Origin: Mobula hypostoma
Lineage: Eukaryota
Direction: 5' to 3'
DNA length: 64,000 nt
NCBI RefSeq assembly: GCF_963921235.1
Contig: NC_086097.1
Span: 37,388,001 to 37,452,000 of the forward strand
Shown here: positions 1 through 64,000 of the stretch, piece by piece
How positions within the stretch are numbered: position 1 is the first letter of the stretch
How the letters are laid out: each line of letters begins with the position of its first letter
The notes under the pieces: generated by a model
Database searches by the model: none
What the model was told of the DNA's origin: nothing
The model's input: only the letters and a program-made list of their open reading frames with translations
Made by a program: the position numbers and the translations under genes

Positions 1-63
1 CTCTGATTGAAGAAGTTTCCCATCATGTTCCCCTTAAACATTTAACATTTCACCCTTAACCCA
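1..63 (-). mobile_element. CR1 LINE 3' fragment (truncated by window edge)
   Basis: Resembles the reverse complement of the CR1 ORF2 3' region seen elsewhere in the window (aagaagtttccc...ccccttaaacatt...cacccttaacc). Confidence 0.5.
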
Positions 64-99
64 TTCGAAAATGTATATATCCGGCCCTTTTCAATACCT

Positions 100-3000
100 T
101 CCAAATTAACGACTACCTGCATTCCCCTGTAGTGATGTGGATGCTATGTGCACTTCAAGATGTTCCGTCTCCCTGAAGGTGCCAGTGAAGTACGAAGAAC
201 TCGAAATGACCAGATCAGCACCACACATCAGAGTCCCGGCTAGACATGTCTTTATTGATAAAACCCAGTTTAGCCCTTTTTTTTTGTTGCAAAATTGCTT
301 CCTATTCGGGTTGTGAAGAGACAGGCCATGCACATACCAATAGGGAAGAAATGTATTTGCTTTTTAAAATCCGCATTAAATGAAAATGCGCGGTTAGGAA
401 GGACGAGGATGGTGGCTGGGTGCTGTTGGAGAAACTTCCCGTTTCACCACGTTTTCACCACGGGGTATCAACATGGGCGCAGTTTCCCGTTCTTTTACTT
501 TATGTAATTGAAATATCGATTTTTTTTAATGCAAGAGCCGTGAGAAAGCTGAAATTCGAGGCGAGATGGTACCGCAGAGAGGCACAAGAGTGCAGAACAG
601 CTTCGAATGTCAAGTAGCTACAAAAGCAATTCTCTCAGGAGCAAAGTAACCGGAATGCGCGAAAAACTAAATTTCTCCTAATCCCCATTTGTACTTGCAG
701 CTCCCGAGAATGGGATGAAAGGGGAATTGGCTCAGATATGGCCACTTCAAATTCAAGCATCGAGCTGAAATGTCCATTCGGGAGGAGAACTTAATGAACC
801 AAGACAACCAAGAAACAAATAGCACCAGACCTTGGGTTAGTGGGCCTGCCTTCCCGAAAGCCCATGTACTAAGCATATGGTGAACTGCTCAGCGGAATTT
901 GACAGAAACATAGCCGGATTATATACCCTGACGGAGTACTCGCCCTCAACCTCCAAAAGAAACACGGACGCACTCAGTAGGGAGGAGGCTGGTATTACTT
1001 AAGACGTATTTTTAAATTTAGCAGTGAGTCGTAACGAGCACAATATTTACCGGCGACGGCAAGCTCTTCAAAAATGCATTCATTAACGGCCGGCTACGGC
1101 AGTATATTTTATCTAAACATTTTAAGGGAAAGTAGGTGGTGTTATTCAATGTTATTAGTTGTTATGCAACTTCATTTTATTTCAATGGTAATTTGCCGAG
1201 GTTCCGACATCAGACGGGGGAAAATATCCTTACACCTAGATGCTGCAATATATATTGCAGTTCCTATTAGACTTTTCTAAATTAGTTTCAGATACCCTGT
1301 CTGAGATCTCTATATATGTATGTTCTCTTGCTTCAATATTTTAAAATACTGCAGTTCTTATGATTAAATATCGCCTCCCCTCCCCCCTCCAATTTACTTG
1401 AAACCAGCGTTGCTTGTGAGACCCACAGTCGCCCGGGAGATCTTAATTCCAAAATCGCAAAACCTCACATGGAACGTATATCTACTTTAATATTGGTTCG
1501 GGAATAAAGGGTAATGCTGATGATAAATGTAATTTTATACACATTTAATTTGCCATCATTTAATTATAAATTTTTCGTAATAACTGCCAAATAATTTCCA
1601 AATCCCCGGGTCGAACAGATCTGAACGCTACTGGGAAGGAAAGTTTGAAAGTCGATGTAACTGTCTTGCTGACAATTTCTTTTACCGGTTTCCAACTGGA
1701 TTAAACCAATAAATTTAATACTTAATTTCGATTTGGCAGGAATTAAACAAGCAGTAGCTGTTTAAAACAAGATTTCGTACGTTAGAAATACAAAGAATCC
1801 ATCTTATTCCGGGCGCGGGGGTGTGGTGTGTGCGTGGAAATGCCTTCTTATGTATAATATCACATTTAAAGGACAGATGAAATTAAAAATGAAGGAAGTT
1901 ACTGATTGTATACGAAGCTTTTGTCGGAGACTCCAGTATTTTTGTTTGATCACAGTTCGGATCAGCGAACGGGACGTTGAAATTACAGGTTTAAGGCCAG
2001 GTTTATTTGTTCAAACGATTTATTGAAAAAAAACGCAGAGGTATTTATAATTACCGGGGGTTTGTATGAATGGCCGAGCGTTTTCTAAACAAGCCAGATA
2101 TTGACTTACATTTGATGTATTCATCTGTCCTAACGCTGGGAAGGGAAGAATAGTATTCACTTACCAACATTTTTAAAAAGAGGAAACAAGGGACAAGCTA
2201 AATCATTATTACTACCTGTTCTTACGGTGAGCGATCACCTGTTAAAAGGTCATGAATAACAGGTAGATCTCCATCTCCTTCTCTGAAAAAAGGGGCATTT
2301 GTTCGCTGACAGCTGATTGACAGACTGAGAAACACGAGCTGGTGGGGCTGGCTGATTTGAGGATAAAACTCTGATGTCCCCTCAAACATTTCAGGAAATG
2401 AAAGTTGTAACCGGATCCTTTCAGCCAACATCTCCCGGAGCAAACACAAAGGCTCACAGGAACCTACCCGGATTATTTTGCAGCTAGATGGTAGAGAAAA
2501 AACAGCCGTCACATTGAGCAGAGAGCTGGCAGCCTGCTCCCACATTTATTAGAAATGTCTGTCTAAGCAGCCCTTTAAATGGGTCAACATTTTCGTAAGT
2601 GTACAATAAGCACTTTTCTTCCCAAAAATAACATCCCTTTTCAAAAATGCGCATTGCTCATAAAATTCGACGATTGCAGTATTTCATGTCAAAACAACGT
2701 CCAACCATGTGACCCCGGTGGAGTCCACATGTGCGGCGTTTATCCATATTTTTTTCACTGCCAAACAACCTATCAGACTAGTGAAACCTGCCTCAGTGTC
2801 AGAATATTCCTTAACTTAACGGGTACTTTTTTTTTACCATAATAATTGTGCACGAATGCATGATCGAATTTATAAAAAACATGGCCAACCGTTATAACGA
2901 GTTGGCATTAACTTTCTAAACACCTTCTTGATATAAAGCTCTGAAATTAGGGGCTTTCCAATCAAGAACCGGCATAACCATTTGCCGACGTGACATACTG

Positions 3001-5100
3001 CGTCGCATCACCCTGTAGCATTAAGCTCTCACGAATGTGTACGCGTTTCGATGTGAAAGGAAGCGTTGGAAGGGGAGAGGTCACGCAGTGCAATTTGCTA
3101 TTCTTCAACTAAGTGACCATTAATAATCTGACAGTGCATTGCACCTGTAAAAGGCGACGCGCTTATCTACCTGGTTAAATTGAAGTGGCTACCGTGGTAC
3201 CGCACGTCCATTATAAAGAAGGAGCAATTTGGCATCGTCTAGCTATCGATAACAACGTTGTTACAAATTAATATTAATTGGTAATATAAGAGCTAAAGTT
3301 ACACCTATTTCAGAGTACTGCTTGTCTGTATCCCGCTGTGGATAATTAAATTAATTTAAAACAATTAAAGGAAAAAGAATGCAACGCAAACATAAATATT
3401 TGTATGTTTCAAAGACAAACGGTAAGAAACGCGTTATTAACGCAGAGTGAATACATTCACATGGACGAACATCAGTATTTCCAAAATTCCAAGAGTATTG
3501 AATTTTCATCCGATCAATGGTTTATTGTAAGTCTTGATATTCAATAAGAAGCACAAATAAAGTCACGTGATACCAGGCTTCAGGGAAATAGCACCAGGGC
3601 TATAACTGGATGGCACAGATACTGCTCCCTGCAAACGTATATTAAAAATCATTGCGTTGCATCGGGAATATTAATTAAACGACACAGGCAGAGTTCATAA
3701 GTTACTTCCTATGACCCAAATAGCACAAACAAATCTGTTGCAAATTACACGCATCAGCGATTTCTAGAGCAAATTGCGTTCCAACAAAGGTGAGAGTTTT
3801 ATGACGGCACTAACAGTAGTTTAAAATTTGTTTGTAACACCGACATTTCCATTATTAGATTTTTACAGCCGACGGCGGAGTCATTAAAACGCGTGTCCGA
3901 ATATGTGATCTTGCAGTGAGTGGCGCGGATTTTTCCAAGAGATGTCAAGGGCAAGACAGAGGATAGAATGAGAAAACAACTACACAAAGTCACGTGGGCA
4001 CATTTGACAGCGATTGACAAACATATCTCGCATGGCTAAATCTGCATCTATGTTTACCTCCTGTTCAGAGAATGACTAATTTGAGGTTATGAAATCTTGC
4101 TCTGTGCTTTAACCTCATCCAGAATGGACTCCTGTCTCTTGCGAAGTGCAGAGTTCCATTTCACAGCAAAGTGGACTAGCTCTATTTCCCCTCTTTCGGG
4201 GAGTAAAGGAAAATGCCTCTTCTTCCTTACTTTGCCCCGAAACCGAAAGGAACCCATAACATACTTCCGCCTTGACTCCAATCATTGGATTTAGAACTGG
4301 AAATATCCAACTCATCAACTGAAAGTTTCAATTCAAATGAAAACTGAGGATTGTAATGGTTGCCTCGGATCATACAAGGATAAACCATATCGTCACTAAA
4401 CCATCGCAGAATATCATTCTAAATGGTGGGAGACATTTAATTATTGAATAATGAAAATATAATTTCCTCCTTTATAAACCCGCAACAGGAGCAAATTCAG
4501 ACTAACGGTTACAAATCCATTAAAATAACTAAGATTAAGAAAATTAAAACAAAACAAAACCGAGAAAATACTAGAAAACACCCAGCAGGTCAGACCGTAT
4601 CGGTGGGAGGTGAAACAGTAAGTAATAAAAGGCGAGGACACTTGTAACCCTGCAGATGCGCAAAATGAGACCGACTTTACATTTTTCCCCTTTGCACGCC
4701 CGGACGTCGGTAATCAGGTCAGAAGACACTTTCCCAGTGTTCCTTCTCATACACATTAATTGAAATATCTCTGGCTCGCAGTCGTTAGGTGCATTTTTGT
4801 CTCGAATGCCCTAAAAACCTGGAGCTATGACACCGAATCAGGCATCTAAATTTCAGAGCTCCGGTTACCATCCAACCCTCCAGACTCGGTGTACGTTTGC
4901 AGCAGGATTCAATTCTTGCTAGAATCATTAATTATTTAATGATTGACTTCTCTTACAGGCTGGGGTGTGGACTGAGGCACAGCTCACGACAGTGCCTGGG
5001 TGTGTGCAGCTCAGAGGCACCACTCATTGAAATATCAAACTGCAGAATTAAAATCAACACTGACACGGAAGGGTCCCTGGACATATTATGCACATGGTAC
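100..5100. promoter_or_regulatory. TE-free, CpG-retaining region with homeodomain/TALE/E-box motifs (putative developmental cis-regulatory domain)
   Basis: No recognisable repeats over ~5 kb. CpG is visibly more frequent than in the rest of the window. Many TAAT/ATTA clusters; TGATTGACAG at 2314-2323; GTCACGTG at 3562 and 3989. Confidence 0.5.
2307..2323 (+). promoter_or_regulatory. TALE composite site: MEIS TGACAG + E-box CAGCTG + PBX-MEIS/PREP decamer TGATTGACAG
   Basis: Sequence tgacagctgattgacag; exact match to the established PBX-MEIS/PREP decamer. Confidence 0.45.
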
Positions 5101-5119
5101 AAATACCTAGGTATTGTTT

Positions 5120-5640
5120 AAACGTAAAGAACGTTTCGGCCTATATCATCCCTTCAGTCAGTGAGTCCCAAACCAGCCTCTGGGTAAAATTTATTTTCCC
5201 CACTTCCTTTCTAACTTTTCTATCAATTTATCCCCGCTGATTCTTGACCCCGTCTGCAATGGGGAAAGGCCCTTCTTGGTTACTCCATCTAGGCTCCAAA
5301 TAATTTTACACACTTCATTCATGTTTCTCCTCAGCCTTCTCAGTCCCAATGAAAATAATACTCATTTATACAATTTTTCTTCATGTTTACAATCTTCTAG
5401 CCTTGCTATTGTCCTTTTAAAATCAGTTTTGTATCTTCAACAGTGAAATTATTTGTTTCTTATTACAGTTTCTAAAATTCAAATCTTAAGCTGTGACCTA
5501 GTTGGTTTTAAATTTCTTGCACAGTGACCTTCCTGTAATAGATGGTGCTTATTCTAAAGACAAAATCAATCCATGTGTTCTTAATCACCTATTGACCCAT
5601 CTTGCTGGACATACAATCCAAGGTGCACACTGGTCTCTGT
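5120..5640 (-). mobile_element. Old degraded CR1 LINE 3' fragment
   Basis: Diverged similarity to other minus-strand CR1 3' ends (ctccatctaggctcc..aattttacacacttc..ctcctcagccttct). Confidence 0.45.
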
Positions 5641-5699
5641 CCTCCCAGTTACAGTGCACTCCCTTGTATTGTTACACTTCCACAGATCTGTTAACCCGT

Positions 5700-6050
5700 T
5701 CTGTCCAAAAGCTTAAGAGACAACAGCTTCACTTGCACTGTCACTACAAGGAAATCCTTGGACGTAGTCAAGAATTGGTTTCTGGGGAGCAGACCATTTA
5801 ACTTATTCACAGGATGTTGGTGTTGTTGCCCTAGTCTCTTTACAGCTCATGTTCTCATTATATTTTTTGTTATTATTTGCAAGTGTGTCTTCTGCACTTT
5901 GGATTTTGTCAGTCTTAGTTTATATATGTTTTTTCATAGATTCCACAGTATTTCTTTATTTTTCTTGTAAATATGTGCAATAAAATGAATTCCGAGGTGG
6001 TATATGGTTACATATACATACTTTGATAATAAATTTACTTTGACCTGTGA
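5700..6050 (+). mobile_element. Rex1/Babar-type LINE 3' end fragment
   Basis: Ends in tactttgataataaatttactttga, the tail shared with copies at 27200-27693 and 55270-55790. Confidence 0.55.
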
Positions 6051-6152
6051 ACTTTGAAGGTCAGGACGCAATGCCCATTCCCCATTGACTTGAACCTTGG
6101 TGGCCTGCTGGTTTTTTTTTCAAAGGACAGTTAAGACTCAGCCACATTTCTA

Positions 6153-6174
6153 TGTGTGTGTGTGTGTGTGTGTG
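6153..6174 (+). repeat. (TG)n microsatellite
   Basis: Direct observation of a TG run. Confidence 0.9.
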
Positions 6175-6489
6175 GTCACATGCAGACCAGCCTGGGTAAA
6201 TTTTCTTCCAAGTGGGGTCATGGTGCCATTTAGGCATACTGTACGTAAATAATCGGGAACAGGATGAGCTCACAAGGGATGTGCTCTCCCCCGCACAGGT
6301 CCACCCAAAGACACCCCTGGTGACTGTGGGTGAGGTTTGGTTTCACAGTGAAAATCCTACACCTGGACAGTTTAGGTCAGTTCGCATTCCTTGTTGCCAG
6401 CTGGTTTGTTTAGCTGTGTTTATGTGTAAACACAATCACAGTCGACATCACACCCACACCCATGGGGCAGCCTAAATAATTCCTATCAA

Positions 6490-7280
6490 TAGCAGGTGGA
6501 ATTTAATCTTGAGCACATGAGGTGATATATTTTGAGAAGACTAATGAGGTTAGGATGAACACAATGAATTGTTGAATCGTAGGAAGTACCCAGAGGGACC
6601 TTGGCATGCACTCCAAGAACCCCCAAACAACTTGGATGAAAATGTAGATGGGTGTATTAGTAAGTTTGCAGATGATTGGTTGAGTTGTGGATATTGTAGA
6701 ACACAACACAAAGAATACAGCGCAATATAGACCAGTTGCAGATATGGGCTGAGAAATGGGGAAATGTGAGGTGTTGCACCTAGACAGGGCAAATGCTAGG
6801 AGACAGTACCCTGTCAAGGGCAAGATTCTTAACAGTGTTGCTGAGCAGAGAGAACTTAGGATCCAAGTTACAGCTCCTCAAAAGTGGCTACACAGGTCGA
6901 TGAGGTGGTTCAGAAGGCATGTGGAATGCTTGCTTTTGTTCGTCAAGGCATTGAGTTCAAGCATCAGCAGGTTATGTTGCAACTTTATAAAACTCTGGTT
7001 AGGCCATATCTGGAGTATGGTGTACAGTTCTGGTCGCCCACTATAGGAAGGATGTTGAGGCTTTGGAGAGGGTGCAGAAGAGATTTATCAGGATGCTGCC
7101 TGGTTTAGAGCGCATGTGCTATCATGGAGGCTGGATAAACTTGTGTTGTTTTCTCTGGAGTGTCGGAGGCTGAGGGGAGTTTACTGTTCAGGTGTTTTTG
7201 ATTTGCTCTTTAACTGGTTCAGCACAACATTGTGGGCTGAATGGCCTGTTCTTGTGCCGTACTGTTCTACGTCCTATGTT
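6490..7280 (+). mobile_element. CR1 LINE fragment (RT C-terminal half and 3' tail), frameshifted
   Basis: Translations KCEVLHL and MLQLYKTLVRPYLEYGVQFWSP; tail ...ctgttctacgtcctatgtt. Confidence 0.9.
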
Positions 7281-7489
7281 CACAGACCAGCAGATGCATT
7301 GCATTTACCACAAAGCACAGTGTAGGGAGGCTGACAGACATAAGCAACCTCAAACAACAGTCATGGTAGGGTGCGCTCTTCTGGTCAAACGTGGTTGCAG
7401 TGCAGAGTGTGCGGAAATAAAGGAGGATGTTGCAATGAATGGAGAAAAGAAGATGGAGATGGCTGAGGAGAGAGTTATGAGGAGAGACT

Positions 7490-7810
7490 GTAAGAGCTGG
7501 GTTGTTTTCCTTGAAGTGGAGAAGGCTTGGGGGGGACCTGACTAGATCCTACAAATTTATGGTGGGCATGATAGGGTAGAGAGAGGGAGATGTACCCCTT
7601 TTAGCAGAGGTATCTATAACCAGGGGCACCAGGTTTAAGTCAATGGATAGGAGATTGAGGTGGAATTTGAGGAAGAATTATCTTCACGCAGAACATGGCT
7701 GAAATCTGGAACTCAGGCCCCAAGGATGGAGGTGGGCTTATCCACAACACTTGCTATTAATGGAAACACTGTGCATTATGAGCCTGGAAAACCAGATCAG
7801 TTTAGATAAG
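7490..7810 (+). mobile_element. Degraded CR1 3' fragment
   Basis: gggggacctgactagatcctacaaatt... resembles CR1 'RGDLIEVYKIM'. Confidence 0.55.
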
Positions 7811-7824
7811 TTTTTTAGAAAATG

Positions 7825-8070
7825 TTTATTTATTGACATAGCACAGTAACCGGCCCTTTCGGCTCAACAAGCCTGCACCATCCAATTACACCCGCGTGGT
7901 CAATTAACCGACCAGCCCACATGCCTTTGTAACGTGGGAGAGGACTGGACCATCCACAGGAAATCCACACAGACACAGGGAGAGTGTACAAACTCTTTAC
8001 GGACAGAGGCAACATTGAAGCCGGGTCACCGGTACTGTAATAGTGCTATGCTAACTGCCACGTTACCGTC
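7825..8070 (-). mobile_element. tRNA-derived V-domain SINE (HE1-like) with CR1-type tail
   Basis: Reverse complement has a tRNA-like head (acggtaacgtggcagttagc...ggcttcaat) and a V core (gagtttgtacactctccctgtgtctgtgtggatttcc). Confidence 0.75.
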
Positions 8071-8636
8071 TTAATGGCCAGCATGGCAGAGGGGGCCGAA
8101 GGGTCTCTTTCCCCTGGCGCTTGACTCTATATCGAACTGTTGATGATTTATCAACAGAGTCATGGCAAAAAGCTGCAGGTTGGCAAGTGAGGGCCCTCCA
8201 CCAAATTACCTGGAAGCTCTAGACGCAAAGTTTGCTGGATTCTGTGGGAAGAATGGAGGAACTCTGGAAATGATGATACGGCGCCGGCACTTTTTTGGAC
8301 GGCCAGAATGGCCTCTTTCTGAACTACAAGATTGTGTAGTATTTCCACCGGCCCTTTTAATCCTTTTGTTTGACCCGCTTGCTCCACTATCTATCTCATT
8401 CGCAGAAACTTTGTTGCTGCAATGACGTGACACTATCACAATACAGAGCATTCTGCTCGAATTTCTCTCTATGTCACAACGGGGTCGAATGCTCCAGAAA
8501 CATTCGTCAACGTCAACAGAAGTCTTTACATACTGGAGAAAGCTTATAGGGTATTTTTAAAATTACCCAAGCAGCAGCAGTCCCCGTGCTCTGGTCTATT
8601 TTAATATTAGGCAGGGGTTACATTTCCCGGACGCAT

Positions 8637-8651
8637 ACCGCCACCTAGTGT
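8637..8651 (-). promoter_or_regulatory. CTCF-like motif
   Basis: Reverse complement ACACTAGGTGGCGGT versus consensus CCACYAGRKGGCR; lies in unique CpG-retaining sequence. Confidence 0.45.
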
Positions 8652-8909
8652 TTATTTCCAGATTTACAAGCACTAGCCCCACAGCTCCTAACGATTATCA
8701 ACCTAGTGACGTGGGAGTGTATGTAGGCCAGGTGAGTTTTAAAGGGAGTGTCAGAGGAGAAAAGTGAGATTGAAATAGAGACTTGTAGAACAAAAATTCC
8801 TAGGAAAAGTCCTAAAACACAGCCTCCAACGTAAGTTAAAAGGGAAGCATACATTAGAAATCAACAGTTTTGTGGGAGTTTGAGTGAGGAGACAGAAGGT
8901 AGGCATCAT

Positions 8910-9182
8910 ACATTGATTAGGAACAGGAGTAGGCTGATCACCCCTTCAAGCCTGCTCTACTGTTTATTAAGATCATGGCGGTTCTGATTTGAACCTCAAC
9001 TCTGCCATTCTTCCCTATTTAGGTAATCTCTTGTTTATCAGGTATCCAACAATTTCTGTCTTAAATTATTCCAGGACACTGCCCTTTGAGGAAGAGAATT
9101 CCAAAGATTCATAACTCTCTAAAGGAAAATCATTTTGTTTCACATCTCTCTGAAATACAGTAGGTGACTCCATATTTTAAAA
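8910..9182 (-). mobile_element. Old CR1 3' fragment
   Basis: Begins with the reverse-complement CR1 tail (taggaacaggagtaggc...ccccttcaagcctgctc). Confidence 0.6.
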
Positions 9183-9370
9183 ATGCTCTCTTCTTGCTGC
9201 TGCCACCAGGAAGGATGTACACAGGAACGTTTCCTCCTACATCAACATGTTCAGGAGCAGTTTTTACCCTGCAACCACCAGGCTCCTGAACCAGCATGGA
9301 TAACCTCACTCTCCTCAACACTGAACTGATTTCACTGCCCACGGACTCTACAGCTCATGTTCTGAGTGTG
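9183..9370 (+). mobile_element. Rex1/Babar-type LINE 3' fragment
   Basis: gctctcttcttgctgctgccaccaggaagg...ttcaggagcagtttttaccct, matching other Rex 3' copies. Confidence 0.65.
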
Positions 9371-9374
9371 ATTG

Positions 9375-9965
9375 GATCATTGGAATCTCTTCTGGGGAAG
9401 GTGTGATCTGTACAAAAAGGATAGGTTACAGCTGAACCCGAAGGGGACCAATATCCTTGCAGGCAGGTTAGCTAGAACTGTTGGGGAGGGTTTAAACTAA
9501 ATTGGCAGGGGGGTGGGAATCAGAGCAATAGGGCAGAGAATGGGGCAGTTGGAATTCAAGTTAATGCAGGGTGTAGTAAGACTGTGAGGAAGCACAGGCA
9601 GATGATAGAGCAAAATTACAGTTCATGGGAGGAGGTGAAGTGTAACATGCGGGAAAAATTGAAAAGGGTGGTGAATACAGGACTGGTGTTTTATTTGAAT
9701 GCATACAGTATATGGAATAATGTAGATGATCCTGTAGCACAGTTAGAGATTGGCAGGTATGACAATGTGGGCATCACTGGGACTTGGCTGAAAGAAGATT
9801 ATAGTTGGAAGCCTAACATTGAAGGATATATTTGTCTTGAAAGGACAGGCAGGGTAGGTGGGGGGTTGCTCTGTTGGTAAAAAATGAAGTCAAATCCTTG
9901 GAAAGCGATGACATGGGATTGGAAGATGTAGAATCATTATGGGTAGGGTTAAGAAACTGCAGGAG
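9375..9965 (+). mobile_element. CR1 LINE fragment: ORF1 (esterase-like) end and ORF2 APE start
   Basis: GTNILAGRLARTVGEGLN* followed by YLNAYSIWNNVDDPVAQLEIGRYDNVGITGTWLK. Confidence 0.8.
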
Positions 9966-10024
9966 TGAAAAAAAAAGTTACGTTCTTGAGAGAATCTAAA
10001 AGTAGATGTCACTGTTTAAAATTC

Positions 10025-10215
10025 AACATTCAAAGTAAATTTATTATCAAAGTGTGTATATGTCATCATCTACTACCTTGAGATTCATCTTTACAGTAGA
10101 ACAACGAAATTTAACAGAACTAATGAAAAGCTACAAACAAAGATTGACAAACAACCAACGTACAAAAGAAGCTAAGCTGTTCAATAATAATAATAATGAA
10201 ATAAGTAAATAAATG
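10025..10215 (-). mobile_element. Rex1/Babar-type 3' tail
   Basis: caaagtaaatttattatcaaagt is the reverse complement of the family tail. Confidence 0.6.
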
Positions 10216-11865
10216 ATAAGACCATAAGACATAAGAGCAGAATTACGCCATTCAGCCCATTGAGTCTGCTCTGCTATTCCATCATGGGCAGATTTATTTT
10301 CCCTCTCAACCTAATTTTCCTGCCCTCTCTGCTTAACTTTTGATACCCTTACTAAGCAAGAATCTATCAACTTCTGTTTTAAATATATTTGCTCAATGAC
10401 TTGGTCTCCACTACCATCTGTGGTAATGAATACCATAGATTCAACACCCTCTGGCAAAAGAAATTCCCAATCTGTCAAAGTCCTTCTGCAGACTCTCTGC
10501 CCCTCCATCCACATTTTTGTTTCATCTGTAAACTTGGCCAGAAAGCCATCAACTCCATCATTCAAATCATTGACGTATAATGTGAAAAGAAACGATCTCA
10601 ATACCGACCCCTGCAGAGCAACATTTGTCACTGGCAGTCAGCCAGAATTGGCCACCCTTATTCCTACTTTTTGACTCCTGCCAGTTAGCCAATCTTCAAT
10701 CCATGCTAGTATCTTCCATGTCATACCATGGGCTCTTATGTTGTTACGCAGCCTCCTGTGTGGCTCCTTGTCAAAGGCTTTCTGAAAATCCAAGTTAACA
10801 ACACTCACGGACTTTTCTTTGTCTATCCAGCCTGTTGTTTTCTCAAAGAATTCCAACAGATTTGTCAGGCAAGATTTCCCCTTCAGGGAACCATGCTGTC
10901 TTTGGCCTTTTTTATCATGTGCCTTCAAGTACCCAAAACCTCATCCTTAATAATGGACTCCAACATCTTCCCAATCACTGAAGTCAGGTTAACTGGCCTA
11001 TCATTTCCTTTCTTCTGCTTCCCTCTCTTCTTAAACAGTGGAGTGACATTGGCAATTTTCCAGTTCTCCGGAACCATTCTAGAATCTAGTTATTCTTGAA
11101 AGATCATTACTAATTCCTCCATAATCTCTTTAGCCACCTCTTTCAGAACCTTAGGGTGTAGCCATCTGGTCCAGATGACTTATCTACCTTCAGACCTTTC
11201 AGTTTTCCAAGCACCTCCTCATTAATAATAGCAACTACACTCACTTCTGCCCCTTGGCACTCTCGAAATTCTGGCATAGTATTAGTGTCTTCCACAGTGA
11301 AGACTGACACAAAATACTTACTAAGCTTGTCCACACCATTTCTTGTTTCCCATTACTACCTCTCCAGTGTTATTTTTCTGCAGTCTGATATCCATTTTAC
11401 CTCTCTTTTATTCTTTATGTTTTTGAAAAAAACTTTTGGAATTCTTTTTGAGATGTTTGACTAGTTTACCTTCATATTTCATCTTTCCTTATGGGATTTT
11501 TAATTGTTTTCTGTTGGTTTTTAAAAGCTTCCCAATTCTCTAACTTCCCACCACTTTTTGCTCTATTACATGCCATCTCTTTAGCTTTTATGGTGTCTAT
11601 GGCTTCCTTTGTCCAACATGGTTGCCTCATCCTCCCTTTAGAATACTGTACTTCATCTTCGGGATGTATCTATGGTGCACCTTCTAAATTGCCCCCAGAA
11701 ACTCCAGCCATTGCAGTGTTGCCATCATCCCTGCTAGTGTCCCCTTCCAATCAACTTTGGCCATCTCTTCTCCATGCCTCTGTAGTTCCCTTTACTCCAC
11801 TGTAATACTGATATAATCCATATCTTCTTCCTCTCAAACAACAGGATGAATATTATCATATTCTG
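10216..11865 (-). mobile_element. CR1 LINE, decayed ORF2 (RT) with internal deletions
   Basis: QHGSLKGKSCLTNLLEFFE, LDFQKAFDK, LQGSVLRSFLF, KFTDETK; (CATAAGA)-type tail at the left end. Confidence 0.9.
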
Positions 11866-11989
11866 ATGGGACAAAGTTGATGCAGGAAGGGCAAAGTGGT
11901 CACAAAGCTTTGGTAAACTATTATTCAACCTCAGGGAGGGAAAGGGAGGCCTAGAAGCACCTTAGAGAAACTTATTTAAACAGGACATC

Positions 11990-12390
11990 AGATGAGAGGA
12001 CATTTGATAGGGGTATGCAAAATTACGAGGGGTATAGATAGAGTAAATGCAAGCAGGCTTTTTCCACTGAGATTGGATGAGATGAGAACTACAGGTCCTA
12101 GGTTAAGGTTGAAAAGTGAAATATTTAAAGAAAACACGAGGAGGAAGCTTCTTCACTCAGAGGGTGGTGAGAGTGCGGAATGAGCTTCCAGCAGAAGTGG
12201 TGGACATGGGTTCAATTTGAACACTTAAGGGAAGTTTGGATAGGTACAGTACATGGATGGGCGGGGGGGCGGTATAGGGGGCGATGGTCCAGGTGCAAGT
12301 CGATGGGTCGAGGCAAAATAATCGTTTGGCACAGACCAGGTGGGCTGGGAAGCCTGTTCCTCTGCTGTAGTGTTCTCTGACTATTTCTAT
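11990..12390 (+). mobile_element. CR1 3' fragment
   Basis: MRGHLIGVCKITRGIDRVNASRLFPL. Confidence 0.8.
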
Positions 12391-12759
12391 GGAGCTGAAA
12401 ATCCAGGAAGGATGCAGAATTAATTGAGGAACAAAGTTAAATTAGTTTCCATTTTTAGCTCCAGAAGCAAATAAGTAACGTGCTCTGATTCAGCAGCTTT
12501 AAACAGGTAAAGAAACTGCAGCCAAAGTTGGACAACCAGTGGAACCAGTAGGCAGGTTACTGGCACAAAGACAGTGGGGGAAGTGCTGTAATCTGATTTA
12601 GGACACTTTAACACTTCAGCAACAGAAGAGCTGGGTCTCGCAGTGTCGTTGAGCTCAATCCAGGAATTTAAAAGCTAAAAATCAAGAAGTGCCTACCAGA
12701 AACTGCAAATGTCTGAGTCCTGGAGCAGGTTTCACAGTCTGTGCAGGTCAGAAAACCTA

Positions 12760-12865
12760 AACATCTGCAGTTGCTGGAAATCTCAAACAAAAAAGCAGAC
12801 GTTGCTGGAAATATTCAGAAGGCTTGGTAGCATTTGTGGAAAGTGATATGATGTTTCAGGTCAAA
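12760..12865 (-). mobile_element. Penelope pLTR-derived remnant
   Basis: ctgcagttgctggaaatct...gttgctggaaatattcag resembles the pLTR end of the copy at 17262. Confidence 0.5.
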
Positions 12866-12868
12866 ATG

Positions 12869-12968
12869 CACTCAGTGATCACTCTATTAGGTACACGTGT
12901 ATACATTCTTGTCAATGAAAATATCGAATCAGCCAATCATGTAGCAGCAACTCAATGCATAAAACCAT
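12869..12968 (+). mobile_element. Tc1-like DNA transposon left-end fragment
   Basis: cactcagtgatcactctattaggtacac...aatcagccaatcatgtagcagcaactcaatgcat resembles fish Tc1 termini (CACTCAGTGGCCACTTTATTAGG). Confidence 0.6.
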
Positions 12969-13367
12969 TTCATGTCATTCACATGTCCAAAACTAACACA
13001 CTCAAATTCTGAGTTCTATCTTGGGAAGGGATTACTAGGTGGGGAGTGGGAGCAAAAACTTGCTCAAAGTCTCCTTGTGGAAATAGACCATTGCCTCTGA
13101 TCGTTGAGAATTTTTGGCACATCACCAATCAAAGTAGAGAGGGGAAAATACACCAGGATGATCACAGTGGATAGAGGGGAGAAAGCAGATGTTGTATAAT
13201 TGGATTTCCAGAAGGTATTTGGTAAGGTGCTGTATAAAAGACATACCCATAAGATACAATATATGGAGTTAGAGGCAATGCATTAGCATGGATAGAGGAT
13301 TTGTTAACCAATAGAGGACAGAGAGGGTAGGGATTCCTTAATTTCATTAGGTAGAATTCACCCAGAC

Positions 13368-13535
13368 TGTTAAGGGTTAAGTTCACTATGTATGTTACAT
13401 GTTACGTTGTATGTTATTACATTTTATGGGCGGGTTTTCTCTTTTATATATACAGTATACAACATCGCCATTTGTTGGCTGGTGGAATAAAGTTTACATT
13501 AGAAGTAATTACGCACGTGTCAATTTTTGTCAACA
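13368..13535 (+). mobile_element. Possible short solo LTR
   Basis: TGTT...AACA termini, TATA-like tract and AATAAA; no TSD found. Confidence 0.3.
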
Positions 13536-13953
13536 CTCCTGCAAGAGAGGGCATATCTCTAGTTGACAGTCGATGGTGAGCGGAATGCTGTGGGGTTGGG
13601 GTTGGGGTCAGTGCTGGGCCCACAACTGTTCACAATATATGTACATTAGGTATTTGGAAGGGGAGAATGAGTGTAGAGTATTTATATTTACTGGTGACAC
13701 TAAACCGAGTGGAAAAGAAAAGTGTGCAGAGGATGCACAGAGACTTAAGAGAGTTGTAGGTAGGTTAAGTGACTGAACAAGGGTCTGGCAGATGGAGTAC
13801 AATGTGGGTAAATGTGAGATCATCCACTTTGGAAGGAAAAATAGAAGATCCAATTATTATTTAGGTCGTGAAAGATTTCAGCATGCTGTTGTGCAGTGAC
13901 TTGGGAGTTGCTTGTGCATGAATTGCAAAAGGTTAGATTCCAGGTACAACAGG

Positions 13954-15975
13954 CAATGGCAGGGAAAGGATGGTAGGGTTAAAGGACTATGGTGTACAGA
14001 GGATGTAGAAAGTCTAGTTAAGAAAAAAAAGAAAAGCTTAAGAAAGGTTCAAGAAACTAGGTGCTGTGAGAGCTCTAGAAAATTACATTGCTGGGAAGCA
14101 GCTTAAGAATGGAATTAGGAGAGCCAGAAGGGGCCATGAGAAGGACTTAGTGAGCAGGATTAAGGAAAACCCCAAGGCATTCTACAAGTATGTTAAGAGC
14201 AAAAGGATGAATAGTTTGAGAATAGGACCAATCAGGTGCAATAGGGGAAATGTGTGCATTGAGTCGGATAATGTAGCGGATATACTTAATAAATAATTTG
14301 CTTCGGTATTCACCAGGAAAAGAGAATTTGGCAATTGTGGGGATGACTTACAGTGGACAGAAATGCTCGAGCATATAGATGTTTAGAAAGAGGATGTACT
14401 GGATCTTTTGCAAAGCACTAAGTTAGGTAAGTCACTGGGACTAGATGAAATATACCCCGGGCTACTATGGGAAGCGACGGATAAGAATGCAGAGCTTCTT
14501 GCAATGATCATCAACAGGGACAGAAGTACCAGAGGATTGGAGGGTTGCAAATCTTGTTCCCTTGTTCAGGAAAGGGAGTTGAGATAACCCAGGACATTAT
14601 AGACCAGTGAGTCTGACTTCAATGGTGGGCAAGTTGTTGGAAAAGATCTTGAAAGGCAGGATTTATGAGCATTTGGGGAGACGTAATCTGATTACGGATA
14701 GTCAGCATGGCTTTGTCAAGGCCAGATTGTGCCTTATGAGCCTGATTGAATTCTTTGAGGATGTAACAAAACACAGTGATGAAGGTAGAGCAGTGGATGT
14801 AGTATATATGGATTTCAGTAAAGCATTTGATAATGTTCCCGATGTAAGGGTCCTTCAGAAAGTAAGGAGGCATGGGATCCAAGGAGACCTTGCTTTGTGG
14901 ATCCAGAATTGGCTTGCCCACAGAAGGGTGGTGCAAAGGGTGGTTGCAGATGTTCGTATTCTGTATGGAGGTCGGTAACCAGTGGTGTTCCACAGGGATC
15001 TGTTCTGGGACCCCTCCTCTTTGTGATTTTTATAAATGACCTGATGAAGAAGTAGAAGGGTGGGTTAATAAGTTGCTGATGTCACAAAGGTTGGGGGTGT
15101 TGTGGATAGTGTGGAGGGTTGTCAGAGATTACAGTCAGACATCAATAGTATGCAGAACTCGGCTGAGAAGTGGCAGATGGACTTCAACCCCGATAAGTGT
15201 AAAGTGGTTCATTTTGTTAAGTCAAGTTTGAAGACAGAATATAATATTAATGGTAAGACACTTGGCAGTGTGGAAGATCTGAGAGATGTTGGGGTCCGTG
15301 TCGATAGGACACTCAGCTGCTGTGCAGGTTGACAGTATTGTTAAGAAGGCGTATGGTATGTTCGCATTCATCAACCGTGGGACTGAGTTCAAGAGCCATG
15401 AGGTAATGTTACAGCTATATAAGACATTGGTCAGACCCCACTTGGAGTACTGTGTTCAGTTCTGGTAACCTCACTACAGGAAGGATGTGGATACTATAGA
15501 GAGAGTGCAGAGGAGATGTACAAGGATGTTGCCTGGATTGGACGGCGTACATTATGAGAATATGTGGAGTGAACTTGGCCTTTTCTCCTTGGAGCGACAG
15601 AGGATGAGAGGCGACCTGATAGAGGTGTATAAGATGATGAAAGGCATTGATCGTGTGGATAGTCAGAGGCTTTTTCCCAGGGCTGAAATGGCTAACATAA
15701 GGGGGGATAGTTTTAAGGTGCTTGGAAATAGGTACCGAGTGGATGTCAGGAGTAAGTTGTTCACACAGAGTGGTGGGTGTGTGGAATGCACTGCTGGTGG
15801 CGGTGGTGGAAGCGGATACAATAGTGTCTTTTAAGAGCCTCTTAGATAGGTACATGGAGCTTAGAAAAATACAGTGCTAGGGAAATTCGAGGCAGTCTGT
15901 GGAGTAGGTTACATGGTCGGCACCACATTGTGGGCCGAAGGGCCTGTAATGTGCTGTCTATTTCTATGTTCTATG
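13954..15975 (+). mobile_element. Younger CR1 LINE, 5'-truncated ORF2 (RT) with frameshifts
   Basis: SLTSMVGKLLEKILK, SQHGFVKAR, MDFSKAFD, RPHLEYCVQFW; (TTCTATG)n tail. Confidence 0.93.
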
Positions 15976-16222
15976 TTATCAGAAGACAAATGAAATGCTG
16001 GCCTTCATTGCTACAGGGATTGAACTTAAGAGCAGGGAGATTATGCTGTAACTGTACAGGATACTGGAGAGGCCACACCTGGAGTACAGCATGACATTCT
16101 GGTTTCCTTACTTGAGAAAAGATAGAGTGGCTTTGGAGGCAGTGCGGAGGTGATTCACCGGGCAAATTCTGGAGAGGAGGGGTCAGCCTATGAGGGGAGA
16201 TTGAATCACCTGGGACTATATG

Positions 16223-16310
16223 ATAATGGCACAATGCTATTACAGCCCGGGGCCTCGGAGTTCAGAGTTCAATTCCGACATCATCTGTAAGGAGTTTTAC
16301 ATTCTCTGGT
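16223..16310 (+). mobile_element. V-SINE head fragment
   Basis: gctattacagcccggggcctcggagttcagagttcaattccgacatcatctgtaaggagttt. Confidence 0.55.
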
Positions 16311-17358
16311 TTACTTTGGTACATTACTGATACATTTAGATTATTTTACTGTCTTATACACCAGGCTGCAAAGAGATTCTTTGTTCACAAGAAGTTCACG
16401 GAGTAAACAGTACATGTGGTATGAATAAATACAACAATAAATACAATGGCAAGTACCAAAAAACAAAATGGGCAAAAGTGCAAAAAAGCAGATCCTACTG
16501 TATCTACATAAATATGCAATTCATCAGTCAATACACGATTTCTCCATTTTTAAAGTGACAATTCTTTTCAAAAGCTGTGAAAATATATTGCCAAAGATTC
16601 TTATTAATAAGAAATGTTTTCTTTTAATGTAGATTTTCCTGTGCATTTTATGTCATCATTGGTAAAAATCTGAAAAAAAAATCCAGTCTCTAAAGGTGCA
16701 AAAATATGCTGTCAGTTTTGAAAATTAATCTGCAGGAAATGGTACTTCAGAACATCAGACAATACAGAGTACAGTGTATATTTCCATCTTCAATATTACT
16801 GCATTGGCTCCTTCAGGTTGTTATAGCCAGGGTTGGTAATGGGGACAAGCTCCCACTACCTATTAAATGCTCCCAACAACGTGCACTTCAAATAGCCTCT
16901 GAGAGCCAAGTCCAGCTCCTGACCTTCATATGTAGCTTAGCTATGAAGCCCGGCAGAACTGTTTCTACTGACAGGTGAAGGGGCAGAGGCAGGTCACTGG
17001 TGCCTTAAAACCAGTCGCTTTGGACAGATGGAGCTCGTGGTTCGCAGCTCAGAAGGAAAACTCTGCTTTCAAATCTCCACTGCCTTGCGGCTATATCCAC
17101 TCATTGGGAAGGTTTTGGGAGTAAATCCCGAGGATAAAATCCAGAGCTGGAGTCCCTAAGGCAGTCCTACAATGCTGACTGCCAACTCCTGCAACGCTCC
17201 TGGTACCAAACTCTGTTGGTCTCTGCCGTTCCTTTGGATACCTAAGAACATAAATACATCAAACAACAGGAATTCTGCAGATGCTGGAAATTCAAGCAAC
17301 ACACATCAAAGTTGCTGGTGAACACAGCAGGCCAAGTAGCATCTCCAGGAAGAGGTGC

Positions 17359-17394
17359 AGTCGACGTTTCAGGCTGAGACCCTTCGTCAGGACT
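17359..17394 (-). ncRNA. Minimal type I hammerhead ribozyme (Penelope pLTR), intact core
   Basis: Reverse complement AGUC-CUGACGA-AGGGUCUCAGCCU-GAAACGUC-GACU: stem I AGUC/GACU, core CUGANGA and GAAA, palindromic ACGU stem III, GUC site. Confidence 0.8.
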
Positions 17395-18024
17395 AACTGA
17401 AGGAAGAGTGAGTAAGGGATTTGAAAGTTGGAGGGGGAGGGGGAGATCCAAAATGATAGGAGAAGACAGGAGGGGGAGGGATAGAGCCAAGAGCTGGACA
17501 GGTGACTGGGAGACCGCTTTGCTGAACATCTACGCTCTGTCCGCCAGAGAAAGCAGGATCTCCCAGTGGCCACACATTTTAATTCCACATCCCATTCCCA
17601 TTCTGACATGTCTATCCACGGCCTCCTGTAAAGATGAAGCCACACTCAGGCTGGAGGAACAACACCTTATATTCCGTCTGGGTAGCCTCCAACCTGATGG
17701 CATGAATATCCACTTCTCTAACTTCCGCTAGGCCCCACCTCCCCCTCGTACCCCATCTGTTACTTATTTTTATGCACACATTCTTTCTCTCACTCTCCTT
17801 TTTCTCCCTCTGTCCTTCTGAATATACCTCTTGCCCATCCTCTGGGTCCCCCCCCCCTTGTCTTTCTTCCCGGTCCTCCTGTCCCATGATCCTCTTGTAT
17901 CCCCTTTTGCCAATCACCTGTCCAGCTCTCGGCTCCATCCCTCCCCCTCCTGTCTTCTCCTATCATTTTGCATCTCCCCCTCCCCCTCCAACTTTCAAAT
18001 CCCTTACTCACTCTTCCTTCAGTT

Positions 18025-18060
18025 AGTCCTGACGGAGGGTCTCGGCCTGAAACGTCGACT
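18025..18060 (+). ncRNA. Minimal hammerhead ribozyme, core variant (CUGACGG)
   Basis: agtc-ctgacgg-agggtctcggcct-gaaacgtc-gact; one core substitution. Confidence 0.6.
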
Positions 18061-18289
18061 GCAACTCTTCCTAGAGATGCTGCTTGGCCTGCTGTGTTCA
18101 CCAGCAACTTTGATAAATACGTCAGTTGTGTGGAGAGGGGGAGCTTGCTACATGGGCAACAGCTTGCTGTCCATATCGTACTGCCCAGGCTTGCGTATCG
18201 AGACAGCTAGGACGCTATACCCATGGTCAGCTCTGACTGACGGAGGCCTCAGCTCACCATTACTGCATTAGGTATCAGAATATACAAAG

Positions 18290-18835
18290 TTAGTCAAAGA
18301 AGGTCTAAGATTTTGCGAATATGAGGGGGCATAATTTTAAGGTGATTGGAAGAAAGTATATGGGGGACTTCAGACAAAACACACAAAATGCTGGAGGAAC
18401 TCAGCAGGCCAGGCAGCATCTTTGGAAAAGAGTAAACAGTCAATGGTTCGGGCTGAGACCCTTTTTCAGGACTCCTTGGCCCAAAACATTGACTGTTTAC
18501 TCTTTTCCATAAATACTGCCTGGCCGGCTGAGTTCCTCCAGCATTTTGTGCGTGCTGCTCGGATTTCCAGCATCTACAGATTTTCCCCTGTTTGTGGGGG
18601 GATTTCAGAGGTGAGGTTTTTACACAGAAAGCTGTGGGTCCATGGAACGTCCTGCATGGGGAAATGGAAAGGCAGATACCTTTAGAGATATTCAGGAGAC
18701 TCTTAGAGAGGCTCATGTATTACAGCAAAATGGGGGGGGGGGCTATGTGGGCAGGAAAGGTTAGACTGATCTTAGAGTAGGTTAAAAGGTCAGCACAACA
18801 TCAAGGGCTGAAGGGCCTGTACTGTTCTATGTTCA
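18290..18835 (+). mobile_element. CR1 3' fragment interrupted by a palindromic pLTR element
   Basis: RGHNFKVIGRKYMGDFR | GDFRGEVFTQKAVGPWNVL; ttctatgttc tail. Confidence 0.8.
18375..18593. mobile_element. Palindromic non-autonomous Penelope pLTR element
   Basis: Arms cacaaaatgctggaggaactcagc... and ...gctgagttcctccagcattttgtg; flanking duplication tgggggacttcaga / tggggg(g)atttcaga. Confidence 0.8.
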
Positions 18836-19372
18836 ATAACTAATGGGATTATTGATTTGATATCAATGAAATCACTTGGAATTTTTTTGCACATTGAATG
18901 ATTGATCCATACTCACACTTCCTTCTGTGTGGAAAAATTAATTTGTGATGCTACCTCTGAACCGCCTATCCCTCCTTCTGAGGTTGCAATACACTCTTGT
19001 GGATTTCCCCAGAAAGATGTGGATTTCGTTGGAAAATAATGTGGTGGACAGAAGGCAAGTTAGCTGTCTGCTGCCAAAGGCAACAGAGCAGTACTATGAA
19101 GGAGCCGAGTCGGGCTGTGGAGGTGTGGATCAGCAATTAAAAGTGAACTGCATATTCCACTGAAAGCAAGGCAGGAACAAGGACATTTATTTTCAATGAC
19201 CTCTCATGTTCCCCTATTAAAGCAACCTTGTGAAGCTGGGCAACTGGTAGCACTTCTCTGTGGTGGAAAATACATATAAAAAGTCTTGGTAGGTCTTATC
19301 AAGACCTGACAGAGAAGTCTCAGAATGTAATATAATCACCTCAGAAGCAAAAAGATCCAAAATACTCTAAAC

Positions 19373-19460
19373 CAGGGGTTCTCAACCTGGGTCCATGGTA
19401 CTTAAAGTCTCTTGCTTAATGGTACAGGTCCATGGCATAAAAAAAGGTTGGGAACCCCTG
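19373..19460. mobile_element. 88-bp hAT (Charlie/MER5-like) MITE
   Basis: TIRs CAGGGGTTCTCAACCT / AGGTTGGGAACCCCTG; diverged 8-bp TSD ctctaaac / ttctagac (NTCTAGAN-like target). Confidence 0.85.
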
Positions 19461-20384
19461 TTCTAGACCCAAGCAAGAGATTAAAGCCAGACATAAAACT
19501 GGTGAACATTAAACCTATTACTTCGAGTAAACACTTTAAACCTCCAGTGCTATGGCACAAATCCACTGACAAGTGTAAACTTTGTTGAAAACAGCTCACG
19601 GACTGGCAACGTGGCAAGAGTTTAAATGGGAATTTGATTGTGAAATTTAAAAGTATTTTTCAGCTTGACATCACCGGTCAGCTGCTGAGGCTGTAACTAA
19701 AAATAAAACTTAAAAATAAATTTTAAAAATGGAGCGTGCAGCTGAGCACAGAAAGTGACACAGTCCTCGGATCAGTTCATTAACCCTTTCCCTTTAATGC
19801 TTACTGTATTCAGTTTTATGAAAACAAAGTTTCATAATGTAAAATGATTATGGCTATTTTGTTGTAAATAATAAGCTTGTATTTTCTACTCATTAAAGGG
19901 ATGTAGGTTCTGCAGGCAAAACAAGCATTTAATTGCCCATCTCCAATTGCCCTTCAGACAGTGGTAGTGATCTCCCTCCATGAACTGCTGTAAACCTTGA
20001 GCTGTGCGGTGTACCTACTTTCATTTAAAAGGCAGAAACTAGTGCATGATCATACATTCCATGAGTGCATAATGAAATTAAAGAGCTACAAATAGGTTAT
20101 TAGTTCTGAATAGGTTATTAGTTGCTTCTCACAATAAGTACAGGTTCCAAAAATATGGGACCTCAGTCCTTTGAAGGGGGCTAAAGAAGAGAATATGAAA
20201 GAGATGACTTGAACAATTCAATACTACAGAATCTGTTTAAAAATAATATAGGGAAGTCGGAGAATGCAAGGAGGAAGAAAGCAATAGTAGTGAGAGACTG
20301 CATGAAGGTATTGCATTTCTAACCCATGCTCTGGGCTCTCCTGTGCTGATGATTTGATACTTAAATAATACTCACCTTTATTTA

Positions 20385-20552
20385 TCTATCTATTTAGAGA
20401 TACATTGTCGAGCAGGCCCTTTCAGTTCACCAAGCCACACCACCCAGCAACGTGTGATTTAACCCTAGCCTAATGACAGGGCAATTTACAATGACAAATT
20501 AACCTACTAATCAGTACTTCTTTAGACTGTGGGAGGAAACCAGAGCACCCAA
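20385..20552 (-). mobile_element. V-SINE 3' part
   Basis: gactgtgggaggaaaccagagcaccc is the reverse complement of the V core. Confidence 0.6.
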
Positions 20553-21034
20553 ACGGTACCCATATTTTCAGTTTTCCCCTAATCTCACTGGCATGCCTTA
20601 AACCTTCCGCTGTCATTTTATTGGCCTCTATCCTACTGAAAGGCGTTAAAATGAATCAGATTTTGACTTTCAGAGCAAATAGGAGTGACCTCTGCTGAGA
20701 TGGCATGGCAGGCTGCCCAGAAGCTGAATTATTTCTCCAGGCTTTTCAATCGGGAAAATTCAGGGCCCCGAAGCCCATGTTTTCACATAATATGTTAGCC
20801 AGCATTTGCATGCTCATTTAAGAAAGTGAGTGGACTGCCCATCTTGTTGTTAACCCCCGAAACTCACACAAAAAAAAACAGGTTGGCTGTAGTTCAGAAT
20901 TACATTGTCCACATGGAGTTAAAAAACTCTTCCCATGGAAGTTGCCATCAAAAAAGTAAATTAAAGAAAATACCTGCAGCAGATGCTGGAAGTAGTGAAT
21001 TTTTTCTGGCATTGAGCCTCTGCATTGTTTTTTC

Positions 21035-21465
21035 AAAGCTCAAAGTAAATTTTATTATTGAAGTACATATAAGCCACCCAGTGATTGATTTTCTTGTGGG
21101 CATACTCAACAAATCTTTAGAATAGTAACTATAACAGAATCAATGAATGACCACCAAACTAGGGCCTTCAACCAGAATGCAGAAGACAACAAACTATGTA
21201 AATGCAAAAAGAAGAAACAATAATATAATAAACAATAAATATTGAGAACATGAGAAGAAGAGTCCTTGAATGTGGGGCAAGTGAAGTTGAGTGAAGTTAT
21301 TTCCTTTGTTAAAGAGACTGATGGTTGAGGGGTAGTGCGAGTCCTAAGGTTCTTGTACGTTCTTCCTGATGACAGCAACAAGAAGAGAGCTTGTTCTGGG
21401 TTGTGAAGGTCCCTGGTGATGGATGTTGCTTTCCTGTGACAGCATTTCATGTGGATGTGTTCAGT
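21035..21465 (-). mobile_element. Rex1/Babar-type LINE 3' fragment
   Basis: KCCHRKATSITRDLHNPEQALFLLLSSGRTYKNLRTRT; family tail present. Confidence 0.8.
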
Positions 21466-21886
21466 CTCGGCCTAATTTCAATGGCCGTCATAGTCATCGT
21501 GTCATACAGCACAGACACGGGCTCCTTGGCTGCCGGTGACTAGTGGCTGTCTACAGGAGCTGGTGTTGAGAATGCTTCTTTTCACGTAATACGGCAATGA
21601 TCTGGATGACAGAATTGATGGCTTTGTGGACAAGTTTGCAGACAAGACAAAGATAGGTGGAGGGGCAGATAGTGTTAAGGAAACAGGGAGGCTGCAGAAG
21701 GAATTAGACGGATTAGGAAAATGGGCAATAAGTGGCAGATGAAATACAGTTTAGAGAAGTGTATGGTCATGCACCTTGGTGGAAAGAATAATGGTGTAGA
21801 CTATTTTCTAAACAGGCAGCAAATTCAGAAATCAGAGGAGCAAAGGGACTTGGGGGTCCTTGAGCAAGATTCCCTAAGGTTAACTT

Positions 21887-21891
21887 TAGAG

Positions 21892-21922
<31 letters not shown>

Positions 21923-22496
21923 CTTTATTAATCCTGAGGGAAATTTGGTTTCGATACAGCCGCACCAACCAAGAATAGAGCATAAATATAGCAATACAAA
22001 AAACCCCAGCAATCAAACACCAAAATGCAAACTATGCCAGATGGAAAATAAGTTCAGGACCAGTCTATTGGCTCAGGGTGTCTGACCCTTCACGGGAGGA
22101 GCTGCACGTTCGATGGCCACAGGCAGGAACGACCTCCCATGCCGCCAAGTGTTGTATCACGGTGGAATGTGGCCAAAGTCCAACAGTAAAAAGTTCAATA
22201 TCCAGTCTGCAAACATGTTCCTCGATCGTAATATACCCCGGATTACACCATCCGTTGTTAACCAGAACAGTAAGCACCGAATTCCTTTACGCTTACCGCT
22301 CTCAGTGCACTTCCGGTCAGACGGAACGGTATTACCCACCGAACTCCTCTTCTCCAAAAGTCTCTGTTGTCTCGACCCAGTCCTCTTTCCTCGGCTTTGT
22401 GATATCCCTGTGTGTGTTTTCCTCCGGATTTCAGCAGGGGTGTCCACCGCTCTGTTCGCTAAGCCAGCCGGTCTTTGCTGGTCCATGAAATACAAA
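21887..22496 (-). mobile_element. Internally deleted non-autonomous Rex1/Babar element with (TATC)n tail
   Basis: APE fragment (VLVNNGWCNPGYITIEEHVCRLDIELFTVGL) fused directly to the 3' end; (GATA)n at 21893-21922; TSD taactt. Confidence 0.8.
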
Positions 22497-22778
22497 TAAC
22501 TTGCAGGTTGGGTCGGTGGTGAGGAAGGCAAATGCAATGTTAGCATTCATTGAGTGACAAGAATATAAGGCAAGCATGTAATGGTGAGGCTTTCTAAGGC
22601 ATTGGTCTCACCACACTTGGAAACTGGTGAGTTTTGGTCCCTGATCTAAGAAAGGATGGCTGGCATTGGAGAGGGTCTAGAGAAGGCTCATGACAGTAAT
22701 CCTGCAAATGAAAGGGTTAATATTAGAGGAGTTTTTGATGGCTCCGAGTCTGTAGTTGCTGGAGTTTAGAAGGATGAG

Positions 22779-23636
22779 GATGTGGAGAGTCTGCGGAGGG
22801 ATATAGATAGGTTAAGTGAGTAGGCCAAGGTCTGGCAGATGGAATACAATGTTGGTAAATGTGAGATCATCCACTTTGGAAGGAATAATAGAAGAGCAGA
22901 TTATTATTTAAATGGTGAAAGACTGCAGCATGCTGTTGTGTAGAGGGACCTAGGAGTGCTTGTGCATGAATCGCAAAAAGTTGGCTTGCAGGTGCAACAG
23001 GTTATCAAGAAGGCAAACGGAATGTTGGCCTTCATTGCTAGAGGGATTGAATTCAAGAGCAGGGAGGTCATGCTGCAACTGTACAGGGTACTGGTGAGGC
23101 CGCACCTGGAGTACTGTGTGCAGTTCTGGTCTCCATACTTGAGGAAGGATATACTGGCTTTGGAGGCAGTGCAGAGGAGGTTCACCAGGTTGATTCCGGA
23201 GATGAAGGGGTTAACCTGGGACTATACTCTCTGGAATTCAGAAGAATGAGAGGGGATCTTATAGAAACAAACAAAATTTTGAAAGGGATAGATAAGATAG
23301 AAGTAGGAAAGTTGTTTCCATTGGTAGGTGAGACTAGAACTAGAGGCCATTGCCTCAAGATTCAGGGGAGAAGATTTAAGACAGAGATGAGGAGAAACTG
23401 TTTTTCCCAGAGAGTGGTGAATCTGTGGAATTCTCTGCCCAGGGAAGCAGTTGAGGCTTCTTCACTAAATATATTTAAGATACAGTTAGATAGATTTTTA
23501 CATAGTAGGGGAATTAAGAGTTATGGGGAAAAGGCAGGTAGATAGAGCTGAGTTTACGGACAGGTCAGCCATGATCTTATTGAATGGAGGGGCAGGCTCA
23601 ATGGCCTACTTCTGCTCCTATTTCTTATGTTCTTAT
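22779..23636 (+). mobile_element. CR1 3' fragment nested in host CR1
   Basis: KKANGMLAFIARGIEFKSREVMLQLYRVLVRPHLEYCVQFWSP; ttcttatgttcttatg tail. Confidence 0.9.
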
Positions 23637-23788
23637 GAATCTCATTGAAACCTATCAAATATTGAAAAATCTGCATAGAGCGGACAGGGAGAGGATGTTT
23701 CCTTTGATGGGAGAGTCTAGAACTAGATAGTACAGATTCAGAAAACAAGGACATCCTTTAAGAACAGAGATGAGGAGGATTTTCTTTA

Positions 23789-26570
23789 TAGACAATAGAT
23801 GGAGTAGGCCATTTGGCCCTTCGAGCCAGCACCACAATTCACTGTGATCATGGCTGATCATCCACAATCAGTACCCAGTTCCTGTCTTCTCCCCCTATTC
23901 CTTGACTCCGCCATCATTAAGAGCTCTATCTAACTCTTCTTGAAAGAATCCAGAGAATTGGCCACTACTGCCTTCTGAGTCAGATCCACAACTCTCTGGG
24001 TGAAAAAGTTTTTCCTCAACTCCGTTCTAAATGGCCTAACCCTTATTCTCAAATTGTGGCCTTTGGTTCTGGACTTCCCCAACATCGGGAACATGTTTCC
24101 TACCTGTAGCGTGTCCAATCCCTTAATAATCTTATATGTTTCAATCAGATTCCCTCTTATCCTTCAAAATTCCAGTGTATACAAGCCCAGTCGCTCCAAT
24201 CTTTCAACATATGACAGTCCCACCATCTCAGGAATTAACCTTGTGAACCTCCGCTGCATTCCCTCAATAGCAAGAATGTCCTTCCTCAAATTTGGAGACC
24301 AAAACTGCACACAGTACTCCAGGTGGGGTCTCACCAGGGCCCTGTACAACTGCAGAAGGGCCTCTTTGCTCCTACACTCAACTCCCCTTGTTATGAAGGC
24401 CAACATGCCATTAGCTTTCTTCACAGCCTGCTGTACCTGCATGCTTACTTTCAATGACTGATGAACAAGGACACCTGGATCTCGTTGTACTTGCCCCTTT
24501 TCCTAACTTGACACCATTCAAATAGTAATCTGCCTTCCTGTTCTTGCCACCAGATAACCTCACATTTATCCACATTAAACTGCATCTGCCATGCATCTGC
24601 CCACTCACCCAACCTATCCAAGTCATCCTGCATTATCTCAACATCCTCTGCACATTTCACACTGCCACCCAGCTTTGTGTCATCTGCAAATTTGCTAATG
24701 TTACTTTTAATCCCTTTATCTAAATCACTAATGTATATTGTAAATAGCTGCAGTCCCAGCACCGAGCCTTGCGGTACCCCACTAGTCACTGCCTGCTATT
24801 CTGAAAGGGACCCATTAATCCCTACTCTTTGTTTCCTGTCTGCCAACCAATTTTCTATCCATGTCAGTACCCTACCCCCAATACCATGTGCTCTAATTTT
24901 GCCCACAAACCTTATCAAAGGCTTTCTGAAAGTCCAGGTACACTACATTCACTGGCTCTCCTTTGTCCATTTTCATAGTTACATCCTCAAAAAATTCCAG
25001 ATTAGTCAAGCATATTTCCCCTTCGTAAATCCATGCTGACTTGGACCGATCCTGTTACTGCTATCCAAATGTGCCGCTATTTCATCCTTTATAATTGACT
25101 CCAGCATCTTCCCCACCACTAATGTCAGACTAACTGCTCTACAATTGCCTGTTTTCTCTCTCCCTCCTTTCTTAAAAAGTGGGATAACATTAGCTACCCT
25201 CCAGTGCTCAGGAACTGATCCTGAATCTATAGAACATTGGAAAATAATTACGATTTCTAGAGCCACCTCCTTAAGTACCCTGGGGTGCAGACCATCAGGC
25301 CCTGGGGATTTATCAGCCTTCAGTCCCATCAGTTTACCCAACACCATTTTCTGCCTAATGTGAATCCCCTTCAGTTCCTCCGTTACCCTAGGTCCTCTGG
25401 CCACTATTACATCTGGGAGATTGTTTGTGTCTTCCCTAGTGAAGACAGATCCAAAGTTTCTGCTCAACTTGTCTGCCATTTCCTTGTTCCCCATAATAAA
25501 TTCATCCATTTCTGTCTTCAAGGGCCCACTTTGGTCTTAACTAATTTTTTTCCTCTTCACATACCCAAAGAAGCTTTTATTATCCTCCTTTATATTCTTG
25601 GTTAGCTTGCCTTCGTATCTTATCTTTTCGCCCTGTATTGCCTTTTTAGTTATCCTCTGTTGCTCTTTAAGTTTCCCAATCCTCTGGCTTCCTGCTCATC
25701 TTTGCTATGTTATACTTCTTCTCTTTTATTTTTATACTAACCCTGACTTCCCTCATCAGCCACGGTCGCCCCTTACTCCCCTTAGAATCTTCCTTCCTCT
25801 TTGGAATGAACTGATCCTGCACCTTCTGTATTATTCCCAGAAATACCTGCCATTGTTGTTCCACCGTCATCCTTGCTAGGGTATCTTTCCAGTCAGATTT
25901 TGGCCAGCTCCTCCCTCATGGCTCATAGTCCCCGATTTTCCCTTCTCCCTCTCAAATTGTGGTTTAAAACTTATATTATGGTCACTACCTCCTAATGGCT
26001 CCTTTACCTCGAGTTCCCTTATCAAATCCGGATCATTACACAACACTAAATCCAGAATTGCCTTCTCCCTGGTAGGTTCCAGTACAAGCTGCTCTAAGAA
26101 TCCATCTCAGAGGCACTCCACAAACTCCCTTTCTTGGGGTCCAGTACCAACCTGATTTTCCCAGTCTACCTGCATGTTGAAATCCCCTATAACAACCATC
26201 GCATTACCTTTGCGACATGCCAACTTTAACTCTTGATTCAACTTGCACCCTATATCCAGGCTACTGTTTGGGGGCCTGTAGATAACTCCCATTAGGGTCT
26301 TTTTGCCCTTACAGTTTCTCAGTTCTATCCATACTGACTCTATGTCTATGTCCCCCCTCGCAAGGGACTGAATTTCATTCCTCACCAACAGAGCCACTCC
26401 ACCCCCTCTGCCCACCTGTCTGTCCTTTCGATAGGACTTATATCCTTGAATATTCATTTCCCAGCCCTGGTTGTCTTGCAGCCATATCTCTGTTATTCCT
26501 ACAACATCATACTTGCCAATTTCCAACTGAGCCTCAAGCTCATCCACTTTATTTCTTATACTTTCGTGCA
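23789..26570 (-). mobile_element. Near-complete but disrupted CR1 ORF2 (APE + RT)
   Basis: [73 protein letters not shown] ttcttta at 23782 and 26571. Confidence 0.95.
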
Positions 26571-27194
26571 TTCTTTAGCCAGAGGATGGTGTATCTGTGG
26601 AATTCATTGCTACAGATGGCTGTGGAGGCTAAGAAATTGGGTATATTTAAAGTGGAGGTTGATAATTTCTGGATTAATAAGGGTATCAAAAGTTACAGGG
26701 AGAAGGCAGAAGAACGGGATTGAAGGGGATAATAAAGCAGATAGAATGGCAGGGCAGACTCAGTGGGCTGAACAGCCTAATTTAGCTTCTATGTCTTATG
26801 GTACACTGAGTCCACCAGTTTATGGCAATCCTAAACTAATCCCATTTTATTCTCCCCATGATTAACTTACTGAGGAAGAAGACAGCAACAAGGTCAGAGT
26901 AGAATCAGGTCACTTGCACAGTGATCAATGGCTCCACTAACTGTACCACCGCACTGCCATTTACTCCTCTGCCCAGGTTACCAAGCCCTAGCCATTCCTG
27001 TTTCCGATGACTAACTCTCCCAATCAATTCTCCGCCTCTGTCGCACTTTGCCGAGGTCCAATGCCAGTGATACAGCCACCCAATTTTGGAATCTTCCCCA
27101 AAGCCGAGCTGCATCGGGACCACCCATGTTGCTTATGGCTGTGATGTCCAGTGAGACTTAATATCATTTCAATTATGTCGAGCAACAGACAGTA

Positions 27195-27693
27195 GTAGAT
27201 ACAGCCCACCCACTAATAGGCAAAGCCCTCCCCATCATCAAGCACATTTACATGGATCGCTACCACAAGAAAGCAGCGACCGTCATCAAGGACATCCCCA
27301 CCATCCAGGCCATGCTCTCTTCTTGCTATTACCGTCAAGAAGGAGGTACAGGAGCCTCAGGTTCCACAGCACCAGGTTCAGGAACAGTTATTAACCCCTC
27401 AACCATCAGTCTTTGGAACTGGCGAAGATAACTTCACTCACCTCAGTAATGAACTAATTCCACAACCTACAAACTCACTTTCAAGGATTCTGTAACCTAT
27501 TTTCACAGTATTTTTTTTTTTATTGGCACATTTTGCCTTGTCTTGCACTTGGTTGTTAGTAAGTCTTTGTTTATGTATACTTATTCATAAATTATATTAT
27601 AATTATTTATTTTCCCGTAAATGACTGCAAGGAAATGAATCTCGGGGTGGTAAACGGTGCAAAATGGTTACTTTGATAATAAATTTACTTTGA
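27195..27693 (+). mobile_element. Rex1/Babar-type LINE 3' fragment
   Basis: aagaaagcagcgaccgtcatcaaggac...aggaggtacaggagcctcagg...tactttgataataaatttactttga. Confidence 0.8.
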
Positions 27694-27976
27694 GATACGC
27701 TAATGGGTTTAAAACAACAAGTCTGTTGAAAGTATCCAACGGATCAGTCACAGCTGACAAGAAGGAAGCTCTTCTCTAAGCATCATGTTCGAACTCCAAC
27801 AGCACCACCACGCTAGAAGATGAATCAGGACAGGGAAACTGAATTCCTTAATTCCAGGTGGCCATTCGTGAGGCTGATGTAGAAGACAGCAAGATCTTCC
27901 CTGTAGGCAAAGTGGATACAGTGAGTAAAGGAAAGTACTGGTATTGGTATATCATTGTCACATGTACCCAAGGGGG

Positions 27977-28350
27977 GAGGCACAGTAGCACAGCGGTTAA
28001 TGCATCGCTTTGCAGCACCAGCGATCAGCGATTGGGGTTCAATTCCCGCCACTAACCGTAAGGCGTCTGTATATTCTCCCGGTGACCGCATTCCAGCAGA
28101 CTCAATGGGCCCAATGGCCCAATTCCGCTCCTATGTCTTATGGTTTCCTCTGGGTGCTCCACTTCCTCCCACATTCCACGTGTTAGGGTTAGGGTTAGTA
28201 AACTGTGACGCGCTATGCCGGTGCCAGAAGCGTGGCAACACTGGCAGGCTGCCCCCCAGCACATCCTCAGATTTGCATTGTTCGCCAACGCAAATAATTC
28301 ACTTCACCTTATGTTTCAATATTTCGATGTACACATGAGAAATTAATCTA
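27977..28350 (+). mobile_element. tRNA-derived V-SINE with a short inverted CR1-tail insert
   Basis: ggcacagtagcacagcggtta...ggggttcaattccc head, V core interrupted at ~28090-28142 by CR1-tail-like sequence. Confidence 0.7.
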
Positions 28351-28417
28351 ATGATTAACCTTTAAAATTTTTGCATCAGTGAAAGGCTGGTCTTGCATTC
28401 TGTTCATACAGATCAAA

Positions 28418-28600
28418 TCAAGACACAGCGCATTGAGGTAGAATAAGGTAAATCAATAATAATGCAGAATAAAGAATAAATGCTGAAGAGAGAGTGCAGT
28501 TCAAGTAAACAATAAAGTGCAAGATCATAGCCAGGTAGTCTATAAGGTGAAGAGTCAATCTTATCGTATAAGAGGTCAATTTAAGAGTCTGATGACAAGG
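28418..28600 (-). mobile_element. Rex1/Babar-type 3' fragment
   Basis: cattgaggtagaataagg...gtcaatttaagagtctgatgac. Confidence 0.45.
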
Positions 28601-29334
28601 CTGGCCATCAGACTGAGCACAGTACACTACTAGAGTTTACTAGTCAAAACTTGCTAAATTTTCCATACCTCATCCAAAGGGAAGGTCATCTGATCTACAA
28701 AAATGACAATTCCATGCTTTCTCTGAATGTTTAATTCTCAGTAACCAGCAATGGATGAAAATTGTTAAGTTTTCACTGAGAACTACTGTGCAGAATGCAA
28801 CAAATCACAAGACTATAGCAGATATTCTAGTAATTTAAAATGAATTCCATTAATCAACCTTATGAGCACATTCAACATTATTACATTACATAATGGATTT
28901 GCAGTTGTAATTTTAAACAGCTTTATTAAAAAAAAACACAAAAGTAAGTAAAGCAATACTAAGTTGTCAGAAGCAGGATTTTTTAAAAAAAAATCAGATT
29001 GGCCCAGCAATAGTGTTTGGAACAAATTCAAACAAACACTTCCTTTTGTGTTATATATCCTAGGGAAACATAGCACTGGTCCTTTCATCCTCGAGGTTCT
29101 GCAAGACAAGAAACAAAGTAAAATATGGTAATTGTATTTTAACATTTTGACCAAATTCACTCAAGCACATCAAATCCTAAGAGTAATGATAAAGAAACTC
29201 GCTCAACGGGCACTAAAGAGAGACACAGTGACACACAAAGATACAGTCAGTCTGGTTACTTGGGTCAGATTTTATATGATGGACCTTACTTCTCACATAT
29301 GATTTCTGGATTTTCCATGACCCCATACTAACGT

Positions 29335-29598
29335 AACAGTACATTCAGCCAGACTCATTCCACCGAGATGCAACACAGAGCGTCATAGGAAGTCATTCCT
29401 GCCTGTGGCCATCAAACTTTACAACTCCTCCCTTGGAGGGTCAGACACCCTGAGCCAATAGGCTGGTCATGGACTTATTTCCTGGCAAAATTTACATATT
29501 ACTATTTATTTATGGTTTTATTACTAATTATTTATGGTGCAACTGTAACGAAAATCAATTTCCCCCGGGATCAATAAAGTATGACTATGACTATGACA
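29335..29598 (+). mobile_element. Rex1/Babar 3' end with (TATGAC)n tail
   Basis: RLIPPRCNTERHRKSFLPVAIKLYNSS; aataaagtatgactatgactatgac. Confidence 0.8.
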
Positions 29599-29654
29599 AT
29601 GAATTCCTGTGGCTAGATTTTCAGTCCAAAGTGAACAAGTTTTCAAATGGCAAT

Positions 29655-29875
29655 GCACACAGAACACTGGAGGAACTCAGCAGGCCAGACAGCTTCTATG
29701 GAAAAGAGTAAACAGCCGTTGCTTCCAGCCAAGACCCTTCATCAGGACTGATGGATCACAGCCTGAAACACTGACTGTTTACACTTTCCTATAGATGCTG
29801 CCTGGCCTGAATCCCTCCAGCATTTTGTATGCATCGCTTTGAATTTCTGGCATCTGCAGATCTTCTCAAGTTTTC
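29655..29875. mobile_element. Palindromic Penelope pLTR element (degenerate hammerhead at apex)
   Basis: Inverted arms around cccttcatcaggactgatggatcacagcctgaaacac. Confidence 0.7.
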
Positions 29876-30638
29876 AAAATATTCTGAAACCGAAATTCAG
29901 ATGCATTTAAAACACGCTAAACAACCAATCAACCTTTTTAATAATTGTTTGAAAATATTTAAAAAACAAAAAAATTACATAATTATAAACATTACAGCTA
30001 ATGCTAAAATTAAATAACTACAATTTATCATTTTTTTCTCTTCCTTGCAGCTACAAATCTGACTTTGAAATTAATGAGGTTGCAGATATTGTGTTCAGTC
30101 TAACCCAACTCAGGGTCCATGAGGAATTCCCAAGTATAATTCCTGAGAAATCTCTGCGAGCTGTGCTCTGCCAACTCTGTAACAAATTTGCCAGCTAGAG
30201 TACATCAGGAAGTTTGAGACTTCTGAGTTTGGATGCACATGTGCTGAAGTCCAAATTTGCTTGCATACCCAGGGATTATTGCCAAGATTTTAATGCAGCA
30301 CCGTCAGCAATTATGAGGATTTGCACTGAGGAGCTTGTATAACAATGCAAAATGGATGATAGAGAGTTGGCAACCCACTTTACATCCCTTGTTTTATTTC
30401 AATTGACTTCAAAGTAAATTAAAATCAAGCCATATAGAAAATGCCCACTCACAAACACTGATTTTAGACTTAACGTACAAACCAAGATGTGATTTCTACC
30501 TGATTAAAAACACAAAATGCTGAATTCTGAGGGAGGTAAACTGCTGAATCAAAAGAAGATTTGTAGGTGAATTCGAGTGGAAAGTCCTCAGTCTGTAATA
30601 TTGTTCCTTTTTTTCATTTTCCATAGATGCTGTCTGAT

Positions 30639-32031
30639 CAAAGCACAAGATTTCTTAAATCAGGAATCTTTGTATACATTATACTGTTCACTTATAGTCC
30701 CATACATGATTTACTGTGTAGAGTTATGGGGAAATACATACAAAACAAATACAAACTCAATTTTACCGCAAAAGAAAGTCATACGAATGGTAAATAAGAC
30801 TGCGTACATACATCTATTGATGCTTCTGGACACATCTTCAGTGAAGTTCCTGGAATCATCGGGTGTTTCGGGTCTTTCAACATCATACAACCTCCTCCAG
30901 GTGACCCAGCCGGGGCTGATCAGACCCCAGCTTGTGTCCAGATGGCTAGCTACTTATGACTCCATGGCTCCCCTCTTTTGAGCCACAGCCATCTTGAGGC
31001 CCTCTCTGCCGCATCGGTGGTACTGCGGATGGCTCTCCTCTTCCTCTCTCCCTCAATGCCCAAAACGCTGAAGGCTCTAACTAAAGAATGGGCTACGAAT
31101 CCCCTACAACCAACCTCCACTGGGAGACACCTCGCTCTCCATCCAGCCTGCTGACAGTTGCTGACCAGTCCTGCGTACTTGGAGAGCTTCCTTTCAAAGG
31201 CCTCTTCCAAGCGATCTTCCCATGGGACTGTCAGCTCCAGCAACACCACTTGCTTAGTAGACTCAGACACTAGGACAATGTCTGATCACAGGGTGGTGGC
31301 TGCGATATGGTTGGGGAACTTCAGCTGCCGTTCGAGGTCCACCAACAGCTGCCAGTCCCTTGCAGAGGTCAGAATGCCTGCAGATGTTCTTTTGGCAGGT
31401 ATTGGCAAGTTATTATGAGCCAACCAATCCACTATTTATTCCACTAAACACTTTAAAATTCAGAGATTTCGTAGATTTTAAAATAATACAAGCTATGTAT
31501 AAAGTAAAAAATGGACGGCTATCACGAAGTATCCAAAGGTTGTTTAAAATGAGGGAAAGTCAACATGATTTGAGAGGAACATGTATACTGTATTTCAAAA
31601 ACAAAGGATAAGAACAAATGTAAAAAATCATTGTATTTCAGTTAGAGGTGTGAATCTATGGAACAGTTGTAGTGAGAATTTAAAAACATACACCACACTT
31701 AACAAGGTTAAAAAATTATTTTAAAATGATTTAATGAACAAATATAAAATACATGGTTTAAAATGAATGGGAGTAATGTAAATAAGTGATACTTGGAATT
31801 GGATTTTGTGTTAAAAGATTATGAAATTTTTTGTTTTGATGTGATGATTGACGCCAGATAAGTAAGAGGGGTAGGCACAATAAGTTGTAGTTTCAGCCTA
31901 CACCCTTTCGGTCTGTTTTAAAGAATATCTATTGTTTTTTGTTGTAATTTTGTCCTATGAAATCATCATTGAAAATGATGCTTTTTGTTATGTTTGTACT
32001 GACTGAAATAAATTTCATTCATTCATTCATC
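30639..32031 (+). mobile_element. Crack/L2-group LINE 3' fragment with (CATT)n tail, split by Hero
   Basis: YTLYCSLIVPYMIYCVELWGNTYKTN..QKKVIRMVNKTAY | YEPTNPLFIPLNTLKFRDFVDFK; aataaatttcattcattcattcat. Confidence 0.75.
30808..31410 (-). mobile_element. Hero (R2 group, restriction-like endonuclease) non-LTR retrotransposon 3' fragment
   Basis: QVVLLELTVPWEDRLEEAFERKLSKY..WRARCLPVEVGCRGF..AAERASRWLWLKR; 3'UTR gttgaaagacccgaaacacccgatga. Confidence 0.85.
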
Positions 32032-32449
32032 TGTTGGGTATTTCCAGCACCCACTTTCATTTCATTTTGTCCTTAACAGCTGCTGTGTTGTTTTTCTTTC
32101 CCTTCTCTCCTCATTCGTCCTTACAGACCAGTTGTGATTGGCAAGCTTTCACAACCCTTTCAACACTATTTGCATCATTCTATCTGAGAATTCCCTCCGC
32201 CCCTCCACATGCCTGCAAATGCATGTTAGATTTCTAAGTTTTAGCTAGCTCTGAAAAAAGGTCATCAAACTGCTTATCACTCCACAAGTGCTGCCCAGCC
32301 TGATAAGTAATTCCAGCACTTGTTTTGATTTTCAACATCTGCATTCCTTTGCTTTTAAAAACCTTCCTGATTTCTTTCTACTTGTGCAACATATGTGGTG
32401 TCATCTTTTTTCTATTTTCAGCAATCCTGACTAAACATGCCATGTTTTC

Positions 32450-32760
32450 AAAGTTCAAAGTACATATGCAGTATACAACCATGAGGTTTGTCTTCCTACA
32501 AACAACCATGAAACAAGAAATAAAAACCACAGAACCTGTTCAAAGGGAACATCAAACACCCAATGTGTAAACATCAAAAAAATGAACGAAAAACACAGAA
32601 TATAAAACCTCAAACCACAGTTCAGTTCAGTTTGATTTAGCACTGTGTTGTTCACAGACTACAGGCTGCAGGACCAGTCTGTCCCGATGACAACAGCACA
32701 AAATAGCAATAAAAAAAGGAGTAACCAGTTTTAACAAACAATGAAACAGATTGTATCTAT
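32450..32760 (-). mobile_element. Rex-type 3' tail fragment
   Basis: ttcaaagttcaaagtacatatgcagtatacaacc...; resembles other minus-strand family tails. Confidence 0.4.
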
Positions 32761-33070
32761 GCAAACACAAGAAATTCTGCAGGTGCTGCAAATCCAAAGC
32801 AACACACACAAAATGCTGGAGGAATTCAGCAGGTCAGGCAGGATGTGTATAAAGGAATGTGTTTTTATTCTGGAGAAACATGGCATGTGGTGTGTCCAAA
32901 GGCTTTCTGTATCTAGCAAGTTCAATATCAACCTTTTCCCTCATCCCCTCTTTTTATTCTGGCTTCTTCCACCTTTCTTTCTCGTCCTGATGAAGAGTAT
33001 TAGCCCAAAACATTGACTGTTTAGATCCTGTCTCAGCTGCTGAGTTTCTCCAGCATTTAGTGTTTGAAGT
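32760..33070. mobile_element. Degenerate palindromic Penelope pLTR element
   Basis: pLTR inverted arm, GIY-YIG end remnant, cctgatgaagagtattagcccaaaacattgac. Confidence 0.6.
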
Positions 33071-33721
33071 TCAAGACCAATTCTAAATTTGATTTTCTGA
33101 AAGCTGCAAATACAAGAATGGCAGGGGGGAAAAGAACTTCCAAAATGCTTCCAGTCAACTCTGCAACCGAATGAACAAATGGTAAATTTACTTTTAACAG
33201 TAAGAAATATAAAGTACTCACAAATAAAACAGACATGGCATACGCAATTCATGAATGGAAACTGATCTTCAGAAGTATTGTGCAGAAAACTAAGGGAACA
33301 CAAGTAATAGAATATACAAGCAAGAGACTGGCCTACTGTGTTACCACCAGACCCTTGAAAAAAATGACCCAATTAACCCCCCTTCCTCAATCTTTCCCCA
33401 CAGTTCTTTCAATGCAGTTCTAGAAATGTGAAACAAGTGACCTAGAAATTCTATCAGAAATTGTAACAACTTTACACAAGTGCTGGAATTTTATCACAAA
33501 GTATAAGCGCTAAATATTTTTCCAGATTTACGTTTCAGGCCCTCCAGGATCCTTCAATCCACCTCCATCCTCTGATCCTATTTCAGCCACTGATGCTCTC
33601 TCTACCACCACAGCCAGCGTTATAGACTTCCTCAACTTATTCCAGTGACATAAGAAAGACTCAAGTGAGCACAACTGTGCAAGACTCACACTCAACAAAA
33701 AACTGCAGTTGGAGCCAAGAT

Positions 33722-34830
33722 GTCAAGTCAAGTCAAGTTTATTGTCATTTAACGATATAGATAGATAGATAGATATACTTTAATGATCCCGAGGGAAATT
33801 GGGTTTCATTACAGCCCCACCAACCAAGAATAGAGCATAAATATAGCAATACAAAAACCACAAACAATCAAACAACAAAATGCAAACTGTGCCAGATGGA
33901 AAATAAGTCCAAGACCAGTCTATTGGCTCAGGGTGTCTGACCCTCTACGGGAGGAGCTGCAAGTTCGATGACCACAGGCAGGAACGACCTCCCAGTGTTG
34001 TATCTCGGTGGAATATGGCCGAAGTCCAACAGTAAAAAGTTCAATATCTGGTCTACAAACACGTTCCTCGATCGTACTATGACCCGGATTGCACCATCTG
34101 TTGTTAACCAGAACAGTAAGCACCCAACTCCTTTACGCTTACTGCTCTCAGTGCACTTCCGGTCAGCCCGAACGGTCTGGAAGCCGTCCATGGAGAAGTT
34201 TTGATCGGGTATGTCCTCGTGCATCCCCATTCCAGTGAAACACATAACACTGCACTCCCGAAATATTCTCTGACGCCTGGCTAGCGCCGTGAACTCATCC
34301 ATTTTATTGCCCGCCGAACTCCTCTTCTCCATAAGTCATGTACATAACCATATAATGTATATAGAAACAAGACATTTCTCCGAACCAGGTTATAAAGCAC
34401 AGTAGTACACATAACACACATAACACCCGATAACTTATGAAGGTAAAGATAAAAGCTACAGATGAATCACACATAAAGTGCATTAGTATTAAATATTGTA
34501 AGGTATGGAACAGATTAACCAGTGACACTTCGAACATGGTGTGGCAGGGAGTTCAGAAGCCTGATATCCTGGAGGAAGAAACTGTTTCTCATTCTGTCTT
34601 GTTTTTATGCATCGTAGTCTCCTGCCTGATTGTAGAAAGTCAAAGAGCTGCTGGATGGATGGGTGGGATCCTTAACAATACTAATGGCTCTGATAAATGT
34701 TCCTGTGAGACCCCCATGATCCTCTCAGCTGTTCTCACAGTGCTTTGTAGGGAATTCCGGTCCAATGCTCAGCTGCTCCCATACCAGATGGAGATGCAAC
34801 TTGTCAGATCACTCTCAATGTTACTCCTGT
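33722..34830 (-). mobile_element. Rex1/Babar-type LINE 3' part with (TTGAC)n tail, interrupted by 33757-34330
   Basis: gtcaagtcaagtcaagtttattgtcatttaa...ccataccagatggagatgcaacttgtcagatcactctcaatg. Confidence 0.7.
33757..34330 (-). mobile_element. Second copy of the internally deleted Rex1/Babar element
   Basis: NKMDEFTALARRQRIFRECSVMCFT..DGFQTVRADR, fused to the 3' end at the same junction as 21887-22496; (TATC)n tail. Confidence 0.85.
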
Positions 34831-35574
34831 GACCATCTTACGTCAATAAAGTACTACCAATAATACTTCATTTCCCAGTGTAAAAAATAGATTACTTTCT
34901 GAGGAATTGGTTCTTATTAAGGAAAGTAAATTTGTTATCAACTGCAATTTTTTAAAAAAATCACTAAACTGGAGAGAGCAGCAAATGGTGTTACTGAGCT
35001 CAATGGCTCCAAAAATCAAGAGCCAAGCGACTGTAAGATGACTCTAGTCCAATCTCTTTCCGGAGTTTTAAATTAAAATATTCCATATCAGTATAAAATG
35101 TCATGATTCAATCAAATCAAATTTCCTTCATTGGCCAGCATTAGAAAATGCCTGGAATTAATTATAGTCAGAAAATGCTTCCATCCAAGGTTTTATTTTT
35201 TCCCTCAGTCATTAAATGAGAGGAAGCCCTGGGAAATTGATGTCTCTTTTTCTTACAGCAAATCCTTGTTCAACACATCTGGGACTTTTTTTTCCCAATT
35301 TGGCTCACCTTGAAACGATTGAAAAATTCTCAACATTTTCCTGGCAAAGAAAATTATACTTACCTATTACTGTTGCATAATTTCCAAGTGTTGCTATTTT
35401 ATATAGTCATTTGTGTTTATGTTTTCCTTGCAATAGCATGAACTGAATTTATATTGCTAATTAATGGAATTAACAGAACTAATTTCAATGCAGGTCTTAT
35501 TGTGCATAACACCTTACAGATGAGACACCCAATAGCTCAAGAACACTGGGAATATTGCAATTTATGACAATGCA

Positions 35575-35995
35575 ATGATTGACTTCAATCACACAAAACT
35601 ACTGTGCCATGCGAATGGCTTTTGGGACCGCCTGGAAGGAAGCCATTGAAATCAAACTAAAGAAAAAGAATTTGAGCAAAGATGAAGGTTTCGCTCTAAG
35701 TAAAAACTGTAATTTGATAATAAGCAAGGTGGGACACTGAAAACAAGAGAAACACTCAGCAGGCCAGACAGCATCAATGGAAAAGAGTACAGTCAACAGT
35801 TCGGGCACTTCAGGAGGACTGGAGAAAAAAAAAGAGTAGAGTAGCAGGAAACCCGATTGGATGTGGACTAACCAATCAGGAGGGACGGATGACGGGGGTA
35901 CAGTATATATACCACTGGACGAGACATGCCCAGGCATAATCCCTGATGGCAGAGTTTGTCATTGATAACAGTTGAGAAAAGTTTATTTGTCATAT
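35575..35995 (+). mobile_element. Second Penelope family (Poseidon-like) GIY-YIG end + pLTR, with a nested pLTR fragment at ~35740-35840
   Basis: IDFNHTKLLCHANGFWDRL.KEAIEIKL..N..KDEG.ALSKN; eroded hammerhead ccctgatggcagagtttgtc. Confidence 0.7.
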
Positions 35996-36924
35996 ATTCT
36001 GGGAAAGCACTAGATCCTTTCTCATAGCACAGCTAGCTTTAAAGTTGCTTTTCTCTGTATGTCTATATAAACTTTACAGACAACTTCACCCACGCACATA
36101 ATGGTGGTAAATGCAGGCTGTCCTTAGCTTCTGAAATTTAGCTCCTATGGTCAGCAGGATATAGTTCACATAACCTTTAATATTTGGCATTCAGTACATA
36201 CATTAGGGCAAATTTCTACTCCAGTGTAATATTCAACATACCTTAGCCTTTCTTGAACAAATTGGGCCTTATTTAATGATCATTTATGTTTTTTCAGCTG
36301 TTATGGAAAACACAGTATTTTTAATATGTGTAAGCATACCTGGAAGCAGCCTGTAAAGGGATAGCCTCTTGATTTAAATTATTAAGCTACAGGCCCTCAG
36401 CAATTAGCCAGGTGTCTGGCATGCTGCCTTTGCAAACAAATGAAGGCCCTAAAGTAGGACAAGCATATTTTCTAAATCAAATCAAGGGATACACAGCCTG
36501 GGAGGACAATAAAATGCACAGAAAGAAAAACATAGGTCAGACACTAGCGTAGTGAAAAGTTTTAACAGTTGCATGAATATAAAGGCATGATGAATTGGCA
36601 TATAATTACCTTGGATGCAAGGTCATTATCTTGGAGGTGCTTTGAGACACCAGTCATAAATTATACAGTTCCATTGTTCAGACTCTCTGGCACCACTGTC
36701 CTGGAGGGCCGCCACTGATGAGTGGTACGGACTGAGCAAAAGCGATGTGTGCCTGGTGTGTAGTTTAGAAAGTCTGGCCAGATGTTTTGGTTACGTGTTT
36801 CTCCGTCCTCTCTCTTCACTTGGAACTCATTTACCAGACCCAATCTCTCCCCACTCCAATCCCCTGGACACCTACCTTCCATGCTCCTTATCCCCTTCCA
36901 CTGCCTGCTTTCCCCTCCTCTCTT

Positions 36925-37137
36925 ATTTATTTTACTTAGAGATACAGCACGGGGAACAGCCCACGCAGCGCCCAATTGCGCCCATCTGACCAATTAACCT
37001 ACCTTTAGAATGCGGGGGGCGGGGGGGAACCGGAGCACCCGGCGGAAACCCATGCGGTCCCGTGTAGGTAACATACAAACTCCCCACGGACAGCGGTGGG
37101 GATTAAATCCGGGTCAAACCACTACGCTATCGTGCCG
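36925..37137 (-). mobile_element. V-SINE
   Basis: gggaaccggagcacccggcggaaacccatgcggtc...acatacaaactcc. Confidence 0.75.
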
Positions 37138-37959
37138 CTCACCCCACCTCCAGCATGCCTTAATACAGGTAACAGGACAGGAGCCCGCTTTCATGGCTTT
37201 GCCTCCAGCCAGATGCACGCAGCTGTTCTGGGTGGGGACAAAGCCTCCTGCCTACAGCCATTCAAAGCTTCCCCTGGAGTCCTGGTAAACTCATAAATCC
37301 CAGGCCTGCCCATAAAAAGGGTGATACGTTGGCATTAATTCATTGAACCTTGTGGGGGGGGGGATATCCTCACTGCTGCAAATCGGCAAATGCTTGCTGC
37401 AGCATACCGTAACGAAAAATCCTTCAAAATAAAGAGCAACAGCATGCTCGCTGTACTGGGCAGAAAATTTCAATAATTGTCGCTAATCTCGTTTATACAA
37501 GAGAACCAACATTAAAATCAGCGTCACCGCTTTTACATTCCACTCGCTTTGATCCCATAAAACAGGAGATCGTTACTTGATAATGTGCCCGATTCCTCAA
37601 CGTGCGGTGACTAATGCAAATTTACATCTTCACCGGGCACTCCCCCAAAGCTGGGTGCATCAAAATCGGGTAGGACACTAGACCGGAGTTAGTTCTACAC
37701 TGGCTAAAACATGCTTCCTGTTCCTACTTGTGGAATTTGAAATCTAGGATCAAACACCAGCTGCTGCCGCAATAAATCTGAGTATAATACTGCCTTTAGG
37801 AAAATAATGAGCATATATTTTTATTGTAGATGTCACTCAGATTATACAACTTTGTTTCAGTTGGGTAATACATAAGATTTAAGTACAGCCTGAGAGCACA
37901 ATTTTTAAAGTAGGCATTAAATGTGTTCCAGAATCTGAAAGCTCAAGGATTGCACTTGA

Positions 37960-40580
37960 ATCCGAGGGGGACCAATATTCTTGCAGCCAGGTTTGCAATA
38001 GCTGTCGGGAGTGGTTTAAACTAATATGGCGGGGGGATGGGAACCAGGATGATAGAGCTGAGGACGAGTCAGCAGGTTTACATGTAGATGCTGGGTGTAA
38101 GGAAGGACAATCCAATGAATGGGTACAAATTCAGACCGAGCAAAGAGTTAAATTGTACCACAGAGGCAAAATTCAAAAGGGTGAAGAATGCAGGACTGAA
38201 GGTGCTGTAGTATTTGGAATAAGGTGGACGAATGTGGCACAATTAGAGATTGGTGGGTATGACGTTGTGGGCATCACTGAGTCATGGCTGAAAGAAGGTC
38301 ACAGTTGGGAGCTTAACATCAAAGGATACACTTTGTATTGAAAGGACAGGCAGGAAGGCATAGGCAGTGGTGTGGCTGTGTTGGTAGGAGATGGAATTAC
38401 ATCTTTAGAGAGTGCTGACGCAGGGTCAGAGAATGCTGAATTTTTGTGGGTAGAATTAAGGATCTGCAAGGGTAAAAAAAATTATGGGAATCATATATAG
38501 GCTTCCAAATAGTAGCCAAGATGTGGGGTTGAGATTGCAAAGGGAGCTGGAAAGGGCATGTAATAAGGGTAATGTCACAATTGTAATGGGGGACTTCAGT
38601 ATGCAAGGGGATTGGGAAAATTAGGTTGGTGTCGGATCGCGAGGGATCGCTTGAGCCTACTCGGAGAAAGGCAATCTTAGCTTGGGTGTTGAGTATAATC
38701 CAGATCTTATTAGGGAACTTAAGGTAAAGGAACCCTAAGGAGACAGTATTCATAATATGATTGAATTCATACTGCAACTTGAGATGGAGAAAAGCACATA
38801 CAAGCATATCTGTATTGCAATGGAATGAAGGGAATTGCAGAGGCATGAGAGAGGTGCTTGCCCAGGTGGATTGGAAGGGGATACTGGCAGGGATGACGGC
38901 AGAGCAGAGATGGCTGAAATTTCAGGGAATAGTTTGAAAGACACAAGGATAGATAAGTCCCACAGAAGAAGTTGCTCTCAAATGCCGGTGCTAGGCAACC
39001 GTGGCTGGCAAGGGAAATTAAGGACTGCATAAAAGCCAAGGAAAGGGCATATAATGTAGCAAAATTGAGTGGGAAGTTGGATGATTAGGAAGTTCTTAAA
39101 ATCCAACAAAAGACAACTAAAAAAGCTATAAAAAAGGAAAAGATGAAATATGAGGGCAAACTAGCCAATGATACAATGCAGGATACTAAAAGTTTTTTTC
39201 AGTTATGTAATGAGTAAAAGGGAGGTGAGAGTTGACATTGGACCACTGGAAAATGATGCTGTTGAGGTAGTAATGGGGGACAAAGAAATGGCAGATGAAC
39301 TTAATAAGTACTTTGCATCAGTCTTCACTGTGGAAGACATTCACAGTGTGGCCATAGGTCTGTGAGTGTCAGAGAGCAGGAATGATTGCCATTGCTATTA
39401 CAAAGGAAAAAGTGCTAGGCAAACTGAAAAATCTTAAGGTGGATAAGTCACCTGGACCAGTCATCCTTGAGTCCTCAGAGAGGTTGTTGAAGAGGTACTA
39501 GATACATTGGTTATGATCTTTCAAGAATCACTTGATTCTGGCATAGTTCTGGAGGACTGGAAAATTGCAAATGTCACTCCACTCTTTAAGAAGGGAGTAA
39601 GACAAAAGAAAGGAAATTATAGGCCAGTTAGCCTAACTTGAGAGGATGGGAAAGTGTTGGAGTCCATTATTATGGATGAGGTTTTGGGGTACTTGAAGAC
39701 TAATGATAAAATAAGTCAAAATCAGCATGGTTTCTGTAAAGGGAAATCTTGCCTGACAAAGTTGTTAAAGTTCTTTGAGGAAGTAACAAGCAGGGTGGAC
39801 AAAGGAGAGGCAGAGGATGTCATTTACTTGGATTTTCAAAAGGCACTTAATAAGGTGCCTCACATGAGGCTGCTTAACAAGATAAAATCCTTTGGTATTA
39901 CAGGAAAGATACTTTCATGGACAGAGGAATGGCTGATAGGCAGGAGGCAGTAAGTGGGAATAAAGGGGGCCTTTCTGGTTGGTTTCCAGGGACTAGTGGT
40001 GTACCTCAGGGGTCAGTATTGAGACCGCTACTTTTCACCTTGTTTATCAATGATCTAGATAATGGAGTTGGTGGCTTTGTGGTGAAGTCTGCGGAGGAGG
40101 GGCAGTAAATGTTGAAGAAGCACTACGATTGCAGCAGGACTTAGACAAGTTGGAAGAATGAGCAAAAAATTGGCAGATGGAATACAGTGTTGGGAAATGT
40201 ATGATAATGCATTTTGGTAAAAGGAACAATAATGCGGACTACTATCTAAATGGGGAGAAGGTTCAAACATCCAGAACTAGAGGGCACAGCCTCAAAACTG
40301 AGGGACAGCCCTTTAGAACAGAGATAAGGAGGAATTTTTTTTAGCCAGAGAGTAGTGAATCTGTTAAATGCTCTGCCTCAGACAGCCATGTAGGCCAAGA
40401 CCGTGGGTATACGTACTTAAAGTGAAAATTGATAGTTTCCCGTTTGGTCAGGACATCAAAGGCTATGACAAGAAGGCAGGTGTATGGGGTTGAGTGGGTT
40501 CCAGGATCAGCCATGATGGAATAGTGGAGCAGACTTGGTGAGCTGAATCGCCTAATTCTGCTCCTATGTCTTAAGTCTTA
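37960..40580 (+). mobile_element. CR1 LINE, ORF1 end to 3' tail, decayed with deletions
   Basis: [47 protein letters not shown]; ctcctatgtctt tail. Confidence 0.92.
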
Positions 40581-40764
40581 TTTCTTAAAACTCTCTTAGT
40601 TCAAAATAAACTGTTTCAATGCCTACTCACAGACGTACTATGTATCATTCAAGCCAAGTTATAAACTAAGATCTTTAAGCTCCATAGCTCCATGCATGGG
40701 AGGCCACCACATGTCCCCAGGAATGTCTCAATGGGAAAAAAAGCAAGAGATGGATTTTAAAAGT

Positions 40765-41060
40765 TCCTTTCTTGACCTCAAAGCATCTTGTCAGCAAATT
40801 AATATTATTGAGACATTGTTATTGTATTGAAGAAATCATTGCATCCAATTATGATACAGCTGGATCCAACAAACACTGATGAGGCAACGTGTGTTAGTGA
40901 TGTTGGTAAGGGATTTGTATTGGTGAGGAGAATTCTCCCTGCTACTCTTCAACATTTCACTATGAAATAGAGGACAGATGGAGGACCATACATTTGTTCA
41001 GTACACCCAAGGTACTACATTGTGTTGTTTGGGTGTGTTCTGTGCTCAGGTTTTTAGAAT
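40765..41060 (-). mobile_element. Ancient DeuSINE (SacSINE1/AmnSINE-like) remnant
   Basis: Colinear degenerate match to my recollection of the DeuSINE consensus: caaagcatc...aaacactgatgag...gtgatgttggtaaggga...attgg...ctccctgctactcttcaa...gacagatggagg...tgtgctcagg. Confidence 0.55.
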
Positions 41061-41159
41061 TATTGTATATAACTGGGGAATTATTTTACCTGAGACAGTG
41101 GAAGTGTATTCATAAATAGCCTTAGAAGATAACTAAGGAGAAAATATTGCAGGGGTATG

Positions 41160-41678
41160 CAGGGGTGCAGCGGTAGCTGGAGCGCACCCAGCACATCTTT
41201 AAGAAAAAAGCCGAAATAAACAAGCTAATTAATTAGGTGCCGCCCGGCACGTAAATGTCGGCCCAGATCAGAGGCGATTGCCGATTTCACTTGCTCTACG
41301 CGATGTTCACTCCTCTTTCCAGGGCGCTGGAGCCTTTAGCTGTTCCATTGTTCGGTCAATTTAAATGCCAGCCCAGACAGGCTGAAAAGACAGGGCTGTC
41401 AGGATTGAAGTGACATGTTGAATCTACACAAACTTGTAATAAAGTATGTGCACTGCCGTGCTTTCTTTGTAATGACAGTTATGTGCTGGTCCCAGGAAAC
41501 TTCTCAGAGAGAGAAATGTTGATCCTTAATGCCGAAGAATTTAAAGTTATTCACCCTCTCCACCTCAATTCCTGTAATGAAAACTGGCTTCTGGGCGGTA
41601 CCTAATTAATTAACTTGTTTATTTCGGCCTTTTTCTTAAGGATGTGCTGGGTGCGCTCCGGCTACTGCTGCACCCCTG
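41160..41678. mobile_element. hAT-type non-autonomous element with 86-bp TIRs and captured internal sequence
   Basis: TIRs 41160-41245 and 41593-41678 (6 mismatches, begin CAGGGG); perfect 8-bp TSD GGGGTATG at 41152-41159 and 41679-41686. Confidence 0.9.
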
Positions 41679-42083
41679 GGGGTATGAGATGAAGCAGAGA
41701 GGTAGGATTATCTTGATTTCTCCTTAAGAACCCATGTAGGCTCAATTAACCATTCGATATTTTTTAGAGCGATAGATTCACACAGGAGGGGTGTGGGACA
41801 GGTGGCAGAGAAGGAGTGCCGGGGCGAGGGGTGGTGCGGGTGTAGACACACACAGCCCCAAGACACCAGCAAGGACATTTAATTCCAAATACTCGGATAT
41901 GTGATCGTTATAGAATATCTCTCTGGTGCTTCCTGCTCCCTCCCCTCTCTCCTCCCCTTCCCCTTCCCATTCTCAGTCCACAATACAGACCCATATCAGA
42001 ATCAAGTCTATCATCACTCAAATATGTCATGAAATTTGTTGTTTTTTGCAGCAGCAGTACAGTGAAGATACATAAAATTGCTA

Positions 42084-42150
42084 CAGTATTTTGCAAAAGT
42101 ATTCAGCACCCTAGCTATATATATGTGTCTAAAACTCTTGCATAGTATTG
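42084..42150. mobile_element. Tiny Tc1/mariner MITE
   Basis: ta-CAGTATTTTGCAAAAGT...AACTCTTGCATAGTATTG-ta; imperfect TIRs with TA on both sides. Confidence 0.6.
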
Positions 42151-42439
42151 TATGTTATTTATAATTATGTACTAAATATGCAGTGAGATAAATGAACAGT
42201 TTACAGTATATCACAACTTATGAAGTGCCATATTGACAGTATTCTTCTAATATTGTTCATGGAAAGATGTGTTTGCAATTAAGATTAATGAAAACAAATT
42301 GCTCATCAGCTTAGTGATGTTCTAATGTATTGGTCAAGACCACTCGTAGTCTGCTGAGGACACTTGAGATTCCAGCTGGTAGATCAGAAAGGTTGGCAAA
42401 CCTGTAATAACAAACTTTCTTAAAAAGACAAATAAATGG

Positions 42440-43190
42440 ACAACACACACAAAATGCTGGAGGAGCTCAGCAGGTCAGGCAACATCTAGAAAATAAATGA
42501 ACAGTCGACATTTCGGGCCGAGACCTTTCAGCAGGACAGTGCTAGTCAGAGGTAATACTTCACCTGTAAATCTGTTGGGGTTGTCTATCGTATCTGGTGC
42601 AGCCTCTTCTACATTGGTGAGTCTCGACGCAAATTGGGGGACCACTTTGTCGAGCACCTCCACTCCACCTGCCAAAAGCAGAATTCCCCGGTGGCCAACC
42701 ATTTTAATTCCTATCTCCATTCCCATTTCAACGTTTCAGGGTGAAGGAGTAATGTCTCATATTCCACCTAGGTAGCCTCCGACCTGAAGGCACGAATGTT
42801 GTTTTCTCTTCCCGGTAATTTTTTTCCTCTCCCCCTTCCCTCTTCTTCTATTCCTCACTTTGGGTCCTTACCTCTTCTCACCTGTCAATCTCCACCCCCT
42901 GGTGCATCTCCTCCTTCCCTTTCTCATGGTCCACACTCTCTCCTATCAGATCCCTGCTTCTCCAGCCCTTTACCTTTCCAGTCATCTGGGTTCACCAATT
43001 TCCTTCTAGCTTGTCCTCCTTCCCCTCCCCCCTCCTTTTTATTCTGGCATCTTCCCCTTTCCTTTCCAGTACTGAAGAAGGGTCTTGTCCTGAAACGTCA
43101 GCTGCTTGTTCATTTCCATAGGTTCTGCCTGACCTGATGAGTCCTGCCAGCACCGTGAGTGTGTGTTGCTCGGGATTTCCACAGTGAAGT
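42440..43190 (+). mobile_element. Penelope-like element, truncated: inverted pLTR + GIY-YIG + pLTR
   Basis: YIGESRRKLGDHFVEHLHS...; hammerhead-like ctgaagaagggtcttgtcctgaaacgtc at ~43072. Confidence 0.8.
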
Positions 43191-43427
43191 CTCAGGATGC
43201 CTACCCATGCCACATGCTACTGAGGTGAGAAATAGAGACAGGCACAGTTCAACATGTGGCTAATGAGCTGGTGCAGGGCGGAGGGTTTCAGGTTTGTGGA
43301 TCATTGGACTCTCTTCGAGGCCAGGTGAGATTTGTACAAAAAGCCAGCTGTATCTAAACTGGAGGGGAACCAGTATCCTTGCTGAGAAACTGGCCTGTGC
43401 TACTTGAGTGGAAAGGGGAGGACAGCA

Positions 43428-44955
43428 TAGAATGTAGAACAGTACAGCAACATACAGACCTTTGACCAATGACATTTTGCCAACCCTTATAAATGTACTC
43501 CACTATCAATCTAGCCCTTGCCTCCAACACAGCCGAAAACTCTCTATTTTTCATAGGTCCACATCCCTATTGTATCAGCCCCCACCACCACTACTCTGAC
43601 ACCCACTACTCTGTATAAAAAAATCCACCTCTGACATCTTCCTGAAACTTTCCTTCATTCACCTTAAACAGATGTCCTCTGATACTGGCCTTTGCTGCCC
43701 TGGTAAAAAACTGCTGGCTGTCCACTTTATATATGCCTCTCATAATCTTATACACATCCGTCAAATTGTCTCTCATCTTCTGTTGCTCCAAAAAGAAAAT
43801 CCCTCATTTGCTCAACTGTTCCTCATAGGACATGTACTCTAATCCAGACAGCATCCTGGCAAAACTCCTTTGCACCCTCTCTAAACTCTCCACCTCATCA
43901 CCATAACAAGGCAACCAGAAATGAACACAATACTGTAAGCATGGTCTGATCAGAGTTTTATATAGCTGCTACATTCCTCGCGGTTCTAGAACTCGACCCC
44001 GTAACTAATGAAGGCCAACGCACCATATGCCTTCTTAACCACTCTATCAACCTGCATGGCATGTTTGAAGATCTATGTACTTAGACCTCAAAGTCCTTAG
44101 CAATGTTCCTCCACATTACTGAGAATCGTACCTTTAACCTTGTACTCCGCCTACAAGTTTGATTTTCCAAAGTGTATCACTTCATACTTTCCTAGATTGA
44201 ACTCTGTCTGCCACTTCTCTGCCCAATTCTGCATTCTACTTAGATCCCACTGTATCCTAAGGCAACCTTCTGCACTACCCACAACATCACCAACCTTCAA
44301 ATTATTTACAGACTCTCTAAACTTTCCACTTGGAGTACGGTGTTCAGTTCTGGTTGCCTTACTACAGGAAGGATGTGGATACCATAGAGAGAGTGCAGAG
44401 GAGATTTACAAGGATGTTGCCTGGATTGGAGAGTGTGCCTTATGAGAATAGGTTGAGTGAACTTGGGCCTTTCTCCTTGGAGCGACAGAGAATGAGAGGT
44501 GACCTGATAGAGGTGTATAAGATGATGAAGGGCATTGATCATGTGGATAGCCAGAGGCCCTTTCCCAGGGCTGAAATGGCTAATACAAGGGGGCATAGTT
44601 TTAAAGTGCGAGGAGATGTCAGGCGTAACTTTTTCACACAGAGAGTGGCGGGTGTGTGGAATGCACTGCCAGCAGCGGTGGTGAAAAAGGATACAATAGG
44701 GTCTTTGAAGAGCCTCTTAGATAGGTACATGGAGCTTAGAAAAATAGAGGGCTATGCGCTAGGGAAATTCTAGGCGGTCTCTAGCGTAGGTTACATGGTC
44801 AGCACAACATTGTGGGCTGAAGGGCCTGTAATGTGCTGTAAATTTCCATGTTGTATATTCTTTGTTAACTTACCCACCCTTCCTCTTCCTTATCCAAGTC
44901 ATTTGTAAAAGTCACAGACGGCAAGGGTCCCAGAACAGATCCCTGTGGAACATTA
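43428..44955 (-). mobile_element. Older CR1 fragment split by an opposite-strand CR1
   Basis: MRDNLTDVYKIMRGIYKVDSQQFF; resumes at 44866 ([10 protein letters not shown]). Confidence 0.85.
44326..44862 (+). mobile_element. Younger CR1 3' fragment
   Basis: 147-aa ORF EYGVQFWLPYYRKDVDTIERVQRRFTRMLPG. Confidence 0.9.
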
Positions 44956-46727
44956 CTATAGCTGGAAAGCAAAGAAGAATAGTATTTCATTAGTGGCAAG
45001 AAGCAAATAAGTACAGTTCTAAGAGATTTAGATGCCCTGATACACCAAGCACAGGAAGTTAGTATGTAAATATTCGGCAGGCAAGAGGTTAGGAAAGAAA
45101 ATGGTATGCTGGCTTTTATTGCAAGCAGGTCTTTCTGCAAAGCTTATTGGCCTTTTGTGAAAATAAACCTGGAATACTGTGTGCAATGTTGGTTTCAATA
45201 GCAGTGTAAAGTCCTAAGGTGAAAAAACTGCACGCCATTAATAAGGATTGTAAATTTAATTCAGTGATAATTTGGTTAACCACTACACACTATTAGTACT
45301 GTTCAATGTAGAGTCTTTTTCAGTAGAAATCACTGCAGGGGTTGAGGGGGTTAAAAATGACCAGGTTTCTATTTAGTATCCATACTTTCTTTGGAGATAA
45401 GGCATTACCAAGTAGTCTGAATTGTTCTCTGGATGCCTTGTTCTACCACCACAATCTCCAAGTTATCACTCCAGGAGTGAGCTGCCCGCTCACATATCCG
45501 TGCCAGCACTCTAAGTCATTGTAAGAATTCATCTGAAACTGTTGTCACAAATAATAAAATAAAATAGCTAAAATAACTGGGTCCAGAACACATGCATTCT
45601 TACAGCTCAAGCATTCCTTTTATTTTACTTGTGCTTAAGGACAAAAGCATGGACCCCTGTCGCCCACACAGTTCAAGAGCCAGGACAGAAAACTTGTTAT
45701 TTTTGTACAGAATTGTCTTATCAGTCATAGATATTGTCCACTTCTTCAATTGTATATGTTGAATTTATTGTTTGCAGGATCAATTGCCATTCACAATAGA
45801 GGTTTTGAAGTCGATCAAAATTCAAGCAGACAGCTGATGATATTTTAAATTAAGTTAAGACAATTGTTCCATAGTCGTTGGGTATATTTCACATTCTTCC
45901 AATATTCTTATCTCTTATGTCTCTGGCACCCCTACTGTGTAAATGGACACCATGTTTTGAGAACAACTTTCTGAATAAGTCTGACTACAGAGGTCTGGCT
46001 TGTCTGCCTTGAACAGACACTGCTGCAGTCACCCCAGCCTATCTGTCTGCAGTAAGCAGAGGTGTCTCCAGTGATCTCACTTCAAAGGTGTCACTTGACT
46101 ACAACTGCCCCAGGCTATCTTAGTCTTTAACCTTTGCCTTACCACTACTTCCACAAAACTGTGGTTAATCATTGATTCTTTGAGAGCTCCAGACATGACA
46201 TCACACAATACATGTTTATTTACAGTTTGAACATGCTCTGAACTTGAGTGGTTGGTGTGTGCAACTGTTGAAAAGGTTGCAAATCATTCATTTTACTTAA
46301 TAAATTTATAGCCTGTGGAGTTGAAATCATCCTCTGACATGCTATGTGTCTTCATGTAACACTGTCTCAGTTTTCACAGTCAAGGTGTATACTTCGTTTA
46401 TCTCTAGCGCCCATTCCTCTTATTCCTCTATGCCTGCTCCTCACTTTCTCTTCTGCAGTAGGACTTGATTCATCAGTAGTATGATTAGAGGTATAAGATC
46501 CACTAACTAGACAGTCTCATCTCATCCTTAATGACCAGTAACCCAGTTCTTACCAAATTTTGCCAAGGTGTGTAATTTAATTTTCTTATTCAATATATTG
46601 CTTTGCCTATGGTGTTGAATAATTTTCTTGCATTAGTAATTATTAATGGTATCTTTTGGTTTTCAGACACATTAGCATCACAATTTTAGTGTTCTTTAAA
46701 AATTGCATAAGCCTAAAACTGCAATTT

Positions 46728-46845
46728 GGACCCTGAAACGTCTCCTGTACTCTTTTCCTAGATGCTGCCTGGGCTGCTGAGTTCCTCCAGCATTTTGTGT
46801 GTGTGTTGCTCGGATTTCCAGCATCTGCAGATTTTCTCTTGTCTG
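46728..46845 (+). mobile_element. Penelope pLTR half
   Basis: ccctgaaacgtc...gatgctgcctgggctgctgagttcctccagcattttgtgtg. Confidence 0.7.
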
Positions 46846-47629
46846 TGAGTTGGATATAGAGAACTGTTCTAAATTGATAGGAGATGACTCTCCAGAATCC
46901 CCACAAGAGAGATTTTGGGACCTGTTGGATTTAGTGTTACAATCCAGTAGAATTCACAACCAGAACAGACAATCCAAATTCCAAAGTGCCCAAGTAACAC
47001 TTGACTTGCTGGATTTAAGTTGTTAATACAGACGTTACCACATGCACTCTCTGAACTTACTATACAATACTCTAAGGATTTTACAGCCGTGCCCATTTTA
47101 TCTTTGGTGGAAATTCTACTTTTGCACATACGTGAGGTTCCTGCCAAAATGGAAGCAGGAGACATGAAGGAATTATTAAAATTCACCGTGGCACGCATAG
47201 ATCCTCATATATCTATTACTTTGTACATTCAGCACCACCTTCTGGTTGTAATAATTATAAAGCAGCTGAACAGCATGAGCCGCAAGCGGTAGTTGCAATA
47301 TAAATGGATCAAGTTGTCTGACTTGACTGTTATTGTTCCTGCTCTCACTGCATTTACCCCTTTGCTACCTTACACTGAAGTCAGTGATCTATACTGAGTA
47401 GCCCACGCTGCATCAGTTCTGTAAATACATCTCATAATTAATCAGAATCAGGTTTATTAATTTTTACAGGGTGTTCAATTACTTTGTTGTAAAAATTGCA
47501 CATGCTGTTTATTTTAAACCATCCCTGTTCTATTCCATGCAACACATCTGTTACAAAGGATTCTTTATGTTTTTATTCTTTCTGATATGTCAATGCATAG
47601 CTTCGTTGCATTTTTCATTACAATACCCT

Positions 47630-47956
47630 TCTTTGTGTGGTGCGTGGCAAGGTGGAGATACATCTCTACCAAAGGAGGTGTAAGGCACTTCTTCTGTGTG
47701 CTAGCCTGCAGGTCAGTCTTGGGCAAGGTGTAGCACCTGCTTAACCCCCTTATCAGTGGCATTGTCGTATGAGCAGCCACTGGTTATGCGATCACTGACA
47801 CCAGGCAGATAACCTCTGAAGAGTATTGATTATGGCTTGGGTACACCGTCTTGCAAAGACCACTGTCCAGAAGAAGGCAATGGTAAACAACTTCCGTAGA
47901 AAAAAATTGCCAAAACAATCATGGTCAAGTCCATGATCGCACTCATCATGATGATG
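47630..47956 (+). mobile_element. RTE-related SINE-like element with (ATG)n tail
   Basis: agaaggcaatggtaaacaacttc resembles the BovB/RTE motif GAAGGCAATGGCAAACCACTCC; ends catgatgatg. Confidence 0.55.
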
Positions 47957-48399
47957 GCATCTCTTCTGTACACAATTTCAGGTTAGGCTGGATGTTTATA
48001 GAGATGGGCTGTAACCTAATGAGTAAAAGGGAAGGAGGGAAAAACAGGAGCCAGCTCTTAGTCCATAGACTTAATTTTGGCAGTGTGCGTGGAAGAGGCA
48101 GGAAGAGCGTTTTAAGTAAAGACATTTTTTGCAGCATTCTCTGTTTTTTAACTTCGGATTTTGAGCATCTGTAGTTTTTGTTTTAATTATCAGGGTTTTT
48201 GGAAAATTTCTGCTTAATGGAAAAAGGAAGCTGGGAAATAAGATTATCCTGGAGTAATTCTGGCAGGGGAGAGCATGATGCTTCCGTACTAGCTCTGGTA
48301 AAGCCAGATGTACATGACATCCATTCAAATCTGGATACCTTCATCCTAAAGGGGCAAAACCCAGGTCCACAACACGGGGATTGACCCTGGTAAAACTGA

Positions 48400-48695
48400 G
48401 TAAGGGATCAAAACATATATGAGATTGCAAGGGGTCTTGACAGAGTGGATGTGCAGAAAACATTTCCACTTGTTGGAGCTCCAGCTTCCTGGCAAGATGC
48501 ACGGGTTCTGCTGATCGGCATCTTTTGGTTGACCGCTGTAAATTGCCCTGATGTAGGTAAAGTGGTTGAATCTAAGGGAAATTGATGGGTATGTGAGTAA
48601 AATAAAATGGAGTTGGCGTAGGATTAGTGTAAACGGTTGCTTGACAGCCAGTGTTGACTTAGTGAGCGGATAGACCCACTTCTGTACCGTATGGT
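48400..48695 (+). mobile_element. CR1 fragment plus V-SINE 3' part
   Basis: aaacatatatgagattgcaaggggtcttgacag...; gtaaattgccctgatgtagg...cttctgtaccgtat. Confidence 0.55.
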
Positions 48696-49869
48696 GCCAG
48701 ATCTCAGTTATTTTCGATCCGAGTTCTTTTAGGAGTTCAGGAATGAGCAAGAAACTTTGATTTTCATGATCTTTTATTTTAAAGTTTAAATAAAGATACA
48801 GAGCATTTGAAACTAAATGAGGAGCTGAGAAGCAAAGCAGAGATGAAAGAAATTCAATAAATTCAATATGGTGTTTTTGAAAAATCAATCACCTTTATAC
48901 TCGAGAGAACAAAAATTCCTTAGACAGAGAATAACCAATCAAGAGGCTACAAAATTAAAACAATTATAACACATATATAATGTGCTAATACTCAGCCAAT
49001 TAAAAAAATGAAAAGTTTTATGTAACTGCTATACCACCCTCTGTCATTAAGTGGGGACAAACCACCACATACTGTGAAAATTACTAGTTTGTTAAAGATG
49101 CAAATTGTCAAAAATACAAATTATGTCAGTAAAAAAAACTATGCTTTTAGTCTTGAATTGATTTAACTAATATCTTATAAAAGTATTTAAAAAGCAACCA
49201 ATTCCAACAATTGCTCTATCACTTCCTATCTTCAACAGTGAAGGACAATGGCAAACAGCCTCTAAAATCTGTACAGGTGAGATTTTAAAAGTATAATTGT
49301 CAGTCATTTGGCTTAGAATTTGTTCCTGGGTTAGAAATATTTCTCAGGTTAGATGGTGAAGGAAGTGGAAATGAAAATAAGTGTGAGTTGTGAAGGAGAC
49401 CAGAAAATGAATAACGTTTACCTTACCTGACTCTGCAGGACTGGAGTAGCCACATGAAATGGCTAGATCAAGGGGTTGGCCATGTATAAGGTGGAGGCAA
49501 AGTTAAGGAAGAACACAAGGACAACGTACTCCAACAAAGAGTGCTTCACCTGAAATATTGGCTCTAATGCTCTTTGCACAGATGCAGCCTGAGCTCCTGG
49601 TTGTTTACATTCACGACTCTGGGAATTAGAGATATTAGGGGGGAAGCAGGAAGGGTAGAGGATGTCAGAGGAGTGTATTAACAGGATTTTGTGCTGCATT
49701 CATAATAGAGTCATTGTGGCAGAGTAAGCCCATTTCTGAGATTATTCTATCATGGATTAGACCCAATCTATAAAAATTAAAATTAGTTATTTGAATTATG
49801 AAACCTCTAAGCACTTTGCAAAATACGAAGTTCTTTATTAAATGTCACAATATGCTTATCTTGTTTACA

Positions 49870-50050
49870 GAAAAACCATAAATGCTGGAAGAACCCAACC
49901 AGTGAAGTAGCATCTGTGGAACGAGAAACCAGATAATGTTTTAGGTCAGAGATCCTTCCTCAGACCTCAGAACACTCTTGAGCCTAGATGTTAACTGGTT
50001 TCTCTTTCCACTGATGTTGTTTGTCAAGCTGAGTTTTTCCAGCACTTCTA
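49870..50050. mobile_element. Old palindromic pLTR-derived element
   Basis: aaatgctggaagaacc...gtttttccagcactt inverted arms. Confidence 0.45.
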
Positions 50051-50852
50051 ACTTGGGTTCATATACATATACTTGCTTCCCTTTCTCTCACGCGTGCTTA
50101 TGGAGTAGTTAGATTAAAAGAGCCAAAAACGACATGGTCCTCTTCAATAGCAGAAAAATACTGCAACCACACAATCAAAGGCTTTTGTTCCTATGACACT
50201 CGGTGATGCAATGCCAGCGATTCTCAGCACCTTTCTGTCAAGTTTTTATATTCTGTAATTTCTCTAATAATTAAAAGTAAAGAAATAAAAAATGATAGGA
50301 GGGCTAGAGAGTATCTGCAAAGAGATAAACAGGATTGACTTTTCAAGCTGAGTATTTTTCATGAGAATAGACACGCTTAATCCTGGATCTGGGGAGCTAA
50401 CTTTGAATCATTTTTGTATTCAGAAAATCTTTCTGTCGCCCTGCCTATTAGATCTCATAATACTGTGGCTTCCCCGTGATTCCTCTTCCTATCCTGCATA
50501 GCTGAGTAACTAATTGGGTCACAGACTGTGCTCCAGCGGTACTCCCTTCAGCACCATCACCCTCTTCCACATTCAGAACTAAGTGCCAGTTGGAGAGTAC
50601 AGTGTCCTTATGTGATATCTTGACTGGCCCTCCCGGGCTACCAAACGACCAGACATTCCTTCGTTCTCTGAAGACAAAAGCTGTGGGATGATCAGATACT
50701 GAAATATGTAGTGCACAAACCTATCCATCCAGAATATAAGTTGTGAACAGTTAAGGTCGGAAATCCTAGCTTTATATTTATCAATACTGAATTACAATGT
50801 GCCGTCTCCATGCGTTGCTGTTGTGTCATAAAGGTGATCATCGACGGTAAAA

Positions 50853-50933
50853 CCACAAGACGGCGCTAGATGGTGCTGTTGTATACTATTCAGCTCAGAT
50901 TTCCCAGTTTGGTTTCCAAGATAGATGGCAGTA
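50853..50933 (+). promoter_or_regulatory. Cluster of CTCF-like motifs
   Basis: ccacaagacggcgct overlapping gcgctagatggtgctg, plus aagatagatggcagta, in unique CpG-retaining DNA. Confidence 0.45.
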
Positions 50934-51087
50934 TTATCCAATGACCACAGAAATTACCAACATACAGGTTGTCTCAAGAATATTTCAGTCTAGTCCCTCT
51001 CCATGACCACACAAAGTGTTCTGAAGCCAAAGAAGGATTCCAGCAAAAAAAAAATACTGGTTCCAGGAATGGCTTTATAAAGCGTAA

Positions 51088-51445
51088 TAGAGTAAAGTTT
51101 AGAAGTATGAGAGGAGATCTCAAGACGTACAAAGTTCTTAAAAGGCTCGATAAGCTAGATTCAGGGAGGCTGTTTCTCCTGGCTGAAAAGTCGAGGAACA
51201 AGTAACACGGTTTCACAACAAAAGCAATTTAGAACCAAGATGAGGGGAAATGTCTCCTCTCAAGGGGTTGGTGAACGTATGGAACTTTCTGTCCAAGCTT
51301 AGCGTGTGCGTGCAAAGCAGAGTGATGGAATTAAGTGAGGTGGGGAGGTGCTGTGAAATAGTACTGAGGCAGAAGGTCGGCCGTAAATTTCATGTTTGAT
51401 AGAGCAGACCTGAAGGGTCAGACTGCTTCTATTTCTCATGATCTA
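51088..51445 (+). mobile_element. CR1 3' fragment
   Basis: MRGDLKTYKVLKRLDKLDSGRLF. Confidence 0.75.
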
Positions 51446-51454
51446 CATCGGAAA

Positions 51455-53760
51455 TAGAACATAAAACAGTACAGCATAGGACAGCCCATTCGGCCCACAA
51501 TGTTGTGCTGAGCTAGCTAAAAAGCAAATCAAAACCACCCAAAAACAAATCCCTTCTCCCTACACCATGTCCTTGGCCCTCCATATTCCTTACATCCATG
51601 TGCCTATGCAAACATACCTTAAAAGCCTCGAATGTATTTGCCTTGGCCGCTATACTGGGCAGTGCATTCCAGGCACCCACAACTCTCTGAATAAAAACTT
51701 ACCCCTCACATCCCTCTTGAAGCTACCCCCTCACCTTCACTGTATTCCCCCGGTATTAGATATTTCAACCCTGGGAAACAGATCCTCTCTGTCCACTCTG
51801 TCTAGGCCTCTCATAACCTCGTAAACCTCTATCAGATCTGCTCTCAGCCTTGGGCGCTCCAAAGAAAACAAGATGAAGGTAGAGCAGTAGATGTAGTGTA
51901 TATGGATTTCAGCAAGGCATTTGATAAGGTACCCCATGCAAGGCTTATTGAGAAAGTAAGGAGACATGGGATCCAAGAAGACATTGTTTGTGGATCCAGA
52001 ACTGGCTTGCCCACAGAAAGCAAAGAGTGGTTGTAGATGGGTCATATTCTGCATGGAGGCTGGTGACCAGTGGTGTGCCTCAGGGATCTGTTCTGGGACC
52101 CCTACTCTTCGTGATTTTTATAAATGACCTGGATGAGGAAGTGGAGGGATGGGTTATTAAATTTGCTGATGACACAAAGGTTGGAGGTGTTGTGGATAGT
52201 GTGGAGGGCTGTCAGAGGTTACAGCGGACCATTGATAGGATGCAAAACTGGGCTGAGAAGTGGCAGATGGAGTTCAACCCAGATAAGTGTGAGGTGGTTC
52301 ATTTTGGTAGGTCAAATATGATGGCAAAATATACCATTAATGGTAAGACTTTTGGCAGTGTGGAGGATCAGAGGGATCTTGGGGTCCGAGTCCATAGGAC
52401 ACTCAAAGCTGCTGCGCAGGTTGACTCTGTGGTTAAGAAGGCATATGGTGCATTGGCCTTCATCAATCGTGGGATTGAGTTTAAGAGCCGAGAGGTAATG
52501 TTGCAGCTACATAGGACCCTGATCAGACCCCACTTGGAGTACTGTGCTCAATTCTGGTCATCTCATTACAGGAAGGACATGGAAACCATAGAAAGGGTGC
52601 AGGGGAGATTTACAAGGATGTTGCCTGGATTGGGGAGCATGCCTTATGAGAATAGGTTGAGTGAACTCCTTTTCTCCTTGGAGCAATGGAGGATGAGAGG
52701 TGACCTGATAGAGGTGTACAAGATAATGAGAGACATTGATCGTGTGGATAGTCAGAGGCTTTTTCCCAGGGCTGAAATGGCTAGCACGAGAGGGCATAGT
52801 TTTAAGTAGGAAGTAGGTATAGAGGAGATGTCAGGGGTAAGTTTTTACACAGAGAGTGGTGAGTGCATGGAATGGGCTGCTGGCGACAGTGGTGGGGGTG
52901 GAAATGATAGGATCTTTTAAGAGACTCCTGGATGGATACATGGAGCTTAGAAAAATAGAGGGCTATGGGTAAGCCTAGGTAGTTCTAAGGTAAGGCCATG
53001 TTTGGCACAGCTTTGTGGGCCGAAGGGCCTGTATTGTGCTGTAGGTTTTCTATGTTTCTATATTTTCCACCTAAGTTTATCCAACCTCTCGTGATAGCAC
53101 ATGCCTTCTAAACCAGGCAGCGTCCTGGTAAATCTCTTCTGCACCCTCTCCAAATCCTCAACGTCCTTCCTATAGTGGGGCGACCAGAACTGTAAGCAAT
53201 GCTCTAGATGTGGCCTAACCAGAGTTGTATAAAGTTGCAACATAACCTCTTGACTTTTGAATCAATGCCTCAACTAACAAAAGCAAGCATTCCATAAGCC
53301 TTCTTAACCAACTTTTCGACCTGTGTAGCCGCTTTTGAGGAGCTATGAACTTGGATCCCAAGAGCTCTCTGCTCAACAACACTGTTAAGGATCTTGCCCT
53401 TAACAGGGTACTGACTCCTTACATTTGCCCTGCTGAGGTGCAACACCTCACATTTATCTGGGTTAAACTCTATCTGCCAGAGCTCAACCCAAATCTGCAA
53501 ATGATCTCTATCCTGCTGTTACTTCTGCTAATCTTCTACTCTATCCACAACTCCACCAATCTTGGTATCATCCGCAAATTTACTAACCCTCCCATCTACA
53601 TTTTCATCCCAGTTATTTATATACATCACAAACAGCAGAGGTCCCAGCACAGATCCCTGTGGAACACCACTATACAGACCTCCAGCTCAATTAAGTCCCG
53701 TCAACCATTACCCTCCATCTTCCATACTCAAGCCAGTTCTGAATCTGAAAAGACAATTCA
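51455..53760 (-). mobile_element. Older CR1 (51455-51870 and 53058-53760) split by a younger opposite-strand CR1
   Basis: FSLERPRLRADLIEVYEVMRG | MLQLYTTLVRPHLEHCLQFWSP. Confidence 0.85.
51871..53057 (+). mobile_element. Young CR1 3' fragment containing a 273-aa RT ORF (51988-52809)
   Basis: [43 protein letters not shown]; ttctatgtttcta tail. Confidence 0.95.
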
Positions 53761-54177
53761 TCTCAAACCCCATTCTCATTGATGTCTTCACCCAGACACC
53801 AAAATCCAAATTTCCTGGCTTTTTCACTTTTTCATGTACGTGTAATGGCCCTTACCCTCGGTGCTGGATTTGGCTGACTGCTTGCATTGAGCATCTGCAC
53901 CCATCCTGAATATCATGGATTTCGGTTAAGCAGGGCAACCGCTTATTTGGGACAACTCAAAGAACAAAACCCAATCAGGAAAATAGCCAGGATTCCCTTT
54001 GTTTATTTGGGACACTATGCCGCTTAATTAGGTCATGGGACTGTTGCCTAGCAGTTTCTAACTAGCGTCAGTCACGTGCATTTTTGTATGGCTGTTAGCC
54101 TCTACGGAGAGAGCAGTTTTTAAATAGCGGTAGTGCGTGTGCTTGGTGTTATATTAAACATGACTCCAGGACAATAA

Positions 54178-54363
54178 TTTTGGATCTCCCCCTCCCTCCC
54201 CCACTTTCAAATCTCTTACTATTTCTTCTTTCAGTTAGTCCTGACGAAGGGTCTCGGCCTGAAACGTCGACTGTACCTCTTGATGCCGCCTGGCCTGCTG
54301 CGTTCACCAGCAATTTTTATGTGTGTTGCTTGAAATTCCAGCATCTGCAGATTTCCTCGTGTC
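54178..54363 (+). mobile_element. Penelope pLTR fragment
   Basis: Near-identical to the pLTR at ~17966-18112. Confidence 0.85.
54237..54272 (+). ncRNA. Minimal type I hammerhead ribozyme, intact core
   Basis: agtc-CTGACGA-agggtctcggcct-GAAAC-GTC-gact; predicted cleavage after 54268. Confidence 0.8.
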
Positions 54364-54782
54364 CGGGACGATATCCCGTGCAACATCAGTTTACAGGCTA
54401 TGGTGCTCAAGAACTTGGGTGATCTTATTTTTTTGTGACTGAATAGTTTTCGGCTATTGTAATTATATTTGCTACATCTGCCTTGTACAGTATGTGACCG
54501 TGGGTAGTGTGTTTTGCGCCCCCGGAGGAACACTGTTCCAACGGACAACAGACACCAATTCAAAAAGTAGTAGTTTTTGGTTATTTTGTTTTTTATTTTG
54601 ACTTCATGTAGAAAGGCAATGAAGGCAGTCCATCTGCACTACGTGTCGGCGCTGATTTTGTTCGTTTACAATCTAAAGAACATGACAGCATACACTGGAA
54701 TTCTTCCGTTGATAACTATTAGGAACTATTGTACTGTAGTAGTATTGGTGGTGTTCTAATTTGTTCTGTATTTCATTTAAAC

Positions 54783-54861
54783 CGGGGGTTCCCAGCCTGG
54801 GGTCCACGGACTCTTCAGCAATGGTAGGGTTCTATGGCATAACAAAGGTTGTCAACCCCTG
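54783..54861. mobile_element. hAT MITE (same family as 19373-19460)
   Basis: cgggggttcccagcctggggtccacgga...aaaggttgtcaacccctg; diverged TSD atttaaac / acttaaat. Confidence 0.7.
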
Positions 54862-55269
54862 ACTTAAATGGCGCTGGCAATATATGGTGAGGTTTTGCGG
54901 GCAGCTCACAGAACTACCAGGCATTTACTACTTCTTCTGAACTATGATCACTACAATCCGGGCCCTGTTATTTCCTTACAAGAAATGTATTTTTGAAACG
55001 GCTAAAAGAAGTAGCGATTTTACAATCTCTTGAAGGTTTCAGCAAACTTGACTCTCGAGAACACAGTTACGGCACCTGAAGACAAGGGTCGGACATCACT
55101 GGGGTGAACATCAAGACAGGTTAAAGCATCAAGGCCCGAGAGCAAAAAACAAACTGGTTTTCAGTCTCATTACTCCTTGCCAGCCAAGATCCCCCACCTG
55201 AGCCCATCCAATCTGCCCGTGTTTGACCAGTCTCCCTCTCTTCACGCTGCAACCACCAGGCAAGGGGAG

Positions 55270-55790
55270 GGGGGGAGAGAAGATGCAGTAGTGTAGGGTT
55301 CCACACCGCCAGGATTAGCAGTAGCTGTTGTCCCGCTGTCATCAGGCTCCAAACCGGCTTCACTCGTCTCAACACTGAACTGTCTCCGCAGCCTATGGAC
55401 TCAATTTCAGAGACTTTGCAGCTCATGTTTTATGTATAACTTGAGAAAAAAAACACGTTTATTACTTCAAGCAACGTCAGGAAGGGTCTCGGCCCGAAAC
55501 ATCGACTGTACCTCTTCCTATAGATGCTGCCTGGCCTGCTGCGTTCACCAGCAATTTTTATTTATGTTGCTTGAATTTCCAGCATCTGTAGATTTCCTCG
55601 TGCTTATGTTTATTACTTGTCCAAATGGTCCTCTTTTTGGCCTTGAATGATTTTTGATTTTTGTTGTGTGTGATTTTTTTGTGTGGATTCTGTTGTGATT
55701 CTTTGTTTTCTGGGTGCCTGCAAGAAGATGGATGACAAGGTTGTATATGGTATTCTTACTTTGATAATAAATTTACTTCTGACTTTAACT
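55270..55790 (+). mobile_element. Rex-type 3' fragment with a Penelope pLTR insert (~55478-55605)
   Basis: Rex tail ctttgataataaatttact; insert gaagggtctcggcccgaaacatcgactg. Confidence 0.7.
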
Positions 55791-56244
55791 TTATTTTCTC
55801 TTTTTTATTGCTTTTAACTATTTCCATGAAACTTTGGCTAATTTGGGCAGCCGCTTAATTGGTCCAAGAATTACTGATCCCGATGAGTCCCAATTAACTG
55901 GAATCCACTGTACGTTAACCAGACATGGATGTATAGCTAGAATCTCCCTGAACCTTAGATCCTGGTGATGCCTTGCAAGACTAAATGTGTCCTTTGTAGC
56001 AGTGATCTTCATTCTGGATGCCCCAACAGACTTTGAAGGAAGCCAAAGATGGATGAAGAGCTAGGAGCTTGGTTCCCATCAAGTTTGTAAAAGGAACTGA
56101 CATCACTGATATTTTGAGATATGGTATATAAATTGCTGCAAAAATTATTAGAAATTATTTTTTTAATTTAAATGGAAGTAGCTTAAGAAACACTAAAATA
56201 TTGAACTACAGTAAAATAATTTAAAAATCTGAAATAAGAACATA

Positions 56245-57200
56245 ACACAATAAGAACAGCTGGTCGGTTAATAAAAATTGGGTTAAAGTTTCAAATCCAG
56301 GGTCCTTTGTCAGAAGTAGAAAAGAAAAACAATGTTGGCATTAATTTGTAGAGAAGGTGAGAGCAGGGGTGGGTATAAGAAAGGGAATATCTGTGATAGG
56401 CTGAGGTCAGGATTACAGTGAAGATAAGTAGCAGAATTAATGGCAGCAGTTAGAGATAATGCAGACAAAGGAGTTTAAAATATTGCTAAATGGAGGGCAG
56501 TCTAATGGAGGAAATGAGTCATTATCACTGATGGATGACTTATAGTGAAATTGCCAATTCCAATATGGAGAATGAAATCTATTAACAGATGAATAATTTA
56601 ATATGTAGTCTAGAAGACTATAACGTGCCCAGATGGAAGATGAAGTTCAGTTCCTCAGGCTTGCCTTGAATCCCACTGTAACACTGCAGAAGACCACTGA
56701 TATGTAGCTCATAGTCGGAGTAGGATGGAGAATTAAAGTGGCAAACTGCAGGAAAGTCAGGGATGCCCCGTGGATTGGACACAGAAGCCCCACAAAGTGG
56801 TCAATCAATCAGGATTTGGTTTCTCCAATATTGAATATTGTACACTAGATTGGAAGATGTTTCAGCAAATCGCTGTAGTACTTAGAAAGACAGTTTGAGT
56901 CTTCGTATAGTGGGAGGGAAGGTGTGCGAGAACAGGTGCTTCATCTCCATGGTTACATGGGAAAGTTTCATCAGGGAAAGGAGTGGTTGGTGGGGAAGGA
57001 AGCATAAACTAGGGAGTTTTGAAGGAAACTTTGAAATGTAGAAAGGAGAGGGGAAGTTGGGTCAGGTGTACAATTTAGTTAAAGACGGTAAAAATGATGA
57101 AAGATGATTCATTGACTGTCGAGGTTGGTGGGGATGCAGGTGAGAATTCTATCCTTGCCCTAACCAAGAAGAGAAGGGATGAGAATGAAAGGATTACATG
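56245..57200 (-). mobile_element. Old degraded Penelope-like element
   Basis: Reverse strand gives DHFVG..CHFNSPSYSDYELHISGLLQC..IFHLGTL, homologous to the GIY-YIG end at 17505-17731. Confidence 0.65.
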
Positions 57201-57244
57201 AGATAATTTGTCCACAGTTAACAGATCTCTCATCTCATCGAATG

Positions 57245-58100
57245 TATGATAGAGAAGGACGAGTAGGCCATGGGCCCCATGCACCATTCAACTGATGATC
57301 TTTTACCTCTGTGTTACTCACCTGCACTAAATGCAATATATTTTCATTCCCTTAAAATTGACCTCTGGCCTTTTGGATGGAATGACAAAAAATTCACAGC
57401 CTTCTGAGGGAAAAGAAATTCTTCTTACCTTTGTTCCAAGCATCCCGACTTTATCCCTGCATCCTTCATCAAGTCCATAAAAATTTTGTGTATTTCAATG
57501 AGACCTTCACCAGTCATTCATCTAAATTCTAGGGAGTATAGATTCATCCTTCTTGATCTGTCCTCATGCAACAAACTCACCTCTCCAGGAATCAATTTGT
57601 GAACTTGTAATGCCCTCCCTAGATTGCCATTTAGTAAATGAACCAGACCTTGCACAATTACACGCAAACACGAGGAATTCTGCAGATGCTGGAAATTCAA
57701 GCAACACATATCAAAGTTGCTGGTGAACGCAGCAGGCCAGGCAGCATCTCTAGGAAGAGGTACAGTCGACATTTCAGGCCGAGGTCCTGATGAAGGGTCT
57801 CGACCTGAAACATGGACTGTACCTCTTCCTAGAGATGCTGCCTGGCCTGCTGTGTTCACCAGCAACTTAGATGTGTGTTGCTTGCACAATTACAAATGGA
57901 GTTTCACTAAGGTATTACAAAATTGAGGAAAGATTTCTCTACTTTTGTGCCCAAATTTTGCAATATAGGCCATTTTCTCACTTGACTCTCCAAGTGTTTG
58001 ATGGACTTGGATGTAACTTTAAGTGATATGGACATCCAGGCCCCACTGTACATTAATACCAATCATGCTCACACCGTTTAAAAAATATTGTACTTTCTAT
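57245..58100 (-). mobile_element. Old CR1 fragment
   Basis: KLIPGEVSLLHEDRSRRMNLYSLEFR. Confidence 0.65.
57663..57880. mobile_element. Palindromic Penelope pLTR element with 14-bp TSD
   Basis: Inverted arms with cctgatgaagggtctcgacctgaaac at the apex; cttgcacaattaca at 57649-57662 and 57881-57894. Confidence 0.88.
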
Positions 58101-58387
58101 TAGAGAGATTCCCCAATGAAATGTGAGGAATCTCAGCAAAACAACAAATGGATTCCAAGTAGTTACTCAGCAAGTCTGGGTCCTGCAGTGGGATCATTAT
58201 CACAGTCCTCTCCTTTATTACAAAATCCTTGCTTTAACCTACACCCCAGCAATGCCTGATAAAACCATGGACCTGCTGGCTACCTTTGAAGATCTGGTGG
58301 CATTTGCTGTGTCACTATAGCAATCTGATTATGTTAATGGGTGACTGTTGAGACATAAATTCTGTACAAGTAGCAAAATTCAGGTAC

Positions 58388-59445
58388 CAGAATCAGGTTT
58401 AATATCACCAGCATATGTATCGTGAAATTTGTCAGCATTGCACACACACTCATGCATATATAGTCATGGTCCATTCAGAAATCTGACGGCAAAGGGGAAG
58501 AAGCTGTTCCTGATTTGTTTGAATGAGTACCTCTCCTTTGATGGTAGCCATGAGAAGAGGGCCCGTCCTGGGTGATGCACGCCACCTTTTTGAGGCACGG
58601 CTCCTTGAAGATGCTTGGATACCCTCGAGGCAAGTCCCCATGATGGAGTTAACTCATTTTACTGTTCCCTACAGCTTATTTTGATCCTGTGTAGTAGCCT
58701 CCCCGCAACCCCCACCCTCCCCATAACATTGCAGAAGACCACTGATATGTAGGTCGTAGTCGGAGTAGGATGGAGAATTAAAGTGGCAAACTGCAGGAAA
58801 GTCGGGGGTACCCCCGTGGATTGGACGCAGAAGCCCCACAAAGTGGTCAACCAATCAGGATTTGGTTTCTCCAATATTGAATGTTGTACACTAGACTGGA
58901 AGATGTTAGTGATGCAGTCAGTTAGGATGCTCTCCATGGTACATCTGTAGAAATTTGCAAGTGTCTTCGGTGATATACCAAATCTCTTCAAACTCCTGAT
59001 GAGATATAGCCGTTGTTGTGCCTTCTTTATGACTGCATCAATATGATGGGTCCAGGTTAGGTCCTCAGAGACACCCTGGAACTTTAAATTGCTCACTCTC
59101 TCCACTTCCGATTCCTCTTTGACGACTGGTGTGTGTTCCAACATCTTACCCTTTCTGAAGCCCACAATCAGTTCTTTGGTCTTACTGACACTGAGTGCAA
59201 AGTTGTTCCTGCGACACCACACAACTAGCTGGTATGTCTTGCTCCTGTATGCCCTCTCATCACCGTCTGAGATTCTGCCAACAAAGGTTGCATCATCAGC
59301 AAATTTATAGATGGGATTTGAGCTATACCTAGCCACACAGTCACGGGTATAGAGAGAGTAGAGCAGTGGGATAAGCACACATCCCTGAGGTGTGCCAGTG
59401 TTCATTGTCAGCGAGATGGAAATGTTATTTCCAATCCGCACAGAT
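58388..59445 (-). mobile_element. Rex1/Babar LINE RT fragment
   Basis: NTGTPQGCVLIPLLYSLYTRDC..IYKFADDATFVG..SVSKTKELIVGFRK; cagaatcaggtttaat tail. Confidence 0.9.
58724..58907 (+). repeat. ~184-bp direct copy of 56679-56861
   Basis: Manual alignment: about 11 differences, mostly transitions. Confidence 0.9.
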
Positions 59446-60014
59446 ATGTAACAAACAAACTTTTCTGATGTGAGTCAGTTATTCTTTCTTTTGCATATAT
59501 ATTTCTTTATCCTTCCCGATGGCAAATCAATTTAGAGCTAAGAAAGGCTGTCGTAAAAGGCTGATACACTCCATGTAAAAGGTGAAAATTAAGAATAGTT
59601 ATCTCTCTTCAAGCAAGGCCACTTTATTTTGCATGTAACATGAAACAACTATGAAATAAAATATAAATGATAACTGCCACAATACATTTGGAGAATAGTT
59701 TTCTGCCTGATAATTTGGCCAAATTGTAGAGAATAATCATCTTGATTGATTTGCACTTCCTGGGCACCTCTTAAAATCAATGATGAATATTCTTAATGTG
59801 CTGAAGAAATCATTTTCACTTATGCTTAAACTTCTTTGTTGGGATTGGGTAGTGAGAAGTGATGACAAAGTGCAGAATTCAATGCTTGGAGAGAGCCAAA
59901 TTGCATGTAGGCATGCAGTCTGCTTGTTGAAACCGAAGGTATAATGATGTTCCATAAGCTGTTTATTGTGCTTCCCACAACATTGGTGCCAGTGTTAAAC
60001 TGGCAATGTAATAC

Positions 60015-60130
60015 AACTGAGAAAGTGTCTCAGCCCAAAATACCGACTGTTCATTGCGATGGATGCTGGCTGACCTGCTGAATTCCTCCAGTGTTTTGCA
60101 TTTCCAGCATCTGCAAAATTTCCTGTGTTT
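60015..60130 (+). mobile_element. Penelope pLTR half (old)
   Basis: gtctcagcccaaaataccgactg...gatgctggctgacctgctgaattcctccag. Confidence 0.6.
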
Positions 60131-61414
60131 ATAATGTAATAGAACTGTTATCTTTGAGGCTACAGCTATCGTCTGTAGGCAGCTTTTCCCACAACATGCA
60201 TTATTGAACACAGCAGATTGCCTACTTTCTCACATTTGAAGAGTTTGCACATGTATTTACTAGCAACATTCACCAGATAAATAGTGCTACTTTGAAATCT
60301 ATTCATAATTATTTGCACGGGGTAAGTCTGATAGGAAGGTGAAAGGAATGTCAATTACCATGGCAACTCTTGTTCCCTCAGAAGAGGACATTCCATTCAC
60401 AAAAATAATCTCTTCTATTTCGATTCCTTTAAACACCTTGGACATTATTTTCCACGACTCGTTAATTTTAGAAGTGGATGTGAGCAAAATTGGAGCGCTA
60501 TTTCTAAAAAGCATTGCCATTCCATATTCTGTAATTTCCTCTTCAAATGGACCAACAAAGAAAAGCTGATGTGCTCTTGCTGAAGACCTCTATAAAGAGC
60601 CACCATAATTCGTGCAGAATTACATAGCTAAAAGTGATAATCAAGAGCTAACTCTGTGAGACTTGGTGCTGGCAAGTTTAATAAAAGCAAAAGGTTTCAA
60701 CGTATCAACACAGCAATGACAAAAGTGACAGGCATTTTCTATTCAGTAATTGAATGTTGAAGCCATTGTCTAGCATCTTGCAGTGCAGTCGTAAAAAGAG
60801 CAGGTGAGTTTGGCCCAAGGAAACAGACTGTGTAGGGGATGCAACAGCTGTTATCTAGCTGTTTTTTTTAACAGTAAGATATCACACCACGACAAGAAAC
60901 ATTACATGCCATGAAATCATACTCAAACAGAGGCATCTTTTTGAGTACTTTGCCATGGTCTTATCCTGGAGACAACATGGGAAGGAACCTTAAGGGCTGA
61001 ATTATGAGGAGAGTGGAGAAACTCATGCTGCTCACGTTGAAAACAGAAATGAGAGGTGCTTATAAAGTCAAGAGACTAGAAATTGTGAAATGCCTGAAAA
61101 AAATTATTTACAACAGTGCTGAGACAGAAGGTATTTAATAGTTTTGTGGGAGGCTGATCAACAGCAAAATTCCATTGTGCACGCAGTCCAAAGCACTGCA
61201 TGATAGCACAAAACTTGCACAACTTATATGCTAAAGGTCCTTCCCCCATCAGCACTTCAGTGCAGTAATGGCTCACCAGCAAAAAGAAGTCAGCCAAAGT
61301 GCACTTTGGAGTTTTAAGTCCCAAAGCACCTATAGCCATGAAATATTCATGAGCAGTGTTCCTGTTGTTTCTGTGGTTCATCTACCTGCAGAAATCCCAG
61401 ACTGCACTGTCATA

Positions 61415-62680
61415 AACATACAACATGGAACACTACATCACAGTACAGAGCATTTTGCCCACCTCTTAACCTACTCATTCCCTCCTACTTAGCCCTCCAT
61501 TTTTCTATCATATCTGTTACCTGTCAAGTAGGGGACTGTGCACAATTTTGATTTGATGGAGACAGACGTGAGAGCACGGAGGAACATCTGGAAAACTTCT
61601 GAAATGCCCACTGCGCTGCCGCTGCTACTGTGTGGTAACCAGAATCTCCGGTGTGAAGGCCCCGAAATCCTCAGCTTTGCATGTTTCAGCAGCCGGGAGA
61701 GGTCGAAGGCATTCGGCAGAGGATGGTGCTCGGGAGGCGGTATCGGAGAGGCTGGTCAGAAGCTCGAAGTTTTCGGACGGATGGACTCAGTGTCGGCTGT
61801 GGTCGGCTGCTTCCAAGGCATCGGCAAGTTGACGGTGCCTGGAGGTTTATGACAGGGAGTTTTTCCCTTTTGCTGCCTACTATCGGGGACTCAGGAGTCG
61901 ATCGACTCGGGGACTTTTGAGACTTTATTTACCGTGCCCATGGTCTGCTCTTCATCAAATTATGGTATTGCTTTGCACTGCTGTAACTGTATGTTATAAT
62001 TATGTGGTTCTGTCAGTGTTAGTCTTTGGTCTGTCCTGTTTTCTGTGATATCACTCCGGAGAAACGTTGTATCATTTCTTAATGCATTTCTAAATGACAA
62101 TAAAAGAGGACAGAGTGTTCTCATAATCTAATCTAATCTAATCCATGTGCCTATCTAAGAGTTTCTTAAATGCCCCTAGTGTTTCTGCTTCTACTGCCAC
62201 CACTGTCAGGGTGTTCCATGCCACCACACTCACCACACTCCGTGTAAAAAATCTACCTCTGACATCTCCCCTATAATTTCTCCAATCATCTTAAAATCAT
62301 GTTCCCCTTGTATTAGCTATTTCCATACCGAGAAAACGAGTCTCTGGCTATCCAATCTATCTCTGCCTCTTATCATCTTGTACATCTCTATCAAGTCACC
62401 TCTCAATCTCCTTCACTCCAGAGAGAAAAGCCCTAGCTCACTCAACCTATGCTTTAGGACATGTTCTCTAATCCAGGCAGCACCCTGGTAAATTTCCTTT
62501 GCACCCTCTCTAAAGCTTCCAACTCTTTCTTAAAATGAGGTGACTAGAACTGAATACAATATCCCAAGTGTGGTCTGAACAGGGCTTTATACAGCTGGAA
62601 TATTACATTACAGCTCATTCCCCTGACTAATGAAGGTCAACACACCACACACCTTCCTAACAACCCTATCAGCTTGCAAC
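61415..62680 (-). mobile_element. CR1 3' fragment interrupted by 61515-62143
   Basis: Reverse-complement CR1 tail and ORF2 end; host rejoins as tttctatc(at) | ccatgtgcc. Confidence 0.8.
61515..62143 (+). mobile_element. Young non-coding retroposon with Rex-like 3' end and (TCTAA)n tail
   Basis: CpG-rich body; ccggagaaacgttg...aaatgacaataaa resembles the 3' end of the 33722-34830 element; aatctaatctaatctaatc tail. Confidence 0.65.
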
Positions 62681-63004
62681 AAGTGACTTTCTGATACAGA
62701 ACTACTGTAAAAAATGTTAAGGTCTCTTTCCCATGTAAATTGTGAGAGGGCATCAGACAACAAATTGTACTTCTATCCTTTTGCAGGTATTCTCAAGTTG
62801 GTTCATTTGGAAACTGGTTCCAAAATATTATGAGTTTATCCTTTAACTAGAATACCAGTGAATAACCTAGTGCACCATTCTTACTGTGAGACATGGAAGC
62901 TTAACTAATCGTTGAACTTCAGAAGATCAACGTCTTGTCTTGAAGATAAAGCCAGTATACTCTGTCAGTCATTGCCAACAAAAGGTAATTAACCCCTCAT
63001 GCGA

Positions 63005-64000
63005 AGTTCAAAGTAAATTTTTTATCAAAGTACATATATGTCACTATATACAACTCTAAGATTCATTTCTTGTGGACATACTCAATAAATCCATAATAGA
63101 ATAAACGAAAGATTGCACCAATTTGGGCATCCAGCTAATGCACATAAGGCAACAGACTGTGCAAATATATTTAAAAAAGAACTAATAATAATAAATAAAT
63201 AAGCAATAAATATCGAGAACGTGAGTTGAAGAGTCCTTGAAAGTGAGTCCATAGACTGCGGGAATATTTCAAAGATGGGGCAAGTGAAGTTGAGTGAAGT
63301 TACGCCCTCTAGTTCAAGAGCCTGACAGTTGAGGGGTAATAACTGTTCCTGAACCTGGTGTTGTGAATTCTGAGGCTCCTGGACCTTCTTCCTGAAGGCA
63401 GAATGAGAAGAGAGCATGTATTGCGTGATGGGGTTTCCTGATAATGGATGCTGCTTTCCTGCAACAACGTTTCATGTAGATGTGCTCAGTGGTAGGAAGG
63501 CTTGGACTGGGCCATATCCAGTACTTTTTGTAGGATTTTCTGTTCAAGGACATTGGTATTTCCATACCAAGCGGTGATGTAGCCAGTCACTGTACTCTTC
63601 ATTACACATCTATAGAAGTTTGTCAATGTATTAGATGTCATGCCGAATCTTCAGAAATTCCTAAGGAAGTGCCCTGATCCTCCAATGAGCACAGGCTCAT
63701 GGACCTCTGGTTTCCTCCTCCTGAAGTCAATAATCAGCTCCTTGGCCTTGTTGACATTGAGTAAAAGGTTGTTGTCATGGTACAGCCAGATTTTCAATCT
63801 CCCTCCTATATGCTGATTCATCACCTCCTCTGATTTGACCTACAACAGTGGTGACATCAGCAAACTTGAATATGGTATTGGAGCTGTGTTTAGACACTAA
63901 GTCATAAGTATAAATGGGTAGAGCAGGGGCTAAGCACACAGCTTATGGTGCACCTGTTCTGATGGAGATTCTGCAGGAGATGTCATTGCCAATTCGAACT
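63005..64000 (-). mobile_element. Rex1/Babar LINE 3' part (RT end), runs off the window
   Basis: Family tail gttcaaagtaaatttttatcaaag; MKRCCRKAASIIRKPHHA; FKFADVTTVVG. Confidence 0.85.

Follow-up and report, generated by a model that had tools for sequence, protein, structure and literature searches.

The window, the whole 64,000-nucleotide stretch of Mobula hypostoma DNA that was analysed, carries at 41160-41678 a short element bounded by long terminal inverted repeats (TIRs) and an exact 8-bp target duplication, with an interior assembled from pieces of other repeats (Table 1).

Table 1. Features of the element and of the LINE copy related to its cargo, in window positions.
Feature	Positions	Strand	Basis or remark
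Left 8-bp target duplication, GGGGTATG	41152..41159	.	sequence comparison
Left TIR, 86 bp, first letters CAGGGG	41160..41245	+	member of a very high-copy family
High-copy arm continued, without partner on the right side	41246..41281	+	contig depth and contig ends
First cargo piece	41282..41410	.	41282-41395 is a second repeat with a 107-110-nt tandem unit; 41396-41410 left unassigned
Second cargo piece, tail-less LINE ORF fragment	41411..41587	-	end of RT into ALKBH8_N-like stretch
Right TIR, 86 bp	41593..41678	-	
Right 8-bp target duplication, GGGGTATG	41679..41686	.	sequence comparison
Free, truncated LINE copy	58900..59438	-	RVT_1 (E 7.8e-8), then ALKBH8_N (E 9.8e-11)

The two TIR arms are 93% complementary over 86 nt, and their six mismatches are all transitions. 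Among duplication lengths from 4 to 12, the flanks match at 8 only. Exact 8-mer pairs lying 400-700 bp apart occur in the 64-kb window at 81 of 2,719,093 position pairs, and this element alone came up in the window in a simple scan that required a YAR start, arms of 14 bp and an exact 8-bp duplication. An earlier sequence-only reading had reported 86-bp TIRs with six mismatches, CAGGGG ends and an exact 8-bp duplication, all of which hold on re-measurement. It had also described the interior as lacking a transposase, and the six-frame check agrees: no long or transposase-like ORF was found there, and none of the 61 window ORFs of at least 110 aa falls within the interior. No further copy of the arm or the interior was detected in the window by blastn, nor by a search with two short motifs, and Rfam gave no matches in the window. 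The folding z of -13.8 is accounted for by the two arms, with the centroid structure leaving most of the interior open. The target site resembles the element tip, CAGGGGTA standing ahead of CAGGGGTG at 41152-41167; the likeness may be due to chance or to a preference for end-like sites.

To which superfamily does the element belong? Its 8-bp duplication, seen at one copy, and its TIRs with CAG-type ends make it probably a non-autonomous hAT element, judged from these end features. P elements also combine CA ends with 7-8-bp duplications, so the features are not exclusive to hAT. The arms measure 86 bp versus a hAT TIR range of roughly 5-27 bp; the tip that is recognised could be short, as it is in MITE derivatives. 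Typical hAT TIRs are given as 10-25 bp in the part of the literature available to us (PMC3942097). Like the Mar and BuT2 MITEs of Drosophila, as far as the accessible descriptions go, the element is short and non-coding and makes an 8-bp duplication (PMC3517528, PMC3942097), and the Mar TIR, CAG(G/A)GGTAGGC, begins with CAG(G/A)GG (PMC3517528). Unlike theirs, which are 11-12 bp, its TIRs are long, and their interiors are described in the same accessible text as parent-derived. The duplication also departs by one base from the nnnTAnnn pattern given for Buster elements in that source (PMC3517528): in GGGGTATG, a single site, TA occupies positions 5-6, or 3-4 when read on the other strand, instead of 4-5. 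Motif scans of metagenome, viral and prokaryote contigs returned 0 loci each, the host not being expected there.

Contigs from four sequencing runs (X1, organism A; X5, organism B; X9, organism C; X18, organism F) were mapped on 40880-41929 at 85% likeness. The four were drawn from 23 runs in 8 studies, 20 of which hold part of 40620-41960; the small word shares (0.11-0.22) of 13 further runs were left out of the evidence. Of about 47,000 pieces, 33 joints, 96 variant rows and 1,249 loose ends, the contig evidence draws on 32, 15, 40 and 24, respectively. Summed contig depth is not copy number, as overlapping contigs inflate the sums, and "multi-copy" is the safe reading of it. Left-flank depth, the reference used below, is 4.8 in X1, 43 in X5, 5.6 in X18 and 0 in X9.

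With these contigs the interior can be read as a mosaic of arm sequence to about 41280, some 115 bp of a second repeat and a LINE scrap. The left arm is thereby about 121 bp long in all versus 86 bp for the right arm, and the cargo between arm sequences amounts to about 310 bp. At the first boundary, depth is about 10^4 times flank in bin 41265-41299 and about 10^3 times in the following bin, and among the matches listed two contigs (records 4 and 30) cease matching at 41280. The second repeat is matched at about 86-87% by X18 records 11-15, most of which continue into other sequence, and its tandem unit is drawn from three X5 loop-back joints among the joints listed (41377>41306, 41377>41283 and 41392>41303). 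This repeat is abundant in all four runs. When the 52-aa open frame at 41255-41410 was searched against longer proteins, 18 candidates came back, none at E 0.001.

The LINE scrap stops five bases short of the right arm (41587/41593). A stop codon lies within it, and free LINE copies are missing a segment that it has at about 41498-41535; in three runs a loose end at 41497 appears in 209, 172 and 178 contigs, respectively, and the segment was used as a marker of the cargo-bearing form as opposed to free LINEs. Neither a LINE 3' tail nor a target duplication of its own accompanies the scrap, and no direct repeat of at least 12 nt occurs within the element. Homology ends inside the ORF on both sides, at 41411 on one of them, in agreement with the earlier description of a fragment without tail or duplication. 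That description had placed LINE sequence at about 41420-41590; LINE homology is indeed present, at 41411-41587, and it accounts for no more than 177 of the 347 bases of the interior.

How firm is the homology itself? Searched against the window, the minus-strand frame of the scrap matches 58971-59129 over 59 columns at 42% identity (E 3.8e-9). The corresponding DNA local score is 94.5 versus 45.8 +/- 7.4 (maximum 75) in 300 shuffles, and the top unrelated window tile among 568 scores 65.5. At the DNA level the likeness is weak: blastn found a match (52 bp, E 0.016) at the loosest of three settings only, and 103 of 157 aligned columns are identical (66%). Of two cargo stretches scanned for domains, one has an ALKBH8_N match below the cut-off (E 0.0014; 18.6 bits versus 21) and the other has none. 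Of the colinearity proposed earlier with a Rex/Babar RT segment at about 58980-59130, the homology stands. The clade name comes from motifs, and the LINE is a putative Rex/Babar element, the Pfam domains found being RVT_1 and ALKBH8_N. Our literature search found nothing tying DUF1891 to the Rex1/Babar clade. The window LINE at about 58980 was considered as the cargo donor and rejected, its 66% identity being that of a distant paralogue. Contigs of another LINE subfamily align to the cargo at 85% or better, diverging at 41497; therefore the 58980 LINE is not the donor.

Is this combination of pieces confined to one locus? In three runs the arm bin 41195-41229 reaches about 1-2 x 10^5 times flank depth, and bin 41300-41334 reaches 585-2484 times. 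The arm is 100-1000 times deeper than the interior, so that most family members are without this interior. At the marker position 41520, depth is 1575 in X1 (19 contigs), 15637 in X5 (25 contigs), 460 in X18 (3 contigs) and 11.2 in X9 (1 contig), which relative to flank is 328 in A, 364 in B and 82 in F, with a mean depth per contig of 17, 13 and 27 times flank, respectively. The junction of LINE and right TIR behaves in the same way: at 41574, 41582 and bin 41580-41614, depth is 255-415 times flank in A, 289-475 in B and 80-92 in F. Overall, summed depth at cargo-only positions is 80-475 times flank in these three organisms. We accept the depth reading because marker and junction positions agree.

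Individual contigs join the pieces. X5 record 18 (41248-41421) spans the junction of arm and second repeat, X1 record 6 (41317-41445) that of second repeat and LINE, and X5 record 24 (41547-41678) that of LINE and TIR; among the matches listed none crosses the whole element. Record 24 differs from the window at 18 of its 132 bases, far more than the B flank, which differs from the window by 5 differences and 2 gaps in 303 bases (about 2%), and it therefore comes from a non-orthologous copy. In organism C, a skim of 59 million letters that has no flank cover, records 28 (41166-41365) and 32 (41368-41573) together run through the arm, the second repeat and the LINE scrap, and record 32 carries near 41498 12 letters missing from the window copy. 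The loaded form is very probably a multi-copy family, numbering by a rough estimate between some tens and, at most, a few hundred copies. The sequence-only reading had named several copies with the same interior as support for transduplication, and such copies are what the contigs contain, by depth at cargo-only positions in three organisms and by assembled junctions in the fourth.

The same data bear on the idea that the cargo came in by a one-off repair at this locus after insertion, as in single-copy Pack-TIRs, or that repeats simply overlap here by chance. One-off repair is the usual case in animals, the accessible part of a 100-genome survey counting only four multicopy cases (PMC8277862). 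It sits badly with cargo-only positions that are multi-copy in three organisms, with junctions assembled from the skim of a fourth, and with a loaded form present in F where the site itself is apparently empty. We consider both versions nearly negligible in probability, the contig data from the four runs having largely refuted them.

The state of the site in related organisms supplies the order of events. X1 record 1, identical to the window, runs from the left flank 27 bases into the TIR, and X5 record 17 runs 25 bases into it; organisms A and B carry the insertion at the orthologous site. X1 possibly has the same source as the window sequence and is not independent of it. X1 and X5 have almost no cover of the right flank, and these holes were given no weight as evidence. 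In organism F, X18 record 9 (depth 5.6) matches 40969-41151, and its 60 further letters do not continue into the TIR. The same depth of 5.6 resumes on the right flank, filling bin 41685-41719 and 17 bases more, to 41736, which is 58 bases counted from 41679. The simplest reading of this one contig is that F would have an empty site with one target copy; the corresponding joint is not among the 15 of 33 joints listed. The comparison of orthologous sites that had been proposed earlier thus yields a site in F that appears empty, by way of a single contig. The loaded form is present elsewhere in F and C, and the site in F is apparently empty; therefore the cargo is older than the insertion, and the window copy arrived loaded. 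The earlier view that the cargo was mobilised with the element, and not repaired in after insertion, is supported by the same combination of loaded copies elsewhere in F and an apparently empty site.

How did the element acquire its load? The explanation we favour, and hold to be somewhat probable, is a composite non-autonomous family that captured repeat DNA at an internal break and was then amplified while loaded. An internal break would have struck one copy belonging to a highly abundant MITE-like family, and repair would have copied about 310 bp of genomic DNA from decayed repeats, with the loss of about 35 bp of the right arm. With the ends of this copy intact, a transposase encoded elsewhere could have kept moving the loaded form, as the target duplication suggests, and the form would have spread across related species. 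The window copy would have landed, already loaded, after the split from F and before the split of A and B, judging from one contig per organism. The cargo would be a passive passenger without coding role. Support for capture comes from the scrap being cut inside the ORF at both ends without tail or duplication. A model for animal Pack-TIRs, as set out in the available part of the survey, invokes filler capture at internal breaks with small deletions of the element, by gap filling and fork switching; 370 animal Pack-TIRs were found there, 208 of them hAT (PMC8277862). For the element described here, DNA-templated repair is, by a modest leaning, the capture route we would name.

The same loaded family could have begun differently. 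A 5'-truncated LINE may have retrotransposed into the right arm of the MITE, a later internal deletion or rearrangement removing the LINE 3' end, tail and duplication before the shortened composite was amplified. Truncation at the 5' end is established behaviour of LINE insertions, and the upstream cut end of the scrap adjoins the shortened right arm (41587/41593) as such an insertion would. The cargo is moreover at least 85% like an abundant LINE subfamily, single contigs with internal deletions exist, and the copy in X5 record 24 has a longer inner part. For the LINE piece, insertion with trimming is about as natural an explanation as capture; a second event is needed for the other piece. 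Two events in all, a second repeat left unaccounted for and the lack of any remaining tail or duplication count against this course, as do the stop codon and extra segment shared by many copies, which suggest a template already decayed, or else a change in the founder. We regard it as unlikely, though deserving of attention.

A further reading holds that nothing was captured: the interior would be old subterminal DNA of a longer element, whether autonomous or not, that already held repeat scraps, and the 519-bp form its internal-deletion derivative. Short hAT derivatives commonly arise in this manner, according to the part of the literature available (PMC3942097), and 18 X9 contigs with a GC-rich extension outside 41157 place the arm in a longer element. 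Set against this are the 100-1000-fold greater depth of the arm than of the interior, second-repeat contigs that run on elsewhere and the lack of any transposase remnant seen in the element, and we find this reading quite improbable.

Single contigs carry internal deletions (41269>41421, 41277>41347, 41297>41370 and 41446>41537), and X5 and X18 each show the arm running into an oppositely oriented second repeat (41238 to 41301). On the inner side of X5 record 24, about 500 letters do not match the window element; they fit a longer precursor and a later insertion equally. A longer element also contains the arm, because 18 X9 contigs extend past 41157, with a conserved GC-rich extension common to them among the loose ends listed. 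A CAGGGG end that is internal in part of the family suggests an amplified nested composite or the use of internal ends. In X1 record 2 the match begins at exactly 41160 and is preceded by other sequence, as would fit a true element end at that position. An A>T variant at 41223 accounts for 37-39% of depth in A and B, 29% in C and almost none in F; it is a putative mark of an arm subfamily that expanded after F split off.

Could the family be more prolific than a single interior suggests? Its parent might have been a fold-back hAT MITE whose centre broke repeatedly, with varied fillers each amplified, and the loaded form might use internal CAGGGG sites, the outer ends of its longer parent having been lost. 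The hints are the single contigs with other joints or a longer inner part, the outer extension of the 18 X9 contigs and the lack of a conserved continuation past 41280 among the loose ends listed; the 15 of 33 joints listed include no hairpin joint near 41280 that would show a fold-back parent. We offer this as speculation; if true, the lineage would hold a set of loaded subfamilies, some with pieces of host genes. The general system for shuffling genomic fragments that the sequence-only reading had imagined is not borne out, one main interior having been seen.

What known systems does the element resemble? In the accessible text, RICKSHA, a human element classed as MuDR in Repbase, has 79-bp TIRs and contains the 3' part of HERVL, and an unloaded RICKSHA_0 exists (PMC1431705, PMC5753468). 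Both elements are non-autonomous, with long arms (79 versus 86 bp) around a fragment of an unrelated retroelement, and both have unloaded forms, namely RICKSHA_0 there and, here, those implied by the far deeper arm. RICKSHA differs in being a MuDR element with a HERVL 3' part and LTR, whereas here a tail-less LINE ORF scrap is combined with a second repeat, an 8-bp duplication and CAG ends, in an element young enough for a relative to have a site that appears empty.

Multicopy Pack-TIRs are another comparison. Pack-hAT-N8_XT, for example, is reported in the available part of the survey to contain 291 bp of the CAPSL 5' UTR (PMC8277862). Such elements, as presented there, share with ours hAT-type non-autonomous ends, a foreign insert of about 300 bp, dispersal by transposition and the lack of an unloaded element at the orthologous site. 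They differ in having non-TE cargo with an unambiguous parent and few copies, whereas the cargo here is repeat DNA, no parent was found for it, and copies appear to be more numerous. The survey, in the same part, defines Pack-TIRs by an internal length of 100-5000 bp, non-TE cargo and a unique parent at least 90% identical (PMC8277862). The internal length here is about 310 bp, and several copies with the same chimeric interior are present, as in multicopy Pack-TIRs and transduplication; 41411-41587 is LINE, 41282-41395 is a multi-copy repeat, and the single window paralogue is 66% identical. The element behaves like a multicopy Pack-TIR, yet with cargo that is not free of TE sequence it is not classed as one. 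The label "Pack-type" given to it earlier does not fit in the published sense, which, in the text available, requires non-TE cargo (PMC8277862), both pieces here being repeat-derived. Our literature search found no description of the loaded family, which could still be catalogued in Repbase or Dfam.

The element represents a known kind of accident, in which passenger repeat DNA is carried in a cut-and-paste element, and no host gene was moved. Why, then, is it of interest? Multicopy cargo-carrying TIR elements are rare in the one animal survey consulted, its four cases having few copies each, and how they were born was left open there, partly for lack of close outgroups (PMC8277862). A recent family that offers many loaded copies and rearranged variants, at a site filled in some close relatives and apparently empty in another, could be used to distinguish gap filling from nested insertion with deletion. 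The cargo is dead repeat DNA, and nothing shown so far points to any effect on host genes. On the practical side, repeat libraries are likely to split such a chimera or mislabel it as LINE.

Other repeats were noted in the window. In the right flank of the element, the 44 bases at 41781-41824 are an island belonging to a very high-copy repeat, and all four runs show conserved loose ends at either side of it. A 184-bp direct repeat, 94% identical, is present at 56679-56861 and 58724-58907, 2,045 bases apart; it encloses a fold-back at 57698-57884 (91-nt arms, 5-nt loop), and the free LINE copy ends at its right member. Finally, a 205-bp inverted repeat at 17305-17509 and 17910-18114, 96% complementary and 400 nt apart, derives from a short repeat common in the window, and a second fold-back lies near it at 18379-18553.
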